From Promethearchaeota archaeon (GTDB lineage Archaea > Asgardarchaeota > Lokiarchaeia > Sigyniarchaeales > SOKP01): a DNA stretch of 64,000 nucleotides. Both the position numbers and the translations under genes were made by a program. The notes beneath the pieces are model-generated. The model did not search any database and was not told where the DNA came from. It saw only the letters and a program-made list of their open reading frames with translations. This document shows, one piece after another, positions 1 to 64,000 of this stretch. The stretch is from assembly GCA_048937405.1 (NCBI GenBank), contig JBHLNF010000001.1, positions 288,001 through 352,000 of the forward strand, read 5' to 3'. How positions within the stretch are numbered: the first letter of the stretch is position 1; every line of letters begins with the position of its first letter.

Positions 1-2
1 TT

Positions 3-635
3 TCAATCTCAAACTTTTTTTTGTTATTTTTAAACACTCATAATAAGTCACCAGGAGCTTTAGATAATGCAACTGGAATGGCAGTGGTTTTTGAATTAAG
101 TGATTATTTCAAAGAAAAGCCGCTTGAGAACTTTAATATTTGGTTCTGTCAATTTTCTGCCGAAGAACTAGGAACCATGGGTTCAAGAGTATTTATTAAC
201 AATCATGAAAGTGAATTTATTAAAAATAGAGCATTTCAAATTAATTTAGATATGATATCATGTATGAATGAATCAAATAATCAAGTAGAGTATCTAAAAT
301 CTTATGGTGTATTACCTCGGAAAAAAATCGCCCCTTTATTAAGTAAATATTTAGATAACGCGGCTAAAGAAGAAAATATAAGAATAAAAGGATTTCATTT
401 ATCCACAGGAGCTCATACTGATTCTGTTCCGTTTCATTTAAGAGGACTAGATTCTGTTGATATTATCACAAGAGCAGGAGGTAAATATACTCATAACAGA
501 GCTGATACACCTGATAAAGTTGATCCAAAAGTATTAAGGGAAGCCTGTGTGATAGTTAAAAAAGTAATTCTCTCATTAGATAGAGATTATAATATTTTAT
601 GTGAAAATAAAGAGTTGAATTGCATTCTAGATTAA
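3..635 (+). CDS. M28 family metallopeptidase, 5'-truncated by the window edge
   Basis: GALDNATG, FSAEELG, NLDM and TDS/H motifs; frame is open upstream of the TTG at 21 to the window start. Confidence 0.85.
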   Translation, partial: SISNFFLLFLNTHNKSPGALDNATGMAVVFELSDYFKEKPLENFNIWFCQFSAEELGTMGSRVFINNHESEFIKNRAFQINLDMISCMNESNNQVEYLKSYGVLPRKKIAPLLSKYLDNAAKEENIRIKGFHLSTGAHTDSVPFHLRGLDSVDIITRAGGKYTHNRADTPDKVDPKVLREACVIVKKVILSLDRDYNILCENKELNCILD

Positions 636-667
636 TCAATTATTTAAATAAAAGCTGCAATACCTTA

Positions 668-1204
668 CTACATTAAGCTTTCAATTTCTTTTTGAATTTT
701 TTCGATTCTTTTTTTTGATTTTATTAGGATCTCACTTTTACCATATTTTTGAAACCAACGATTAAACCTTTCTTGAATTGATACTTCTCTAGTTCCCGCC
801 ATATGCTTATCAGCTAAGCATATTATTTTTTCTTCTAAAGTTAAAGGTAAATAATCTTTAATTGGTAATCCCAAATTTTTGGCATCTTCTTTGTCTAATC
901 CACCTAAAATATGAGTCTCACAAATTCTTGCAAGGTTTTCAGAAAAACCCCTTTGTCTGATTATTTTACCTCCTATTACAGCATGTTTAAAACCATGGGT
1001 TTTTGTCCTCCCAATATCATGTAATAAGGCACCAATCTCTACTAAATTCATATCTACTTGAGCTTTTTTTATTTTACTTGCAATTTGCAATGCTTTATCG
1101 GCAACTTTTTCTGAATGACGTCTAACGGAAAGTGAAATCTTTAAATTCTTTAAAAATTCTAATACAAATTCCCTATCGGGTAATATCTCTTCTTTTTTGA
1201 CCAT
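668..1204 (-). CDS. HD-domain metal-dependent phosphohydrolase (HDIG type)
   Basis: RRHS...LLHDIG...HA...TH...LADK motifs. Confidence 0.85.
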   Translation of the reverse strand: MVKKEEILPDREFVLEFLKNLKISLSVRRHSEKVADKALQIASKIKKAQVDMNLVEIGALLHDIGRTKTHGFKHAVIGGKIIRQRGFSENLARICETHILGGLDKEDAKNLGLPIKDYLPLTLEEKIICLADKHMAGTREVSIQERFNRWFQKYGKSEILIKSKKRIEKIQKEIESLM

Positions 1205-1374
1205 TAGTTTTTATAATTAACCAATAATCTTTAAGTTTTAGTTATCGTATAATTCAGTAAATTACTGTTTTAACAAAAAAATTTATTCTTCTTATAATAT
1301 GAATACTAACTAGTTTTGAGAGGAAAGAATAAGAATAGAGTAAAATTATAATTATAACAGTTATTCAGCTTGCA

Positions 1375-1860
1375 TTATAATTCTTCAAATGGACCACTGA
1401 CAACACCTCCTAAGGATCCTCCTATTAATACTCCAATAAATCCACTGAATATTCCACCTAATGTTGCTGATAATTGAGGTCCTTGGAATAGAGACATTAA
1501 ATCTACTTCAGAAAAAATACTTAAGATAATCCAAAATAACAAAACTAAAACAACAACTAAAGAACTTGCTATTACACCTCGTTTTAGACCTTTTGCAATT
1601 GTACCAACAATATAACCTATGAAAATCCATGCCAATAATTCTGGAGCGAAAAACCCTAAAGGTGTTGGATTACTAGTAAAAAATGATATCATATCAAAAT
1701 TAAAATTTGCCCCAATTAATAACGATACAGTTCTTAAAGGTTCATCTCCAGCATATAAATGAATTTGATCTAAAATAACCCTCATGTTAAAGAAAAAAAC
1801 CGTAAAAAAACTAAGTATAATACCAGTAATGATTCCAATAATTAATCGATATGATGTCAT
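1375..1860 (-). CDS. Small multi-pass membrane protein
   Basis: About 4 hydrophobic Gly-rich segments; no family recognised. Confidence 0.7.
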   Translation of the reverse strand: MTSYRLIIGIITGIILSFFTVFFFNMRVILDQIHLYAGDEPLRTVSLLIGANFNFDMISFFTSNPTPLGFFAPELLAWIFIGYIVGTIAKGLKRGVIASSLVVVLVLLFWIILSIFSEVDLMSLFQGPQLSATLGGIFSGFIGVLIGGSLGGVVSGPFEEL

Positions 1861-2084
1861 GATTCAAACTAAAGCACAATTTAATTATTATATTATAAAT
1901 ATATTCTATAAGTTATATTAGTAATTATAATTTATTTTCGATATTTAAAACTTTAATACTTGTGGTTTTAGAAAAAGCTACTTAATAAAATATTAAAGTT
2001 ATTATGTATTCAATTAAATAGTAACTAATTTGATAGACGCATAATTATTTAAATCTAGTTTTTATTAGAAAAAAGGCTACTATT

Positions 2085-2894
2085 TTGGCTCGTAAGAAAA
2101 AAAAAACTGAAGAATCCGAAACTAAGAAAGATTTGAATGATGAAGAGGATTTTCCCGAGGATTTTGAAATAGATTTTGAAGAAGACTTGGATTTAGAGGA
2201 AGAACTTGATTTATTAGATACTGAAGATATTGGGGCAGGAATTGAAGTTAAAGAGGAATTAATAGATAAAGATGAAGAAAAAAAACAACTTTACTTAAGT
2301 TGTGGTATACATATCGGAACAAAATTATTAACAGGAGACGCTCGAAGATTTATTTATAGACAGACCAATTATGGCTTATATGTAATAGATTTAACACAAA
2401 CAGACGAACGTCTTCAAATTGCCGCAAAATTCCTAAGTAAATATGTTGAAGAAGGCAGTGATAGAGTACTGGTTACTTCTGTTCGACGATATGGAAAAGA
2501 ACCAGTTAGAAAATTCTGTCAAGTATTAGGTTGCCGAGCAGTAACCTCTAGATTTATTCCAGGATCCCTTACAAATCCTATTATTGAAACATATATTAAA
2601 GATGCGAGTGTTGTGGTAATTGTGGATCCTCATGCAGATAAGGTAGTTTTACGTGAAGCTAAATTAGCTCGTATACCTGTTGTTTCTCTGTTCGACACTG
2701 ATGATACTCTAGAGGGTATAGATCTCGCAATTCCTGCAAATAATCGTGGTAAAAAAGCATTAGGCTTAACATTTTGGCTTTTAGCGAGACAAATAATGTT
2801 AGAATTAGGAAAGATCTCAAGTGAAGATGAGTTCCCTTATACTTTAGAAGAATTTACCTCAAAAATAGTTCCTATGTATCGACAGGAACAATAA
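2085..2894 (+). CDS. rps2: 30S ribosomal protein uS2 with acidic N-terminal extension
   Basis: GIHIGTK, RFIPGSLTNP, DP...EA...IP and IPANNRG motifs of archaeal/eukaryotic uS2. Confidence 0.95.
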   Translation: MARKKKKTEESETKKDLNDEEDFPEDFEIDFEEDLDLEEELDLLDTEDIGAGIEVKEELIDKDEEKKQLYLSCGIHIGTKLLTGDARRFIYRQTNYGLYVIDLTQTDERLQIAAKFLSKYVEEGSDRVLVTSVRRYGKEPVRKFCQVLGCRAVTSRFIPGSLTNPIIETYIKDASVVVIVDPHADKVVLREAKLARIPVVSLFDTDDTLEGIDLAIPANNRGKKALGLTFWLLARQIMLELGKISSEDEFPYTLEEFTSKIVPMYRQEQ

Positions 2895-2926
2895 TAATAT
2901 TAGGCAATATTTTCAAATTATTATAA

Positions 2927-3604
2927 TTATTCTATGCGCAATAGTTTAGGAAGTTCATATAGATTGCTGAGAAATTCTTGTACTTGATATGAACTAAACA
3001 TTTTTCTAGTAGTAACTCCGGAAAGAACAGCAATAAATGAAATCTCTGCTCTGTTAGCGGCTTCAGCATCGATTGTGCTGTCTCCTATATAGATCACTTC
3101 TGAATGAAGTAAATGTAATTTTTTGGTAGCTAATAATAAACCAGAAGGATTCGGTTTAAGAGTTGAAACATCTTCACCTCCAACAATAACATCAAAATAA
3201 TCTAAAAGATTTTCTCTACTTAAAATAGCCCTCATTCTATATCGAAATTTCGTGGATACAATACCTAACTTAAAATCATTATTGTATAATATTTTAATTA
3301 CATTAGGTGTCTCAGAATAGAGAACAGTCAAGTCTGCCATAACCTCATCTGCTTTTTTGATAAATAAAGACTTAAATTTTTCTTTTTTATTTAAAGATTG
3401 AATTCCTACTAATTGTGTAAATGTATGTTCAAGTGTTAGCCCAATTGTCTTACTAATCTCATCATCTGGAATGGATTTAAAACCAAGCTCGTTTAATGCG
3501 TAATTAACGCACTTTACAACACCTTTGGACGAATCTGCTAATGTAAAATCAAAATCAAAAATCACTCCTCTTATTGCTTTTAATTCACTTTTATTCGATA
3601 ACAT
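2927..3604 (-). CDS. HAD-superfamily hydrolase (phosphoglycolate phosphatase-like)
   Basis: FDFDFTL motif I, KPNP, YIGDS..D. Confidence 0.9.
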   Translation of the reverse strand: MLSNKSELKAIRGVIFDFDFTLADSSKGVVKCVNYALNELGFKSIPDDEISKTIGLTLEHTFTQLVGIQSLNKKEKFKSLFIKKADEVMADLTVLYSETPNVIKILYNNDFKLGIVSTKFRYRMRAILSRENLLDYFDVIVGGEDVSTLKPNPSGLLLATKKLHLLHSEVIYIGDSTIDAEAANRAEISFIAVLSGVTTRKMFSSYQVQEFLSNLYELPKLLRIE

Positions 3605-3651
3605 GATTGTTGAGTAAAATTGTTATTATATGTCTACAAAAATTAAGATTT

Positions 3652-4206
3652 TCATGAACATATATCCTTTCCTAATTGAAACACCTTTTCCATTACTTCT
3701 TTCTTTTTTGAAACTTCCCCCCTTTTAGTTACTCCAGGAACAATTAATTTTTCAATTAATACTATTTCTAAGTATTGAAAACTTTTCTCAAATAAAGAAA
3801 TCAGAGGAGTAGCAGTATCTAAATTTTCTTCTTCAAACGGTACTACTAAAATTGCTTTTTTTCCCTTGATTTTTTCTCGATTTTCAGGACAATTAAAAAA
3901 AACAAATCTATCTAAGAATAATTTCATTAAAGCTGTTGGGCCATACCAATATACAGGAGTCCCAAAAATAATAATATCACTTTCAATTATTTTTTGATAA
4001 ATATCTATCATGTCATCATTCTTATTACATTGGTTCCCTTCCCAACATACATGACATCCATCGCATTCTTTTATATTTAATTTATTTAGAAAGATCATAT
4101 CCACTTTTGCATTCAGTTCCTTTGCACCATCGAGAATTTTTGAAACCAAAACATGAGTATTTCCATTAATACGTGGACTTCCCACAATACCTAAAATCTG
4201 ATTCAT
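3652..4206 (-). CDS. Iron-sulfur flavoprotein / flavodoxin family
   Basis: GSPR.NGNT, CDGCHVC-x5-C, TPVYW. Confidence 0.9.
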   Translation of the reverse strand: MNQILGIVGSPRINGNTHVLVSKILDGAKELNAKVDMIFLNKLNIKECDGCHVCWEGNQCNKNDDMIDIYQKIIESDIIIFGTPVYWYGPTALMKLFLDRFVFFNCPENREKIKGKKAILVVPFEEENLDTATPLISLFEKSFQYLEIVLIEKLIVPGVTKRGEVSKKKEVMEKVFQLGKDICS

Positions 4207-4312
4207 TTTTTACTTCCTTAAATGACAATTGAATATTTTAATAATTAAAAATTATTAACTAAAGAAGTTTATTAAAACAAATGAAATAAATGGAAAAATA
4301 TTCTAATAGGTT

Positions 4313-5587
4313 GTGGTTAATTTGGAATTAAATATTTTATTAATAAATCCGAACAGAATGAAAAATCCCCCTGTAATTCCAATTGGTTTAGAACATCTAG
4401 CAACCGCCTTAGAAAACCAAGAATACAGCGTTGATATACTTGATCTATGTTTTGTATCTTCTCCAATAGAAGAACTGGTAAAAATAATCGAAAACAAAAA
4501 ATATGATCTTATTGGTTTTACTATTCGAAATATTGATTCATGTATTTTTTTTAATAATGAATTTTATATATATGAATTCAAAAAATTGATTGGATTTATA
4601 AAAAAATATGAAATTCCCGTTGTTTTAGGAGGTTCAGGATTTTCAGCATTACCTAATGAAGTTATGGAATATTTACAAGCAGATTATGGAATAATTGGCC
4701 CTGGAGAAAAAATATTTCCTATATTCTTAAAACTATGGCAAAATAAACAATTATCTACTACTATTTTTGATGGCTGGGATCATGGAATAGATGAAAATTT
4801 GATTCCTTTAAGAGGAAATAAAGTAAATTATCAACAATACTTAGAAAATAATGGAATTGTGGGATTCACTACACATAGTGGTTGTAAAAGTCTTTGTCCT
4901 TATTGTATTGAAGCGAATACAAAAGTCACTTTTAGAAAAATACCTTATATAATAGAAGAACTTGAAACGCTAGTGAATCAAGGCTATACGCATTTTCACT
5001 TATGTGATAGTGAATTCAATGAAGATCTTGATTATTCTATAGATTTTTGTGAAGAATTGGTAAATAAATCGTTACCACTCAAATGGACCTTATATATGAA
5101 ACCCTATCCCTATAATGAGGAGTTATTTCAATTATTACATGAGTCTAATGCTTATTTAATAACACTTTCCGTTGATAGCGATAAAAAAATTCAAAATCTC
5201 AATAAATATACTTATAATGATTTGGCAAAAATAATTGATTATTGTAATAAGTATAAAATTGAATTAGCAATTGATTTGTTGACAGGATATCCCTATGAAT
5301 CCAAAGAATCTACAAGAGAAATGTTAGACTTTTTTAAAAAAAACCGTCCTAAAACAGTTGGAACTAGCTTTTATTACCGTCTACAGAATAATACCGTCTT
5401 AGCTAATTTAATCAGGAATGATCCTGAATTGCAAAATTATCTAACTAAACCTTATTCAGATGAGGAAAATTTTTTGGAACCCATTTTTTTTAGCCAATAT
5501 CATTTGAAGGATATGGAGGAACTTATTGCAGGGGATGAACTTTTCAGGATCTCTGGAATTGTTCCTGGAGTGAATTATCAATTATGA
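4313..5587 (+). CDS. B12-binding-domain radical SAM protein
   Basis: N-terminal PPVIPIGL/LGGSG domain plus CKSLCPYC (CxxxCxxC). Confidence 0.85.
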   Translation: MVNLELNILLINPNRMKNPPVIPIGLEHLATALENQEYSVDILDLCFVSSPIEELVKIIENKKYDLIGFTIRNIDSCIFFNNEFYIYEFKKLIGFIKKYEIPVVLGGSGFSALPNEVMEYLQADYGIIGPGEKIFPIFLKLWQNKQLSTTIFDGWDHGIDENLIPLRGNKVNYQQYLENNGIVGFTTHSGCKSLCPYCIEANTKVTFRKIPYIIEELETLVNQGYTHFHLCDSEFNEDLDYSIDFCEELVNKSLPLKWTLYMKPYPYNEELFQLLHESNAYLITLSVDSDKKIQNLNKYTYNDLAKIIDYCNKYKIELAIDLLTGYPYESKESTREMLDFFKKNRPKTVGTSFYYRLQNNTVLANLIRNDPELQNYLTKPYSDEENFLEPIFFSQYHLKDMEELIAGDELFRISGIVPGVNYQL

Positions 5588-5718
5588 GATTATCATTAGA
5601 TTAGATTTTTTTCAATCATAATTATCATAAACATAATAATCTGCTTTTTAATAATCTAATAATAAGCAATTTTTTAAAAAAAGAACCTCTCTTATTTCTT
5701 CAAATTAATCATATAAAA

Positions 5719-6186
5719 GTGAATGTTAAAATGTCTTTAGATAAAAAAAATCTCTTAATTTCTGTGCTAGCATTTATTATTTTTATAGTAAATTTTGTTT
5801 TTTCTATGCTTTTAACAATAGCTCTATTTGATGGAACTGCGGATGCAAGTACATTACAATTGCTCATTTCTGTATTAGATTCTATTGGTTTTACTCCAAT
5901 ACGCATAATTTGCTTCATAATATCACCAACAATAATATTGATACTAGTATTCGTACCTCAAATTGATCAAGAGTTACGTCTATCTATAATGAAGCTAATA
6001 TCCCTAATTTCATTTATCATCTCAACTTTTTTCATATTGATTCTAAGTTTCCTAACTTCTACTACGCCTTTTTCAAACGAAAATACAATAGTCCAAACAC
6101 TATTAATCAATATCACTGTAATTTCTTTGATCTCTGTGTTATTACTTCTTATGATCATTATCTTAACAACAATAAAAAGATCCTAA
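5719..6186 (+). CDS. Hypothetical membrane protein
   Basis: Four hydrophobic segments; start could be the ATG at 5731. Confidence 0.6.
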   Translation: MNVKMSLDKKNLLISVLAFIIFIVNFVFSMLLTIALFDGTADASTLQLLISVLDSIGFTPIRIICFIISPTIILILVFVPQIDQELRLSIMKLISLISFIISTFFILILSFLTSTTPFSNENTIVQTLLINITVISLISVLLLLMIIILTTIKRS

Positions 6187-6449
6187 TCATACCTTTTTAA
6201 AAATCATTTTTTTTTATTATTTTTCTATTTATTCTTAGTATATCCACAAAATCTCTCTTCTCTTCTTAAGAAATAGTATATTAGTCTTTTTAATTAAATT
6301 TTATAAATTTATGATGATTTAGATAAATCCCAAGTTTCCAAAAATGCTATAAGTTCTTATTCAGTACTAAGCAGATTCAAATAAAACTTATAAACTCAAA
6401 TCTTAAATAAGTAAAACGTTCTTTTTTACGTTAAGTTACATTACTACTA

Positions 6450-6902
6450 TTATAAAAGATCAGAGGGATACGCAATAAAACCCGTTTTTATTCCTTTTTT
6501 AAATCCTGCATCTTCATAAAATTGAAAAATTGCAGGATCTTTTGAGCCTGTTAATAACATTACTTTATAACAATTATTTTTCCACGCAATCTCTAATGCA
6601 TGATGAAGAATTGAAGTTCCAAATCCCCGGTTACGGTAATCAGTGTGGGTTACCACATTTTCTATTACTCCATAAGGTCTTGCTCCTCTTGTTAAATTTG
6701 GAATGATTGAAAGTGTACACGATGATACTATTTTGTTGTTATCCTCTACTACAAAATAATGTAAGAGGGAACTTCGGTTGATTTCTTTCCAAATCGATTT
6801 TAATATTGATTGATCCGGAAGAGGAGCATCTTGACGATGTAGGTGTGTATAGAGGTTTAGTAATTCTTCCAGTTCATTTTCTTTTATAGGACGTATTAGC
6901 AT
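6450..6902 (-). CDS. GNAT family N-acetyltransferase
   Basis: IENVVTH..YRNRGFG, CYKVML, FYE.AGF. Confidence 0.9.
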   Translation of the reverse strand: MLIRPIKENELEELLNLYTHLHRQDAPLPDQSILKSIWKEINRSSLLHYFVVEDNNKIVSSCTLSIIPNLTRGARPYGVIENVVTHTDYRNRGFGTSILHHALEIAWKNNCYKVMLLTGSKDPAIFQFYEDAGFKKGIKTGFIAYPSDLL

Positions 6903-7063
6903 AATTTCTCTCCATTTTTTATATATTATTAATTTCTCTTTAAAATCCCTTTATTTTTCTTATAACAAGGAAGTCTAATCTTTTCAATTATTTATAATAA
7001 ATTTATAATCTTAATTCAATTTTCTTTATATATAGACTATTCACTAGTTTCGAGTCAGTTTTT

Positions 7064-7843
7064 ATGAAAAAAATTATCTCATTTTCTGGAAAAGGTGGTG
7101 TTGGGAAATCGACACTCCTAGTCCTAATGCTTAAATATCTTCTTGAAAAATTTAAAGATCTCAATATACTTGTCATAGATGCCGATCCCGATGCAAATAT
7201 AGGAGATATTATTGGAAAAGAAATCCATTTCAAAGAAACTATTGGGGGAAAAATGGCTGAATTTAAACAGAACATCCAAAAAAGACTAATCCCTCTCGAT
7301 GTATCAAAAGATCAAATCGTTGAATCAGAGGTATTTGATGCCCTAATTGAAATGGATCAGTTCGATATTCTAGAAATGGGACGAGGAGAAGGAGAGGGTT
7401 GCTATTGTAGTATCAATAATTATTTGAAACGCATTATTGATATATTAGCCAAAAATTATGACATGGTACTTATCGATGCTCCCGCAGGACTTGAGTTTTT
7501 TTCCCGAAAAACGGGTCAAACCGTTACCGATTTAGTTATTGTGTCCGATCCGAGTAAAATGGGCATTCATACCATGAAACGAATATTAGAAGTTACTAAA
7601 GAGGTAGAATTAAAATTCGAAAATATATGGATACTCGGAAACAGGTTTCCTGAAAATTCTCTAAGAGATATTTTAGAAAAAGAAGTTACTAATATTAAAG
7701 AAGAGGATGTAAAACTTCTAGGGTTTATCGCAAATAGTGATGAGATTAGTAAAATGAATATTATCGGAGAAAATCTTTTAGATCTTCCTAGTGAGAGTCA
7801 ATCATATCAAACGGCAAAGCAATTATTTGCAAAAATCGTTTGA
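7064..7843 (+). CDS. cooC: CooC/AcsF-like nickel-insertion ATPase
   Basis: SGKGGVGKST, IDADP, EGCYC, DAPAGLE. Confidence 0.85.
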   Translation: MKKIISFSGKGGVGKSTLLVLMLKYLLEKFKDLNILVIDADPDANIGDIIGKEIHFKETIGGKMAEFKQNIQKRLIPLDVSKDQIVESEVFDALIEMDQFDILEMGRGEGEGCYCSINNYLKRIIDILAKNYDMVLIDAPAGLEFFSRKTGQTVTDLVIVSDPSKMGIHTMKRILEVTKEVELKFENIWILGNRFPENSLRDILEKEVTNIKEEDVKLLGFIANSDEISKMNIIGENLLDLPSESQSYQTAKQLFAKIV

Positions 7844-7845
7844 AA

Positions 7846-8508
7846 TTAAAAAAAATCATTTATTTTTTTGTTACGAAAACTCTTTTCTATACCGTGTCTC
7901 ATCCCTGGTAGTTCAAAACATTTATCGGGAATCATACGCTTAAAATAACTATTATTTTCTCTTTCAGAAATAAATTGAGATTTATAAAGAGTTTCGAAGA
8001 TTTCCTCACCAGAAAATTGGATATCATTAAAATAAGGAATAATCGGTCTATAGTTACTTACTTTTTCTACAACACTTTTTAAAGGTGCATCAATCTCTTG
8101 AATTGTTCCTTTTTCATCAATCACACCAGTTTTATTAGAATATTCATTATATAAACAAATTACACATTGGGGCCATCTTTCATGAAAATAATTTAAAATT
8201 GAATCCATCACTTTATGTTTGAGTAGTACAACTCCAAATAGTACCCCACGATTATTTATTTCTGTTCGAGTAAATTGTTTAGCTCGATATGCCTCAGTAG
8301 TCACTTCTCTCATCATTCCGTTTATCTTCTTTGCGAATGGAGTGCCTGAATTGCGTAAAATGACTTCTGGTATCTTTTTAATCTGATCGATAAGATAAGG
8401 TGAGAATTTACAATGTTGAGGCAATTTATCTATTATTTCTCTATGTGAATGCCCCTTAGCACATCCAATAACTTCTAAAGGATCTCTTTTAATTTCTGAG
8501 TTTTTCAT
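7846..8508 (-). CDS. DUF4130-like partner of the DNA-modification/repair radical SAM protein
   Basis: REV..EAYRAKQFTR and YKSQFI.EREN..YFKRMIP resemble DUF4130; overlaps the radical SAM gene stop. Confidence 0.65.
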   Translation of the reverse strand: MKNSEIKRDPLEVIGCAKGHSHREIIDKLPQHCKFSPYLIDQIKKIPEVILRNSGTPFAKKINGMMREVTTEAYRAKQFTRTEINNRGVLFGVVLLKHKVMDSILNYFHERWPQCVICLYNEYSNKTGVIDEKGTIQEIDAPLKSVVEKVSNYRPIIPYFNDIQFSGEEIFETLYKSQFISERENNSYFKRMIPDKCFELPGMRHGIEKSFRNKKINDFF

Positions 8509-9842
8509 ATTATTTCCTCCTGTGGAGCACTATCTTTATTTTGATAAATAAAATTTTGTAGTGTAGTTTGATTTTTTCCATTTATTAATAGGTAAGGATT
8601 AGCTCGTTTCAATACAACGCCAACAGATTTTAGGTCTTGTCGACGTTTAAATATAAATTTTTTAGATCTCAAATTAATTATCCGCTTAGCAGAAATTGGA
8701 CCAATCCCAGGAACTCTTAGTAATTCGCTGTAAGATGCTTGGTTTGGATCCACTAATCCATGATCTTTAAAATATAGCCTTGCTAGGTGAATTTTTGGAT
8801 CTCCAATTGGTAAATTGTCATCTTCAGTTAATATTTCTTTCAAATCCTTGAGTTTATAATGATATATACGTAATAACCAATCACTTTGATATAATCGATG
8901 TTCTCTTGCTAATGGTGCTGCTTGTTTACATGCTAGAGGAGTTCCTTCTATTGGAATGAAAGAAGAAAAATAAGCTCGCCTAAGATCAATTTCTTTATAT
9001 CCCCAATCAATTCTTTTTAATAATTCATAGTCACTTTCATTTTCAGCTGCTCCAACTACGAACTGGGTTGTTTGTCCGCTATTAAGTATTGGTGCTCCAT
9101 CCCATCTAAATTTTTTATACCCATCTTTTCTTCTGTCTTTAATCATTTTTTCTTGATATTTAAACTGAGCATCCTCCTTTAAATCTTTAATAACTTTAAG
9201 TGCTTCATCATTATGCTTGATACGAATTTGCTTTAACCAGCGTTGGCGCATAATGATATCGTTCTTAAAATCTTTTTGTTCAGCGATTTCGGCAAGATGA
9301 TCTTTAGTAGATGCTTCTGAATTAATAGATATGCGATCTGAAAGACTTATTGCTTCTTTAAGAAGATATTGACTAACACCAGGTAAACACTTAAAATGTA
9401 CATAACCCTGAAAATTATATTTAAATCGAAGAAGTCTAATTGCTTCTAACATTTCTTCGGTAGTATCATCAGCACTACCACAAACTGCTGATGATATGAA
9501 TACACCCTCAACTACATTCATCGAATATAGTTTCATAAATGTACGAGCATATTCTTCTGGTGTAAAACTCATCTTCTTCCTGCAATTATGTGAGAAACAA
9601 TATTTACAATTATATATACACTTGTTGGTGTATAAAGTTTTGAAAAGACTCATACATCGACCATCTGGAGTATAACTATGGCAAATCCCCGCACTTGCAG
9701 TAGTACCTATCCATTCTTTGGAATCTCCAAAAAGTTTTGGATATTTATCTGTACGACTGGAAGCAGTACTAGCACATATGTCATATTTTGAATTTTCTCC
9801 CAAAATACGAATCTTTTCTAAGACAGAAGGCATTTTACTCAA
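8505..9842 (-). CDS. Putative DNA modification/repair radical SAM protein with C-terminal HhH
   Basis: KYDICAS, GICHSYTPDGRC, CIYNCKYC, REHRLYQSDWLLR, LLRVPGIG. Confidence 0.9.
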   Translation of the reverse strand: MSKMPSVLEKIRILGENSKYDICASTASSRTDKYPKLFGDSKEWIGTTASAGICHSYTPDGRCMSLFKTLYTNKCIYNCKYCFSHNCRKKMSFTPEEYARTFMKLYSMNVVEGVFISSAVCGSADDTTEEMLEAIRLLRFKYNFQGYVHFKCLPGVSQYLLKEAISLSDRISINSEASTKDHLAEIAEQKDFKNDIIMRQRWLKQIRIKHNDEALKVIKDLKEDAQFKYQEKMIKDRRKDGYKKFRWDGAPILNSGQTTQFVVGAAENESDYELLKRIDWGYKEIDLRRAYFSSFIPIEGTPLACKQAAPLAREHRLYQSDWLLRIYHYKLKDLKEILTEDDNLPIGDPKIHLARLYFKDHGLVDPNQASYSELLRVPGIGPISAKRIINLRSKKFIFKRRQDLKSVGVVLKRANPYLLINGKNQTTLQNFIYQNKDSAPQEEII

Positions 9843-9948
9843 TTAAAAAAAATCTTACAGTCTATGTATTTTAACTTGGGATTTAACTTATAAAAAGAAG
9901 GGGGATATTGAATTATCAAAAAAATTTATAAAAAAATAAATTTACTAT

Positions 9949-10371
9949 TTACTTTTGATTTTTTATATCTTTTAATAAATTCCTCCTTATTTTTCTAAAA
10001 TTTTCTCCTTTATCAGCAAAAGTAGGAATATCTCCATGAGGGGGTTCATAAGAATCCATTTTCATTCGAAAATATGTACGAATGATATCTACTATTGCAT
10101 CGGAATAGTCCATCCAAATTCCTCCTTCAATATTTTCATTTAAAAGATCAAGCCAGAAAGTTGGAATTGAAAAAATAATTCTAGAGGTATTTGCTACTGA
10201 TTTTATTGGAGATATAATAGTAGAAGGTCTTCCTTCTTTATCCCATTGTTTCGCGGCTGAAATTGTACCATAAGAACATTTTTCATCAATAACAATAGAA
10301 GATTGTTTCTCTCCTTTTTCAAGTCTTTCGAGAATGCGTAAATATTTTTCTTTATCAATTTTTCTTGGCAT
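9949..10371 (-). CDS. Small putative DNA-binding regulator (HTH plus RHH-like)
   Basis: N-terminal HTH-like segment and a FSIP...GIWMDYSDAIVDIIR RHH-like segment. Confidence 0.5.
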   Translation of the reverse strand: MPRKIDKEKYLRILERLEKGEKQSSIVIDEKCSYGTISAAKQWDKEGRPSTIISPIKSVANTSRIIFSIPTFWLDLLNENIEGGIWMDYSDAIVDIIRTYFRMKMDSYEPPHGDIPTFADKGENFRKIRRNLLKDIKNQK

Positions 10372-10451
10372 GGAATATCATCTACTACTATAATATCTAC
10401 TATTATATTTAAATGTATGTAGTAGAATAACAATAGTTTTTTTCATAAATG

Positions 10452-11993
10452 TTAATCTTTTGAATAAATAGAATATTTTCTGTCTAATTTTTCTTTTAAT
10501 TCAAAGGATAGCTTAAAATTTTTAGTATAGAAGCTGAATATCAAATCATCAATCATTTTTTGTTCTTTTATATAATCATAATTCAGGTTTTTCTCTTTAT
10601 TTTTAATGATAGATTTTACTAAGATTTCAACTTTTTCTTGAATTTCTTTTTCTGGTTTAACGAAGGGTAGTGCATTAATTCCTGTAATTTGAATACTACT
10701 AGTATTATTTATAATTCCCTTCGCTAAATAATTATATAATGAACTATTTAGCAAACCTAAAATATAAAGAATTGAAACTGATGTATTTTTAACAATAAAT
10801 CCAATAGCTTTATTAGAATCCCAATAACATCCTTCTGGCATATAACGAGCAGCCAATCTTGAACTTACTCCACTTATTATGATACCTTCTTTTTCAAATG
10901 GTACATTTTTAGGTATGTCATAATTTTTTATTGATTCTTTTTTCCAATCTAAAGCTTCCATTATTGGTCTGGAATATTGATCTGCACCACCTCTTTTTAA
11001 ATAAGGTTTCCACTGAGATGAATTCAGGTTTTCACGAGAAATTATTTGATATTTTTTATCTGGTTTTTTTATTTTTTCATTTCGCTTCTTAAAAACATTT
11101 GCTAGACTTGTACCATCTATTGCTGCAATATATTTTTTATTATTATGTGTGTGCATCCCAATAAATCCTTGTAAAAAATCACTCAATTTAGGAATATTTT
11201 CAAATAGATCAAGGATTTCTTCTTCTATCTCCATAAAAAAGATGTTAAAGGGTAAAGAATTGTACTTTTTTTGTTTTATTTCATTAACAATTGGAGGATT
11301 ATAATAATCATATTCGCAATTAATCCTTGGTATAATCCTCATAGTATTGTTTTCTCTTAGATTTTTATTTTTTTGACCAGAGTGCTTTGATAAAATAATT
11401 ATTACTGGACTTGTACTTACATTTTGACTAGAAAACAAATTTTTAGGAGCCAAAAGAATTTCATTAATTTTACAATTATTAAGAATAAATTTCCTTAATT
11501 TTTTATGGGTACTCAGAGTTAAAAATGAATCGCTTGTTATAAAACCCAATTTTCCTCCTTCCTTTAATCTCCAAATACTATTAATAATAAACATAGCATA
11601 TGTTTCATGAGCGTTAATTTTCCCATAAATTTCTTGGAGTGTTTTTTTGTTTTTACGTACATAAGCACTAGCCTTGTTTAGATACGGAGGATTTCCTATA
11701 ATAAAATCGAATTCATTATAAGAATCAGGGTATAATGCTATAAGAGAGTCCTGTTTTTTAGTAGTAATCCCTAATTTTTTAATCTCGACTAAAAAGTTAG
11801 AATTTATATCATACGCGAATATTTGGGATTTATCTATTCCATTCTCTACTAGTTTTTTTACAAAAATCCCTGGTCCGACGCAAGGATCTAAGATTTTCTG
11901 TCCATTCCTTATTTTCCCTATCCTTGATAGTATATATTCAACCGTCTTAGGGGGAGTAACAACCACCCCTAATTCTTTCCTATTAAACTCGAT
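10452..11993 (-). CDS. N6-adenine DNA methyltransferase with TaqI-like C-terminal domain; probable ATC start
   Basis: LDPCVGPG, GNPPY and LGLLNS motifs; motif X (NRKELGVVVTP) begins upstream of the called GTG at 11966. Confidence 0.85.
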   Translation of the reverse strand: MEFNRKELGVVVTPPKTVEYILSRIGKIRNGQKILDPCVGPGIFVKKLVENGIDKSQIFAYDINSNFLVEIKKLGITTKKQDSLIALYPDSYNEFDFIIGNPPYLNKASAYVRKNKKTLQEIYGKINAHETYAMFIINSIWRLKEGGKLGFITSDSFLTLSTHKKLRKFILNNCKINEILLAPKNLFSSQNVSTSPVIIILSKHSGQKNKNLRENNTMRIIPRINCEYDYYNPPIVNEIKQKKYNSLPFNIFFMEIEEEILDLFENIPKLSDFLQGFIGMHTHNNKKYIAAIDGTSLANVFKKRNEKIKKPDKKYQIISRENLNSSQWKPYLKRGGADQYSRPIMEALDWKKESIKNYDIPKNVPFEKEGIIISGVSSRLAARYMPEGCYWDSNKAIGFIVKNTSVSILYILGLLNSSLYNYLAKGIINNTSSIQITGINALPFVKPEKEIQEKVEILVKSIIKNKEKNLNYDYIKEQKMIDDLIFSFYTKNFKLSFELKEKLDRKYSIYSKD

Positions 11994-12012
11994 TAATAAT
12001 CAACACTCGATA

Positions 12013-13182
12013 TTATTTTTTTAAATTTATATCGACTTCACTTAATAGAATGGTATAAAAATGACATAGTTTTTTCAAAAATCCTATTTCAATTTTATCC
12101 ACGTCATCATTAACAGAATGAACATAATTATATGAGGTTTTATCACCATTTCCCAAACCTTTAAATTTTTTATTGCGAAGAAATAACCCATCACTATATG
12201 TACCAATATAAATTCTTCTTGCCTTTTCTAAACTCATTATATTATTATTGTCTAAAATATAATTAAGAGCTTTATTATTATTTGTGAGAAGACCATGATC
12301 CCATAGATTTACTCGATTAGCTATTGAATCAAAATTAATTATGAAGGTCTTTTCTCTATCAAAATTTTTTATGCATTTATAGAAATTTCTTATTCCCATA
12401 GTACCTGATTCTTCAGCACCAGTAAATACAAACCATAAATTGTAATTTTTAAGCCTATTTTTCTGATTTGAATAATAATATAGTAGTTCTAAGACAATTG
12501 ATATTCCTGAAGCATTATCTATTGCTCCCTTAGATTTATTATTAGTCATATTTATCCATAATATTGAAGATGCCACACAATTAATAATTAATGTCAAAAT
12601 TGAAAAGCTATATAATAATATAAAATCTTCAACTATTACAAAAGAATTAAAAATGATGAATAAGAGACTCAAAGGGAATGAAATTAACCATGTATAATAC
12701 AATAGAATACGAATCTTTATTGAAAATGTTTGTCCCTTTGAATCTAAATGAGAAAAAAAGAAAATGTCATAATTTGAGTTCGTGTCTATATGTTGGGATA
12801 ATAATTTTACATATAAGTTTTGAGAATTATGCCTTTTTCCTAATTTAATTTTCTCAGGATTCCTTGTAAACAAAATCAGAATTAAAATTAAAATTAGGAT
12901 TAAACAAAGATTAATTAGTGTAAAAGCTATGCTAATGTTTAAAGATAGAACCACAAGAAGCCAACTTAATAATGTCAAAGATACTTTAGGATAGATCCTT
13001 GAATAAAATGTACTAAATAAAAATTTTTGAACGATCGGAGTAAGATCAAGATCTTCTATCTTTTGTTTAGTAATACTGAAACATTTCCTCTCATATTTAG
13101 TTCCAGATAACCTTGGAAAAGATAATTCTTTTAAATTATCTCTTATACGTGTTTCATCAATCATAGTGAGATCAGTAATCAA
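12013..13182 (-). CDS. Membrane-inserted M28 family peptidase
   Basis: SHLDSK, GAIDNASG, GAEESG, HS..D, with TM hairpins. Confidence 0.85.
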   Translation of the reverse strand: MITDLTMIDETRIRDNLKELSFPRLSGTKYERKCFSITKQKIEDLDLTPIVQKFLFSTFYSRIYPKVSLTLLSWLLVVLSLNISIAFTLINLCLILILILILILFTRNPEKIKLGKRHNSQNLYVKLLSQHIDTNSNYDIFFFSHLDSKGQTFSIKIRILLYYTWLISFPLSLLFIIFNSFVIVEDFILLYSFSILTLIINCVASSILWINMTNNKSKGAIDNASGISIVLELLYYYSNQKNRLKNYNLWFVFTGAEESGTMGIRNFYKCIKNFDREKTFIINFDSIANRVNLWDHGLLTNNNKALNYILDNNNIMSLEKARRIYIGTYSDGLFLRNKKFKGLGNGDKTSYNYVHSVNDDVDKIEIGFLKKLCHFYTILLSEVDINLKK

Positions 13183-13574
13183 TAGATATCTGCTTATAGT
13201 CTTCTTTAGATAGCTATAATTACCTATAAAAATTGTATAAATTTAATTAATTATTCGCATTTTGAATTTTTCAAGTTTAATCTATCAGTTATCAAGTCTA
13301 TGGAACAAAGAAAAGAAATTTTTCTTTATGAGGTGATTAATCTAATAATTTTTCTCTAGATCTTCTTAGAAAAACTCAATATCTTGGTTGATTTTTTTCA
13401 ATTCTTTTTATAATCATTAACATTCACTTATTTTATTAAAATTTTAAGTTCTAAAACCATAAAAAAAAAAATATATTATTAAGATTCGTAAAATTCGTAA
13501 AAACATGCGTGGTAATAAAGTCTTTAAAGTAAGAATACTTCTTTGGCTTAATACTTAAACGATTAGATACAGAA

Positions 13575-14324
13575 ATGAGTAAAATTTTCACAGATCTTGG
13601 AATTGTCGGAATTACATACTTATATGTTCTGTTGACAATCTTTATTCCTCTTATTTTGTATAAAAAAGAGAGTATATCAAAATTTACAGCTAGGAAAGCT
13701 ATTCATATATCTGCTGGACTAGCAATATTCAGTTCACCATTTTATTACTGGCCATTTTGGCCTACTATAATAGCAGGTAGTTTAATGGTTTTTATTTATT
13801 TAAGCTCAAAAGAATCAAACGTGAAACAATTTAAAGATTTATATGAAGCAATATCGGAGGAACAAGAAGAAAATTTAAAAAGAGCTTTTCTTCAGGGTCC
13901 ATTTTTTTATTGTTTTTCAATTACATTATTAGTTTTCATTTTTGGGATATTTGCCTCTGATCAGTTTTATTTTCCGATCGCAGGAGCCTTATTAATGATT
14001 ATAGCTGATACATTAGCTTCGGTTATTGGAAAACGATGGGGAAAAGTTAGTGTAAGTCTCCCTTGGACAAACTCAAAAAGAACTCTCGAAGGGTCTCTGA
14101 CCTTTTTGGGATCTGCCTTTATCTTATCTACACTCACGTTTTACTTATTTGGCACACTTATACCAACTTTTCAAGAAGTATTATCCCTACCTACCGTTTT
14201 AATATATTCATTAATTACCAGTATTATAGCAACTTTTATTGAATTAATTTCTCCAAGTACTTATGATGATTTAACTGTTCCTATTGGAAGTACAATAATT
14301 ATATATCTTTTAACTCTCATTTAA
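13575..14324 (+). CDS. Phytol/dolichol kinase-like (CTP-transferase fold) membrane protein
   Basis: RKAIH, ADTLASVIGKRWG, KRTLEGS, DDLTVP. Confidence 0.8.
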   Translation: MSKIFTDLGIVGITYLYVLLTIFIPLILYKKESISKFTARKAIHISAGLAIFSSPFYYWPFWPTIIAGSLMVFIYLSSKESNVKQFKDLYEAISEEQEENLKRAFLQGPFFYCFSITLLVFIFGIFASDQFYFPIAGALLMIIADTLASVIGKRWGKVSVSLPWTNSKRTLEGSLTFLGSAFILSTLTFYLFGTLIPTFQEVLSLPTVLIYSLITSIIATFIELISPSTYDDLTVPIGSTIIIYLLTLI

Positions 14325-14372
14325 TCTTATCTAATTTATTTTTTATCTTAATAAATTATCAAAAATATAAAA

Positions 14373-15776
14373 TTGTCTATTATGGAAAACATAGAAAAAA
14401 CCTTTGATGTATTAGTAATCGGGGCCGGAACTGGGGGTACTACGGCGGCTAGATTTACAGCTAGAAAAGGATTAAATGTATGTTTAATAGACAGAAAAAA
14501 AAAAGAAGAAATAGGGAATAAAATATGTGGTGATGCTGTAGGGAATGAAATTTTTGACATTCTAAAAATAAATCATCCCAAAAATGAAGAACTTTCTTGT
14601 CACATAAAAGGAGCAAAATTATATTCGCCCAATCTTAAAAAATGTATAACCCTTTTTGATCCAAAACAAGCTGGTTATATTGTAAATAGACTAGAATTTG
14701 GTCAGAGATTACTGAATGAAGCTCTTGATGCTGGTGTAAGACAGTTTTTAGATAAAACTATGGTGTTAGATTTATTATATTCAAATGGAACGGTAAATGG
14801 AGTTAAAGTAAAATTAGAAAATGGAGAAAAAGTCGATCTAAATGCTAAAATAGTTATTGATGCTAGTGGTTTTTACTCCCCATTGAGAAAAAAAGTTAAA
14901 AGTTCTTTAATTGAAAAAAATATTTCAAAAGAAGATAGTATTTTATGTTATCGCGAAATAGTGAAATTTTCACCATCAGACCTAAATATTCAAGATCCTG
15001 AATTTATTACAATTATTCTTGATCAAAAGAAAGCACCAGGGGGATATATCTGGTATTTTCCTAAAACCCAGTCATCAGTTAACATAGGAATTGGAACTTT
15101 TATGGATTATAGAGGTAAAGTTAAAGATCTATATAAGGTCAATGTATATAATCAATTCATTAAAACATCTAAGGTTGAAATAATTTCCTCTGGAGGGGGA
15201 GTAGTTCCAGTAAGAAGGCCATTATGGTCATGTACAGACAAAGGATTCATGCTAATAGGAGATGCTGCTTGCCAAGTTAATCCACTTCATGGCGGTGGAA
15301 TAGATCCATCCATGCGAGCAGGATATTATGCAGCTAATTCAGCAGTTCGAGCTATAGAAAATAATAACTATTCCATTGATGAATTATGGGATTATAACTA
15401 TAATGTAATGACAAGTTTTGGAGCAGAATTTGCTTCATTAGACTTATTAAGAATTGTTCTTCAATCACTTTCAAATGAAGATCTCAATTTTGGATTAGGA
15501 CGCGACTTATTAAATGGAGAAGAAATCTTAGAAATTTCCTCTAAAGGCGGTTTAAGTTTATCGATATTTGATATGGCAGTTAAAGCTTTTAAAGGAATTT
15601 CTCATCCGAACTTATTATTAGATTTAAATTATCTTAGAATAAGAATGAATGAAATGTCTAAGCTATATAAAAATTTTCCTAAAGAATTAAGTCAGTTTTC
15701 TAATTGGAAAGAAAAGGTCATTGAAATTTATGAAAAGATTAAAAAAATGATTGTTAGATTAAAAAAAGTTGAATAA
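14373..15776 (+). CDS. Geranylgeranyl reductase family (DGGGPL reductase)
   Basis: GAGTGG, KICGD, GYIWYFP, IGDAA...NPLHGGG. Confidence 0.9.
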   Translation: MSIMENIEKTFDVLVIGAGTGGTTAARFTARKGLNVCLIDRKKKEEIGNKICGDAVGNEIFDILKINHPKNEELSCHIKGAKLYSPNLKKCITLFDPKQAGYIVNRLEFGQRLLNEALDAGVRQFLDKTMVLDLLYSNGTVNGVKVKLENGEKVDLNAKIVIDASGFYSPLRKKVKSSLIEKNISKEDSILCYREIVKFSPSDLNIQDPEFITIILDQKKAPGGYIWYFPKTQSSVNIGIGTFMDYRGKVKDLYKVNVYNQFIKTSKVEIISSGGGVVPVRRPLWSCTDKGFMLIGDAACQVNPLHGGGIDPSMRAGYYAANSAVRAIENNNYSIDELWDYNYNVMTSFGAEFASLDLLRIVLQSLSNEDLNFGLGRDLLNGEEILEISSKGGLSLSIFDMAVKAFKGISHPNLLLDLNYLRIRMNEMSKLYKNFPKELSQFSNWKEKVIEIYEKIKKMIVRLKKVE

Positions 15777-15786
15777 ATAGAGAGAT

Positions 15787-16614
15787 GTGAAAGATATGGT
15801 TGATATATTAATTGATGAATATATTGAAAGAAATACATATGAATATTTAATTAATAAAATTAATGATGAAGGTGCTCTGCATTTTTCTTTAATAGATCCC
15901 GATCCATTAAGGCAGGGTCCAATGAAAGCAGCAAAAATGGCTAAATATGCTGAAGATGCAGGAACCGATGCTATTTTAATAGGAGGAAGTACAGTTTTTG
16001 ATCAAAGTTTTGTTGATAAAACAATTCAAGCAATAAAAAACAAAATTGAGCTACCCGTTATTATTTTTCCTGGGGGTATCAGTAATGTTTCTCAGTATGC
16101 AGATGCTATTTTCTTTATGTCTTTATTAAACTCATCAGATCCTTATTCTATAGTGGGACAACAAGCTCTCGCTTCATATACAATCAGATCATTTAACTTA
16201 GAATATATTTCAATGGCATATTTAATAATAGAACCTGGAGGGAGTGCGGGATGGATTGGAAATGCGAAACTATTACCAAGAAATAAACCTAAATTAACAG
16301 CTGCTTACGCTTTAGCAGCAGAAATGTTTGGTTTTAAAATTGTTTATTTAGAGGCTGGTTCTGGGAGTGAAAAAATTCCGTTAGAACATATAAAAACTTG
16401 TAAATCAGTTTTAAACATCCCAGTAATTACTGGAGGAGGTGTTGATAACAAAGAAGATGCTAAAGCTTTCGTGGAAGCAGGAAGTGACATAATAGTAATG
16501 GGGACTTTCATTGAAAACCACATTCTAAAAGATAATGGAAACTCTTTAAAGGAAATTATCGATGAAATTAAAATCACTAGTAAAAATCAGAAAAAAAAAT
16601 TTGAAATTAGATAA
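15787..16614 (+). CDS. Geranylgeranylglyceryl phosphate synthase
   Basis: LIDPD, IGGS, FMSLLNS, YLEAGSG. Confidence 0.92.
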   Translation: MKDMVDILIDEYIERNTYEYLINKINDEGALHFSLIDPDPLRQGPMKAAKMAKYAEDAGTDAILIGGSTVFDQSFVDKTIQAIKNKIELPVIIFPGGISNVSQYADAIFFMSLLNSSDPYSIVGQQALASYTIRSFNLEYISMAYLIIEPGGSAGWIGNAKLLPRNKPKLTAAYALAAEMFGFKIVYLEAGSGSEKIPLEHIKTCKSVLNIPVITGGGVDNKEDAKAFVEAGSDIIVMGTFIENHILKDNGNSLKEIIDEIKITSKNQKKKFEIR

Positions 16615-16627
16615 ATTGTGATTTTCA

Positions 16628-17506
16628 TTGAAAATTAAAGATGCTATTGGGATTCTTCGACCAGTTAATGACATAATGGGAAGTCTTACAGTTATAATTG
16701 GAATTTTAGTAACCAGACAAGGAATTGGTTATGAAAGAATTATTATTAATATTATACTTGGAGTATTGACTTATTTCTTTATTGCAGGTTCTGGAATGGT
16801 AATAAATGACATTTATGATATTGAGATTGATAAGATAAATAGACCAGAACGACCTATTCCCAGCGGAGCTATAACAATGCTTGAAGCAAAATACTTATTT
16901 GCAGGACTATTTATATTAGGAATTCTAATTTCTATTATTCATAGTATAATTTTCAATTTGTTATATATCAATGTATTTTTAGCAATTTTTTTTGGATTTA
17001 TGGGTTGGGTATATGCAAAATGGGGGAAAAAAAGTGGATTTTTTGGAAATATAATTGTAAGTATCTCTTTCTCTATTGGATTTATATATGGAGCAATTTT
17101 AAATAGTTCGACTATTCCTATCTATATTTATTTTTTCTTTCTAAATAGCATTTTTGGTTTGTTATCTCGTGAAATTATAAAAGGTTGTGAAGATATTGAA
17201 GGTGATAAAGAGTTAGGAGTTAATACTTTAGCTATTAAAATAGGCTTATCAAAAACCCCTTACATCTCTATGATCTGTGCATTTTTATCTATCTTATTCT
17301 TTATACTAGCGGCATTCACAGAATTAATTAACCGGTTAGCATTTTCAATTTCTATGATTTTTGGTATAGTTGTAATATTATATGCCGCATTATTAATGCC
17401 TAAAAAGAATTTAGAGAAAAAAGATTTCTCAAAAATTAGTCTATTATTAAAAATAGCAATGCTTTTAGGGTTAATTGCCATTCTTTTAGCTAGTATTAAT
17501 TTTTAA
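16628..17506 (+). CDS. Digeranylgeranylglyceryl phosphate synthase (UbiA family)
   Basis: NDIYDIEIDKINRPERPIPSG and REIIKGCEDIEGD motifs. Confidence 0.9.
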   Translation: MKIKDAIGILRPVNDIMGSLTVIIGILVTRQGIGYERIIINIILGVLTYFFIAGSGMVINDIYDIEIDKINRPERPIPSGAITMLEAKYLFAGLFILGILISIIHSIIFNLLYINVFLAIFFGFMGWVYAKWGKKSGFFGNIIVSISFSIGFIYGAILNSSTIPIYIYFFFLNSIFGLLSREIIKGCEDIEGDKELGVNTLAIKIGLSKTPYISMICAFLSILFFILAAFTELINRLAFSISMIFGIVVILYAALLMPKKNLEKKDFSKISLLLKIAMLLGLIAILLASINF

Positions 17507-17518
17507 ATATACCTATCT

Positions 17519-18931
17519 TTAGCCTTTTTTGAATTTGTTTAAAAATTGAGTTATTCCATGAAAGTTCTCGCTAATTATTAATTCTTTTAATATTTTCTTA
17601 TCATTTGAATTCATGCTAATAACAGGAAGTGTTTTTATTAAAGATCTTACTTGAGTTAATCCTAAATACTTTCTTGTATATTCAGCATCAGAATATTTAT
17701 AAGTTGTGAGGAATTCACTATCTAATTTCTTTCTGAATACTTCTAAAATAAAATTAAAGTAATTTTTCAGTAAAATTTGATCCTCTATATTGATTGCTGG
17801 TTCCAAAAAGAGTTGAATTGGATGAGTTCTGTATGTATTCCCCGATACATAAATCCCATCAACTCCAAATTCCTCAGAAATAATACCTAATCCAACTCTC
17901 CCCATATAAGAACCAGTATCAACAGTTCGAATATATAAAATATTAGATTTGACTTTATTTTTTAAATAATCATTAATATGAAGAATTTTCTGCTTATATT
18001 CATTATTTTGATATTTATTCGCATCTAGTACTCTAATTTCATTATTCCCTTTATTTTCAATTACATCTGAATTTAATAGATAAAAACTTACCTTTAGGGG
18101 TATTTGAGTATTATATTCTTTGAGAAATTCATCAAATTCAGACCCAGCTCGAAATTTAAATTCTGGTTTAAGAATATATCGTTTTTCGAATATGTCATTT
18201 TTGTTTTTAATTTTAATCCCATCAAATTCTATACTTTCAACTTTAGGTAATGCTTTTCTTTTAAAGAAACTAATACAGATATTTGTGCCTGTGAATTCAA
18301 ATATTTTTGTTTCAAATATAATCATTTTTTTTATTTTATAATATTCAAGAAAATCTTTACGAAACTTGTTTGAAACTGATGCCCCATATAAAAAGTTTGA
18401 TGGTATGATATAAATTAAATTCTCTATTTTATTTCTTAAATCATTTATCATTGCAATTTGGTATAAATCTTGATACCCCTCATTTTTACCCTTAAACAGT
18501 TTTAAATATTTATGAGTGTCTCTATGCTTTCTAATATATCCTAAATAGAGATATGGTGGATTTGTTATGTGGAACAATGGAAAATGAACATGTTTCATAA
18601 ACTCTGGAAAACTTTCTAGGTTATTTCTCAATTGAATGTTCATTTTAGCTACTTTTGAAGGTATACTGTGTTTTTCAGCATTTTTTATGCATTTATTTAC
18701 CATCTCTGGTTGGATATCAAATAAAAAAATATGTTCCGTAAAAAATTGAGTTCTCTTTTCAATAGAAATTGAATCCAATATAGGTAATATTAAATTTCCT
18801 TCACCAGCATATAAATCTATCCATGTATATTCCCATAGTTTTGATCTTATTTCGGGAAATATGTATTTCAGGAAAATCTCTCTTGATGTCAAATGAACTC
18901 CTAAAGATCTTCGATTTTTATTATTTTCCAT
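17519..18931 (-). CDS. N6-adenine DNA methyltransferase (orphan)
   Basis: DLYAGEGNL, FDIQP, TNPPY, YIIPSNF. Confidence 0.85.
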   Translation of the reverse strand: MENNKNRRSLGVHLTSREIFLKYIFPEIRSKLWEYTWIDLYAGEGNLILPILDSISIEKRTQFFTEHIFLFDIQPEMVNKCIKNAEKHSIPSKVAKMNIQLRNNLESFPEFMKHVHFPLFHITNPPYLYLGYIRKHRDTHKYLKLFKGKNEGYQDLYQIAMINDLRNKIENLIYIIPSNFLYGASVSNKFRKDFLEYYKIKKMIIFETKIFEFTGTNICISFFKRKALPKVESIEFDGIKIKNKNDIFEKRYILKPEFKFRAGSEFDEFLKEYNTQIPLKVSFYLLNSDVIENKGNNEIRVLDANKYQNNEYKQKILHINDYLKNKVKSNILYIRTVDTGSYMGRVGLGIISEEFGVDGIYVSGNTYRTHPIQLFLEPAINIEDQILLKNYFNFILEVFRKKLDSEFLTTYKYSDAEYTRKYLGLTQVRSLIKTLPVISMNSNDKKILKELIISENFHGITQFLNKFKKG

Positions 18932-19094
18932 TCTCCGTGTTAGATTTCCTTTATATGATTTAATCTCTAAGAACTCTTAGATAATTTTATTTATAACCTA
19001 ATTCAAATTAAATTTTTTCTTACGTAAAGAACTAGTCTAAAATTGACTAAAAATATCTTCATGAAAAAAAAAAAAAAAAGGATTTAATTTTAAC

Positions 19095-19805
19095 TTATTT
19101 TTTTATTCGTTTTTTATATGTATAAATACATACAAAGGAAGCTACACAAGTAATACCTATTAAAATAGTTAATTCATATCCAGGAATTCCATTACCCCCT
19201 GGACCAGATATACCTTTAAGAGCAGCACTTTGAAGACTATCAGGGCAAATATCTACATAACTCATATTTGTAGCATAAATAAGATACATACTCATAAAAT
19301 ACCAATTAAGTGAGGAGTCAATAGTAAGAGCCCCACTTGGAATCCCTATCTCGAATTCATCACCATCGATGGTCACAACACTCGCAGGGGTCATATAACC
19401 CCAATCAGTACCAGTCCAATACAGACCACTTGGATTTATGAGATAACCACCACTGCCCCCACCATACATCACCATATATTGTGTGGTAGGATCATCAATG
19501 TCTTCATATAATATGAAAGTGTATATATAACTCGCCGTAGTAGGTACATTTCCACTAAAAGTTATAGTAAAATTTTGTCCTGAATGGGTCATCGTAGCAA
19601 TATCAACCTCTGTATGAAGATCAGTAGAGGTCCAGGTTTCTTCATTACCATTAATTTCGATTATATCACCTGTAGCATCAGTTATATTATCAGCAGTTGA
19701 TAACTTCAAATCTGCTCTTCCTATTGCAGCTGATGCCATAGAAACCATTAAAAAAAGACACAAGATAGATATTATAATAATATTTTTTCTTTTCATTGAA
19801 TTCAC
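19095..19805 (-). CDS. Secreted/surface protein with C-terminal IPGY-TM-basic sorting signal
   Basis: Signal peptide; C-terminus IPGYELTILIG...YKKRIKK (Loki-CTERM/PGF-CTERM-like). Confidence 0.75.
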   Translation of the reverse strand: MNSMKRKNIIIISILCLFLMVSMASAAIGRADLKLSTADNITDATGDIIEINGNEETWTSTDLHTEVDIATMTHSGQNFTITFSGNVPTTASYIYTFILYEDIDDPTTQYMVMYGGGSGGYLINPSGLYWTGTDWGYMTPASVVTIDGDEFEIGIPSGALTIDSSLNWYFMSMYLIYATNMSYVDICPDSLQSAALKGISGPGGNGIPGYELTILIGITCVASFVCIYTYKKRIKK

Positions 19806-19988
19806 TCTTTAGAAATATTAAACTTGGGTTTTTGTAAAATTTCTTACATGAATTGATAGTAATAATAATTATTAAATGTTATGTTAGATCATGTTTATTT
19901 AGTTGTTGGTTCGATTGAAAGACCATCATTTCAATTTTATAAAAAGATATAAACACTAAAGGTAAAAATATAAAAAAAAAAATTTATC

Positions 19989-21044
19989 TTAAGATCCAGA
20001 TTTGTATTTTTCAGCTTTATAGATTCTGTAGAAGTCCTCAATTGTACTTAAAGCAACTAAAGCAATTATCAAACAAGCAATTCCTCTAAAAATGGCATAA
20101 TATTCAGGAGCAATTCCTATATTGGTAAGAGTTTCTGTAGAGTTATCAATAATTAAGATTGGGAATATTTCTGGTCTATTTAACATTAAAACTACCACAG
20201 ATATCGAAGCTAATTTTACTGCTATTGTAATCCCATGAATAATCTGATGCGTTAACATCTGCCTATTTCCTATTAATCCCCGATTTAAATCTAAGATACC
20301 CTCAATTAACATAAATATTCCTGCGAATTGAAGATACAGAAGAAATTCAGGATTAATTAAATTTCTTACAGCTGGAATGGGTAACAAAATTAAGAATATT
20401 CCGAATATAATTCCTATAAATCCACCAATGATTACTCCTACAGGTTTTATATATGACCTTAATGGTTTTTTCTTAATTTCTGAAATTGAAATTCCTTTTT
20501 CTCTTGCGATCTCAAGACTTTGTTTTTCTTCCTCTCGGATTTTCTTTGATTTAAAATCTTCAGGAAAATAACCTTCCATCGATAATGCAACAAAAATTAT
20601 CGTAATTATAGCAAAAGCAGAGAGACATCCAATCTGTATTCCTTGAATTATATTTAAGAAGAATTTACCGATATCTACATTCCCAAAAATAATATCTATC
20701 ACCTGTGAACTGATTGAAATTCCGATTATGACTGCAAAAACAATTCCTAACACTTTTAAATAACTTGACCATAATTCTTCTGTAATATAATATTTTGGTG
20801 TACCTCGACGTTTGTATTCTTTAGCAATATTCTCTGGTTTTCCCATATGAGAAACTGCCAATTCAACAGATTGTAGTGTGGGTTGACCCGTTCCTGATAA
20901 TTCTTCCGCTTTACTCCAAATATGTTCTTCAAGTTCATGTAGGATATCGTTATGTTCTTTTTTTTCTTTAAGCCAGTCAGGAAGTTTAGATTTAACTGCC
21001 TTAAGATATTTTTTTATCATATTGCTCATTTCTTTTTCACTCAT
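19989..21044 (-). CDS. HAAS-domain membrane protein (PadR partner)
   Basis: YL..V...L...IL.ELEEHI...MGKPENIAKEY followed by TM helices. Confidence 0.75.
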   Translation of the reverse strand: MSEKEMSNMIKKYLKAVKSKLPDWLKEKKEHNDILHELEEHIWSKAEELSGTGQPTLQSVELAVSHMGKPENIAKEYKRRGTPKYYITEELWSSYLKVLGIVFAVIIGISISSQVIDIIFGNVDIGKFFLNIIQGIQIGCLSAFAIITIIFVALSMEGYFPEDFKSKKIREEEKQSLEIAREKGISISEIKKKPLRSYIKPVGVIIGGFIGIIFGIFLILLPIPAVRNLINPEFLLYLQFAGIFMLIEGILDLNRGLIGNRQMLTHQIIHGITIAVKLASISVVVLMLNRPEIFPILIIDNSTETLTNIGIAPEYYAIFRGIACLIIALVALSTIEDFYRIYKAEKYKSGS

Positions 21045-21594
21045 ACTTTAAACCTCTTTCTTTTAATTCTTTTTCTATATTATAACCACATACATCACAA
21101 AAACGTAGTTCTTCACTAGTAATATCAATTTTGTTAGCACACATAGGACAAAATAAATACTTCTCAGGTTTTAAATTAACACTTACATCAAATAAAGGAG
21201 CAATTGCCTCAGTTAATTTGCTATAAAATCCAGCTAGATGGTTAAAAATTTTTTTTCCATAATCTGTAACACTATAAAATTTTCTTCTTCTACCTGATTC
21301 TTCCTTTTTGGATTTAATTATATTATCATCCTCTAGCTTTCTCAAAATGGGGTAAAGTGTCCCTTCCTCAATGACTAACATTTCATTTGTCTTTTCTGTT
21401 AATTCTTTTAATATCCTATACCCATGTAAACCTTCATTTTCAGCTTGTGATAATATAGATAATATACAAAGTAGGCTTATACCTCTATTTATTTCTGTTT
21501 CTTGTTTTTCAACGTAATCTCGAAAGTATTTTGAGGCTATTAAAGCACTTGGATCTAATTCTTTTACACGTTTTATCATAATATTTAACTCCAT
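21037..21594 (-). CDS. PadR family regulator with C-terminal zinc ribbon
   Basis: HGYRI, EGTLYPILRKLE, RRKFYSVT; CPMC...CDVC. Confidence 0.88.
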   Translation of the reverse strand: MELNIMIKRVKELDPSALIASKYFRDYVEKQETEINRGISLLCILSILSQAENEGLHGYRILKELTEKTNEMLVIEEGTLYPILRKLEDDNIIKSKKEESGRRRKFYSVTDYGKKIFNHLAGFYSKLTEAIAPLFDVSVNLKPEKYLFCPMCANKIDITSEELRFCDVCGYNIEKELKERGLKYE

Positions 21595-21737
21595 AAGTTC
21601 ATTTTTATAGTCTTAATATAATATAGTATTCTATGAATACTATATAGCTCATAGTATATAAATCTTTGCATTGTCATACCTATTATTTTTTTGAATTTTA
21701 AGTTTTCAATAGCATTTTAAGATAAGGAATATTTAAG

Positions 21738-23255
21738 ATGGATAAAATGGTTATTAATACTCCTGTTATTATAGGAGCAGCGCAAATTACACAGCGTAAA
21801 AATGTGGAAAAGCCTCTTGATCCTCTTCTTCTAATTGCTAAAGCATGTCAAAGAGCGATAGCAATGTCAGGAATAGATGGTTTGCGGGAAGCTATTGACA
21901 CTATATATATGTCAACTATTTCTAGTTGGATTTATGAAGATGCTTCAGAGAGACTTAGTAATCTTCTTGGAATAAAACTTATTCAGAAATATACAGCTCC
22001 AATTAGTGGGAATACACCTCAATTATTAGTTAATAAAGCTGCTAGAGCAATTTCTTTGAATGAGAATAAAGTTATTCTCATTGCAGGAGGAGAGGCAGCT
22101 TATTCAAAATATCGAGCAGATAAAGATAAAATCACTTTAGATTGGCCAGAATTACCAACACGAACAACTAATAAAATGCAAGAAGCAACGAATTATTATT
22201 CAAGTAAGTTTGAAATGAGTTATAGACTTATTGCTGCTAGATATATTTACGCTTTAATTGAAACAGCTTTAAGAGCTGAATCAGGCAGGAGTTTAAAAGA
22301 ACATCTAGACTATATTGGAAAGCGTTATGAACTTTTCTCTAAAATCGCTTCTGAAAATCCCTATGCTTGGGAACAAAATCATTTCAACGCTAAAGAAATA
22401 ATTACTCCTAATTATAATAATCGTATTATCTGTCATCCATATACTAAAAGAATGGTTGCGAATCTTTATGTAGATCAAGCCGCAGCCTTAATTATAACAA
22501 ATGAAAAAATTGCAGCTGATCTTGGAATTGATAAAAAAAAATGGGTATATCCAATGGGTGGTGCAGATCTAAATAATATTCGTTATATAACTCAACGTTC
22601 TAGATTATACAATTCACCTGCTATTCGAGAAGCATCAAAATTGGCTTTAAATCAAGCAGGGCTTAAACTTAGCAATATAGATGCTTTTGATCTTTATAGT
22701 TGTTTTCCTTGCATGGTAGAAATTGCCAGAAAAGAGATTGGCATTCCTGAAGATGATCCACGCAATTTAACAATAACTGGAGGACTTTCTTTTTTTGGAG
22801 GTCCTCTAAGTAGTTATTCTATGCATGCAATTGTTACGGCAATTGAAATTATTCAAAAAAATCCAAATAAGAAAATAATGGTATTAGCAAATGGGGGGTT
22901 TAATACATCAGAGTCAGTTGGAATATATGGGAGATCTCCTCCTGCTATGGCTTGGACAAGACAAGAATTTGATGCAATTCAACAAAAAATTGAATCAAAG
23001 ATTTTGCCAGAACCAATCGAAAAAGCAAATGGAAATCTTACAATAGAAGCATACACTATTATCTATGATAGAAAAGGATTACCCGAATATGCTATCGTAA
23101 TTGGATTATTAGAGAGTGGGGACCGTACTTTGGCTTTTATTATAGATGATTCTGATAAACTGCTGAGTCTAGAGGAAAAGGAACTTATAGGAAAAACTTA
23201 TTTAATAAAACATGACTCCAAGTTAAAGAGAAATATACTATTGATTGAATTTTAA
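21738..23255 (+). CDS. Acetyl-CoA acetyltransferase / thiolase-like protein
   Basis: GNTPQ, AGGEA, VDQAAA, DLYSCFP, TGGLSFFGGP. Confidence 0.85.
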   Translation: MDKMVINTPVIIGAAQITQRKNVEKPLDPLLLIAKACQRAIAMSGIDGLREAIDTIYMSTISSWIYEDASERLSNLLGIKLIQKYTAPISGNTPQLLVNKAARAISLNENKVILIAGGEAAYSKYRADKDKITLDWPELPTRTTNKMQEATNYYSSKFEMSYRLIAARYIYALIETALRAESGRSLKEHLDYIGKRYELFSKIASENPYAWEQNHFNAKEIITPNYNNRIICHPYTKRMVANLYVDQAAALIITNEKIAADLGIDKKKWVYPMGGADLNNIRYITQRSRLYNSPAIREASKLALNQAGLKLSNIDAFDLYSCFPCMVEIARKEIGIPEDDPRNLTITGGLSFFGGPLSSYSMHAIVTAIEIIQKNPNKKIMVLANGGFNTSESVGIYGRSPPAMAWTRQEFDAIQQKIESKILPEPIEKANGNLTIEAYTIIYDRKGLPEYAIVIGLLESGDRTLAFIIDDSDKLLSLEEKELIGKTYLIKHDSKLKRNILLIEF

Positions 23256-23507
23256 CCATCTCTTTTTTCCCTTAATAAGCTTAATCTTTCTTTATTTAAT
23301 AATTTAGAATAATTTTATTTAAAAGATTAATTTTTATTAATGTTGTACTATTTAGAATTAAAGATAGTGAGATCAAAACAATTAAATAACGGTAATTAGA
23401 TTTTATATTTAAGGAGCCGGGTTAGGAGTAATTTGAATTTAGTTTCCAGGTAGAATAAATTATATATTTACAAAAACATAATAGATTAATAAGAAGGGTA
23501 AGAAAAA

Positions 23508-24287
23508 ATGGGACAAAAAAGTGTATATAAACAATATATTGATCTAATTTTGCTTAAAATGAAAAGAAATAGTAAGTACATCTATGATCAACTTACAAAA
23601 CCTAAAGTAGTGAAAATTTCAATATATCTTAGTTTATTGACTTTTTTACCTGGACTAATATTTGGTTTAATAATCGCAATACAATTTGGTGGTTTTGAGT
23701 ATAGTATTTGGTATAACTGGATAAGTGATTTAGGTTCAGTAAGATATACTCCTGCTCCTTTCATTTTAGATCTTACATGTATTCTAAGTGCAATTTTCAT
23801 TGTTCCCTTAATTCTGAATTTAAGTCGATTATATAGTTCACATCAAAATTATAAGTTAGATGATACTAAGAAAGAACACTATATTATACTATTTAGAAGA
23901 ATTTTCGGTTATATCGGAGTAATAAGTTTGATGGTTGGAGTTATTGGTATGTTTTTTGTTGGAGTTTTCAGTTTAGATCGTTCTCCATTTGATTTACATT
24001 TTTATTTCTCTTCGTCAGCATTTGGTGGGTTTGCTGTTGGAGCTTTTTTCACAGGTTTGGCTATAATATTAAGGAAAAGAATATTTCCTAAGACCGTAGG
24101 ATATTTTATGATTTTTGGACCATCAACAGCAGCTATTCTATATATAATAGCTCCAGCACCATTAACAAGACAGTTTCTTGAATGGATTCTGATGTTCTCC
24201 TCTCTAGCATGGTATTATGTTGTAGTTTTCATTACCCTCCAAAAATTAAATTCACTTCTCTTTTTCAATCCTGATTTTAAATGGTAG
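23508..24287 (+). CDS. DUF998-like membrane protein
   Basis: YSIWYNWISDLGS, VGVF, H, EW pattern; true start uncertain. Confidence 0.65.
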   Translation: MGQKSVYKQYIDLILLKMKRNSKYIYDQLTKPKVVKISIYLSLLTFLPGLIFGLIIAIQFGGFEYSIWYNWISDLGSVRYTPAPFILDLTCILSAIFIVPLILNLSRLYSSHQNYKLDDTKKEHYIILFRRIFGYIGVISLMVGVIGMFFVGVFSLDRSPFDLHFYFSSSAFGGFAVGAFFTGLAIILRKRIFPKTVGYFMIFGPSTAAILYIIAPAPLTRQFLEWILMFSSLAWYYVVVFITLQKLNSLLFFNPDFKW

Positions 24288-24400
24288 TATTTTTATTAAA
24301 ATTTTAATAACTTAGAAAAATAATCAAAAACCTTATTTTCTTTCTTTTTTTTAGAACAGTGTAAAAAAGATTATATTAATATTTAATATAAGTATCAAAA

Positions 24401-25228
24401 ATGAATATGGAATTATCAAAAGATCTGAATATTAAACTTCAAAGACTTCTTTCGTTTTTAAATGGAAAAAAAGTTATCGTAGCTTTTTCGGGAGGTGTAG
24501 ATAGTTCCCTTTTAGCATTTTTATCAAAAAAATATGCAAAAGAAACATTGCTTATAACTGAAAAATCAATTCTTTATCCTGAAGAAGAAATTAAATTAAC
24601 ATCCCAATTTGCTAAAAAATATGATATAAACCATTTGATTATTGAACGAGATCCTTTAAAAAACGAAGAATTCCAATTTAATCCGTCAAATAGATGCTAT
24701 ATTTGTAAAACAGGTCTATATAGTGATATAATTAAAATTAGAGATTCAAAAAAATTTGATTTAATTCTAGATGGTTCAAATATAGATGATCTTTCAGATT
24801 ATAGACCAGGGATGCAAGCTTTAAAAGAGTTAAAGATTTCTACACCGTATATTGAATTTAATATAAATAAAAATGAAATAAGAGATCTTAGTAAATTTTA
24901 TGATCTTGAGGTCCAATCTAAACCATCAATGGCTTGTTTTTCATCTCGAATTCCCTATGGTCAAATTATCAATGAAAAGAAATTATATATGATAAAAGAA
25001 TCTGAAAAATTTCTTAAGAAAAAATTTAATTTAACTCAATTAAGAGTGAGATTACATGAAGAAACTCTTGCCCGTATCGAATTTTTGCCTGAGCATTTAT
25101 CCAAAATTCTAACTGTAAAAAATTTAGAAATAATTAAAAGTAAACTAAAAGAACTAGGATTCACATATATTACTATTGATATTGAGGGATTTAGGTCAGG
25201 TTCAATGAATGAAGCTTTAGATTTATAG
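24401..25228 (+). CDS. larE: ATP-dependent sacrificial sulfur transferase LarE
   Basis: AFSGGVDS, RCYICK, DYRPG, ACFSSRIPYG, GFRSGSMN. Confidence 0.92.
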   Translation: MNMELSKDLNIKLQRLLSFLNGKKVIVAFSGGVDSSLLAFLSKKYAKETLLITEKSILYPEEEIKLTSQFAKKYDINHLIIERDPLKNEEFQFNPSNRCYICKTGLYSDIIKIRDSKKFDLILDGSNIDDLSDYRPGMQALKELKISTPYIEFNINKNEIRDLSKFYDLEVQSKPSMACFSSRIPYGQIINEKKLYMIKESEKFLKKKFNLTQLRVRLHEETLARIEFLPEHLSKILTVKNLEIIKSKLKELGFTYITIDIEGFRSGSMNEALDL

Positions 25229-25242
25229 TAACTATCATTATT

Positions 25243-26660
25243 TTAATTTTCCTTTCTAATAAATTTGATAATCTTTATACGCTTCTCTAATGCTTTAATT
25301 TCTGCTTTTTTAACCTCGTTTTCCATTTTTTCAAGCAACTCAGGTGTCTCTTCTCCAACCTCTTGTTTTATTTTAGTATAGGCAGATTCTCTGAATTTTG
25401 GCAGGATTTCTTTTCTATTTTCATCAGAAAAAGTAAAAAAAACTTGGTTTGAGTCATCTACATATCCTATTTCATCACATTTGATATTAATTCTTTTGAG
25501 ATCAGAGATAATTTTCTCTGCGACGGTTGCTGAGCAATAAATTAAAAGAGCATCTAAAGAAACTCCTAAATAATCAACTCCAACTTTTCTCAACATGTTT
25601 AGAACATTCTGATTTACTAGATTTCTTACTTTTTCTTCAAATATATTTACACCGCATTTAGCTTCATAATTTATCTCATATAAATCTCCTCTTAAACCAC
25701 CATTTGTGACATCACACATTGCTCTAATCTCATCTATATAATCTGAGTTTAAAATAGTTTCACAAGCCTCTAAGAACTTTATATTCATCGTTTCTTTTAC
25801 AACATCATGATTTCCAGAATATATTGCCGTAGTTGTTATTGTTCCACCGCCAGCACCTTCAGTCATTAAGATTTTATCTCCAACTTGTATATTCCTTCTT
25901 GCTAATAACCTATTACAAACTCCTATTGCGCTTATTCCACCGACTAGTCTATTACCAATTACCATATCTCCTCCAATTCTCAAAGTTGAACCAGCGGTTA
26001 TTGGTACATTGGCTAAATCAGAAACTGTCGATACACCAGCTATGAAATCAAATAATTTCCCTACATCAGCGTCATCTCCAAGATGGACATCAATCATTAT
26101 AGAAATTGGTTTTGCGCCTTTAACATAGAGATCTCGTAGTGCGGCTCTCGATACGCTTCACGCAACTTATTACGCGAACTTACGTGAAAACCACACAAGA
26201 ATGGAAAGTCACTTAAACGACTGTGAATACCTTCCATTTTTGATACAATGATTAAATTATCTTCGGCTTTATATCCTTCAATATCACTAATCCTCACAGC
26301 ACCGGCATCATCTAAGGAGCTAGGTGATAGATATGCTCTCTGCTCTGTTTCAGATAACTCTGCGATGAGTTTATGAACAAAAAAGTCGCCTGATCCCCTA
26401 CAACCTATTCCTTGTTTACCAATGGTCACATTTGCCTTATTAATATCTAATAAATATCTCATAAAGGGATCTGAAACTGTCTTTATATCACTTTTTTTAC
26501 ATTCTTCATATATCGCTTCAGCAAGTGAGGTTGCGGACTCTACCTCAATGTCTTTAAAATCCAGATATTCTTTAACAAGACGTAAAATAATTTCTTCCTT
26601 TGTAAAACCTTTTCTCATTAACCTTCTTGTTAAACCTTCTAAATCACTCAAATTGCTCAA
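25243..26660 (-). CDS. Archaeal AIR-synthase-related protein (PurM/HypE/SelD fold), spliced CDS join(26660..26180, 26150..25243), 462 aa
   Basis: Two ORF halves join in frame (481+908=1389 nt) after removal of a 29-nt BHB insertion, giving HSRLSDFPFLCGFHVTRAALRDLYVKGAKPISIMIDVHLGDD; also DDAG, GSTLRIGGD, DVTNGGLRGD. Confidence 0.88.
26151..26179 (-). other. 29-nt bulge-helix-bulge (tRNA-type) intron in a protein-coding gene
   Basis: mRNA folds as UGUGGUUUUC-ACGU-AA^G-UUCGCGUAA-UAAG-UUGCGUGAA-GCGU-AU^C-GAGAGCCGCA: 10-bp exon helix, 4-bp central helix, two 3-nt bulges, 9-bp intron hairpin. Confidence 0.85.
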
Positions 26661-26766
26661 ATCCTTCTAATTTTCTAAAAACTATGAATAAAAGTATATA
26701 ATAGATTTAAATTATTTTGAAAATTCTTATTTATAGTCTAAAATTCCTTAAATAACAAAGATAAAC

Positions 26767-27777
26767 ATGACTTCTTTAAGGATAACAACCCCATGTAGGA
26801 TACATCTTTCTTTAATAGATGAAAATGGATACACAGGGAGAGTTGATGGAGGTATTGGTCTTATGCTAGACCGTCCTAATGTCGTTTTTGAAGCTTCTAA
26901 TAGTGCTGAGGAGTTTAAAATCGAAGCTCATAGATATTATCGAGAGTCGATTGAAGTCATTAATGAAATTGCTTCAAAAGTATTTAAGAAATATAATATT
27001 AGTAATAAAAATTTTCATTTTAATCTTAAAAGATATTTCCCTTCACATGTAGGGTTGGGTTCTAAGACACAATTATCCTTAGCTATAGCTACGGCCATAA
27101 CGAAATTGAAAAATTTTACTCATTTAGCTCATAAGGATCTTACTAAATTGGTAGAAAGGGGTGGAACATCTGGAATTGGGTGGAAAGGTTTTAAAACAGG
27201 GGGTTTTATTTTAGATGGAGGACATGATTTTGGTATTGGGAAAGAAAAAGAAACGTTTTTACCATCTTCAGCATCAACTTCTGTTAGTCCTGCAATAACG
27301 ATTTTTAGACATGATATCCCAGAAAATTGGAGATTTGTACTAGTGATCCCAAATATAAAAAAGGGGGCTTATGGAGATGAAGAAATCTCTGTTTTTAAAA
27401 ATTTTACACCAGTTCAAAGAAGTGAAGTAAATGAAATATCAAATCAAGTGATTATGAAGATATTACCTGGTATTATTAAAAAAGATTTAACGTGCTTTGG
27501 AGAAGGTTTAAACAAAATCCAGAGTTTAGGTTTTAAAAAAATTGAAATTGAGTTACAGCATAAAGTTGTCAAAGATTTACTACGCTTCTTTGAGGATTAT
27601 GGACTAAAAGCTTATGGTATGTCCTCATTTGGCCCTAGTGTTGTTGGAATTGTAGAATCAAATTCAGAAGCGGAAATACTTTTAAGAGAAGTTCAGACCG
27701 CCCAAAAACATCGTGGAGGTCATATCTATATTTGTAAGCCTAATAATACTGGAGCAAAAATTGAATTTATAGATTGA
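26767..27777 (+). CDS. mptG: Beta-ribofuranosylaminobenzene 5'-phosphate synthase (GHMP family)
   Basis: TPCRIHLSLID.NG..GRVDGG, HVGLGSKTQ, DGGH, GMSSFGP. Confidence 0.9.
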   Translation: MTSLRITTPCRIHLSLIDENGYTGRVDGGIGLMLDRPNVVFEASNSAEEFKIEAHRYYRESIEVINEIASKVFKKYNISNKNFHFNLKRYFPSHVGLGSKTQLSLAIATAITKLKNFTHLAHKDLTKLVERGGTSGIGWKGFKTGGFILDGGHDFGIGKEKETFLPSSASTSVSPAITIFRHDIPENWRFVLVIPNIKKGAYGDEEISVFKNFTPVQRSEVNEISNQVIMKILPGIIKKDLTCFGEGLNKIQSLGFKKIEIELQHKVVKDLLRFFEDYGLKAYGMSSFGPSVVGIVESNSEAEILLREVQTAQKHRGGHIYICKPNNTGAKIEFID

Positions 27778-27783
27778 AATTAT

Positions 27784-28176
27784 ATGTCGAAATCAAATGA
27801 AAAAATTTTTTTCTCACCTGATTTAACTGAGAGGGAACGAGCTTGTTTTGAGGCAGGCATTAAACTGGGCGCATTATATCATATCCTCAGTGGAATTCCT
27901 ATTCAAAATAATGAAAAAATAATTAAATCTATAGAAAAAGGAATAGAATCAGCTATTACTTGTCAACCATTTGTAAAATCAGTAAAAATTCAATTAGATA
28001 GAGCGAAAATTTTGGGTCAAAAAGATACAGAATTTGATTATGATGAGATATCGGGCAAAATAATAAAAGCTGAAATATTTATTGAGTATGAATCTGTAAA
28101 AGTTGTAGCAAAAGTAGAATGGAAGGATGAGTTAGATTATCCACTAATGTATATTGAAAAAATTCAAGAAAATTAA
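27784..28176 (+). CDS. mptD: Archaeal dihydroneopterin aldolase
   Basis: RERACFEAGIKLGALYH, QPFV, LDYPLMY. Confidence 0.9.
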   Translation: MSKSNEKIFFSPDLTERERACFEAGIKLGALYHILSGIPIQNNEKIIKSIEKGIESAITCQPFVKSVKIQLDRAKILGQKDTEFDYDEISGKIIKAEIFIEYESVKVVAKVEWKDELDYPLMYIEKIQEN

Positions 28177-28887
28177 TTATTTAAGCAAATTATTTGTATA
28201 TCTACTTATAATTTCTATTGTTTTGAGTGCTTTTTCATTTTTTCCAAATCTTTTAATATTTCCTATAATATCTTGTATTTTTTCGTAAATACTAGAAATT
28301 AGAACTTGATTTTGATTTTTTTTTGCAATCTTTAAACGAGTTGCTAATATTATGGCTTCAAGAGCTAAATTTTCTGCTCTATTAAATAATTTATGAGTTT
28401 CTTGGAATTTTTTAGCAAAAATAATATCTAACATGAAAACAGGTATCACCATTTCTCCTAAACTGTCTTGTCTTGTTTTCTGAAGTTCTTTTGAAACTTT
28501 TCCTATTAAAATAGCCCAAGCTTTCTTAATATAGGGAATATCCATATTAAAAGATTCAATATATTGATATCCATAATATTTCAATGGAAATTCTGTTAAT
28601 CCAATGAGAGAATTAGGATCTTTTAAAGCAGCAAGAGCATATAAATATACATCATTAACAAAATTTAAAGCAATAAAACTAGTTTCTCTTAAATTTTTAT
28701 AAGTAGTGGTACTAGGATAAGGATTAATTATTATCTTATTATTCTCTTCTAATCTAATACCCATACAAGAGGCATTAGGAGAAATATTCCCTATTTTATC
28801 ATCAATAGAATAAGTTGTTGTAATTATTTCATATAAATAATTTCTTCTTAATCCAAAATTTTGTGGAATAAAATTAAATTGAGACAA
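28177..28887 (-). CDS. DUF447-like protein (pterin cluster)
   Basis: YEIITTT, PNASCMG, STTYKNL, FNRA...EAIILATR. Confidence 0.75.
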   Translation of the reverse strand: MSQFNFIPQNFGLRRNYLYEIITTTYSIDDKIGNISPNASCMGIRLEENNKIIINPYPSTTTYKNLRETSFIALNFVNDVYLYALAALKDPNSLIGLTEFPLKYYGYQYIESFNMDIPYIKKAWAILIGKVSKELQKTRQDSLGEMVIPVFMLDIIFAKKFQETHKLFNRAENLALEAIILATRLKIAKKNQNQVLISSIYEKIQDIIGNIKRFGKNEKALKTIEIISRYTNNLLK

Positions 28888-29063
28888 ATCAATCAGTAAA
28901 ATCCTTATGCTTTATAATTGAAAAATCATTTTTTATTATAACTTTTTAACCAATCCTGTTTAATCGCAAGAATTTACAATTCATTAATTATTTAACTTTC
29001 TTTAAGAATCTTATACTTTTTAAAAAAACTTTAAATAAAAATCAATTAATAAATAATATTATT

Positions 29064-31853
29064 ATGGAAATAATCGATAAAATACCAAAAAAGATGGGAG
29101 ATATTCTTCCAACTTTATTTGAAAATGGATTTATTGCATATTGTGGGGCAGGAATCTCAATTTCTCCGCCTACCTGTGCACCTAGTTGGTGGACTCTCGC
29201 TGAAGAAATTCTGTTTAATTTTTTTGAAAATGTACCTGATGAATGGGGTGTACCGAAAAAACTGATTATAAAAGATCCAAACTTCCAACCTGAAGCGTTA
29301 CTTGAGACTTGGGCTAATATTCATGGTGTGAATCTCTATAAAGTATTTCAGGTACTTGATGTCAATGTTCCAAACGCAAATCATCAACTTCTAGCAAAAT
29401 TAGCTAAAAATGGGCTTTTAAAAGCAGTTTTTACTACTAATTTTGATCGATATGTTGAAAGAGCTTTTCAGAGTGAGGGTGTTGAATTCGAATTATTAGT
29501 TGATAATAATGAATATGCTGAATTTTTCAAACAAGTAAAAGCAGAAGGATTGGGGAATAAAGTATTAATTTGTAAAATTCATGGAACAATTGAACGTCCT
29601 AATACAATTGTAGCTGTTGCTTCAGCTTATAAGAGTGCAGGTGGATTTTCTTTAGCAAAAGCAGAATTATATTTATGGTTGATTAAAAAATATCCCTGTC
29701 TATTCCTAGGATATTCCGGGTGGGATTTTGAACATATAAATTATAGAACATTTTGGGAAAAGACAGGTCCTGAACTGAAAAATATTTTTTGGAATGTTCG
29801 TCCAGGTGAGACTGGAGGTCCTGATTTTAATAGTATCTTTTCAACATGTAGAAATAAATTTAAATTTATTGAATCTGATTTACCTTTAGGATGGTTTAAT
29901 GCATTAAAACAGAATCCTCTACCTAATCTCAATCTTGAAAATTTAACACTACCAGATCCTAATAAAGCTTTTGATTTCGAAGAAGAGACAAAATTATCAA
30001 GAGATAAATTTCTTGATGAATGGGCTATTAAGCTTCCTGAATGGGATAGATTGACAACAGTTATAGTTGAAGGTTACAAACATTCTGAAAAGTTTAAGGA
30101 AACCTCAAAGAGAAGCCAAGATGCTAGTGCTAGTGTTGATTATGATAAAGAGAAAGATGATATAACTTTTAAAGAAAGAGAGAATCTAACAAAATTGTAC
30201 CAAGAACAAAAGATTTCTCAAGAGGAATATTATGAACAAATTGATAAATTAGATATGCAAAGGGCATTTAGGTCACTTCCAAATAATTGTAAACCTATTT
30301 TAACAAAATATATTGAAGAAAATAGATTTCCCGGAATAACTGATGATAGAACAAAAAGACAACAGTTTTTAGCATATGTTACAACCATGGCATATAGATT
30401 TGATCCAGAAGATGCTATAAAACATGCTGTAGATATCTCAAACAAAACTACTGAAATCCAACAAATGTATTCGACGCATACTACTCCTGAAGCACAAAGG
30501 ATACCTTATGCTGAAACAATGATGAATAATTTCAAATTAAGTGTATTACGTCCAGATGAAGAAGATTGGAAACCAGCATGGGATGAACTGAGCAAAGTTA
30601 AAGACAAATATATTAGAGGAGAGATATCACAAGCTGATTTTACTAAAGCTTATACAGAATTATCAACTAAAACCACATATGCTTCAATGGGAATGACTGT
30701 TCCAGTTGATGATTTATTTAATAGAGAAATTGAACTTGTTGCTAATGCTATTAATAAAGAGGATTTTAAAGCAGGTTGTAGTTCGCTATTTTGGGCTATG
30801 ACCTATGGAATGGGTTCTATTAAACAGAAGATTTACGAGACAAAAGAACATAATGCATTATTGAAAGCTTTAAATCCTTCAATGGCGGCAATGCCGGATC
30901 CTGCTGAAACACAAAAAAAAACAGAAGAATTTCAAAAAATTTCACAGGAATTAATGAAAAAAATGATGGCTGGAGAAATAAGTAATGAAGACTATACAAG
31001 TCAAATAACTGAATTATCTCGAAAATTATATGCCCCGCAACCTCAAACAGCCCAACAAATAGAGGATGGGCATGCAATAGTCCCTGAGAATATAATAAAT
31101 GATTATGTAAATATTTTTCGTGAGATGTTTGAACCTGTTTTTAAAAAACATAATGACCTGTTTGGAAATGAAATAACTGAATCATATATGTTAATTGAGA
31201 TGGGGCTTTTATCATTATTATTAATGAGACTTCAAAGTCTCGAAACTAGTTCTGGTGAAGAATATCAGGAACGTCAAAAAAAAGGACAATATGGATTAAT
31301 GAGAGGAAATCCTTCAATTTACAGATATTTAAGGAAGATGATTGATCCTTGGTTACAAAAGGCGCTAAATGAAATTACTGAGAGATATGGACAACGCCTC
31401 TGTTATAATCTAATAAAATTAGCAGAAATGGGATACAATCTTGATTTATGCAGAAAAGCTACAGAAACTAGTTTAGCATATACAAATGGAAAAATGACTG
31501 AGGCTACGCCTCAGGAAGGGCCTAGTTCTATAGCCACATTTTATGAAGATGCTGGAGATAAAGAAAATGCATTGAAATATTATAATCTTGCTCTTGAAGG
31601 AATAAAGCTTGCTTATCCACCTTATTGGCAATATGAATTAATCTATCGCACAGCTTTAATTCTTAATGAACAGAATAAAAAAGAAGAAGCCCTTAACATT
31701 ATTGGATTATATCATTCAGAATTTCATGGTCAAGAGCCTCCTTACAAATCATTAAGCAAAGCAAAAAAAATGTGTATAGAACTCGCAAATCAGCTATCAT
31801 CTGAATTAGGCTATTCTGATGTAAATAGTGCTATGGATTCTTTATTAGAATAA
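29064..31853 (+). CDS. SIR2-like domain protein with helical repeats and C-terminal TPRs
   Basis: CGAGIS, FTTNFD, KIHG, FLGYSG; C-terminal TPR-like AGDKENALKYYNLALE. Confidence 0.8.
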   Translation: MEIIDKIPKKMGDILPTLFENGFIAYCGAGISISPPTCAPSWWTLAEEILFNFFENVPDEWGVPKKLIIKDPNFQPEALLETWANIHGVNLYKVFQVLDVNVPNANHQLLAKLAKNGLLKAVFTTNFDRYVERAFQSEGVEFELLVDNNEYAEFFKQVKAEGLGNKVLICKIHGTIERPNTIVAVASAYKSAGGFSLAKAELYLWLIKKYPCLFLGYSGWDFEHINYRTFWEKTGPELKNIFWNVRPGETGGPDFNSIFSTCRNKFKFIESDLPLGWFNALKQNPLPNLNLENLTLPDPNKAFDFEEETKLSRDKFLDEWAIKLPEWDRLTTVIVEGYKHSEKFKETSKRSQDASASVDYDKEKDDITFKERENLTKLYQEQKISQEEYYEQIDKLDMQRAFRSLPNNCKPILTKYIEENRFPGITDDRTKRQQFLAYVTTMAYRFDPEDAIKHAVDISNKTTEIQQMYSTHTTPEAQRIPYAETMMNNFKLSVLRPDEEDWKPAWDELSKVKDKYIRGEISQADFTKAYTELSTKTTYASMGMTVPVDDLFNREIELVANAINKEDFKAGCSSLFWAMTYGMGSIKQKIYETKEHNALLKALNPSMAAMPDPAETQKKTEEFQKISQELMKKMMAGEISNEDYTSQITELSRKLYAPQPQTAQQIEDGHAIVPENIINDYVNIFREMFEPVFKKHNDLFGNEITESYMLIEMGLLSLLLMRLQSLETSSGEEYQERQKKGQYGLMRGNPSIYRYLRKMIDPWLQKALNEITERYGQRLCYNLIKLAEMGYNLDLCRKATETSLAYTNGKMTEATPQEGPSSIATFYEDAGDKENALKYYNLALEGIKLAYPPYWQYELIYRTALILNEQNKKEEALNIIGLYHSEFHGQEPPYKSLSKAKKMCIELANQLSSELGYSDVNSAMDSLLE

Positions 31854-31914
31854 ATATTCGTAAGATATTGAAATAAGAAAAATTTGAATTAAAAATTTGT
31901 ATTTTATTTTTTTT

Positions 31915-32445
31915 TTACTTGAGTCTTGCTTCCGAGAGGTGGAGATGATCTGTTTCTACTTCCACAAAAGCTTCAAAAATTTCCTTTACTCTAGCATTTT
32001 TAGAGTCAGCAGCAGCTTGGCTATAGAATTTTATAGCTCTATCTTCTCTTGAGTGAGATTCTTCTAGATTTGGTTTATATTCTGCTGCACATTTATCATA
32101 TTTAGGGAAATCAACTTTATCTAGTTTAAGTATTTTTTTCCAGACTGATGCATGTTCACCTTCAACTTTAGCTAGTATTTTAAAAATTTTTTGACCATCT
32201 AATTCTGGAGTCTTGTTACTTGCACATTTATAAAATATATTATTTGATACCTCAACTTCTAAAGCTTTTTCAACATTAGCTTTATCTGTTTCATTTAGCT
32301 CAACATCCCACGCTCCAGTATCATCATATTCTGTTGATTCAGTAAAATATTTTTTAAAAGCCCCGCAAAAAGGACATCGACTTGGAGCTTCTTCACCAAT
32401 ATATGCTTCTCCGCATATCTTACATACAAAAACTTTAACAAAAAT
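31915..32445 (-). CDS. Rubredoxin plus ferritin-like di-iron protein (reverse-rubrerythrin-like), 176 aa, absent from ORF track; probable ATT start
   Basis: Open frame VKVFVCKICGEAYIGEEAPSRCPFCGA...ALEVE...KVEGEHA...REDRAIKFY...EVETDH; GGTGA SD upstream of ATT. Confidence 0.85.
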   Translation of the reverse strand: MFVKVFVCKICGEAYIGEEAPSRCPFCGAFKKYFTESTEYDDTGAWDVELNETDKANVEKALEVEVSNNIFYKCASNKTPELDGQKIFKILAKVEGEHASVWKKILKLDKVDFPKYDKCAAEYKPNLEESHSREDRAIKFYSQAAADSKNARVKEIFEAFVEVETDHLHLSEARLK

Positions 32446-32667
32446 CTTTTTTCACCACGTTAATAATAAAATTTGTTTATTTAATAACATACAATTTAGT
32501 ATAAAACATTATATCTAAATTAAATTATTAGAAATTATTACAATTTTTATATTTTCAACTTAATTTTTAAAAATAGATTTCTTTTAAATACAATTATTAA
32601 AAAAAAATAGAATATAAACACAATTATAGATTCTTTAAATTTTTTAATAGTTCCAGTTTGATTATCA

Positions 32668-33756
32668 TTGCGTTGTCTAGGTATAGACCCTGGATCGAAG
32701 AGTTGGGATTTCTTCGGTTTAGGGGAAAATAAAATAATTTTGGATACATCTCTACCCACTAAAGAAATAATTAATGACCCTCAAAAAGTAATAACTATTA
32801 TAAAATCAGTAAAAGATATAGATTTAATGGTAGCTCCAAGTGGATTTGGGCTTCCCTTAAAAAATGTGAATGAATTAACAGAGCAAGATATATTTTTTAC
32901 ATTATTAAAATTTGATCAAAAGGAGAAGGATAAATTAGTGGGACTTGGAAAGGTTCTAAGGTTAATTAAAGCCCAAAATATTCCCGGAATTATTGTTCCC
33001 GGAGTTAAACACCTACCTACTGTTCCTAAATATCGAAAGATCAATAAAATTGATATGGGTACAGCTGATAAAATTTGCACTGCTGTTACTGGAATTAGAG
33101 ATCAAATGGAAAGATTTAATATTACCCCTGAAAATACCAATTTTATTTTGGTTGAAATAGGTTATGGATTTACGGCAGTTTTAGCAATTGAAAACGGACA
33201 AATTATAGATGGTGTTGGAGGTAGCAATATTATGGGTTTTAGAGCGTGCGGTAGTCTTGATGGAGAATTAGCCTATCTAATCAAAAATATTCATAAAAAG
33301 AATATATATAAAGGTGGGGTAGCATATATTTCTGGATATTCCGATTTGAGTTTGAAAGAGATTAGCCTTTTGGCAGAAAAAGATATGCAAACTAAACTTG
33401 CCATTAAAGCTTATTTATCAAGTGTGAAAAAAGCAGTTTTTGGAATATCTTCCTCATTTTCATCCAAAGAAAAGATTAAAGAAGTACTATTAGCTGGAAG
33501 AGGTTCAAACTTGCCATACTTTCGGGAAAAAATGATTCACAGTCTAAAAGACGTTGCTCCAGTAAGGCTTATGAATTCATTTAGTCAGATAGCAAAACGT
33601 GCTGCTCAAGGAGCAGCGTTTATTGCCAATGGAATTCTCGGTGGTAGATTCGAACCAATTATTAATAATTTAAAACTCAAAGAAGCTAATGGTTCAATTT
33701 TAGATGATATTTTTATTCCATTTGAAAGAGAAAAATTGATAAGTGATTTAGATTAG
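32668..33756 (+). CDS. DUF1464 family (acetate/butyrate kinase-like, ASKHA fold)
   Basis: GIDPGSKSWD, APSGFGLP, RKINKIDMGTADK, AAQGAAFIANG. Confidence 0.82.
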   Translation: MRCLGIDPGSKSWDFFGLGENKIILDTSLPTKEIINDPQKVITIIKSVKDIDLMVAPSGFGLPLKNVNELTEQDIFFTLLKFDQKEKDKLVGLGKVLRLIKAQNIPGIIVPGVKHLPTVPKYRKINKIDMGTADKICTAVTGIRDQMERFNITPENTNFILVEIGYGFTAVLAIENGQIIDGVGGSNIMGFRACGSLDGELAYLIKNIHKKNIYKGGVAYISGYSDLSLKEISLLAEKDMQTKLAIKAYLSSVKKAVFGISSSFSSKEKIKEVLLAGRGSNLPYFREKMIHSLKDVAPVRLMNSFSQIAKRAAQGAAFIANGILGGRFEPIINNLKLKEANGSILDDIFIPFEREKLISDLD

Positions 33757-35323
33757 GATTCTTATAATTACTGGTCTACAGAGCTATGATATAATTGAGA
33801 AGATTATTAAACCTATAAAAGAGCATAAAATAAACATTATAAAGGCACCAATATCAGTTTCTGCATTTCTCACAGAATCTATAACAAATGATATTTTAGA
33901 TAAGATAAATATTAATGAATATGATTTGGTATTATTACCTGGTTTTATCCAGTGGGATTCAACTAATTTAGAAGAAAAATATTCAATCATTATAAGAAAA
34001 GGACCTGAATTCGCCTCTGATTTACCTTTTATTTTAAAAAACTTAGAAAATTTCAATCTTTCTAATATACTGCCGGCAAATAGACTATTGGAGATTTCAG
34101 GAGAAAATCAATTTTCAGAGATCTTAAAGGAACAATTAGAATTAGCTAAAAATCAACTAGGTTATCACACATTTTATCTTAATAAGGAGAAATCTAATCT
34201 CATAATTGGTAAAAATTTACCTCCCCCTATTATTGCTGAAATTGTGAATTGTACTGAAAAAGAAAATGATAATATTCTAAAAAAAGTAAAACATTATATC
34301 AATTCTGGAGCGGATATTATTGATATTGGATGTGTATCTAATAAATCAAATCCAGAAAGAGTCAAAGAAATAATCAAATTAATCAAGTCTAAGTATAATG
34401 TGTTGTTAAGTATCGATTCGATGGTTCCTGAAGAAATCAATGCTGCTGTAGATGAAGATATTGACCTTATATTAAGCTTAGATCTCGGTAACTATAAAGA
34501 ATTATTAACTCTTCCTGAAGATATTCCCCTAGTTATACTTCCAACTAATGTTAAGAATGCATATTTTCCAAGAGATCCAGAATCTCGCGTCAAAAACCTA
34601 TTTAAATTAACAAAGGAATTAAAAAACAATGGTTTTAGGAAATTAATTGCTGATCCATTATTAGAAACTCCAATTAATCCGGGAATCACTAACTCTTTAC
34701 AAGCTTATTTCCTCTATAAGAAGAAAGCTATGGAGAATAAACATAAAGAATTTGAATTACCAATGTTTTTTGGAATTTCAAATGTAGTAGAACTGATGGA
34801 TATTGATTCTGTTGGTATTAATGGACTTTTAGCTAGTATTGCTATTGAATTGGATATGGGAATTCTTTTTACTGTTGAACATAGTACAAAATTAATGGGG
34901 GGAGTAAGAGAGTTGAAAGAAAGTGTAAAATTAAATTATATTGCCAAGCATAATAAAACGCCCCCAATAAACCAAGGTATCTCCATTTTCAAGGCTAAAG
35001 GAAAGATTAGCCAAGAAATACCTTTAATAAGTGAAGCTAATGTGATTTTAATAGATAAAACTTCAATAGATTATATCCCTGATAAAAATGGATATTTTAG
35101 AATTTATACGGATAATTATTCTAAAAGAATTATAGTCTATTTCTATTCTTATGAGGATAAATTACTCCAAACTCTTATAGGGGAAAATGCTGAAGCTATT
35201 AGTAAAAAGATAATTCAAAATGAACTGACTAAAGATATATATCATTTAAATTATTTAGGCAGAGAATTGAAAAAAGCAGAGCTATGTTTATTTTTTGGAA
35301 AACCTTATATTCAAGATGAATAA
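33752..35323 (+). CDS. Dihydropteroate synthase-like protein; ATT start overlapping the upstream TAG
   Basis: Upstream in-frame (M)RILIITG...ISVSAFLT matches the family N-terminus; GADIIDIG, SIDS, NVVELMDIDS, HLNYLGREL.KAE, YIQD. Confidence 0.85.
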   Translation: MRILIITGLQSYDIIEKIIKPIKEHKINIIKAPISVSAFLTESITNDILDKININEYDLVLLPGFIQWDSTNLEEKYSIIIRKGPEFASDLPFILKNLENFNLSNILPANRLLEISGENQFSEILKEQLELAKNQLGYHTFYLNKEKSNLIIGKNLPPPIIAEIVNCTEKENDNILKKVKHYINSGADIIDIGCVSNKSNPERVKEIIKLIKSKYNVLLSIDSMVPEEINAAVDEDIDLILSLDLGNYKELLTLPEDIPLVILPTNVKNAYFPRDPESRVKNLFKLTKELKNNGFRKLIADPLLETPINPGITNSLQAYFLYKKKAMENKHKEFELPMFFGISNVVELMDIDSVGINGLLASIAIELDMGILFTVEHSTKLMGGVRELKESVKLNYIAKHNKTPPINQGISIFKAKGKISQEIPLISEANVILIDKTSIDYIPDKNGYFRIYTDNYSKRIIVYFYSYEDKLLQTLIGENAEAISKKIIQNELTKDIYHLNYLGRELKKAELCLFFGKPYIQDE

Positions 35324-35337
35324 AAAAAAAGAATATT

Positions 35338-35637
35338 TTATAATATTTCAAAACAAACCTTTACATCTGCTCCTCCTTCTAAAAATGGAGCGAGTTTTGC
35401 TGTATTTTTTCTTAAATTTTCATTATGTATTTTCAATGCATTAGAATCAGCATATACTTCATAAAAAACAATTACATTTTCCTCTCCCTTTACAGTGTGA
35501 GGAATATATTGTAAACATCCTGGCTCTGACTCTTTAATTTTAGGGACAATCTCTTTTAAACCTTCTTTTACTTTTTCCATACTTCCTTCTTTCACACGTA
35601 AAGTTGCAATTAATGTTATTGGAATTATTATCACCAA
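35338..35637 (-). CDS. Antibiotic-biosynthesis/quinol monooxygenase (ABM) family protein
   Basis: IATLRVK.G...EPGCLQY...FYEVY.D..AL..H. Confidence 0.8.
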   Translation of the reverse strand: MVIIIPITLIATLRVKEGSMEKVKEGLKEIVPKIKESEPGCLQYIPHTVKGEENVIVFYEVYADSNALKIHNENLRKNTAKLAPFLEGGADVKVCFEIL

Positions 35638-35907
35638 TTCTTTCTTTATATTTTTAAAACTAATTTTAATAAAAATTTTATAAAAGAGTTAATTCCATAA
35701 AAACTTACATTGGTAAAAAATATTGCTTACTTACAAAATTTTATCTTATTAAGATAGTATTATTCTAATAATTAAATGAAAACCTCTTATTGCTTATTTT
35801 AGATATTATCATAGATTCATTATAAATTCTGGAGTAGAGATTTAAATAATTGTTTTACTTATATAGTATACGCTTATGAACTAAATAAACTCAAATGGTA
35901 TGATATT

Positions 35908-37773
35908 ATGATCCCAAAAAATATGGAGTTATTTCTTAATGAACATCTTCCCGAAGCTACTTTTAAAGCTCGTCTTAAAAAAGATAAAAACATTTGTTAT
36001 TTAGAATTTAACAATACAGACGTCCACCTTTTATCTCATTTAGGGATTATATGTGATAAATTAGGTCCTCACTTAGTATCATGTATATGGGATGAAAACT
36101 CACCACTTGAAATTGGTGGATATGTAGTAGTGGATTCTCTCGCGGGAGGTCGTCCTTCGATGGGAGGAATTAGGATGTTACCAAATATAACTCCAGCTGA
36201 TATTCATAATTTAGCACGAGGTATGACATTAAAAAACGCAGCTGCGAATCTTCCATATGGGGGAGGAAAAGCAGGTATTGTCGCAGAAAGAGAACTCTCT
36301 CCTGAAAACCATACTCAAATTGTTCGTGGATTCGCTCGTTTAATTCGACGATATACGGATATTTTCCTTCCTGGACCTGATGTTGGTACGAACGATGCCG
36401 ATATGAAAATCATTGCTATTGAAAATGGGTTAGATAATGCTCTCTCTAAACCTGCAGAAATGGGAGGAAATCGTATTGATGAACTTGGAGCTGCCGGAGG
36501 GGGTGTTATTATAGCTTTACAAACGTTGTTGGAAATTATGCCAAGATTAAGAATACTTAATCAATTCGCTAATTTAGAAATTCCAAATATAAGAGATCTT
36601 AAAATATTAATTCAAGGATTTGGTGCAGTAGGAGCTCATGCTGCTCGTATAATGAATGAAAGACTACCTCAAGCAAAAGTTATTGGTATTAGTGATTTGG
36701 AAGGCTATTTGTATAATGAATCTGGCTTACCTATTGGAGATTTGTTTGAATTATGGAAAGAAAATAAATTAGTAACTAATTTATATTTTAAAAATCAAAT
36801 AATATCAGAAGGATATAAACATCCAACTAAATTTTCTACAAATGCAGATAATTTACTTCTAGAAAATGCTTTTTGTTTAATTCCCGCTACTCCAGTATTT
36901 AATTATTTAAGTGTTAGAGATTCTGAAAATCCTTCGATGATTGTTGATCGAATGGGAAAATGGTCAGTGATTATTGAGGGTGCTAATACTTATTCTCCTG
37001 ACCCAAATAGAAAAGCTGCTAGAATACGAATGGAACAAATTGTATATCGAGAAAAAGGAGTTATGATCGCAAATGATTATTTAGTTAATTCAGGTGGAGT
37101 AATATTTGCAGCACAAGAAAATATTGTAGGAACTCCAGATAACTTACAAATTCCAGAAGAAATGCTTGGCAAACGTGAGGCTGTAGAAAAATGGTTAAAA
37201 GATCATGCTAAAGAATTTACTGAACTATCAAAGAAACGACTAATTGCTGGTCAAGAATATAGAGAGAAAGTAATCCGCAATAATATGATAGAATTAGTTG
37301 AACTGCTAACAACTCATCCAGATATGTTACCTTTCAATGCGGCTGAACAAATAAGTCTTCAACGTCTTACAGCAAAAGAAAGAGAACGAACAGCTAAAGA
37401 TATTATGATACCTATTCCGACTATTGATGTTAAAGACACCATTCAAGAAGCAGCATCATTAATTGTAAATAAAGGAAGTGATATTATTGCTGTTCTTTCG
37501 AATGGTAAACTAATAGGTGTTGTAACTGACTGGGATATTACTAAAGCAACAGCGGAGGGAAGCATTAATGCTACTCTAGACAAGATCATGACTAAAAATG
37601 TCATTACAGCACATCCAAATTTTACAATTGTAGATATAGTACGTGAATTAGAACAGTATAAAATCTCAGCAATACCCGTTGTAGAAGAAGGAATTGTATT
37701 AGGAAAAGTTAATTCAGATCTAATTGCCCAGAGATATGTTTTAGATTTACTCCAATCTCAAGAATCTAGATAA
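35908..37773 (+). CDS. Glu/Leu/Phe/Val dehydrogenase fused to a C-terminal CBS pair
   Basis: GGIR, MTLKNA, GGGKAG, PGPDVGT, QGFGAVG, EGAN, NSGGV; CBS repeats GVVTDWDI and AIPVV. Confidence 0.88.
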   Translation: MIPKNMELFLNEHLPEATFKARLKKDKNICYLEFNNTDVHLLSHLGIICDKLGPHLVSCIWDENSPLEIGGYVVVDSLAGGRPSMGGIRMLPNITPADIHNLARGMTLKNAAANLPYGGGKAGIVAERELSPENHTQIVRGFARLIRRYTDIFLPGPDVGTNDADMKIIAIENGLDNALSKPAEMGGNRIDELGAAGGGVIIALQTLLEIMPRLRILNQFANLEIPNIRDLKILIQGFGAVGAHAARIMNERLPQAKVIGISDLEGYLYNESGLPIGDLFELWKENKLVTNLYFKNQIISEGYKHPTKFSTNADNLLLENAFCLIPATPVFNYLSVRDSENPSMIVDRMGKWSVIIEGANTYSPDPNRKAARIRMEQIVYREKGVMIANDYLVNSGGVIFAAQENIVGTPDNLQIPEEMLGKREAVEKWLKDHAKEFTELSKKRLIAGQEYREKVIRNNMIELVELLTTHPDMLPFNAAEQISLQRLTAKERERTAKDIMIPIPTIDVKDTIQEAASLIVNKGSDIIAVLSNGKLIGVVTDWDITKATAEGSINATLDKIMTKNVITAHPNFTIVDIVRELEQYKISAIPVVEEGIVLGKVNSDLIAQRYVLDLLQSQESR

Positions 37774-37784
37774 AAATCGGAATT

Positions 37785-38915
37785 TTAATAATATTTTATA
37801 ATATTATATAAAGTGTCTCTTTGAGCAGGTTTTTTTCCAGCAGCTTTTACTATTTTTATTATTTCTTCAGGTGCTAAATATTCACCAAATTCAGCACCGG
37901 CGCTTTTTGAAATATTTTCTTCCATTAAAGTACCTGAAAAATCATTCACTCCGTAATTTAAAGAAACTTGAGCAAAATCAGGTCCTAATTTCACCCAACT
38001 ACATTGGACATTATCGATATAGTTATTTAAAAATAATCTGGAAACACAAAATAGTTTTAAATGATCCATTCCATAGGTAGGCTTTAAAGGAAATTTCTCA
38101 AGCTTTGAAAGTATTGGTCTCTCTTTTACAAATGGCAATGGAACAAATTCAGTAAAGCCATGAGTTTCATATTGAATTTCTCTTAAAATTTCTAAATGTC
38201 TAATTCTATCCGATAATTTCTCGATATGTCCATACATTATAGTTGAGGTCGTCGGAATACCTAATCTGTGAGTTGTGGTGATGATATCCTTCCATTGGTT
38301 AGTTTTTACTTTATTGGGACAAATTATTTTTCGTATATCATCAACCAATATCTCAGCAGCGGTACCTGGAATTGAATCTAAACCTGCATTTTTTAATTCT
38401 TTTAAAGTTTCTTCTATTGAATGTTCATATAGTTTAGACATGTAAAATACTTCTTGTGGTGAAAATGCGTGAATATGAATATTAGAGTCAATTTTTTTCA
38501 CAGTTTTAAGGATATTCAAATAATAATCAAAATTGAGTTCAGGATTTATACCCCCTTGAATACACACTTCACTACAACCAGCATTTTTTGCTTCAATAAC
38601 TTTTTCACCAATTTGATCAATAGAAAGTGTGAAAGCATTAGAATCATTTGCAGGTAAAGAAAAAGAACAGAATTTGCACCTTTGATAACAAATATTTGTG
38701 AAATTAATATTTCTATTTATCACAAAAGATACAACATCTTGCTTTTTTTCAAAACAGATCTGATTAGCTACGTATTGTAGGGATATAAATTCTTTTCCCT
38801 TTACTTTTAATAACTCTAATGCTTCTTCTGAGCTTAAATCTTCTGAATTTAAAGCTTTTTGTAAGATTCCTTTAATATTTGATTCAATATGTTCAAAATA
38901 TTGAGTACTAGTCAT
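37785..38915 (-). CDS. cofH: FO synthase subunit CofH
   Basis: NRNINFTNICYQRCKFC, PGTAAEIL, TIMYGH, QCSWVKLG, GTLMEENIS. Confidence 0.9.
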   Translation of the reverse strand: MTSTQYFEHIESNIKGILQKALNSEDLSSEEALELLKVKGKEFISLQYVANQICFEKKQDVVSFVINRNINFTNICYQRCKFCSFSLPANDSNAFTLSIDQIGEKVIEAKNAGCSEVCIQGGINPELNFDYYLNILKTVKKIDSNIHIHAFSPQEVFYMSKLYEHSIEETLKELKNAGLDSIPGTAAEILVDDIRKIICPNKVKTNQWKDIITTTHRLGIPTTSTIMYGHIEKLSDRIRHLEILREIQYETHGFTEFVPLPFVKERPILSKLEKFPLKPTYGMDHLKLFCVSRLFLNNYIDNVQCSWVKLGPDFAQVSLNYGVNDFSGTLMEENISKSAGAEFGEYLAPEEIIKIVKAAGKKPAQRDTLYNIIKYY

Positions 38916-40020
38916 CTAAATTTATATTATCTATTATTTTTTTAATATTTTCTGGACAAAATCCTTCTTTTTGTAGAAAACTATTATATATAGGAAGTCT
39001 CTCTTTGAGCCTATAACCCTCGTCTCTACAAATATTATTCAATCTATCAATTTGAGGCCATTTATTATCAGGATTTATATAATCAATTGTAAAGGGAGAA
39101 ATTCCTCCAAAATCATCAATGCCCATTTCAATAAAATCCTTTTCATACCCAGTTATAAGATTAGGTGGAACTTGAATAGCAATTTCATTTTCCAAAATAA
39201 TTCGGGCGATGCCTGTTATTCTGAGAATATCATCAATGCTAATGGGATTTTTAGGTTGATAGGCAATTCCTCTTTTTTTTACAAAATTCTGGATTATTAC
39301 TTCCTGAATATGACCATATTCATTATGGATATTCTTTATTAAATATAAATCTCTTATAACATCTTCAATATTTTCTCCAATCCCTATAAGCAAGCCGGTA
39401 GTAAATGGAATTTTTAATTTTCCAGCATTCCTAATATGATGTAATCTTTTTTTTGGAGTTTTTCCAGGAGAAAATTCATGTACACCCCCTTTTTTAAAAA
39501 GATTTAAGCTGGTGCTTTCGAGCATCAACCCCATACTAGCATTATATCTTTTTAGTTCCTTCATTTCATCATAGGTTAGAAGTCCTAAATTCGCATGTGG
39601 TAAAAAGTTTAAATCAAGCAATTTTTTACATAGTGTTTTTAAAAACACCATAAAATTTGAAAAGTTTCTTTTTTCTAACTCCCTTTTGACCTCAAGAAAG
39701 CTCTCAGGATTTTCTCCAGACATAACAAGAGCCTCTTTACAATTGAATTGAATAGCATTTTGAATTAATGTTTCTATTTGCTTATTATTTATTAATATTA
39801 AATTATCTTTATCATTTTGTTTGGGGATTTTATAATTATAGAAACAATATCCACACTGATTAACACAATAATTTGAAAGAGAAAGTGTAAAGTTTTTAGA
39901 ATAAGTAATTACTTTACGTTCTTCATTGGGTAATTCTGCCTTTATATCCTTAACCTTTTCTCTTAATCTCTTAAGATTCAAGCTTTTTAAATGATTTATT
40001 TTTATTTCTCCATTCATCAC
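38908..40020 (-). CDS. cofG: FO synthase subunit CofG
   Basis: ITYSKN, CVNQCGYC, SMGLMLE, IPFTTG, QEVIIQNF, QVPPNL. Confidence 0.9.
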   Translation of the reverse strand: MMNGEIKINHLKSLNLKRLREKVKDIKAELPNEERKVITYSKNFTLSLSNYCVNQCGYCFYNYKIPKQNDKDNLILINNKQIETLIQNAIQFNCKEALVMSGENPESFLEVKRELEKRNFSNFMVFLKTLCKKLLDLNFLPHANLGLLTYDEMKELKRYNASMGLMLESTSLNLFKKGGVHEFSPGKTPKKRLHHIRNAGKLKIPFTTGLLIGIGENIEDVIRDLYLIKNIHNEYGHIQEVIIQNFVKKRGIAYQPKNPISIDDILRITGIARIILENEIAIQVPPNLITGYEKDFIEMGIDDFGGISPFTIDYINPDNKWPQIDRLNNICRDEGYRLKERLPIYNSFLQKEGFCPENIKKIIDNINLDD

Positions 40021-40697
40021 TTCTTCCTTTTATAACTTAAAGTAACATAATAAGTCCTAATTTTCACATCAAAAAGGTCAAATCTAGGCGAACTACTAAT
40101 TTTTTCAAATCCAATTCCGTCAACAAGACTAGTTGCTTCTTTTCCCCCTACAATCCAAGGCGCTATAGTTAACCTTATTTCATCAATAAGATTTTTTTCT
40201 ACAAAACTCCAGTTCAAGGTACCCCCTCCTTCCAGCAATATCGAATTTATACCAAATTCTTTTAAGATAGATAAAAGCTTTAATATATTAACACGGTGAC
40301 CATCTCCCAATTGTATAACCCTAACCCCTTTTTCTTCATATAATTTTATTTTATTCAATGGAACATTTTCAGTCGTACAAATAATAGTAGGATAAATTTC
40401 TTGTTGAAAGGTAATAACATTAGATTCTAATGGAATTGTTAAATTACTGTCTAAAACAATCCTATAGTATCCTCTATGTTTATGATATTTAATATGCAAT
40501 TTTGGATTATCTTTCAAAATTGTTCCCTTTCCAACCATAATTGCGTCTACACTCGCACGAAGTCTATGGACGTCTCGCCAGTCTTTTTTATCAGAAAGAT
40601 CAGAATCTCCTGTCTTTGAGGCTATTTTACCATCAATAGTCATTGCTGCGCTTAAAATTACATATGGTTTATCAGATCCCATAGAATACACGTTCAA
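40017..40697 (-). CDS. arfC: 2,5-diamino-6-ribosylamino-4(3H)-pyrimidinone 5'-phosphate reductase (RibD C-terminal type)
   Basis: AMTIDGKI, DAIMVG.GT...DNP, LEGGGTLN. Confidence 0.88.
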   Translation of the reverse strand: MNVYSMGSDKPYVILSAAMTIDGKIASKTGDSDLSDKKDWRDVHRLRASVDAIMVGKGTILKDNPKLHIKYHKHRGYYRIVLDSNLTIPLESNVITFQQEIYPTIICTTENVPLNKIKLYEEKGVRVIQLGDGHRVNILKLLSILKEFGINSILLEGGGTLNWSFVEKNLIDEIRLTIAPWIVGGKEATSLVDGIGFEKISSSPRFDLFDVKIRTYYVTLSYKRKK

Positions 40698-40785
40698 ATT
40701 ATATTAGATCTTCTATATTTAAAATTTTATTATTACTGTCTTTTGGAATTAAAGAAAAATTAAAATTTTAACTTATTTAAATAAA

Positions 40786-41901
40786 TTAAAAAAAGGATTC
40801 TAAACCTGTTGATTGGATATTTCTAAATCTATAATTATATTTTGGTATATTAAATAATTTGATATTAGAAATTCTTTCAAATTCCTTTATTATAAAATCT
40901 TGCATCTGATTATAATTAGCTTTATAAGGAACAATTATCAATATGATATTATTATTTTTACACAATGTTTTTTTAACTTCATCTGTTTGGATTTGTCTCA
41001 AAAATTCTTGATAATTTTTATGAAAAAAATTTGGAAACTTATAGTGTTGAATTCCATTAAATTCAAAGCCCAATCTAAGAATTTTCTTCATTATTTGGAT
41101 TTCAGTATATCCATCTAAGTGCATCCGACCACTATATTTAGGGATTATTTTGGATAATGATATCTTGGAAAATTTTTTTTTAAAAATTTGTTCAAAAAAC
41201 CAGCGGCAAATTTCTTCACTTTTCCCTTCTGAACAATAAGGACACCAATGACCTCTTAAAACACTATCATATGTTGTGTTCCATGGTTTATGATTTTTAA
41301 TTCCACATTTCCATTTCAATATAATTTGACTTGGACTTTTTTTTTTCGTTAATTCTTCAAATTTATCTTTAGTTGTTAGTAGTTTACCAGCGATTCCATT
41401 TTCTTCTTTTCCTCTAAATTCTGCGATATCTTTGATTTTATCATATGTCTTGGGTCTATTTCCAGCACAATCTGGACACCAACTTCCCTGTTGTAAGCGA
41501 GTATAGGGTGCCTCCCATGTATTATGTTTAATATTCTCACATTTCCATTTTAACATAATTTGGCTTGGATTTTGATTTTTGTTTAATTTTTTAAAATCAT
41601 TTCTGGATGTTAATAGCTTTCCTCCTCTTTCCTCCGCAATTTTTTGACAATCTTCATATGTTTTAGGCAAGCAATTTCCTGCACATTCAGGACACCATGT
41701 ATTTTGTTGAATACTATTGTATGTTGTTGTCCAAGGATTATGTTCTTTAATTCCACACTTCCACTCCAGTGGAACTCTACTAGGTCTAAATTTATATTTT
41801 GATTTTAAGTAATTAAATTTACTTTTTGAACTAGATATCCTTCCTCCTCGTTGTCTTGCTATGTTCAAACAATCTTAATAAGATATTTTAGATTTAGGCA
41901 T
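40786..41901 (-). CDS. Tandem zinc-ribbon repeats plus C-terminal PD-(D/E)XK-like nuclease; in-frame TAA at codon 9 (possible pseudogene, or restart at TTG 41868)
   Basis: Three WKC...H.W...WCP.C repeats; HLDGY...FEFNGIQHY nuclease motif; ATG at 41901, TAA at 41877-41875. Confidence 0.7.
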
Positions 41902-42230
41902 GTTTTAAAATGAGTTTAATAAATATTCTGAATAAAATTAATGATTATAATTGAAAAATCTTTAATAACTCATACTCTTGATAAGTTTATCAATTTTTCA
42001 TTTCAAAATATACGATTTGAACACAACGAGAAGATATATAAACGTTCTATATAAATTTCTATAAATTTTACTGAGACTTGTGAAAAATGTTATATAAGGT
42101 AATATTCTTGGATTCCCATTTTAATTTTAACTGATTTTAGTATTAATTCTATATGAGAAATAATCTATATTCTTAATATAATATTTTTCCATCTATCGTC
42201 ATAGCAGCGCTCAAAATAATATAGGGCTTA

Positions 42231-43400
42231 TCACTTTCTTTCAAATACTACCTCTCCATTAATATATGTCCTAATTATATTTTCTGATTTTAATCTTTGA
42301 GTAATTATATCATATATATTATTAGAATTTAATTTAGATGTATATAAATTTGGATGACTGAGATCAACTAAAAAAAGATCCGCAGCTTTTTTTTTTGAGA
42401 TTGAGCCAAGTTCGTTTTCAAGGTTAAAGTTTTTGGCTGCGTTAACAGTTACCATCTTCAATAAATCTTTAGAAGTAATTTGCAATTCTTTATTATGACT
42501 GCATAGGACTCTTGAAATTCGATAAAAATATCGTATCTCTTCAAATAAATCAGTATTATTTACCATTAAATTATCTGTTCCTAATGATATCGGAATTTTT
42601 TTCCTAAGAATTTCGTTGATGGGGGGAAAACCCGTTCCAAAATATCCATTACAACGTGGACATAAAACATAAGATATATTTCTTTCAATTAATTTTTCTA
42701 AATCTTTTTCAATAAATTTCGTGCCATGAATAAGGACGTCAATAAAATTATCATTAAACAAGTTATTTAACAGTTTTTCATTACGAATGTTCTCAGCACA
42801 ATGACAAGCAATGATTTTCTTAGATTTCTGTTTAGCAGATAAAACATATTTTTTATTTGATGAAGTAATTTGTTTATAACTAGATAATCCAATACCATCT
42901 GCTAATTCAAAAACAGAATCTATTTCGCTTTCATCCATAAATCGCCCTAGGATCATAAACTTAATTGAGCTCTTCATGAGTGCTTTATTTAAAAGCTTTA
43001 TTCCCTCAACACCACCTTCTCTAAAATCAACAAAAAACGTAATACCATTTGAAAGCATTTCTAAAACAGTATTTTCAATTCCTTTAATTTTAATCTCTTT
43101 AGGTGTTTGTCTTAATAATTTATGTTTTAGACCATAAGGTGGAGCAACTATCTCTGCTAAATCTTTATTAAATCCTAATTCCTTGGCAAAACTATCTCCA
43201 ATATGGATATGTGAGTTAATAAAACCTGGAAGCATTAAAGAAGATTGATTATTTGGCAAAATCTCAAAATTTTCTCTTATATCATCATATGAAAGGTTTA
43301 TAATTCTCCCATTTTGATCAATTTCTAATTTAACATTTTGCTTTAAATCTAAATTCTCTCCAATTAAAGCATATTTGCTGAATAAGTATTTATTTGCCAT
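42231..43400 (-). CDS. Amidohydrolase family (metal-dependent deaminase-like)
   Basis: INSHIHIGDS, HCAE, IHG, CPR.N, GTDN; ATG 43400 preferred over 43499. Confidence 0.85.
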   Translation of the reverse strand: MANKYLFSKYALIGENLDLKQNVKLEIDQNGRIINLSYDDIRENFEILPNNQSSLMLPGFINSHIHIGDSFAKELGFNKDLAEIVAPPYGLKHKLLRQTPKEIKIKGIENTVLEMLSNGITFFVDFREGGVEGIKLLNKALMKSSIKFMILGRFMDESEIDSVFELADGIGLSSYKQITSSNKKYVLSAKQKSKKIIACHCAENIRNEKLLNNLFNDNFIDVLIHGTKFIEKDLEKLIERNISYVLCPRCNGYFGTGFPPINEILRKKIPISLGTDNLMVNNTDLFEEIRYFYRISRVLCSHNKELQITSKDLLKMVTVNAAKNFNLENELGSISKKKAADLFLVDLSHPNLYTSKLNSNNIYDIITQRLKSENIIRTYINGEVVFERK

Positions 43401-43493
43401 TAATTCATAAACAATGTAAATTATTTTAAATATTTCTAATCCTTTTAAAAAATAGAATAGAAAAAAATTACTTAATGAATCAAGTGATTTAAT

Positions 43494-44453
43494 ATTCATA
43501 AATTTAAAAAGGACTTACAAGATTCCGGTTCAGCAATAGATATTGCGATAGATAAAGTTGGAATTGTTGAATTAGAAAAAAAAGTTGAAATAGTTCAAGA
43601 AAATAAAAAATACTCCTTTTACCCCAAGATCTCAGCACTTATTGATCTCCCTGCACAACAACGAGGAATCCATATGTCACGGACATCCGAAACTATTGAA
43701 GAGGTTATAAATGAAGTTATTTACAAACCAACACCCACAATCGAATTAGTAGGTGATAGGATTGTTAGGAAATTACTCGAAAGACATCCATACACATCAA
43801 AAGCCGAAGTTAAATTAGAGGGAAAGATTATAGTCCAAGTTAGAGAAAATAATACTAGAAATATCCAAAAATCTTATGATATTAGTTCTTTTGTAAAAGC
43901 TAAAAGAGATGAAAAAGGACAGGTCGAATTTAATTACTTTATAGGAGCAAGTGCGGTAGGGATAACCGTATGTCCGTGTGCTAAAGAAATGTCACAAGAA
44001 TATGCCCAAGAAATTATTAAGACAAGAAAAGATATTAATGTCAATGAAGAAGACCTTAAGAAATTAATTAATATTCTTCCTTTTTCCTCGCATAATCAAA
44101 GATGTATTGGAACAATAATTGTACAAATAAAAGACTTAACTAATCATAAAGTTGATGTATTAGATATTATCGAGGTAATAGAGGATTCTATGAGTGGAAA
44201 AATACAATCTGTGTTAAAAAGACCAGAGGAAGCAGAGTTAGTAAGAAGTGCTCATTTAAAACCATTATTTTCGGAAGATGTAATTAGAGAAATGGCAAAA
44301 AATTTTATATTACGTGATTTTCCTAATATTGAAGATAATTTTGAAATTAAATTTAAAATTGAAAGTTTTGAATCAATTCATCCACATAATGTATATGCTG
44401 AATTGAAAACTACTATTGGTGCATTAAAGGAAAAATTAACTAAAAAGAAATAA
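43494..44453 (+). CDS. mptA: GTP cyclohydrolase MptA (FolE2 family); probable ATT start
   Basis: In-frame region upstream of the ATG at 43674 encodes DLQ...IDKVGI...DLPAQQRGIHMSR; also TVCPCA, SHNQR, KRPEE, ESIHPH. Confidence 0.9.
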   Translation: MHKFKKDLQDSGSAIDIAIDKVGIVELEKKVEIVQENKKYSFYPKISALIDLPAQQRGIHMSRTSETIEEVINEVIYKPTPTIELVGDRIVRKLLERHPYTSKAEVKLEGKIIVQVRENNTRNIQKSYDISSFVKAKRDEKGQVEFNYFIGASAVGITVCPCAKEMSQEYAQEIIKTRKDINVNEEDLKKLINILPFSSHNQRCIGTIIVQIKDLTNHKVDVLDIIEVIEDSMSGKIQSVLKRPEEAELVRSAHLKPLFSEDVIREMAKNFILRDFPNIEDNFEIKFKIESFESIHPHNVYAELKTTIGALKEKLTKKK

Positions 44454-44477
44454 CTTTTTGAAACTCAAATTCTAATC

Positions 44478-45617
44478 TTATCTTTTACTTCTTAGAAAAT
44501 GCTTTATAATTATTACATAATTTTTTACACTAATAATTTTAGGATTTCTCCTATAACTTGCAGGAATAGGTGCATTACATCGAGAACAGAGATTAGAACT
44601 TGTAAGCCAATCTTTAAATTCATCTGCGTGTGCGGGATATCTGCATTTAGGGCATAAAATTATCCCTCTACCATTATCTTTAGGAAATTCAGGCAATTTA
44701 AAACAAAAAATGCACTTAAAATCTTCTGACGAAATCCTTGCAGCTTTTGGTTTATATAAGTTAAAGTTTTTTGGTTTACTACTTACACTCTTATAAGTTT
44801 TTTTAGATTTTGAACTTGTAGTTCTTGTATGTATTGTTGGTGACGATCTTGTTGATTGGGATACGGAATTTGAAACACGAGAAACTGTCCTAGTTGATGG
44901 TCTTGAAGATGTTCTATTAATACTACGACTACTTTGTCTCTGAGGAGATGATATAGTATTTAATCTACTTGTCCTCTGTGTTATATAATCCCTGCTCAAA
45001 CGTGGTAATCGAGTGCTACTTCCAACTAATCCATGTATAACAAATATTGAAATTGTACTAATGAGAAGAAATAAAAGATTAAGGTCAATTAAAAAATTGA
45101 TAGGTGGTATTAAAGACTCATAAAAATCGATAAGTGAATAAAAACTAATCCAATATATAATTATAAATAAAATTATTGAAATACATATGAAATACCCAAA
45201 AAGACGTGCTTTCACTGATTTTCGACCAAAATAGATTACATTGTATTTTTTAAAACAACGATATAGAGAAATTGAACCATAAAATACATAAGGCAATCCA
45301 AATAATATACTCCACCAACTTAAATATAAATCTGAACCTTCTAAAAGATTTTCTCCTAATAAACCCGTAAAATTGCTCCAAATAGAATAAAAAATTCCAA
45401 CGAAAACAGGACAAACAACAAAAAAAGCAGTATTATGAGGAGAATTAAATTCTCTATATTGTTTAATACTTTTTAATACCTTATAAGAATAAATCAACCA
45501 GATTCCGATTAAAAACCAGGTTAAAAAAACATTAATGGAATTTAAAATAAGACCATGTATAATACCTATTAATATAAATATCCCCAGAAAAATTGCCACA
45601 GATTTAATTTTAACCAC
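44478..45617 (-). CDS. Multi-pass membrane protein with S/R/T-rich linker and C-terminal RING-like finger (putative E3)
   Basis: About 6 TM segments; CIFC-x16-CPKC-x4-H-x2-E..DW..CSRC. Confidence 0.75.
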   Translation of the reverse strand: MVKIKSVAIFLGIFILIGIIHGLILNSINVFLTWFLIGIWLIYSYKVLKSIKQYREFNSPHNTAFFVVCPVFVGIFYSIWSNFTGLLGENLLEGSDLYLSWWSILFGLPYVFYGSISLYRCFKKYNVIYFGRKSVKARLFGYFICISIILFIIIYWISFYSLIDFYESLIPPINFLIDLNLLFLLISTISIFVIHGLVGSSTRLPRLSRDYITQRTSRLNTISSPQRQSSRSINRTSSRPSTRTVSRVSNSVSQSTRSSPTIHTRTTSSKSKKTYKSVSSKPKNFNLYKPKAARISSEDFKCIFCFKLPEFPKDNGRGIILCPKCRYPAHADEFKDWLTSSNLCSRCNAPIPASYRRNPKIISVKNYVIIIKHFLRSKR

Positions 45618-45645
45618 AGTTTTAGTTCACCAAAATTCTTCTGTT

Positions 45646-46500
45646 TCAATTTTCATCATATTCAAGATAAACTGCTTTACCTTCAATTATTGGATTCATA
45701 AAATCTAGTATTTCAGGCAACATTTTTATGTCCAATGCCCCTTTAATCCCATAAACTAAGGGATACCATGCCCTAGTATTAAGATCGGATCTATAAATTT
45801 CAAAACCAGCTGATGTACCATCAATCAAATATGGATCAACTACTAATGCTACTGATTTATCCCATAGTCTTTGATATCTTGCATGTGTACCTATATCTTC
45901 ATTTGACATAAAACACCCATAAGATGGATGGGAATGATACCAACCGCATATAAATAATTTCTCTTTTCTAATCAGTTCAAATGCTTTTTCAAAACCAGAT
46001 TTGCGGTTTTTTTGAACTATCATTTCTGCATGAATTGCATTTCCATGACCAATAGGATAAGCATCTTCAATATGAAGAATATCTGTTTTCTTGTCTAATT
46101 TACCAGCTAAGAGTCCTATAACTTCTACCCAATTTCTCTTTGGAATATTTTTATTCGCGTATTTAAGTGCATGACTAGCAATTTTAAGAATAGGTTTCAC
46201 AGCAATATAAACCTCGCTATTAATTTCTTCTTCAGCTAATTCCAAAGATCTTCTTTTTTGTACAAATGTTTTGACTTCAATTGGGGGCTCTATTACCTTT
46301 TTATTTTCTTCAATTAATGCCTTTTCATTAATCAGGTTTTTTTGAGATCTAAAATATTCTTCTTTAAGTTCTTTATAAATTTCTTCAAGAACTTCAGCAT
46401 CTAATCTCTTTATAATCTCTTCTTTCCGTTTTTCTTTTAAAAATTTTTTTAATTCTTTTAATGAATCGTCTGGTTCATTTCCCATTAAAGTGTTCACCAC
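45646..46500 (-). CDS. JAMM/MPN+ deubiquitinase (Rpn11-like) with N-terminal coiled coil
   Basis: EVIGLL, GWYHSHPSYGCFMSNED, ALVVDP. Confidence 0.92.
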   Translation of the reverse strand: MVNTLMGNEPDDSLKELKKFLKEKRKEEIIKRLDAEVLEEIYKELKEEYFRSQKNLINEKALIEENKKVIEPPIEVKTFVQKRRSLELAEEEINSEVYIAVKPILKIASHALKYANKNIPKRNWVEVIGLLAGKLDKKTDILHIEDAYPIGHGNAIHAEMIVQKNRKSGFEKAFELIRKEKLFICGWYHSHPSYGCFMSNEDIGTHARYQRLWDKSVALVVDPYLIDGTSAGFEIYRSDLNTRAWYPLVYGIKGALDIKMLPEILDFMNPIIEGKAVYLEYDEN

Positions 46501-47021
46501 TTTTTATTTGCATACTTCTTTACAAGATTTTTTACTTTTTTCTCAAAAAGCTTCTGATTTTTCATCATTTCTATAGCAGCTTTCTTGTTAAAAACATCAG
46601 TTGGATTTACATACTTTCCACGTGTATTTAACATTGCAGTTATAGCCTGAACGACAGTCACAGCTGTTTTTGATGGACTCCACCCACCCTTTTTTCCAAC
46701 TAAAGAGGGATCGACTAGCGCTAAGCAAATATTCCTCTGTCCTTTATATTCATTTGGTTTTGCCCAAAAATTTGGATGCCATATTGGTGTATGTAATCTA
46801 ACAAAAGGTGGTTGTTTAGGATACTGAGCAGGAAACTTCATCTCTAATTTAAAGAGACCGCCTGCATAAGCAGTGCCTTTAGGACCTTTGATAGTCATTG
46901 CTAAATGATCAATACTTTTTCTATTTGGATTAAATGGTTTTAATTGGACGATAGTTCCTTGTTTATATAATTTTTTTAATCCAGCAAAATCTTGTGAAAT
47001 TCGACTACTTCTTATACTCAT
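46494..47021 (-). CDS. Ubiquitin-conjugating enzyme E2
   Basis: GPKGTAYAGG.F, FP.QYP..PP, HPN...ICL, W.P. Confidence 0.92.
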   Translation of the reverse strand: MSIRSSRISQDFAGLKKLYKQGTIVQLKPFNPNRKSIDHLAMTIKGPKGTAYAGGLFKLEMKFPAQYPKQPPFVRLHTPIWHPNFWAKPNEYKGQRNICLALVDPSLVGKKGGWSPSKTAVTVVQAITAMLNTRGKYVNPTDVFNKKAAIEMMKNQKLFEKKVKNLVKKYANKKW

Positions 47022-47129
47022 ATTTTATACCTTTACTTTATCTTTTTCTTTATATTAGATATTTAAATTTGTAGTTATATTTTTAATTATTTCATTAAAT
47101 TTTTGATATATCTGTTGTTGAATAAAACT

Positions 47130-48353
47130 TTATTTTAATTTTAATGTTATAAAAATTTCTCCAGCTGTAAATCCTGCGGCAGTTAAAAATTCATAGTTTC
47201 TTAAACCATTTTCTATTGGATTTTGTTCTAAATTGATTATTTTAATATCATTAAAGTCTAATGAGGTTATAACAGGCTCAAGATCAGGATCTAACTTAAA
47301 ACCATGCTTTTCTAAAATTTTAATTATGTTAATACATGGAGAGTTTGCTTTCAATTTTACAACATATCTCCTAACATTTTTTCCACATTGAGAGCATTCT
47401 GGATTTCTTTTCTTTTCTATATGATAAAATCTCATTGTTATAGCATTGAAAATAACATATGATTTGATTGGTTCACCCAAACCTTTATGACCTTTTTTCC
47501 AATGAAGAATCTTTATGACCTCATGTGATTGTAATGCAGAGATGACAGCATTGATGGTGATAATTCCTGGATCATGTCTATCAATAATCTTAACTATATC
47601 ATCTTCAGTATATTCTGGAAGGAATTTATGTTTATTTACTAATTCATTAGCAACTTTTTGAATATACTTTATATCATTAATATTTTTGGGATTAGGATCC
47701 CTTTCAAATTCTTCTTTAAAGGCCATGTCCCCTTTGAAAACACAATGAATTCTTTTTCTTGGTACTCCCACGACTGTACATGCCGCCATCTCGTCGCTTT
47801 CCACTTCTGGGAGTGGGTTGCATTCATAGCATGCATTTTTGTATGGAAAAACAGTATAAATGTGACCATGATACCCTGACACACCTCCATCTACTAATGG
47901 TTTTCTAAATCTGATACATTGAGCATTCAAATTTAACCGAGCGTTCATGGAATCAAGACCTCCTACAACAACATCAGCTGCTAGATATAATGCAGGGTTT
48001 AATCTTTCTAAGGAAGAATGATATCCCTTAATTGTTATATTTGGATTTATTTCCGCTAATTTTTTTGCTGCTACTGCGGCTTTAGGTTCTCCTAACTTAG
48101 CACCTGCAAATAAAATTTGACGATTCAAATTTGAATGTTCTATAATATCTAAATCCACTAAATCTATGTGACCTACACCTAACATAGCAAGGTTCTTTGC
48201 AATTTCACATCCTAATCCTCCTACTCCCACCATTAAAACTCGGGAATTCTTCACTAGTTTTTGTGACCATCCTTCAAGTCTAAATTGTCGGTCATATAAA
48301 TTTCTCTCTTCCAATGTGAGGTCTTTACTAAAAAAATCTGAACTCTTTTTCAA
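47130..48353 (-). CDS. Ubiquitin-activating enzyme E1 (Uba3/Uba2-like)
   Basis: YDRQ, GVGGLG, SNLNRQ, CYEC, catalytic ACT..VPR...HC, CSQC; TTG start after GGTGA SD. Confidence 0.92.
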   Translation of the reverse strand: MKKSSDFFSKDLTLEERNLYDRQFRLEGWSQKLVKNSRVLMVGVGGLGCEIAKNLAMLGVGHIDLVDLDIIEHSNLNRQILFAGAKLGEPKAAVAAKKLAEINPNITIKGYHSSLERLNPALYLAADVVVGGLDSMNARLNLNAQCIRFRKPLVDGGVSGYHGHIYTVFPYKNACYECNPLPEVESDEMAACTVVGVPRKRIHCVFKGDMAFKEEFERDPNPKNINDIKYIQKVANELVNKHKFLPEYTEDDIVKIIDRHDPGIITINAVISALQSHEVIKILHWKKGHKGLGEPIKSYVIFNAITMRFYHIEKKRNPECSQCGKNVRRYVVKLKANSPCINIIKILEKHGFKLDPDLEPVITSLDFNDIKIINLEQNPIENGLRNYEFLTAAGFTAGEIFITLKLK

Positions 48354-48375
48354 TATTATCACCAATAATAATAGT

Positions 48376-48410
48376 AAAAAAATAAAAAAATTTAGGGGCA
48401 TAAAGCCCTA
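48376..48410 (-). terminator. Hairpin plus U-tract between the Ubl and E1 genes
   Basis: Minus strand TAGGG-CTTTATGC-CCCTA followed by two T7 runs. Confidence 0.4.
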
Positions 48411-48442
48411 ATACTATAGTTTATGAAAAAAATTATATAAGT

Positions 48443-48781
48443 TTATCCCGCAGTGCTTGCTGGGATTAAAAGAATATCATCGCCATCGCTGACATTATAG
48501 TCTTTTAACGTATTATTTTCATCCATTGTAACTCCACCAGATGATAAGTGAAAGTCATTAGGATCAAGTCCATATAAATTACCTAATGTTTGCTTAATAT
48601 CACTTACATTGTTGCTATCATTGACAGTCAGTTTTTCCTTTTTTTCACCTGGACCGATTGTAGACATGAAATATAAAGTAAGCTTTTTTCCTGAAGCGGC
48701 GGGTGTTTTGCTACTTGCTGGGGTTTTTGATTTTAGAGGTTCTTCTCCTCCTAAATCCTCATCAAATTCATCAAAACTCAT
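48443..48781 (-). CDS. Ubiquitin-like modifier with disordered N-terminal extension, ending ...PASTAG
   Basis: Beta-grasp pattern V.DIK...L...G..M.E..TLKDYNV.DGD.I.L; first gene of the E1-E2-JAMM run. Confidence 0.88.
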   Translation of the reverse strand: MSFDEFDEDLGGEEPLKSKTPASSKTPAASGKKLTLYFMSTIGPGEKKEKLTVNDSNNVSDIKQTLGNLYGLDPNDFHLSSGGVTMDENNTLKDYNVSDGDDILLIPASTAG

Positions 48782-48961
48782 TCATAACACTTCTTTTTCT
48801 GTTATTTTTTATTTTATTTTTATTTTTAACTTAATAAAAACACGTGAAAAAGATATAATAAAACCCTTTGGAATGATTTTGAAGTTTTCAATTTTCAATT
48901 TGCGTATTAAAGTTTTCTAAATTAACTTTCTAACATAACAATCTTTTTTTCAAGATTATTC

Positions 48962-49316
48962 TCTTTCTAACCTAACATTATTGATGGCACGACAAAAGAA
49001 TTCATGCAAAATGGACACATATTATATTGTAATAACCAATCATGAATACATTTAGAATGAGCCTGATTTCCGCAAAAATGACATGTTATAGTCTCTTCTT
49101 CTCTCTCATCTATTATCTCATGACAAATAATGCAAGTTTCATCATATAAAAATTTCATAATGCTTTCTTGAGAATAATAATATTCTTTATCTTGGATTAT
49201 TATCAACTTCCAATTTTTTAATTATAATTTTTTTTCATACACTTTTGTAATCATAATGGTATATATCGTATATAAAAACAACGTTCGTACAACATTTCCA
49301 TTAATACACGATTTTG
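48962..49316. repeat. Copy 1 of a diverged direct duplication (RING gene plus upstream region)
   Basis: Aligns with about 50850-51205, including about 110 nt of upstream non-coding sequence; ends approximate. Confidence 0.8.
48967..49206 (-). CDS. Small RING-finger protein (putative E3)
   Basis: CIIC-x13-CHFC-x4-H-x2-C..DW..CPFC. Confidence 0.85.
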   Translation of the reverse strand: MIIIQDKEYYYSQESIMKFLYDETCIICHEIIDEREEETITCHFCGNQAHSKCIHDWLLQYNMCPFCMNSFVVPSIMLG

Positions 49317-49405
49317 CCTTTATATATAAAGATGATCTGGATTTTTCCTTTATAAATAAAAAGTAAAATACGGTTTAAATGGTCTAAAGTACATTCTATA
49401 AAGAG

Positions 49406-50632
49406 TTAATGTTTGATAGTTAATTCCATTAACTTTTTTACGTTTGTTTTATCTCGTATTGCATTTCTATTGAGAAATAATACTCCCACAACTACCCCTA
49501 TTACAATCATTATTATTAGGGGAGTTATCATTTTTTTCAAAACATCCCTATCTGAAATTGATATTTGCATATTCGGATCTCTATACTTAAATTCTACAAC
49601 AATAGAGTTATTATCTAATATGTCCGTTCCTTGAAACTTAGATAGTAGTGTAAAGTTTTGATTATTTTCTAAAAACGTAACAGGTATTTCTATTGTAGCT
49701 ATTCCATTATCATCAATAAGACAAGTATTTTGATAAATTAATGAATTATTTGCTTTATAATTTAAATATATATTAAAATATTCATTTTTTATTGGTGTGA
49801 AGTTGCCGTAATAAAAAAAAAGACTAATATTGATGTCGGTGTTTGTTTCATATATGTTTTGGCATTCAAGAACCTCAATAATAATCGGAATCCTTCTTAC
49901 ATTCACACTACTTGAGAATTGATAGTCGTTATACACAGTATCGCTTTCTAATTCAAAATCTAATATATTTAATCCTATGTTTAGACTATCTGTGGAATTT
50001 AAAAAAATATCAATTTGACCATTTTCATCTGTTATATATGTGTTTTGAAAAATTAGATTTGAGTCTGAATATACTTTAAATCCAATTTCTTTACTTGTAA
50101 TATATTCCATCGTAATATTTTCATAAACTCTAATTGAATAATTTAGACATTGACCATACATTATATCATTTTCAATATTAATAATTTCGTGAGTTATGTC
50201 TTTTTTATAAATTTTAATTTCAAACAAATCTAGATAGGTGGATACTGTATTTGTAGTATCAAAATGAAAATAAAAAAAGTACATTTTAACATAGAGAATA
50301 TTGGTACTATTATTAAAATCAATATCCAAACTCTGAATATCTAAAGTCCAATTTTTTTCTATAACTCCTACATTATCATATTCCGACGAATTCCACAGTT
50401 TAAAATCAGAACCATTAAATATTTGTATTTGGATAAAAGCTATTTCAATAGCAGGGTTATAGTCCATCAACCACGAAGCATTTATTATGATATTTCCATC
50501 AATGAAATATTTGGTCTTATCGGTTTCAAAATTATACACTTCACAGTAAAACGATTTCCCTAAAATCGAAAATGAACTAAAGCTAATAGAAACCAATAGC
50601 AAAATTAGAGCACTTTTAGCTTTATATTTCAT
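49406..50632 (-). CDS. Secreted/surface protein with Ig-like repeats and C-terminal TM anchor
   Basis: Signal peptide, TDENG/IDDNG beta-sandwich motifs, C-terminal TM plus basic tail. Confidence 0.7.
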   Translation of the reverse strand: MKYKAKSALILLLVSISFSSFSILGKSFYCEVYNFETDKTKYFIDGNIIINASWLMDYNPAIEIAFIQIQIFNGSDFKLWNSSEYDNVGVIEKNWTLDIQSLDIDFNNSTNILYVKMYFFYFHFDTTNTVSTYLDLFEIKIYKKDITHEIINIENDIMYGQCLNYSIRVYENITMEYITSKEIGFKVYSDSNLIFQNTYITDENGQIDIFLNSTDSLNIGLNILDFELESDTVYNDYQFSSSVNVRRIPIIIEVLECQNIYETNTDINISLFFYYGNFTPIKNEYFNIYLNYKANNSLIYQNTCLIDDNGIATIEIPVTFLENNQNFTLLSKFQGTDILDNNSIVVEFKYRDPNMQISISDRDVLKKMITPLIIMIVIGVVVGVLFLNRNAIRDKTNVKKLMELTIKH

Positions 50633-50853
50633 ACTTTCTTTTTGACAAAAAAATATAAAAACTCGTTTAAAAGTAGTTTTGAGATTTATTTTTATTCTAT
50701 ATATCCTCTTTTATTGAAAAATTTTGATCTTTATGACACCGTTTTACATGTTTTTTGAAATTCAATAAAATCAGAACTTTGCTTGAGTAAATAATATCTG
50801 TTGCATAAAACAATGACCAATTAAATATATAAAATATCAAAAAATTTCATTTT

Positions 50854-51095
50854 CTAACCTGATATTACTGAAGGTACAACAAAAGAATTCATGCAAAAGG
50901 ACACATATTATATTTTAGTAATTAATCTCGAATACATTTAGAATGAGCCTTATTTCCGCAAAAATGACAAGTTATAATTTCTCCTTCTCTATCATCTATT
51001 ATTTTATGACAGACAATGCAAGTATCATCTAAAAAAAAATTTCTAACACTTTCAAGAGAATAAAAATATTTTTTATTTTCTATCACTATCCACAT
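50854..51095 (-). pseudogene. Degenerate duplicate of the small RING gene
   Basis: MWIVIENKKYFYSLESVRNFFLDDTCIVCHK...CHFCGNKAHSKCIRD*: TGG to TAA at 50924-50922 plus a 1-nt deletion in CPFC. Confidence 0.85.
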
Positions 51096-51367
51096 CCTAT
51101 TCTCTAAATCTAAAATATTTTCTATACACTTTTGTATTAATGAATACAGTTTATCATATTTAGAAATAATGTTCCTTCAATATTTTTGTTAATATAAGAT
51201 TTTAGGTATTTTGAAAATATAGTAATGGGTCTTAAATAATACAAAGATTTTCTTTGTTCAATAATTATGAAATATTGATCCCAGAGTTGGTGGTAATTCT
51301 AATCCTACAGTTATACTTAAAACTTTTAGTTCTAAAGAAACCTTCAAAGTTTATGTGTATAACTATA

Positions 51368-52096
51368 TTATAAGAGAGCAAAGATTTTTTTAACTAGTAC
51401 CTTATTTTTTACAATTAAGATTTTACAATAGATATACACATTTTCATTAATTCCATCAAGAATAATATTTTTAGTTGTATCTTTTTCAATAATTAAGTCT
51501 GGATTTTTTAGCAAATCTTTTTTGAATGGATCTACAGGTGTATTCAATATTTTTATCTTAGCATGATTTGTATTAAATTTTACTATTGGTTCTGCCCATG
51601 AAACTCGGGTTCCTCCATCTTGAGTAGTAACGCTATAATGCTGAAAATCTTCCCTTTTCTGTTCTTTAAATTGTTCATGCTTTCCTTCTCCAGCAATTTT
51701 AGCCAGTTGTTCCAACCATTTATTTCTTCTATGTGTATAGGGTTGGAGAGATAATAGATAATCATAAAGTGACTTATTCTTCTTCTCTAAATCTGACATT
51801 TTATTTTTATTCATTATCCATGAAAAATTACTGTAAGAATCAGCAATTGGGAAATAAATCTTATGTCTTTTTTTGCGATCTATTATTGATAATGAGGGTA
51901 AGTAATAAATATTCCATATTATTCTCATAATTTTATCAAGAATATGTCGATTTTTTTCAATTATCTCATGAGTTATATTTTTTAACTTTTCTGTAATTTT
52001 ATCATCATTGACACATTCAGTATATTCATTAGACAACTCAAGAAGCTTTTCTTCAGATCTTTCTAACATACCATTAATTTCACTAGGAATCTTCAT
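51368..52096 (-). CDS. Hypothetical protein
   Basis: 242-aa ORF with IYFP...LQPY...KH pattern; family not securely recognised. Confidence 0.65.
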   Translation of the reverse strand: MKIPSEINGMLERSEEKLLELSNEYTECVNDDKITEKLKNITHEIIEKNRHILDKIMRIIWNIYYLPSLSIIDRKKRHKIYFPIADSYSNFSWIMNKNKMSDLEKKNKSLYDYLLSLQPYTHRRNKWLEQLAKIAGEGKHEQFKEQKREDFQHYSVTTQDGGTRVSWAEPIVKFNTNHAKIKILNTPVDPFKKDLLKNPDLIIEKDTTKNIILDGINENVYIYCKILIVKNKVLVKKIFALL

Positions 52097-52527
52097 TCTT
52101 AATCATCTTTATGCTATTCTTGATTTGATTATTAACTCATTTACTAATAAATTATTCAATATTCAGCCACCTCTTAATTCCCACTTTTAGAGCATGATTT
52201 ACCAATATTTTATCCTTATTATTATATTTATTAGTGGATTCTTTCCCATGTTATAATACTTATAAAATTAAAACTAAATTAAACAATTTTGTCTATATTA
52301 TTAAAAATAAAATTAACTTAATAAATATAGAGAACATCAGATTATTAATTTATACTTAGTTTCATACTAAAAAAGCTTAAAACTATACGTCTTAGAACTT
52401 ATCTTTCCTTTTCTATCTTACTCCTTTTCTTATTAAATGTTTATAAATAATCGTATTCTATTCTTATTCTAAACCACTCCTTATTTTTCTTATTGTCTTC
52501 AATGTTCATTCTACCTCTTTATTTTAC

Positions 52528-53931
52528 CAATGAAAGCAAAATAAAGCCCTTCTCTTTAGGGATGGGATGAATTTTGCTGTGAACATCATTAAATCATTCC
52601 AGTTTATCTTTTAAAATAGGTAAAATAATATACTGCTTATAATGCTTCGTACCAACATATTAGAATTGAACCCTTCCCCACACCAGAGGAAGATTCTTCA
52701 TACAATGTTGGTAAGATCTAGTGCCATCTGGAACCTAGGGAATTATACACGGCGACAAGCATTCTTTAATAAAGATACAAAAAGTCCATCTTATTCTCTT
52801 CAATGTAAGGAACTAAAGGATAATAATCTTTATAAATCGTTAGGATCTGCATATTCCCAGCAAATCTTAAAGAAATTGGACAAATCATGGCAGTCATTTT
52901 GGAATTCTTTAAAATCTGAGAATATTACACATAAGGTATCAATCCCTCACTATTTTAAGAATTATAAAACTAATCAAACCCTCCCTACATTATTGATTTG
53001 TCGAAATGATTGTTACCATATTGATCAGAATTATATTTATATTTCTTGTTCTAAGGATTTAAAGGAAGAATATAGACTTAAAGGACTTCTGAAAATAAGA
53101 TATAAAGGAATAAGAAAATGGAAGGGTGTGCAAAAGGTTATGGAGATTAAATATATTCCCTATCTTAAGAAATTTTATGCGTATCAGACTGAAGAGGTAG
53201 CTTCTACTCCCATAGACTTTAAAGAAGAGAATATTTGTTCTATTGATTTGGGAATTAAGCGATATCTTACCACCTGCATTAAAATCTCTGAAGATCTCTC
53301 TTTTATCTATGAATCAGAGCACATATTTCAACAATATCTCATTCTTTCAAGAAGAATAGCCTATTATCAAGCAAGAGCTAAAAAAGAGAATAACAAATAT
53401 ACTACTCATAGAATTAGAAGATTATATCTTAAAAGAAGACGAAAACTACATAACTATCTTAATAATATTTTGGCACATTTATTTCGGAAATTGAAGCACT
53501 ATCAGGTCTCAAAGATTGTAATCGGAGACTTACAAGGTATTAGAGATTCTCAAATTCCCTCGTATTATAAAAATAAGAAAAAGATCAATGAGATGATTCA
53601 AAACTTCTGGTCAGTTGATCTTTTTAAAAAAAAACTACAAAATAAATGTGAGGAGTTTGGAATTGACCTTGTGGAAATCGATGAAGCCTATACATCTTCT
53701 ACTTGTCCTATGTGTAATGAGAGAGTCAGTCCGAATGATAGAACTTTTAAATGTCCCCGCTGTGGGTATAAGCAAGATAGAGATGTAGTAGGAGGTATTA
53801 ATATTCTTAAGAAATATTATCATGATCATCATATTGATGATGTAAGGATAGAGAACTATCCTTTAGTGTCTACGATTCTCATTGAATCATAGGGACTATG
53901 AATCCATATCCTTTAGGGTATGGTAGTTCAA
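52528..53931 (+). mobile_element. Non-autonomous IS200/IS605-family element (tnpB only) with IS608-like ends
   Basis: TTAC at 52524-52527 before the left end; AAAG at +16..+19 then hairpin 52547-52566; GAAT at 53900-53903, hairpin 53904-53923, terminal TCAA at 53928-53931. Confidence 0.88.
52642..53892 (+). CDS. tnpB: RNA-guided endonuclease TnpB
   Basis: SIDLG (RuvC-I), IVIGDL plus DEAYTS, CPMC/CPRC zinc finger, DRD..G.INI (RuvC-III). Confidence 0.95.
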   Translation: MLRTNILELNPSPHQRKILHTMLVRSSAIWNLGNYTRRQAFFNKDTKSPSYSLQCKELKDNNLYKSLGSAYSQQILKKLDKSWQSFWNSLKSENITHKVSIPHYFKNYKTNQTLPTLLICRNDCYHIDQNYIYISCSKDLKEEYRLKGLLKIRYKGIRKWKGVQKVMEIKYIPYLKKFYAYQTEEVASTPIDFKEENICSIDLGIKRYLTTCIKISEDLSFIYESEHIFQQYLILSRRIAYYQARAKKENNKYTTHRIRRLYLKRRRKLHNYLNNILAHLFRKLKHYQVSKIVIGDLQGIRDSQIPSYYKNKKKINEMIQNFWSVDLFKKKLQNKCEEFGIDLVEIDEAYTSSTCPMCNERVSPNDRTFKCPRCGYKQDRDVVGGINILKKYYHDHHIDDVRIENYPLVSTILIES

Positions 53932-53947
53932 CTAAGAGATAATTGTT
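53780..53947 (+). ncRNA. Predicted TnpB omega/reRNA; guide from the flank starting at 53932; 5' end approximate
   Basis: Inferred from known TnpB architecture and the right-end hairpin ending in TCAA. Confidence 0.5.
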
Positions 53948-54162
53948 ACATAGAGATCCACTTGAATGTTCATACTCCACTCTTTTTTGCAGTTTGAACA
54001 AAACACTAAAAATTTTGTAATCTCATGTATATTGTAAATATCCAAGTCGTCGCTAATGAGCGCTTCACTTTCTTCTTGACAATCAGGACAAGTCCAAGAT
54101 ATTGTATATGGTGTTTCTAATTTACATCCCTCAATAAAGGTATTCTTATAATCTGAGTACAT
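53932..54162 (-). CDS. Small zinc-finger protein
   Basis: CPDC...CSNC; its TAG stop directly abuts the IS right end. Confidence 0.7.
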   Translation of the reverse strand: MYSDYKNTFIEGCKLETPYTISWTCPDCQEESEALISDDLDIYNIHEITKFLVFCSNCKKEWSMNIQVDLYVTIIS

Positions 54163-54230
54163 CTTTACTCTTGCTTTAAGTTGGTTTCTAATCTGTATTT
54201 TTAATCCCTCTTATGTATTTTTTAAATCTA

Positions 54231-55472
54231 TCATAAATTTCTTTTCTCAGCTTTCATACGCTTTAGTTCTGCTTCAATCTCTTCGTCTGAAGTAAAAGTA
54301 CCCAGAATTCCTATATCAGTGATCTGTGTTGTTTCGAAATCAACACATTTGAATTTGTTATCAAATCTATTAACTAATACATTTAATAGTTTGACCTTGT
54401 TTCCCTCTCTAAAAACATCATTGAACTTATTAATATCCTCATCAAAAATGGTTACGGTCATAACTCCTGTGTCGTCTCTAATATCAATTTGTTGGAATAA
54501 TTCCTTTCCGTAAATGTCACACTCTCCCATATCGCCCCGTTTAACCACGATTCCTTCAATATGTGTTAACCAGTTAGAATAACGATACTTCTTTATCGCT
54601 TCAATGTTAGGGAGATCTACAATATCGTAATCATACTTCTTTATTTCCGTTCCCATCGTGCTTTCAAGTGTTGCTTGTTTTTTCCATTTTTTTCGCTTCA
54701 AGTTTGTTATTGTCACGATATCTCCTAATGTGAATGATTCTGTTAACCCTACTTTCTTATTCCAAAAGGTAACCTTAATAATTCCCGTGCTATCTGCAAT
54801 AATTACAATTCTCATTTGTCCCTTCAAGCCATCCTTTCTTTCAAACACCTTGATATCTTTTATATCCATTATACATACGGAAACAGTAACTAAATCGTTG
54901 TGATATTCCGTTTCTTCACCCGATTCAATGTGCCACACTTGAAATTCTTTTTGTTGGTAAATGGGATAATCCTTCTCCTTCATAACACTTAGATTTATTT
55001 GTATATCCCCATCATGTTCCAATTGTAATGACATCTCTTCATTTTTCCTACTTTTTACATTACATCCATTTATTTTAATGAGTAGATTGGGTCTTAAATT
55101 TCTCATTATCTCTGTTTGTTCGTTCCATAATACCACTTTCACACAACCTGTCTTGTCAAATATTGTGAATGTTCCTATCTTTCCCATCCATAAATCCCTC
55201 TTAAAGGAATTTAGTCTATGCAGAAAGCGTATTCTCCCCACAACAGTTATATCTTTCATTCCTAAAGTTAGTGAACTGATTTCCGTAATTTTTTTTGAAT
55301 TACTATGTGATATCCCAAACTCCCTTGCCAAGAGGAGTAACGAGGCTTTTGCTGATATTAGTCCTTTCAATTCTTCTTGTTTTTCTTTCACTTTTTCCCT
55401 TATTTCTGACAGACTAAGCCCCGTCTTGTATATAATCAAAGATTCCAAATTTTTATACTCCTTTTCTTTCAT
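54231..55472 (-). CDS. RPA-like ssDNA-binding protein (three OB folds)
   Basis: Repeated D.TG...V.(L/F)W OB motifs; N-terminal segment ELKGLIS..ASLLLLAREFG. Confidence 0.85.
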   Translation of the reverse strand: MKEKEYKNLESLIIYKTGLSLSEIREKVKEKQEELKGLISAKASLLLLAREFGISHSNSKKITEISSLTLGMKDITVVGRIRFLHRLNSFKRDLWMGKIGTFTIFDKTGCVKVVLWNEQTEIMRNLRPNLLIKINGCNVKSRKNEEMSLQLEHDGDIQINLSVMKEKDYPIYQQKEFQVWHIESGEETEYHNDLVTVSVCIMDIKDIKVFERKDGLKGQMRIVIIADSTGIIKVTFWNKKVGLTESFTLGDIVTITNLKRKKWKKQATLESTMGTEIKKYDYDIVDLPNIEAIKKYRYSNWLTHIEGIVVKRGDMGECDIYGKELFQQIDIRDDTGVMTVTIFDEDINKFNDVFREGNKVKLLNVLVNRFDNKFKCVDFETTQITDIGILGTFTSDEEIEAELKRMKAEKRNL

Positions 55473-55533
55473 ACTCTTCTCCTAAATTTTTTTATAACTG
55501 AAATGTAACAATCAATTCTTATTTCTGCATTCT

Positions 55534-55878
55534 TTACACCTCAGCAAGATAATCAAAAGAATCAAGGATTTTATCTAATTTATTGAAAAATTTTTTTTTA
55601 AAATAGAAACGTGGCTTCTTGAATGCACATATCGAATGGAGTGTTATAAATTGAGTTCTTTCTGTTTTCCTATATAAGCGAAAACTGATAAAAAAAGTCA
55701 TTTCAGCGAGTTTATTGCATATTGGACATGTAGGGGAATTTATATAATTTCTTTTGTCTAAAACCACTTTTAATGTTTTTTTTCTTAGTAACATCTTGAA
55801 ATCATACCATCCTCCTTCTTTATTTTTACAAATACAGTTTCTCTTATTTTTCCTTATTTCTTCGCTGTTTGTGTTCAT
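55534..55878 (-). CDS. Hypothetical basic protein, possible zinc binding
   Basis: CPIC...HSIC; overlaps the cdc6 3' end. Confidence 0.55.
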   Translation of the reverse strand: MNTNSEEIRKNKRNCICKNKEGGWYDFKMLLRKKTLKVVLDKRNYINSPTCPICNKLAEMTFFISFRLYRKTERTQFITLHSICAFKKPRFYFKKKFFNKLDKILDSFDYLAEV

Positions 55879-56800
55879 AAATCTCTTTCGATTTCTTAGT
55901 TTTTGCTATATTTTCCAAATCTGTACTTTGCATGTAAAAAATATCTTGAATTCCTAATTTGACACACTCTTTAGTAATTTTAGAAAGATTCTGTAATTCT
56001 GCAATTTTCCCTGCTTTCCACAGTAAATTCAAACCATATCTAATATCTTTTTTTCTATATGTTTCGTCGGAAATCAATCTAATTACGTCATTCGAGATTG
56101 CATCTTTTTTAAAGCTGAGTTCTGCCCTAAACTTTAAGATATCAAAAACCTGCTTTTTAGAATAATCACTAAAATTTATAATATTTCTTTGAAGTGTGCT
56201 TATTGTTCCTGAATCTAAATCATCTATACATGAGATATTTTGAGTAATTCCTATAATGGATATATGAGAGGGTTTATTGAAAGAATCGTCATTTAACCGA
56301 GTTAAAGAATGAAGAATATCTTTATTATTCTTAATGAGATGGTTGAACTCATCTAAAATAATGAGTAAATAAACATTATCTAACTCTGTAAACTCTCTTA
56401 GGAGATCTAAAAGTTCTGATGGGGCATAGCCCCTTTTAGTAAATTTTGGGTTAATTGAGGAAAGAATTGTCATTAATATTTTATAACCTGATTTTTTAAC
56501 CCGACAATTGATAAAAACAGAGTAAAGAAATCTCTCTCTCTTCTCTGCTTCTTTCCTAAGAAGACTTATAAAAAATTTTACCGTTGCCGTTTTACCCGTC
56601 CCAGAATTGCCTGTGATTAAGATATTTTTTGAAATCGCATTTCGATGTAATAAAATAGGTAAAAAATATTGTGCAAGAATAGATAATCCTTTTTCTCGAT
56701 AAGGAAGTTTATGAGGAACATAATCATTTTCTAATTTACTTTCATCCACGAAAATTGAATACTTATCATCATTATCTAATAAATTTGAGAATAGATCCAC
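55844..56800 (-). CDS. cdc6: Orc1/Cdc6 AAA+ ATPase lacking the C-terminal winged-helix domain
   Basis: YVP..LPYRE, GNSGTGKT, INC, ILDE, DIRYGLNLLWKAG; only 318 aa. Confidence 0.85.
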   Translation of the reverse strand: MDLFSNLLDNDDKYSIFVDESKLENDYVPHKLPYREKGLSILAQYFLPILLHRNAISKNILITGNSGTGKTATVKFFISLLRKEAEKRERFLYSVFINCRVKKSGYKILMTILSSINPKFTKRGYAPSELLDLLREFTELDNVYLLIILDEFNHLIKNNKDILHSLTRLNDDSFNKPSHISIIGITQNISCIDDLDSGTISTLQRNIINFSDYSKKQVFDILKFRAELSFKKDAISNDVIRLISDETYRKKDIRYGLNLLWKAGKIAELQNLSKITKECVKLGIQDIFYMQSTDLENIAKTKKSKEIYEHKQRRNKEK

Positions 56801-56865
56801 TTTTTACAGCCCTCATTTAATAGTAGTTTTAACAATTTCTCTTCCTTTTTTTGAAACAAAAGCAT

Positions 56866-56993
56866 TTGTCATTCCACTTAAACTTTCTATTTTTTAAAAT
56901 GACAATTTAAGAAAGTGAGAGAAAGGCAACATAGTAGAAATGACTAAAGCATAAGGGAAGTATTAGGATTTCTTTTCACGTCCCTTTCTCTCA
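56866..56993. repeat. Two inverted repeats upstream of cdc6
   Basis: TTGTCATT 56866-56873 / AATGACAA 56898-56905; TGAGAGAAAGG 56916-56926 / CCTTTCTCTCA 56983-56993. Confidence 0.65.
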
Positions 56994-57036
56994 TGTTTTT
57001 TTCCCTTTCCCTGTTTTTCATAGTAGACTTATTGAT

Positions 57037-57537
57037 TTAATCTTTTTTCCTCCCAATTCTAAAGTAATAATAGTAATCCTTTCCATCAAGTTCAATTCGA
57101 TATAATTCTTTTTTTTTTCTAAATCATCGCATATACTTTTTATAGCTGGATAATAATCAATGCTTTTATCAAAAGGAAATAACTGATGAATCGGATCTAA
57201 GGTTATTTTATAAATGTCCTCAATTGTATAGGCGAATTCATTGTTCTTTCTAATAAAATTGCTAATTATGTCTCTTTTCATTACGAATTCAAAACTCTCA
57301 AATAAAAGATCGAAGAATTTTTGCTCACTCATTATATTATCGTCCTTAATTTCGTTCATGAAGGTTCTCATCTGCCTTATTTTTTCCAAATCTTTTATTC
57401 CACATCATACCACAAAAAAAACCTAGAGTGAAATGTTTTAGTAATTCCTTATCTTTCGGTTTCAATTGGGATTCTCCTTGATCTGAGCCGTCTATGATTT
57501 TTCTCATCTCTTCTTCAAAATCCAATTCTTTTCCCAT
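57037..57537 (-). pseudogene. Probable single wHTH-like gene broken by two frameshifts in A-runs
   Basis: ORFs 57346-57537 and 57018-57389 join with a +1 shift; a -1 shift at the A10 run (57109-57118) gives KELYRIELDGKDYYYFR. Confidence 0.4.
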
Positions 57538-57582
57538 AACCCAATCACTTAAAATCTATTTTTCATTTTTCAATTTTTTAAA

Positions 57583-58731
57583 TTAAAAGACTAATTTTTC
57601 TGTTTCCTCATCTTCAAATATTTCCTTAGTTGTTTCAATATATTCATCTGTAATCCCTTTTCGATTGATATAAAAGCTTACTTCCCTTTCGGGAAGCCCT
57701 GAGTCTTTTAACATCTTTGCATATCGTTTTGTAGGTTGCTTACCTCTACGAAGGTAAATTCGATATGGTGTATAATGAGCCATTACATTTCCTCCTGACC
57801 ACTTGATTTGATTTTTCAATGAACCATTCCCATAACTTCCTACTTGATTTGTATAGATAACCATAACATCAAACAATAGGGTAAGCTTCTTCAGAGATTC
57901 AATCATGTGAGCTAAAATTTGCTGTCTTTTGATATTGTCCCTTGTTCCTTTTATATATTCCGCTCTGAACTTTGCGATAATACTATCTACAATAATTAAT
58001 TTGACTGGTTTTGTTCTAAACTCATCATAGATGAATTCATTAATAATTAATTCCTGTTGGAATGAGTTTAACGGTTTGATAACTTCAATTCGCTCTAAAA
58101 CTTTATTCCCATCGATACCATTTTCCTTTGCAATTTGAAGTATCCTTTCTGGTCTAAATCCTAGTTCAGTATCTATATAAATTACATCCCCGTCTAATCC
58201 ACCTTTCTCTATAGGTTGTGTGGCATACACACATAATGTATGAGCAATCTGAGTTTTTCCTGATGTACTTTTCCCAAAAAACTCAACTACACTATTTTTA
58301 TGAATTCCTCCTACTAGTTTTCCTTTTCGTTGGTCATAATTTAGAAATAAGGAATTTAACCGTTTGCTTCCCGTAGTGAGTCTGCAAACTTCATTTCTAT
58401 TCTTGTTTGTAGTAGTAGCTTTTTCCCGAAAACTAATTCTTACATTTAAAGCATCATATACCTCCTCAACTAATAATCTAGCATCTAATTCTGATATACG
58501 GAGTATAGCCATAAGCTGAGATACTTTTATCATAGAAAGTTGTTCTACTGTCTCAATTCCTGCTTTTTTTAACTTAGTTTTCTTGTCGTTAGAAATTTTT
58601 AGCTGAGTGATTTTTATAGATTTTACAATTTCTACATTTTGATTCTGTTCACCTTGAGTCATTTTTAAGACCTTATCCTGTTTTCTCTTTTTTAAATTAT
58701 CATTTAAATCTGCCGACAAAAAATTTGTCAA
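57583..58731 (-). CDS. radA: Divergent RadA/Rad51-family recombinase paralogue
   Basis: N-terminal HhH (LKKAGIETVE), TTGS, GKSTSGKTQ, YIDTE..FRPER, IVDS, TNQV, GG.VMAH; start may be the internal MTQG. Confidence 0.85.
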   Translation of the reverse strand: MTNFLSADLNDNLKKRKQDKVLKMTQGEQNQNVEIVKSIKITQLKISNDKKTKLKKAGIETVEQLSMIKVSQLMAILRISELDARLLVEEVYDALNVRISFREKATTTNKNRNEVCRLTTGSKRLNSLFLNYDQRKGKLVGGIHKNSVVEFFGKSTSGKTQIAHTLCVYATQPIEKGGLDGDVIYIDTELGFRPERILQIAKENGIDGNKVLERIEVIKPLNSFQQELIINEFIYDEFRTKPVKLIIVDSIIAKFRAEYIKGTRDNIKRQQILAHMIESLKKLTLLFDVMVIYTNQVGSYGNGSLKNQIKWSGGNVMAHYTPYRIYLRRGKQPTKRYAKMLKDSGLPEREVSFYINRKGITDEYIETTKEIFEDEETEKLVF

Positions 58732-59119
58732 TGTAATAATTACAGATATATTAATATTTAAATGTTTTACTTTTGTGTTGATTTATAATGAATAATTATT
58801 TTACTATCGTGTTAAATATTGATAAACTTATAATTATATAAATAAAACTAAAAAATTATAGTTCTTTTATTTATATTTCTATAATATTTTAATAATAAAA
58901 TTAATTAAAAAATGAGAAAAATTATGTTATTTAATATAAATCAATGTTCTATATTCCATTATTATATTTATATGTTTAAGAAAATGCTCTAAATATAATT
59001 AAAAATATTCAAAAATTCTGTAATTTACCTATAAATCAAATATTTTTAAAATAAAATATTATTATATTATCCTACTTTAATATTAATAATATTTACGAAA
59101 AAAATGGTAATATGTAAAA

Positions 59120-59401
59120 ATGAAAGATGTAGTTTCTTTAACATTTAGCGGAAAAACATTAGGATTCCCTATTCAAAGTGGATTTTTAGAAGAATTAGGA
59201 TTGAAGCGTGGTAATTGGGTTGAAGTAGAAATTTTCATTCCATATCAAGGAAAATCCTCATTTATAATTACTCGAAGGTTAAAACCTATTGGAAGTTCAC
59301 TAGGAGTAACTATTCGTAAATATATAGTTGATGAATTAGAGCTTAGTAAGGGAACCAATTTTCAAATAGATGTTAGAAAACCAAAAACTCCTTCAGTTTA
59401 A
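59120..59401 (+). CDS. Tandem AbrB/SpoVT-like DNA-binding protein
   Basis: Two repeats G.TLG.PI...LEELGLKRG.WVEV and GSSLGVTI...ELELSKG..FQI. Confidence 0.75.
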   Translation: MKDVVSLTFSGKTLGFPIQSGFLEELGLKRGNWVEVEIFIPYQGKSSFIITRRLKPIGSSLGVTIRKYIVDELELSKGTNFQIDVRKPKTPSV

Positions 59402-59488
59402 TATTTTTCTACTTTATTTTTTGAAATTTTATTGATTAATTTTCCACAATCTATTAAATAATTTAATCTCATTCTTTTGATAAAAGAC

Positions 59489-59604
59489 GACTCCTACTAC
59501 ACGACCTAAAAAAAGGTCAAAAGGTTAATAGGACGAAGGGGAGACGTTATAGTTTATTAAAATAAACTATAAAAAGACAAAAATCCAGTTTAGTAGTAGG
59601 AGTC
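59489..59604. repeat. Nested inverted repeats, multibranch stem-loop (candidate ncRNA or cis element)
   Basis: 12-bp perfect IR GACTCCTACTAC/GTAGTAGGAGTC enclosing GACCT-A6-AGGTC and an 11-bp TTATAGTTTAT/ATAAACTATAA hairpin. Confidence 0.7.
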
Positions 59605-59699
59605 ATGATTATTGGAAATTTCTAATTCTTGCCAAGTTTTAAACAAACAATAGTGCTAATAAATATTTCTATTGTGATAATGATTGATGTTTCATAATC

Positions 59700-59912
59700 T
59701 CAATTTTTAACCGTCAAAAGTTCTTTAATTTCTTTTATAATAATATATGCTACAATCACCAAAACCAAAAGGAGTGCTGATGTTGCAACATTAGATATTA
59801 TAAAAATTACTCCACTCATACCTGTAAAAATTAGTAACATTGTATTTTCTAAGACAACCAAAATCGAAATAAATATAAAAATTCCATAAGTAGTGCTTTT
59901 CCATTCTTTCAT
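59700..59912 (-). CDS. Small two-TM membrane protein
   Basis: Two hydrophobic helices. Confidence 0.6.
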   Translation of the reverse strand: MKEWKSTTYGIFIFISILVVLENTMLLIFTGMSGVIFIISNVATSALLLVLVIVAYIIIKEIKELLTVKN

Positions 59913-60037
59913 TTTTCTATTCTTATCCTATAATACTTTTGATTGTACATTTTTTTTCAGATTAAATAAAATAAACTCCACTATTATGCAATTTCTTATG
60001 AACCTTAGCTTGATTTTTATGTCTTCTCAATTTCAAT

Positions 60038-60670
60038 TCAAATAAAACATTTCATAAACGTTGTAAAACCAAACAAAAGACAATCAATAACTCCCGCAAT
60101 GAACAGTTTAAAACTCGTTGTATGAGTTTTATTAGCATACATAATCATGAATCTTAATCCCATAATTATCCCTGCGAAACCAGTAAAAGATGTTAAAGCG
60201 AAACAATAATAGATCGATTTTTCATAAGGATATACTGCCAAATCTGGATCTTGAAACCTTGCCATAAATTCTTCTGGGATAAATCCCGCAAAGTTGATGA
60301 AGTCATATAAAAATGCGTCTGGAATTGGATCTAAGACAAACATCAATACATGTACTAAATATCCTAGAAGAATTCCCGTTGCTAACGCAAAATAAAATAC
60401 TCCTAATATTAAGTGAGTTTCTTTTGACTTGCCTAATTGTAATTTCTGCTCTTCGTCCATATCGTACTCTTTCATTTTCATTCCTCTGGAAAAACCCCTA
60501 TATCGTCGTAATGTTAAATATCCGATTGCATAGAGCAAAAAAATAAGGATATATTTTAAGAGGAGAAATAAGGTTTCCATTACTGTATTAAAAATGACAA
60601 AAAAGTTTAGAAACCTGTCAAGAATATCATCCATCCCGTCATTAATACTAAGAATTTGCGATATACTCAA
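60038..60670 (-). CDS. Multi-pass membrane protein
   Basis: About 4 hydrophobic segments; co-oriented with the HerA-like ATPase. Confidence 0.7.
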   Translation of the reverse strand: MSISQILSINDGMDDILDRFLNFFVIFNTVMETLFLLLKYILIFLLYAIGYLTLRRYRGFSRGMKMKEYDMDEEQKLQLGKSKETHLILGVFYFALATGILLGYLVHVLMFVLDPIPDAFLYDFINFAGFIPEEFMARFQDPDLAVYPYEKSIYYCFALTSFTGFAGIIMGLRFMIMYANKTHTTSFKLFIAGVIDCLLFGFTTFMKCFI

Positions 60671-60687
60671 TTTTTTCTCCCTTTATT

Positions 60688-61002
60688 TTAAAATTTTCTT
60701 TTTATTTTTTTGTGCTTTTCATTTGCGTTTTTTATAGGTAAGTTCTTAGAGTTATCCTTTTTTTGAACATTCTCTTGAATTCCCATATTTTTTGCTCGTT
60801 TCTTCCGTTTTTCTTGCTCTTTGTATATCTTTTCACAAATTTTTTTCAATTTCTCGAATGCCTTTACTTCTTCTTTTGATTTAAAGAATGAGTCCTCTAC
60901 CTCTAATTCATTTTCATTATTGTGTAATTCCTCTGAATCCTCTAATATACCCTTATATGATTTTTTCTTATTATTTCTTTCAATTCGTTTACTTTTTCCC
61001 AT
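60688..61002 (-). CDS. Charged hypothetical protein
   Basis: K/E-rich ORF with GAGG SD-like sequence upstream. Confidence 0.6.
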   Translation of the reverse strand: MGKSKRIERNNKKKSYKGILEDSEELHNNENELEVEDSFFKSKEEVKAFEKLKKICEKIYKEQEKRKKRAKNMGIQENVQKKDNSKNLPIKNANEKHKKIKRKF

Positions 61003-61033
61003 TTTTTTATTTCTAACCTCATAATTTTTTTAT

Positions 61034-62716
61034 TTATATTCTATTTATAATGGTATTGCACACATCACAACGAATAAGATCTCCAATTATCTCATTTCCG
61101 CAAAAATGACAATACTTCCCAGTATCTTCTGTTATATTTTGGGTTTCTGGTTTTTCTGGTTCATGGTCTACTATTTCAATTATATTTTCCTGACTAGTCC
61201 TATTTTGTATTCTATCTAATATTTTTTTATTATTTTGCTCAATTTCTTCTTCTGCTAACCATTCTCGTTTTATAAACGGTACTTTTAACGCAAATGGTTT
61301 TCCTATTGAATTTACTCGTATCATGCATTTACCTACACCTAATAAAGATAAAAATTTCCTCTCTTTATCTTCAAAATTTAGTAGATCCTGTAAATAGTCT
61401 TTTTGCATGTGATTTTGAAAGGACACTAAAATTCCGCAATTTGCAAGAATCTCAGGTGATACCGCAGGACGTGTCGCTAAAGAGATTAAGCATTCTCCCG
61501 TACCTCTTAAAAGTAATGCAATATCTTCTATGTAAGAAGAGATTGTGGATCGTTGTGTGGTTGACTGCGATGCAAAATACTGGGCATCTTCTATTATTGT
61601 AATATGTCTAATTCCTTTGTATTCTTTACTTCCCATTTCGATATTTATATCCCATAAATACTTGAAAAGCATATTTAAGAAAAATAGGGTATCTTCTTTT
61701 TCCCCTCCAATTTTTATAATTCCACTCACATCAAGTAAGATATTGTGCTTAAAAATTTCTTTTACATCTAATCCCATCTTCGTCTCAAAACTGTGCTTTA
61801 GTGTACCTAAGCTGTACCGTCGTATTCTATTGGTTACTGCGGTTACACTACTTTTAAAGGTAGGATCTCTAGTTTCAGCATAGATTTCTTCGTAATATTT
61901 CTCTGAATCTTCATAAAAAGCTTTCCAATTTCTCTTTACGGGATCGTCACAAACTCTTTTTAATATATCTGTAAAAACCCTTTCCATTTGAGGAGTATAT
62001 TCAACACCTTCAAATAACCCTCCACTTCTGAAAATTTGGAATACCCGTTCTGCATGTACTTCACTATCTTGTCCTTCAGGATCGAAAATATTAATGGCAA
62101 AATTTTTTCCAACTATAAACACCAGTAAGTTAGGAATTTTCTTTTGTAAATAATGATATTCTCCTTTAAATTCTGCCAATAGAAACGGTGTAGTATACTT
62201 TTTGGTATAATTGATTAGGAAATTTTGGAAAAAATTACTTTTTCCTGAACCTGTAATTCCAGTTATAAACATGTGACGGGCGAGGTCTTGTAATCTGATA
62301 TGATAACTATATTTCTTTTTATTTCCGTATAATACCGTTCCTACATTGATTTCTCCTTTTTTTGCCAAATTCTTTGTTGGATAACTTAATTTAATTAGTT
62401 CTTCTTTTTTCACATATTTGAAGGATTTTACGCTTATTACTAGCGAAATCCAAAAGATTGTTTGATTTAGGGTTATTAACGATAGTAGAAGATCATGCTT
62501 AAGGTATTCTGAATTAATATAAAACTCTAAATTCGAAAGATAATAGATTAAAAGTAGTACAATAAATAAAATGAATATTATATTAAAGATCCTATTTGAG
62601 ATTGTATTTCTTTTTCTAATAATGGTATTTTTAAACGTTCTTTTTCTAAAAAAATACCCAACTATAGAAAAAAAAATAAATCCTATACATAAAATAAATT
62701 CTATAACCAATGACAT
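61034..62716 (-). CDS. Membrane-anchored HerA/FtsK/VirB4-like (DUF87) ATPase with C-terminal zinc ribbon
   Basis: Three N-terminal TMs; RHMFITGITGSGKS, EFKGEY, IIEDAQ; CHFC...CDVC. Confidence 0.82.
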   Translation of the reverse strand: MSLVIEFILCIGFIFFSIVGYFFRKRTFKNTIIRKRNTISNRIFNIIFILFIVLLLIYYLSNLEFYINSEYLKHDLLLSLITLNQTIFWISLVISVKSFKYVKKEELIKLSYPTKNLAKKGEINVGTVLYGNKKKYSYHIRLQDLARHMFITGITGSGKSNFFQNFLINYTKKYTTPFLLAEFKGEYHYLQKKIPNLLVFIVGKNFAINIFDPEGQDSEVHAERVFQIFRSGGLFEGVEYTPQMERVFTDILKRVCDDPVKRNWKAFYEDSEKYYEEIYAETRDPTFKSSVTAVTNRIRRYSLGTLKHSFETKMGLDVKEIFKHNILLDVSGIIKIGGEKEDTLFFLNMLFKYLWDINIEMGSKEYKGIRHITIIEDAQYFASQSTTQRSTISSYIEDIALLLRGTGECLISLATRPAVSPEILANCGILVSFQNHMQKDYLQDLLNFEDKERKFLSLLGVGKCMIRVNSIGKPFALKVPFIKREWLAEEEIEQNNKKILDRIQNRTSQENIIEIVDHEPEKPETQNITEDTGKYCHFCGNEIIGDLIRCDVCNTIINRI

Positions 62717-63032
62717 GATATTTTCTCTTATTTTTAAATTGAATTCTCTATTTATAATAAAATAAATTTCTGGTTGTGTGAGATCCTCTATACGTGAGAG
62801 TTTTTTAGGGTAAAAATTTCTTATTCATTTGCAGGGAATTTAGAAATCAATATAATTTATCAAGTCTTAAATTTTACTTTGCTTTTTAGTCATTTCTTTA
62901 CTCTCGCAAATTATATTCATATTTTCTATTTTTTGAACTGCTTACTTATTTTTCGGTAGATTTTTTTCGTAAATGAATTAAAATAAAAAAAAGGGTATTA
63001 GGATATCTGAAATTTGGGGTTTTATTTCAGAT

Positions 63033-63215
63033 TTAGGTAAACAAATATGCTTCTTCTTTAGAATGCGGTAAGCTAAGAATTCCAACATCATCAATCTCAA
63101 CATCACCACACCTAAGACATTCCCATAAATATACAACTACATTAACCAGTCTAATTATATGTAATCGTGATTCCCCTGTACATTTTTTACATGTTTTATA
63201 TATTACCATGTGCAT
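63033..63215 (-). CDS. Small zinc-ribbon protein
   Basis: CKKC...CLRC. Confidence 0.55.
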   Translation of the reverse strand: MHMVIYKTCKKCTGESRLHIIRLVNVVVYLWECLRCGDVEIDDVGILSLPHSKEEAYLFT

Positions 63216-63423
63216 TACTTCTGTTTTTTTGTGAATTGTCTTCTAAATTGTTATATCGTATATCGTTTGAAATCAGTTCTACACATTCAACAAATTCCTT
63301 AAAATTATCAGGAGTATCTTCTATCACTTTCTTGGTGGCGATTAAAATTCTCCATAGATTACTTTTCTCTGTGGTTTGTAGAAACATATTATCTAATTCT
63401 TCTAAATATAACTGATTGAACAT
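63196..63423 (-). CDS. Hypothetical protein
   Basis: GGTGA SD upstream of ATG. Confidence 0.6.
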   Translation of the reverse strand: MFNQLYLEELDNMFLQTTEKSNLWRILIATKKVIEDTPDNFKEFVECVELISNDIRYNNLEDNSQKNRSNAHGNI

Positions 63424-63495
63424 TTAAATAGGTCACCTTTTTGGATTATTTTAGTAGGCTAAACGGGAAAAATAGGAAAAAGAAATTTAGTTAAT

Positions 63496-63999
63496 TTAAA
63501 GACTCAATAATTCTTTTTCGAGGTCTTGTTTATTTTTTTTTAGTAATAATCTATTTTTTCGTTTTGAATTTTGAACTTGTACGAATTCTATTATATCTTT
63601 GAGAATTGTAGGTTTGAAACTTAGGCTTACATCCTTAGAATATATTACACACTTGACATTTTCAACATCGATATTAAGCATTTTAGACAGAATATAAGCA
63701 TATCCCACAACTTGAGGTAATCCACGAATTAAATCTCCATATCTTGGTTTATATTCTATAACAATTAACTCTGACGTAATATTATCAAATCCAAGTAGAT
63801 CAATATGCCCTATTCTTCCTTTTTGCTCATCGTATATCGGTATTTCCATCCCAATTATTTGTTCCAATTTTATACTTTGTCTTTGAATCAGTTCATGTCT
63901 AGGATTCACATATTCGGTGCTTTTTGCAATTCTATTAGCTATTTCTTTTAATTTTAATGATAGTTTTCCTTTTTGATCTTTAAGTATCTTATTTTTTGA
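63496..63999 (-). CDS. PD-(D/E)XK nuclease (NucS-like), 5'-truncated by the window edge
   Basis: E...GHIDLLG...IVIEYK...QV..Y; frame is open from the GTG at 63909 to the window end. Confidence 0.75.
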   Translation of the reverse strand, partial: SKNKILKDQKGKLSLKLKEIANRIAKSTEYVNPRHELIQRQSIKLEQIIGMEIPIYDEQKGRIGHIDLLGFDNITSELIVIEYKPRYGDLIRGLPQVVGYAYILSKMLNIDVENVKCVIYSKDVSLSFKPTILKDIIEFVQVQNSKRKNRLLLKKNKQDLEKELLSL

Positions 64000-64000
64000 T

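What the first reader, a model, noticed from the sequence alone, without database searches (positions are those of the whole stretch)
26140..26195. Candidate bulge-helix-bulge (tRNA-type) intron inside an Asgard protein-coding gene
Seen in sequence: the AIR-synthase-related gene is split across two frames by a GC-richer 29-nt insertion. The minus-strand mRNA reads UGUGGUUUUC ACGU AAG UUCGCGUAA UAAG UUGCGUGAA GCGU AUC GAGAGCCGCA. This forms a 10-bp exon-exon helix, a 4-bp central helix (ACGU/GCGU) flanked by 3-nt bulges on opposite strands (AAG, AUC), and a 9-bp intron hairpin. Established: the archaeal splicing endonuclease EndA cuts BHB motifs after the second bulge nucleotide and RtcB ligates the ends; BHB introns in mRNA are rare, the classic case being crenarchaeal cbf5. 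Applying the cut rule removes exactly 26151-26179 and gives CAC GUA A|CG AGA GCC = H-V-T-R-A. That restores a 462-aa ORF and the family motif GFHVTRAALRD as I recall it. Inference: EndA/RtcB-dependent mRNA splicing in an Asgard archaeon, possibly regulatory and analogous in logic to the short frameshifting, RtcB-ligated XBP1 intron.
Basis: partly seen in the sequence, partly recalled or inferred. Interest (0 to 1): 0.95.

Follow-up and report, generated by a model that had tools for sequence, protein, structure and literature searches.

The report
tRNA-type intron splits Asgard enzyme gene
A 29-base intron of the kind normally cut out of archaeal tRNAs interrupts a protein-coding enzyme gene in an Asgard archaeon, is conserved with compensatory mutations in 36 other assemblies, and appears to have spread between lineages by recombination; splicing itself has not been observed.

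Summary
On the minus strand, 26140-26195 forms a strict helix-bulge-helix-bulge-helix motif (10 bp, 3 nt, 4 bp, 3 nt, 9 bp). Cutting after the second nucleotide of each bulge removes 26151-26179. That fuses two ORFs into a 462-aa AIR-synthase-related protein whose junction, CGFHV|TRAALRDLYVKG, matches more than 100 intact orthologues.

The structure is clearly under selection. Thirty-seven of 153 orthologous loci carry a 29- or 30-nt insert at the same codon. The BHB model pairs 98.6% of cells, with five pairs showing double compensatory changes. Exon codons keep 9.95 of 10 outer-helix pairs when the intron is present and 5.1 of 10 when it is absent. The host encodes two EndA subunits and RtcB.

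New here: the intron travels with exon 1. A block of about 540 bp (about 26100-26640) is foreign to this genome's background, and the same mosaic recurs in independent lineages. Only 2 of 20 species of the genus carry the intron.

No RNA evidence exists, and a regulatory (XBP1-like) role is unsupported. Earlier first-reader notes of this scan report similar inserts in other genes of this genome. I re-read rpo10 and hdrA as BHB motifs and saw that pfk is interrupted, with weak helices.

The parts
26180..26660 (-). Exon 1 of the AIR-synthase-related gene. It has a TTG start at 26660 and ends with the first two bulge nucleotides (AA). It encodes about 160 N-terminal residues, through ...SDFPFLCGFHV plus the first base of the Thr codon.
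   Evidence: ORF list. Spliced translation. Alignment with 463-aa orthologues.
26151..26179 (-). The 29-nt BHB intron. On the minus strand it is G, then the 9-bp hairpin with a UAAG loop, then GCGU, then AU.
   Evidence: Removing it restores the frame and the motif. A homologous 29/30-nt insert sits at the same codon in 36 other loci. It is single-copy in this genome.
25243..26150 (-). Exon 2. It starts with CG of the Thr codon ACG and encodes RAALRDLYVKGAKP..., the rest of the AIRS N-domain, and the AIRS_C domain, down to the stop codon.
   Evidence: Pfam PF00586 profile positions 43-97 and PF02769 are found on the in-frame translation 25243-26148. NCBIfam gives ThiL/HypE/SelD-like hits below their cut-offs.
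26186..26195 (-). Outer (exon-exon) helix h, 5' strand, UGUGGUUUUC. These bases are the codons Cys-Gly-Phe-(His).
   Evidence: Folds. 99.4% of cells pair across 31 alleles. Intron-bearing alleles hold 9.95 of 10 pairs and intron-less alleles 5.1 of 10.
26182..26185 (-). Central 4-bp helix H, 5' strand, ACGU (exon 1).
   Evidence: One allele (L001) has the double change C-G to U-A in this helix.
26179..26181 (-). The 5' bulge, AA|G. The predicted 5' splice site lies between 26180 and 26179.
   Evidence: Sequence. The canonical cut position yields the conserved Thr codon.
26157..26178 (-). Intron hairpin h': arms 26170-26178 and 26157-26165, loop 26166-26169.
   Evidence: Four of its nine pairs show double compensatory changes across alleles.
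26153..26156 (-). Central helix H, 3' strand, GCGU (intron).
26150..26152 (-). The 3' bulge, AU|C. The predicted 3' splice site lies between 26151 and 26150.
26140..26149 (-). Outer helix h, 3' strand, GAGAGCCGCA. These bases are the codons (Thr)-Arg-Ala-Ala.
26100..26652 (-). Mosaic block of about 540 bp: exon 1, the intron and about 50 nt of exon 2. It is foreign to the surrounding genome. The left crossover lies inside a conserved 24-nt stretch at 26629-26652. The right crossover lies near 26100, in the highly conserved region 3' of the intron.
   Evidence: Sliding-window identity to the nearest relative L018 is 0.87-0.98 outside the block and 0.63-0.78 inside it. Identity to the intron-bearing alleles L142, L049 and L158 is 0.87-0.97 inside the block only. 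Base-level view of the left breakpoint.

Best explanation
This is a genuine archaeal bulge-helix-bulge intron in a pre-mRNA.

Proposed mechanism. The transcript of the AIR-synthase-related gene folds locally into a strict hBHBh' motif whose outer helix is made of exon codons. The host's heteromeric EndA cuts after the second nucleotide of each 3-nt bulge. RtcB then joins the exons, and probably circularises the 29-nt intron. The product is an mRNA for a 462-aa enzyme with the family motif CGFHVTRAALRD restored. Unspliced RNA reads into stop codons.

What is shown: the motif, its conservation and covariation, the exon constraint, and the presence of the enzymes. What is inferred: cleavage and ligation in the cell.

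Evolution. The intron is not ancestral to this genome. It arrived together with exon 1, as a block of about 540 bp, by homologous recombination with an intron-bearing allele from another Lokiarchaeial lineage. The crossovers lie in the two conserved sequence islands that flank the block. Comparable acquisitions happened repeatedly in other lineages.
For: Structure. The MFE fold equals the BHB (z = -4.17) and persists in a longer context. The site is the sole strong outlier in a genome-wide scan with a mirror-geometry control.

Precise restoration. Canonical cuts give a 462-codon frame and a junction identical to more than 100 intact orthologues. Pfam AIRS-N resumes at profile position 43 just after the break.

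Conservation. 37 of 153 loci carry a 29- or 30-nt insert at the same codon. RNAalifold recovers the same structure on its own. 98.6% of cells pair, against 30-57% when the partners are slid by 1-3 columns; 5 pairs have double changes, reached by 1 of 500 shuffles.

Exon constraint. Helix-forming synonymous choices (CAC GTA ACG AGR GCY GCA) are fixed only in intron-bearing alleles, which hold 9.95 of 10 pairs against 5.1 of 10.

Length variation. Lengths of 29 and 30 nt coexist through two independent 1-nt deletions, and both exons are open in all 37 alleles. This is expected only if the insert is removed from the RNA.

Machinery. Two EndA-family genes, each with PF01974 and PF02778, and one RtcB. 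Asgard EndA is reported as the broad-specificity (alpha-beta)2 type (PMC5829648). ARAGORN finds only 14 tRNAs, 9 with introns, in a genome scored 100% complete.

Lateral acquisition. Intron state needs 5 changes on the exon-1 tree and 23 on the exon-2 tree. The window's flanking genes and exon 2 are nearest to intron-less L018, while its exon 1 is nearest to intron-bearing alleles. The mosaic is replicated in L055/L078 and L104/L027. Exon-1 and exon-2 identities correlate at r = 0.85 for intron-less pairs and r = 0.37 for intron-bearing pairs. Only 2 of 20 congeneric species carry the intron.
Against: No RNA-level or protein-level evidence of splicing is available. A search for full-length proteins carrying the intron-linked exon 1, which could have been spliced-transcript captures, found none closer than 78-84% identity.

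Three of the ten outer-helix pairs are G-U.

The mosaic inference rests largely on metagenome-assembled contigs, and I could not check reads. Chimeric assembly across the conserved islands is unlikely, because it would need a double switch within 540 bp in a 1.05-Mb contig, repeated in independent assemblies. It is still not formally excluded.

It is unknown whether the intron or the exon-1 variant drives the spread.

A GUA codon precedes each predicted cut site, so a ribosomal hop cannot be excluded from the codons alone.
Confidence: 0.87

Rival explanations
1. Conditional or regulated splicing. The intron is a real BHB intron, and its removal is controlled so that enzyme production is switched on or off, in the manner of HAC1/XBP1.
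For: Unspliced RNA cannot make the full enzyme, because there are in-frame stops or a frameshift. The intron sits immediately before the conserved ...RAALRDLYVKGAKP... segment of the AIRS N-domain.
Against: The intron is absent from 116 of 153 orthologues, from strains 98-100% identical in the flanking DNA, and from 18 of 20 congeneric species. A conserved regulatory device would not be this dispensable. No sensor or accessory element is evident, and two alleles are readable straight through (P0027 only if its in-frame TGA is read as Trp).
Confidence: 0.07
2. Translational recoding. The ribosome hops over the insert, as in phage T4 gene 60, from the GUA codon before the insert to the GUA near its end.
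For: GUA codons lie at 26181-26183 and 26152-26154, and the gap contains a hairpin.
Against: Landing on the second GUA would give Val-Ser-Arg, whereas the family has Val-Thr-Arg. No stop codon directly follows the take-off codon. Hopping does not explain the conserved geometry of 3-nt bulge, 4-bp helix and 3-nt bulge. It also does not explain the exon-exon helix maintained by synonymous choices, or the compensatory change in the central helix.
Confidence: 0.02
3. The gene is genuinely split, or is a pseudogene. The two ORFs are expressed separately or not at all, and the hairpin is incidental or serves as an RNA processing or termination signal.
For: Gene callers annotate a 164-187-aa ORF and a 281-287-aa ORF in many assemblies. 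The downstream ORF has an in-frame Met shortly after the break.
Against: The break lies in the middle of the AIRS N-domain. Both exons stay open in all 37 alleles, and the insert keeps a precise structure with covariation. Exon codons are constrained to pair across the insert. None of this is expected for decay or for a simple split.
Confidence: 0.03
4. Assembly or sequencing artefact.
For: None specific. The window comes from an assembly whose reads I cannot inspect.
Against: A homologous insert is present at the identical codon in 36 other loci from independent projects and assemblers, with sequence variation.
Confidence: 0.01

Closest known systems
BHB intron in crenarchaeal cbf5 pre-mRNA (Watanabe et al. 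2002; Yokobori et al. 2009, PMC2738675)
   Same: A short protein-coding intron with a bulge-helix-bulge motif at the exon-intron boundaries. It is removed by the tRNA splicing endonuclease and ligase, and its distribution among related species is patchy (gain and loss).
   Different: The host gene differs (a PurM-superfamily enzyme rather than a pseudouridine synthase), and so does the phylum (Asgard/Lokiarchaeia rather than Crenarchaeota), so the origin is independent. Here the motif is a strict hBHBh' with a 10-bp exon-exon helix. Presence and absence varies between near-identical strains, and the intron is linked to a recombining exon-1 block. cbf5 splicing was shown experimentally; this case was not.
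Canonical archaeal pre-tRNA introns (hBHBh' at position 37/38)
   Same: The geometry is identical: 3-nt bulges on opposite strands, each 3' of its strand of a 4-bp helix, flanked by two helices, with cleavage after the second bulge nucleotide. The enzymes are the same. This genome's tRNA genes appear heavily interrupted.
   Different: The outer helix is built from codons rather than an anticodon stem, so the structure must coexist with coding constraints. No sequence relative of this intron exists elsewhere in the genome.
BHB intron in the 5' UTR of Haloferax volcanii HVO_1309 mRNA (Schwarz et al. 2020, PMC7714728)
   Same: An mRNA substrate of archaeal EndA, confirmed in vivo and in vitro. 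That paper states that cbf5 was the only other mRNA case known.
   Different: It lies in the untranslated leader, so it does not interrupt a reading frame.
HAC1/XBP1 unconventional mRNA splicing (Ire1 with Trl1 or RtcB)
   Same: Non-spliceosomal, protein-catalysed excision of a short intron that changes the reading frame, with exon ligation by RtcB in metazoans.
   Different: The endonuclease (Ire1) and the recognition motif (paired stem-loops) differ. That system is a conserved stress-regulated switch. Here there is no evidence of regulation and the intron is dispensable. The resemblance is one of logic only.
Mobile introns that spread with co-conversion of flanking exons (group I homing, group II retrohoming)
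   Same: The intron-bearing state is transferred into intron-less alleles together with adjacent exon sequence, which produces mosaic genes and a patchy phylogenetic distribution.
   Different: A 29-30-nt intron encodes no homing endonuclease or reverse transcriptase. The tracts end in conserved sequence islands. Ordinary homologous recombination after DNA exchange is therefore the simplest mechanism, and no active homing is shown.

Membership tests
Archaeal BHB (EndA-type) intron | Two 3-nt bulges on opposite strands separated by a 4-bp helix | tested here: met
   AAG and AUC flank ACGU/GCGU. The feature is kept in 31 distinct alleles.
Archaeal BHB (EndA-type) intron | Correct handedness: each bulge lies 3' of its strand of the central helix, as in pre-tRNA, where nt 32-35 pair with the intron and the bulges are 36-37-i1 and i(n-1)-i(n)-38 | tested here: met
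   The layout is h-H-B-h'...h'-H-B-h. A mirror-geometry control gives nothing comparable anywhere in the genome. The tRNA numbering argument rests on established knowledge.
Archaeal BHB (EndA-type) intron | Flanking helices h and h' (strict hBHBh' form) | tested here: met
   A 10-bp exon-exon helix and a 9-bp intron hairpin, with 99.4% and 97.8% of cells paired across alleles.
Archaeal BHB (EndA-type) intron | Cleavage at the canonical bulge positions yields a functional mature RNA | tested here: met
   In silico only. The cuts give a 462-codon frame and the conserved junction CGFHV|TRAALRD. Shifting both cuts by one base gives Ser instead of the conserved Thr.
Archaeal BHB (EndA-type) intron | The structure is maintained by selection (covariation) | tested here: met
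   Five pairs have double changes, and the covariation score is 0.211 against 0.169 for shuffles (0 of 500 reach it). Synonymous constraint on the exon helix applies only when the intron is present.
Archaeal BHB (EndA-type) intron | The host encodes the splicing endonuclease and the RtcB ligase | tested here: met
   Two EndA-family genes and one RtcB.
Archaeal BHB (EndA-type) intron | Demonstrated cleavage and ligation: spliced junction, circular intron, or in vitro cutting | not testable with these tools
   No transcript data are available. The protein-database search for a spliced-product capture found none.
PurM/AIR-synthase superfamily (host gene) | AIRS N-terminal (PF00586) and AIRS_C (PF02769) domains | tested here: met
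   PF02769 at E = 1.3e-12 and PF00586 at E = 1.7e-5 (profile positions 43-97) on exon 2. Intact orthologues carry both domains. No equivalog reaches its cut-off, so the specific function is unknown.
Programmed translational bypass (T4 gene 60 type) | Matched take-off and landing codons that give the correct protein, with a stop codon directly after take-off | tested here: not met
   Matched GUA codons exist, but landing there would give Ser where the family has Thr. No stop follows the take-off codon.

The most novel reading that the evidence does not exclude
BHB micro-introns in Asgard protein-coding genes behave as laterally spreading elements. This one has entered intron-less alleles in several Lokiarchaeial lineages, carried on a short recombination tract with co-converted exon sequence. 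It is one of several such mRNA introns in a genome whose tRNA genes are also heavily interrupted. If so, the closest prokaryotic relatives of eukaryotes would hold a dynamic population of protein-spliced mRNA introns, with ongoing gain.
Probability: 0.5. Interest if true: 0.85.

Novelty: new member of a known kind. Interest (0 to 1): 0.78.

Why it matters
Protein-coding BHB introns are extremely rare in the literature I could search. It records one coding case (crenarchaeal cbf5) and one 5'-UTR case in Haloferax (PMC7714728, PMC2738675), and I found none for Asgard archaea.

This example is unusually clean. It has a textbook motif, dozens of natural variants with covariation, and natural intron-plus and intron-minus strains that are otherwise almost identical. 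That makes three questions directly testable. Do Asgard archaea splice mRNAs with the tRNA machinery? How does an RNA structure coexist with coding constraints? How are such introns gained?

There is also a practical consequence. Gene callers currently mis-annotate these genes, either as two fragments or as proteins with a spurious 10-residue insertion.

Tried and rejected
Genome-wide scans. The strict hBHBh' scan with an ORF-fusion test passed 20 candidates, against about 19 expected from random positions; only this site stood out. Relaxed scans were not enriched over a mirror-geometry control: 259 against 234, and 2626 against 2745. A mismatch-tolerant scan was only modestly enriched in the low-energy tail, 11 against 6 at -10 kcal/mol or lower. 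I therefore cannot give a reliable count of mRNA introns in this genome. These filters also miss introns with short exons, single mismatches or Sec-TGA codons.

The reversed-sequence null was discarded because reversing the sequence destroys ORFs.

A search for spliced-transcript captures or recent precise losses, meaning full-length proteins with the intron-linked exon 1, found none closer than 78-84%.

Rfam gave no family at E = 1 or better over 25800-26500. ARAGORN found no tRNA in the window. BLAST and a core-signature search found no sequence relative of the intron elsewhere in the genome.

The upstream-neighbour tree could test only the window itself, because no other intron-bearing locus shares that neighbour.

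I considered cDNA-mediated (retrohoming-like) transfer to explain why the tract runs from just 3' of the intron to the 5' end of the gene. I set it aside because the tract length varies and both crossovers lie in conserved islands, which ordinary homologous recombination explains.

One Pfam call failed on a wrong frame and was repeated.

Full report
OBSERVATION

Its parts are: UGUGGUUUUC (26195-26186), ACGU (26185-26182), AAG (26181-26179), UUCGCGUAA (26178-26170), UAAG (26169-26166), UUGCGUGAA (26165-26157), GCGU (26156-26153), AUC (26152-26150) and GAGAGCCGCA (26149-26140).

An unconstrained fold of 75 nt returns precisely this helix-bulge-helix-bulge-helix structure, at -29 kcal/mol with z = -4.17. 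The structure survives in the MFE and centroid folds of a 261-nt context.

The gene is called as two ORFs, 26097-26660(-) and 25243-26097(-). Exon 2 in its correct frame carries AIRS_C and AIRS-N, the latter starting at profile position 43, so the break lies inside a domain. Deleting 26151-26179 gives one 462-codon frame. The intron has 45% G+C, against 29% for the genome.

IS THE JUNCTION RIGHT?

Relatives of about 463 aa are abundant in Asgard assemblies. Aligned with 120 of them, the spliced product matches the nearly invariant CGFHV-TRAALRDLYVKGAKPISIM with no residue gained or lost.

The cut rule used, after the second nucleotide of each bulge, follows from the pre-tRNA case: nt 32-35 pair with the intron, and the bulges are 36-37-i1 and i(n-1)-i(n)-38 (established knowledge). 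Moving both cuts by one base would give Ser instead of the conserved Thr.

COMPARATIVE EVIDENCE

Ten database relatives pointed to the same interruption. Nine began at the same internal Met as this gene's downstream ORF, and one (P0027) had a 10-residue in-frame insertion at the site. A second read-through allele, P0121, turned up later. Their DNA shows a 30-nt insert at the identical codon.

Scans of species-representative genomes and of metagenomes gave 153 classifiable loci, counting the window. Of these, 116 have no insert and 37 have a 29- or 30-nt insert at the same place.

On 31 distinct alleles, RNAalifold independently predicts the hBHBh' structure. Under that structure 98.6% of cells pair, against 30-57% when partners are slid by 1-3 columns. 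Five pairs show changes on both sides, one of them in the 4-bp central helix (C-G to U-A) and four in the intron hairpin. The covariation score exceeds all 500 shuffles.

The exon codons that form the outer helix are held at CAC GTA ACG AGR GCY GCA in intron-bearing alleles, which keep 9.95 of 10 pairs. They drift freely in intron-less alleles, which keep 5.1 of 10.

All 37 intron alleles keep both exons open. Two independent 1-nt deletions made 29-nt versions without harm, one in the window's loop and one in the 3' arm of the L030 group. A translated or decaying insertion would not behave this way.

MACHINERY

The genome has two EndA-family genes of about 200 aa, each with the N-terminal and catalytic domains, and one RtcB. 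This matches the (alpha-beta)2 type with the L1 loop reported for Asgard archaea (PMC5829648).

ARAGORN finds only 14 tRNAs, 9 of them with introns, in a genome scored 100% complete. That suggests most tRNA genes are too interrupted to be recognised. A 2026 preprint describes the same situation for Asgard tRNA genes but does not treat mRNAs.

HOW THE INTRON IS DISTRIBUTED

Intron state is almost random on trees of exon 2: 23 changes, at least 17 of them forced, against about 29 for shuffled labels. It is strongly clustered on a tree of exon 1 built without the junction-proximal 46 nt: 5 changes. Intron-bearing alleles are more alike than intron-less ones only from roughly -240 to +29 around the intron.

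For this genome, the upstream gene (95% aa), exon 2 and the downstream gene (87% aa) are all nearest to intron-less L018. Exon 1 is nearest, at 92%, to intron-bearing alleles from other backgrounds.

Sliding-window identity to L018 is 0.87-0.98 down to 26641, 0.63-0.78 from 26640 to about 26101, and 0.80-0.98 beyond. The intron-bearing alleles show the reverse pattern. The left crossover lies in a 24-nt stretch conserved in all alleles, at 26629-26652. The right crossover lies in the highly conserved region just 3' of the intron.

The pattern is replicated. L055 (intron) and L078 (none) are 98-100% identical for more than 2 kb on both sides but 47-87% identical across exon 1. In L104 against L027 the diverged tract is shorter, about -300 to +60.

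Among intron-less pairs, exon-1 and exon-2 identities correlate at r = 0.85, so their exon 1 is native. Among intron-bearing pairs the correlation is r = 0.37. The exon-1-plus-intron block is therefore the incoming piece.

In the window's own genus, 2 of 20 species that have the gene carry the intron.

The simplest mechanism is homologous recombination with a foreign intron-bearing allele, with crossovers where homology is high. Nothing shows active homing. Because most loci come from metagenome assemblies, chimeric joins cannot be formally excluded without reads. However, a double switch within 540 bp in a 1.05-Mb contig, repeated across independent assemblies, is unlikely.

CONTEXT IN THIS GENOME

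My motif scans single this site out but are too blunt to count siblings.

I read four other loci directly. Three of them were named by earlier first-reader notes of this scan.
- rpo10 has a good hBHBh' (C7:997405-997435, 31 nt).
- hdrA has a BHB with imperfect flanking helices (C19).
- pfk is interrupted by 31 nt, with weak helices (C25).
- An MBL-fold hydrolase at C20:10793-10822, not in those notes, is a new clean candidate.

This intron is therefore the best-formed of several, not a singleton. It has no sequence relative elsewhere in the genome, and there is no Rfam family at the site.

LITERATURE

The searchable library records cbf5 as the only coding-region BHB intron, plus a 5'-UTR case in Haloferax (PMC7714728; PMC2738675). 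Five searches found nothing on Asgard mRNA BHB introns. Subscription journals are not covered, so priority cannot be guaranteed.

VERDICT

It still needs RNA-level proof.

The regulatory analogy to XBP1 is unsupported, and the intron's dispensability argues against it. The lateral spread with exon co-conversion is the new element added here.

The host gene's exact function is unknown. It is a PurM-superfamily ATP-utilising enzyme, and its neighbours are a GHMP-kinase-like gene, an archaeal dihydroneopterin aldolase and a PP-loop ATPase.

Noticed in passing
G000:C7:997405-997435 (+), outside the window: rpo10 (RNA polymerase subunit N/Rpo10) is interrupted by a 31-nt insert with a good hBHBh' motif: CGCAUGA-UCGU-AAA...GCGU-AUG-UCAUGUG. 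Splicing gives ...CCKRMIV|SHVDLIDELL. Its BHB core (NCGU AAN ... GCGU AUN) resembles the one studied here.
   Followed up: partly
L167:1194-1223 (-) = G000:C20:10793-10822: An MBL-fold hydrolase gene ends prematurely after ...AVPMH. A 30-nt insert with a perfect 9-bp hairpin, an 8-bp exon-exon helix and 3 of 4 central pairs would, if removed, continue the frame as ...AVPMH|NWGKNLTEFKELL. It is a candidate sibling mRNA intron.
   Followed up: partly
G000:C19 (-) hdrA and G000:C25:149014-149048 (+) pfk: Both genes are interrupted at conserved motifs, by about 37 nt and 31 nt. hdrA has a recognisable BHB with imperfect flanking helices. The pfk insert has a 4-bp central helix but weak flanking helices.
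   Followed up: partly
whole genome G000: ARAGORN recognises only 14 tRNA genes, 9 with introns, in a 4.47-Mb genome scored 100% complete. Most tRNA genes are probably too fragmented by introns to be detected.
   Followed up: no
P0027 (L001:319-1743), P0121, and the 281-287-aa proteins P0041, P0045, P0059, P0070, P0086, P0100, P0109-P0111: Public protein sets mis-annotate intron-bearing alleles. Some are listed as proteins with a spurious 10-residue insertion (read-through of a 30-nt intron, in one case only if TGA is read as Trp). Others are listed as a C-terminal fragment starting at an internal Met.
   Followed up: yes
window 26767-28176 (+) and 24401-25228 (+): The gene's neighbours are a GHMP-kinase-like protein, an archaeal dihydroneopterin aldolase (PF04038) and a QueC-like PP-loop ATPase. 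This neighbourhood hints at pterin-type cofactor biosynthesis, and the AIR-synthase-related enzyme might take part in it.
   Followed up: no
L038 (DATKTW010000001.1): A contig labelled 'Candidatus Nanopelagicaceae bacterium' carries an Asgard-type orthologue of this gene at 76% identity. This is probably a mis-binned contig.
   Followed up: no
window 26196-26200 with 26132-26139 (-): The exon-exon helix extends beyond the 10 bp described. G26196 pairs with C26139, and UCUU pairs with GAGA across a 3-nt asymmetry (MFE). Intron-bearing alleles also share exon sequence here (TTC TTG ... CTA CGA GAT).
   Followed up: partly
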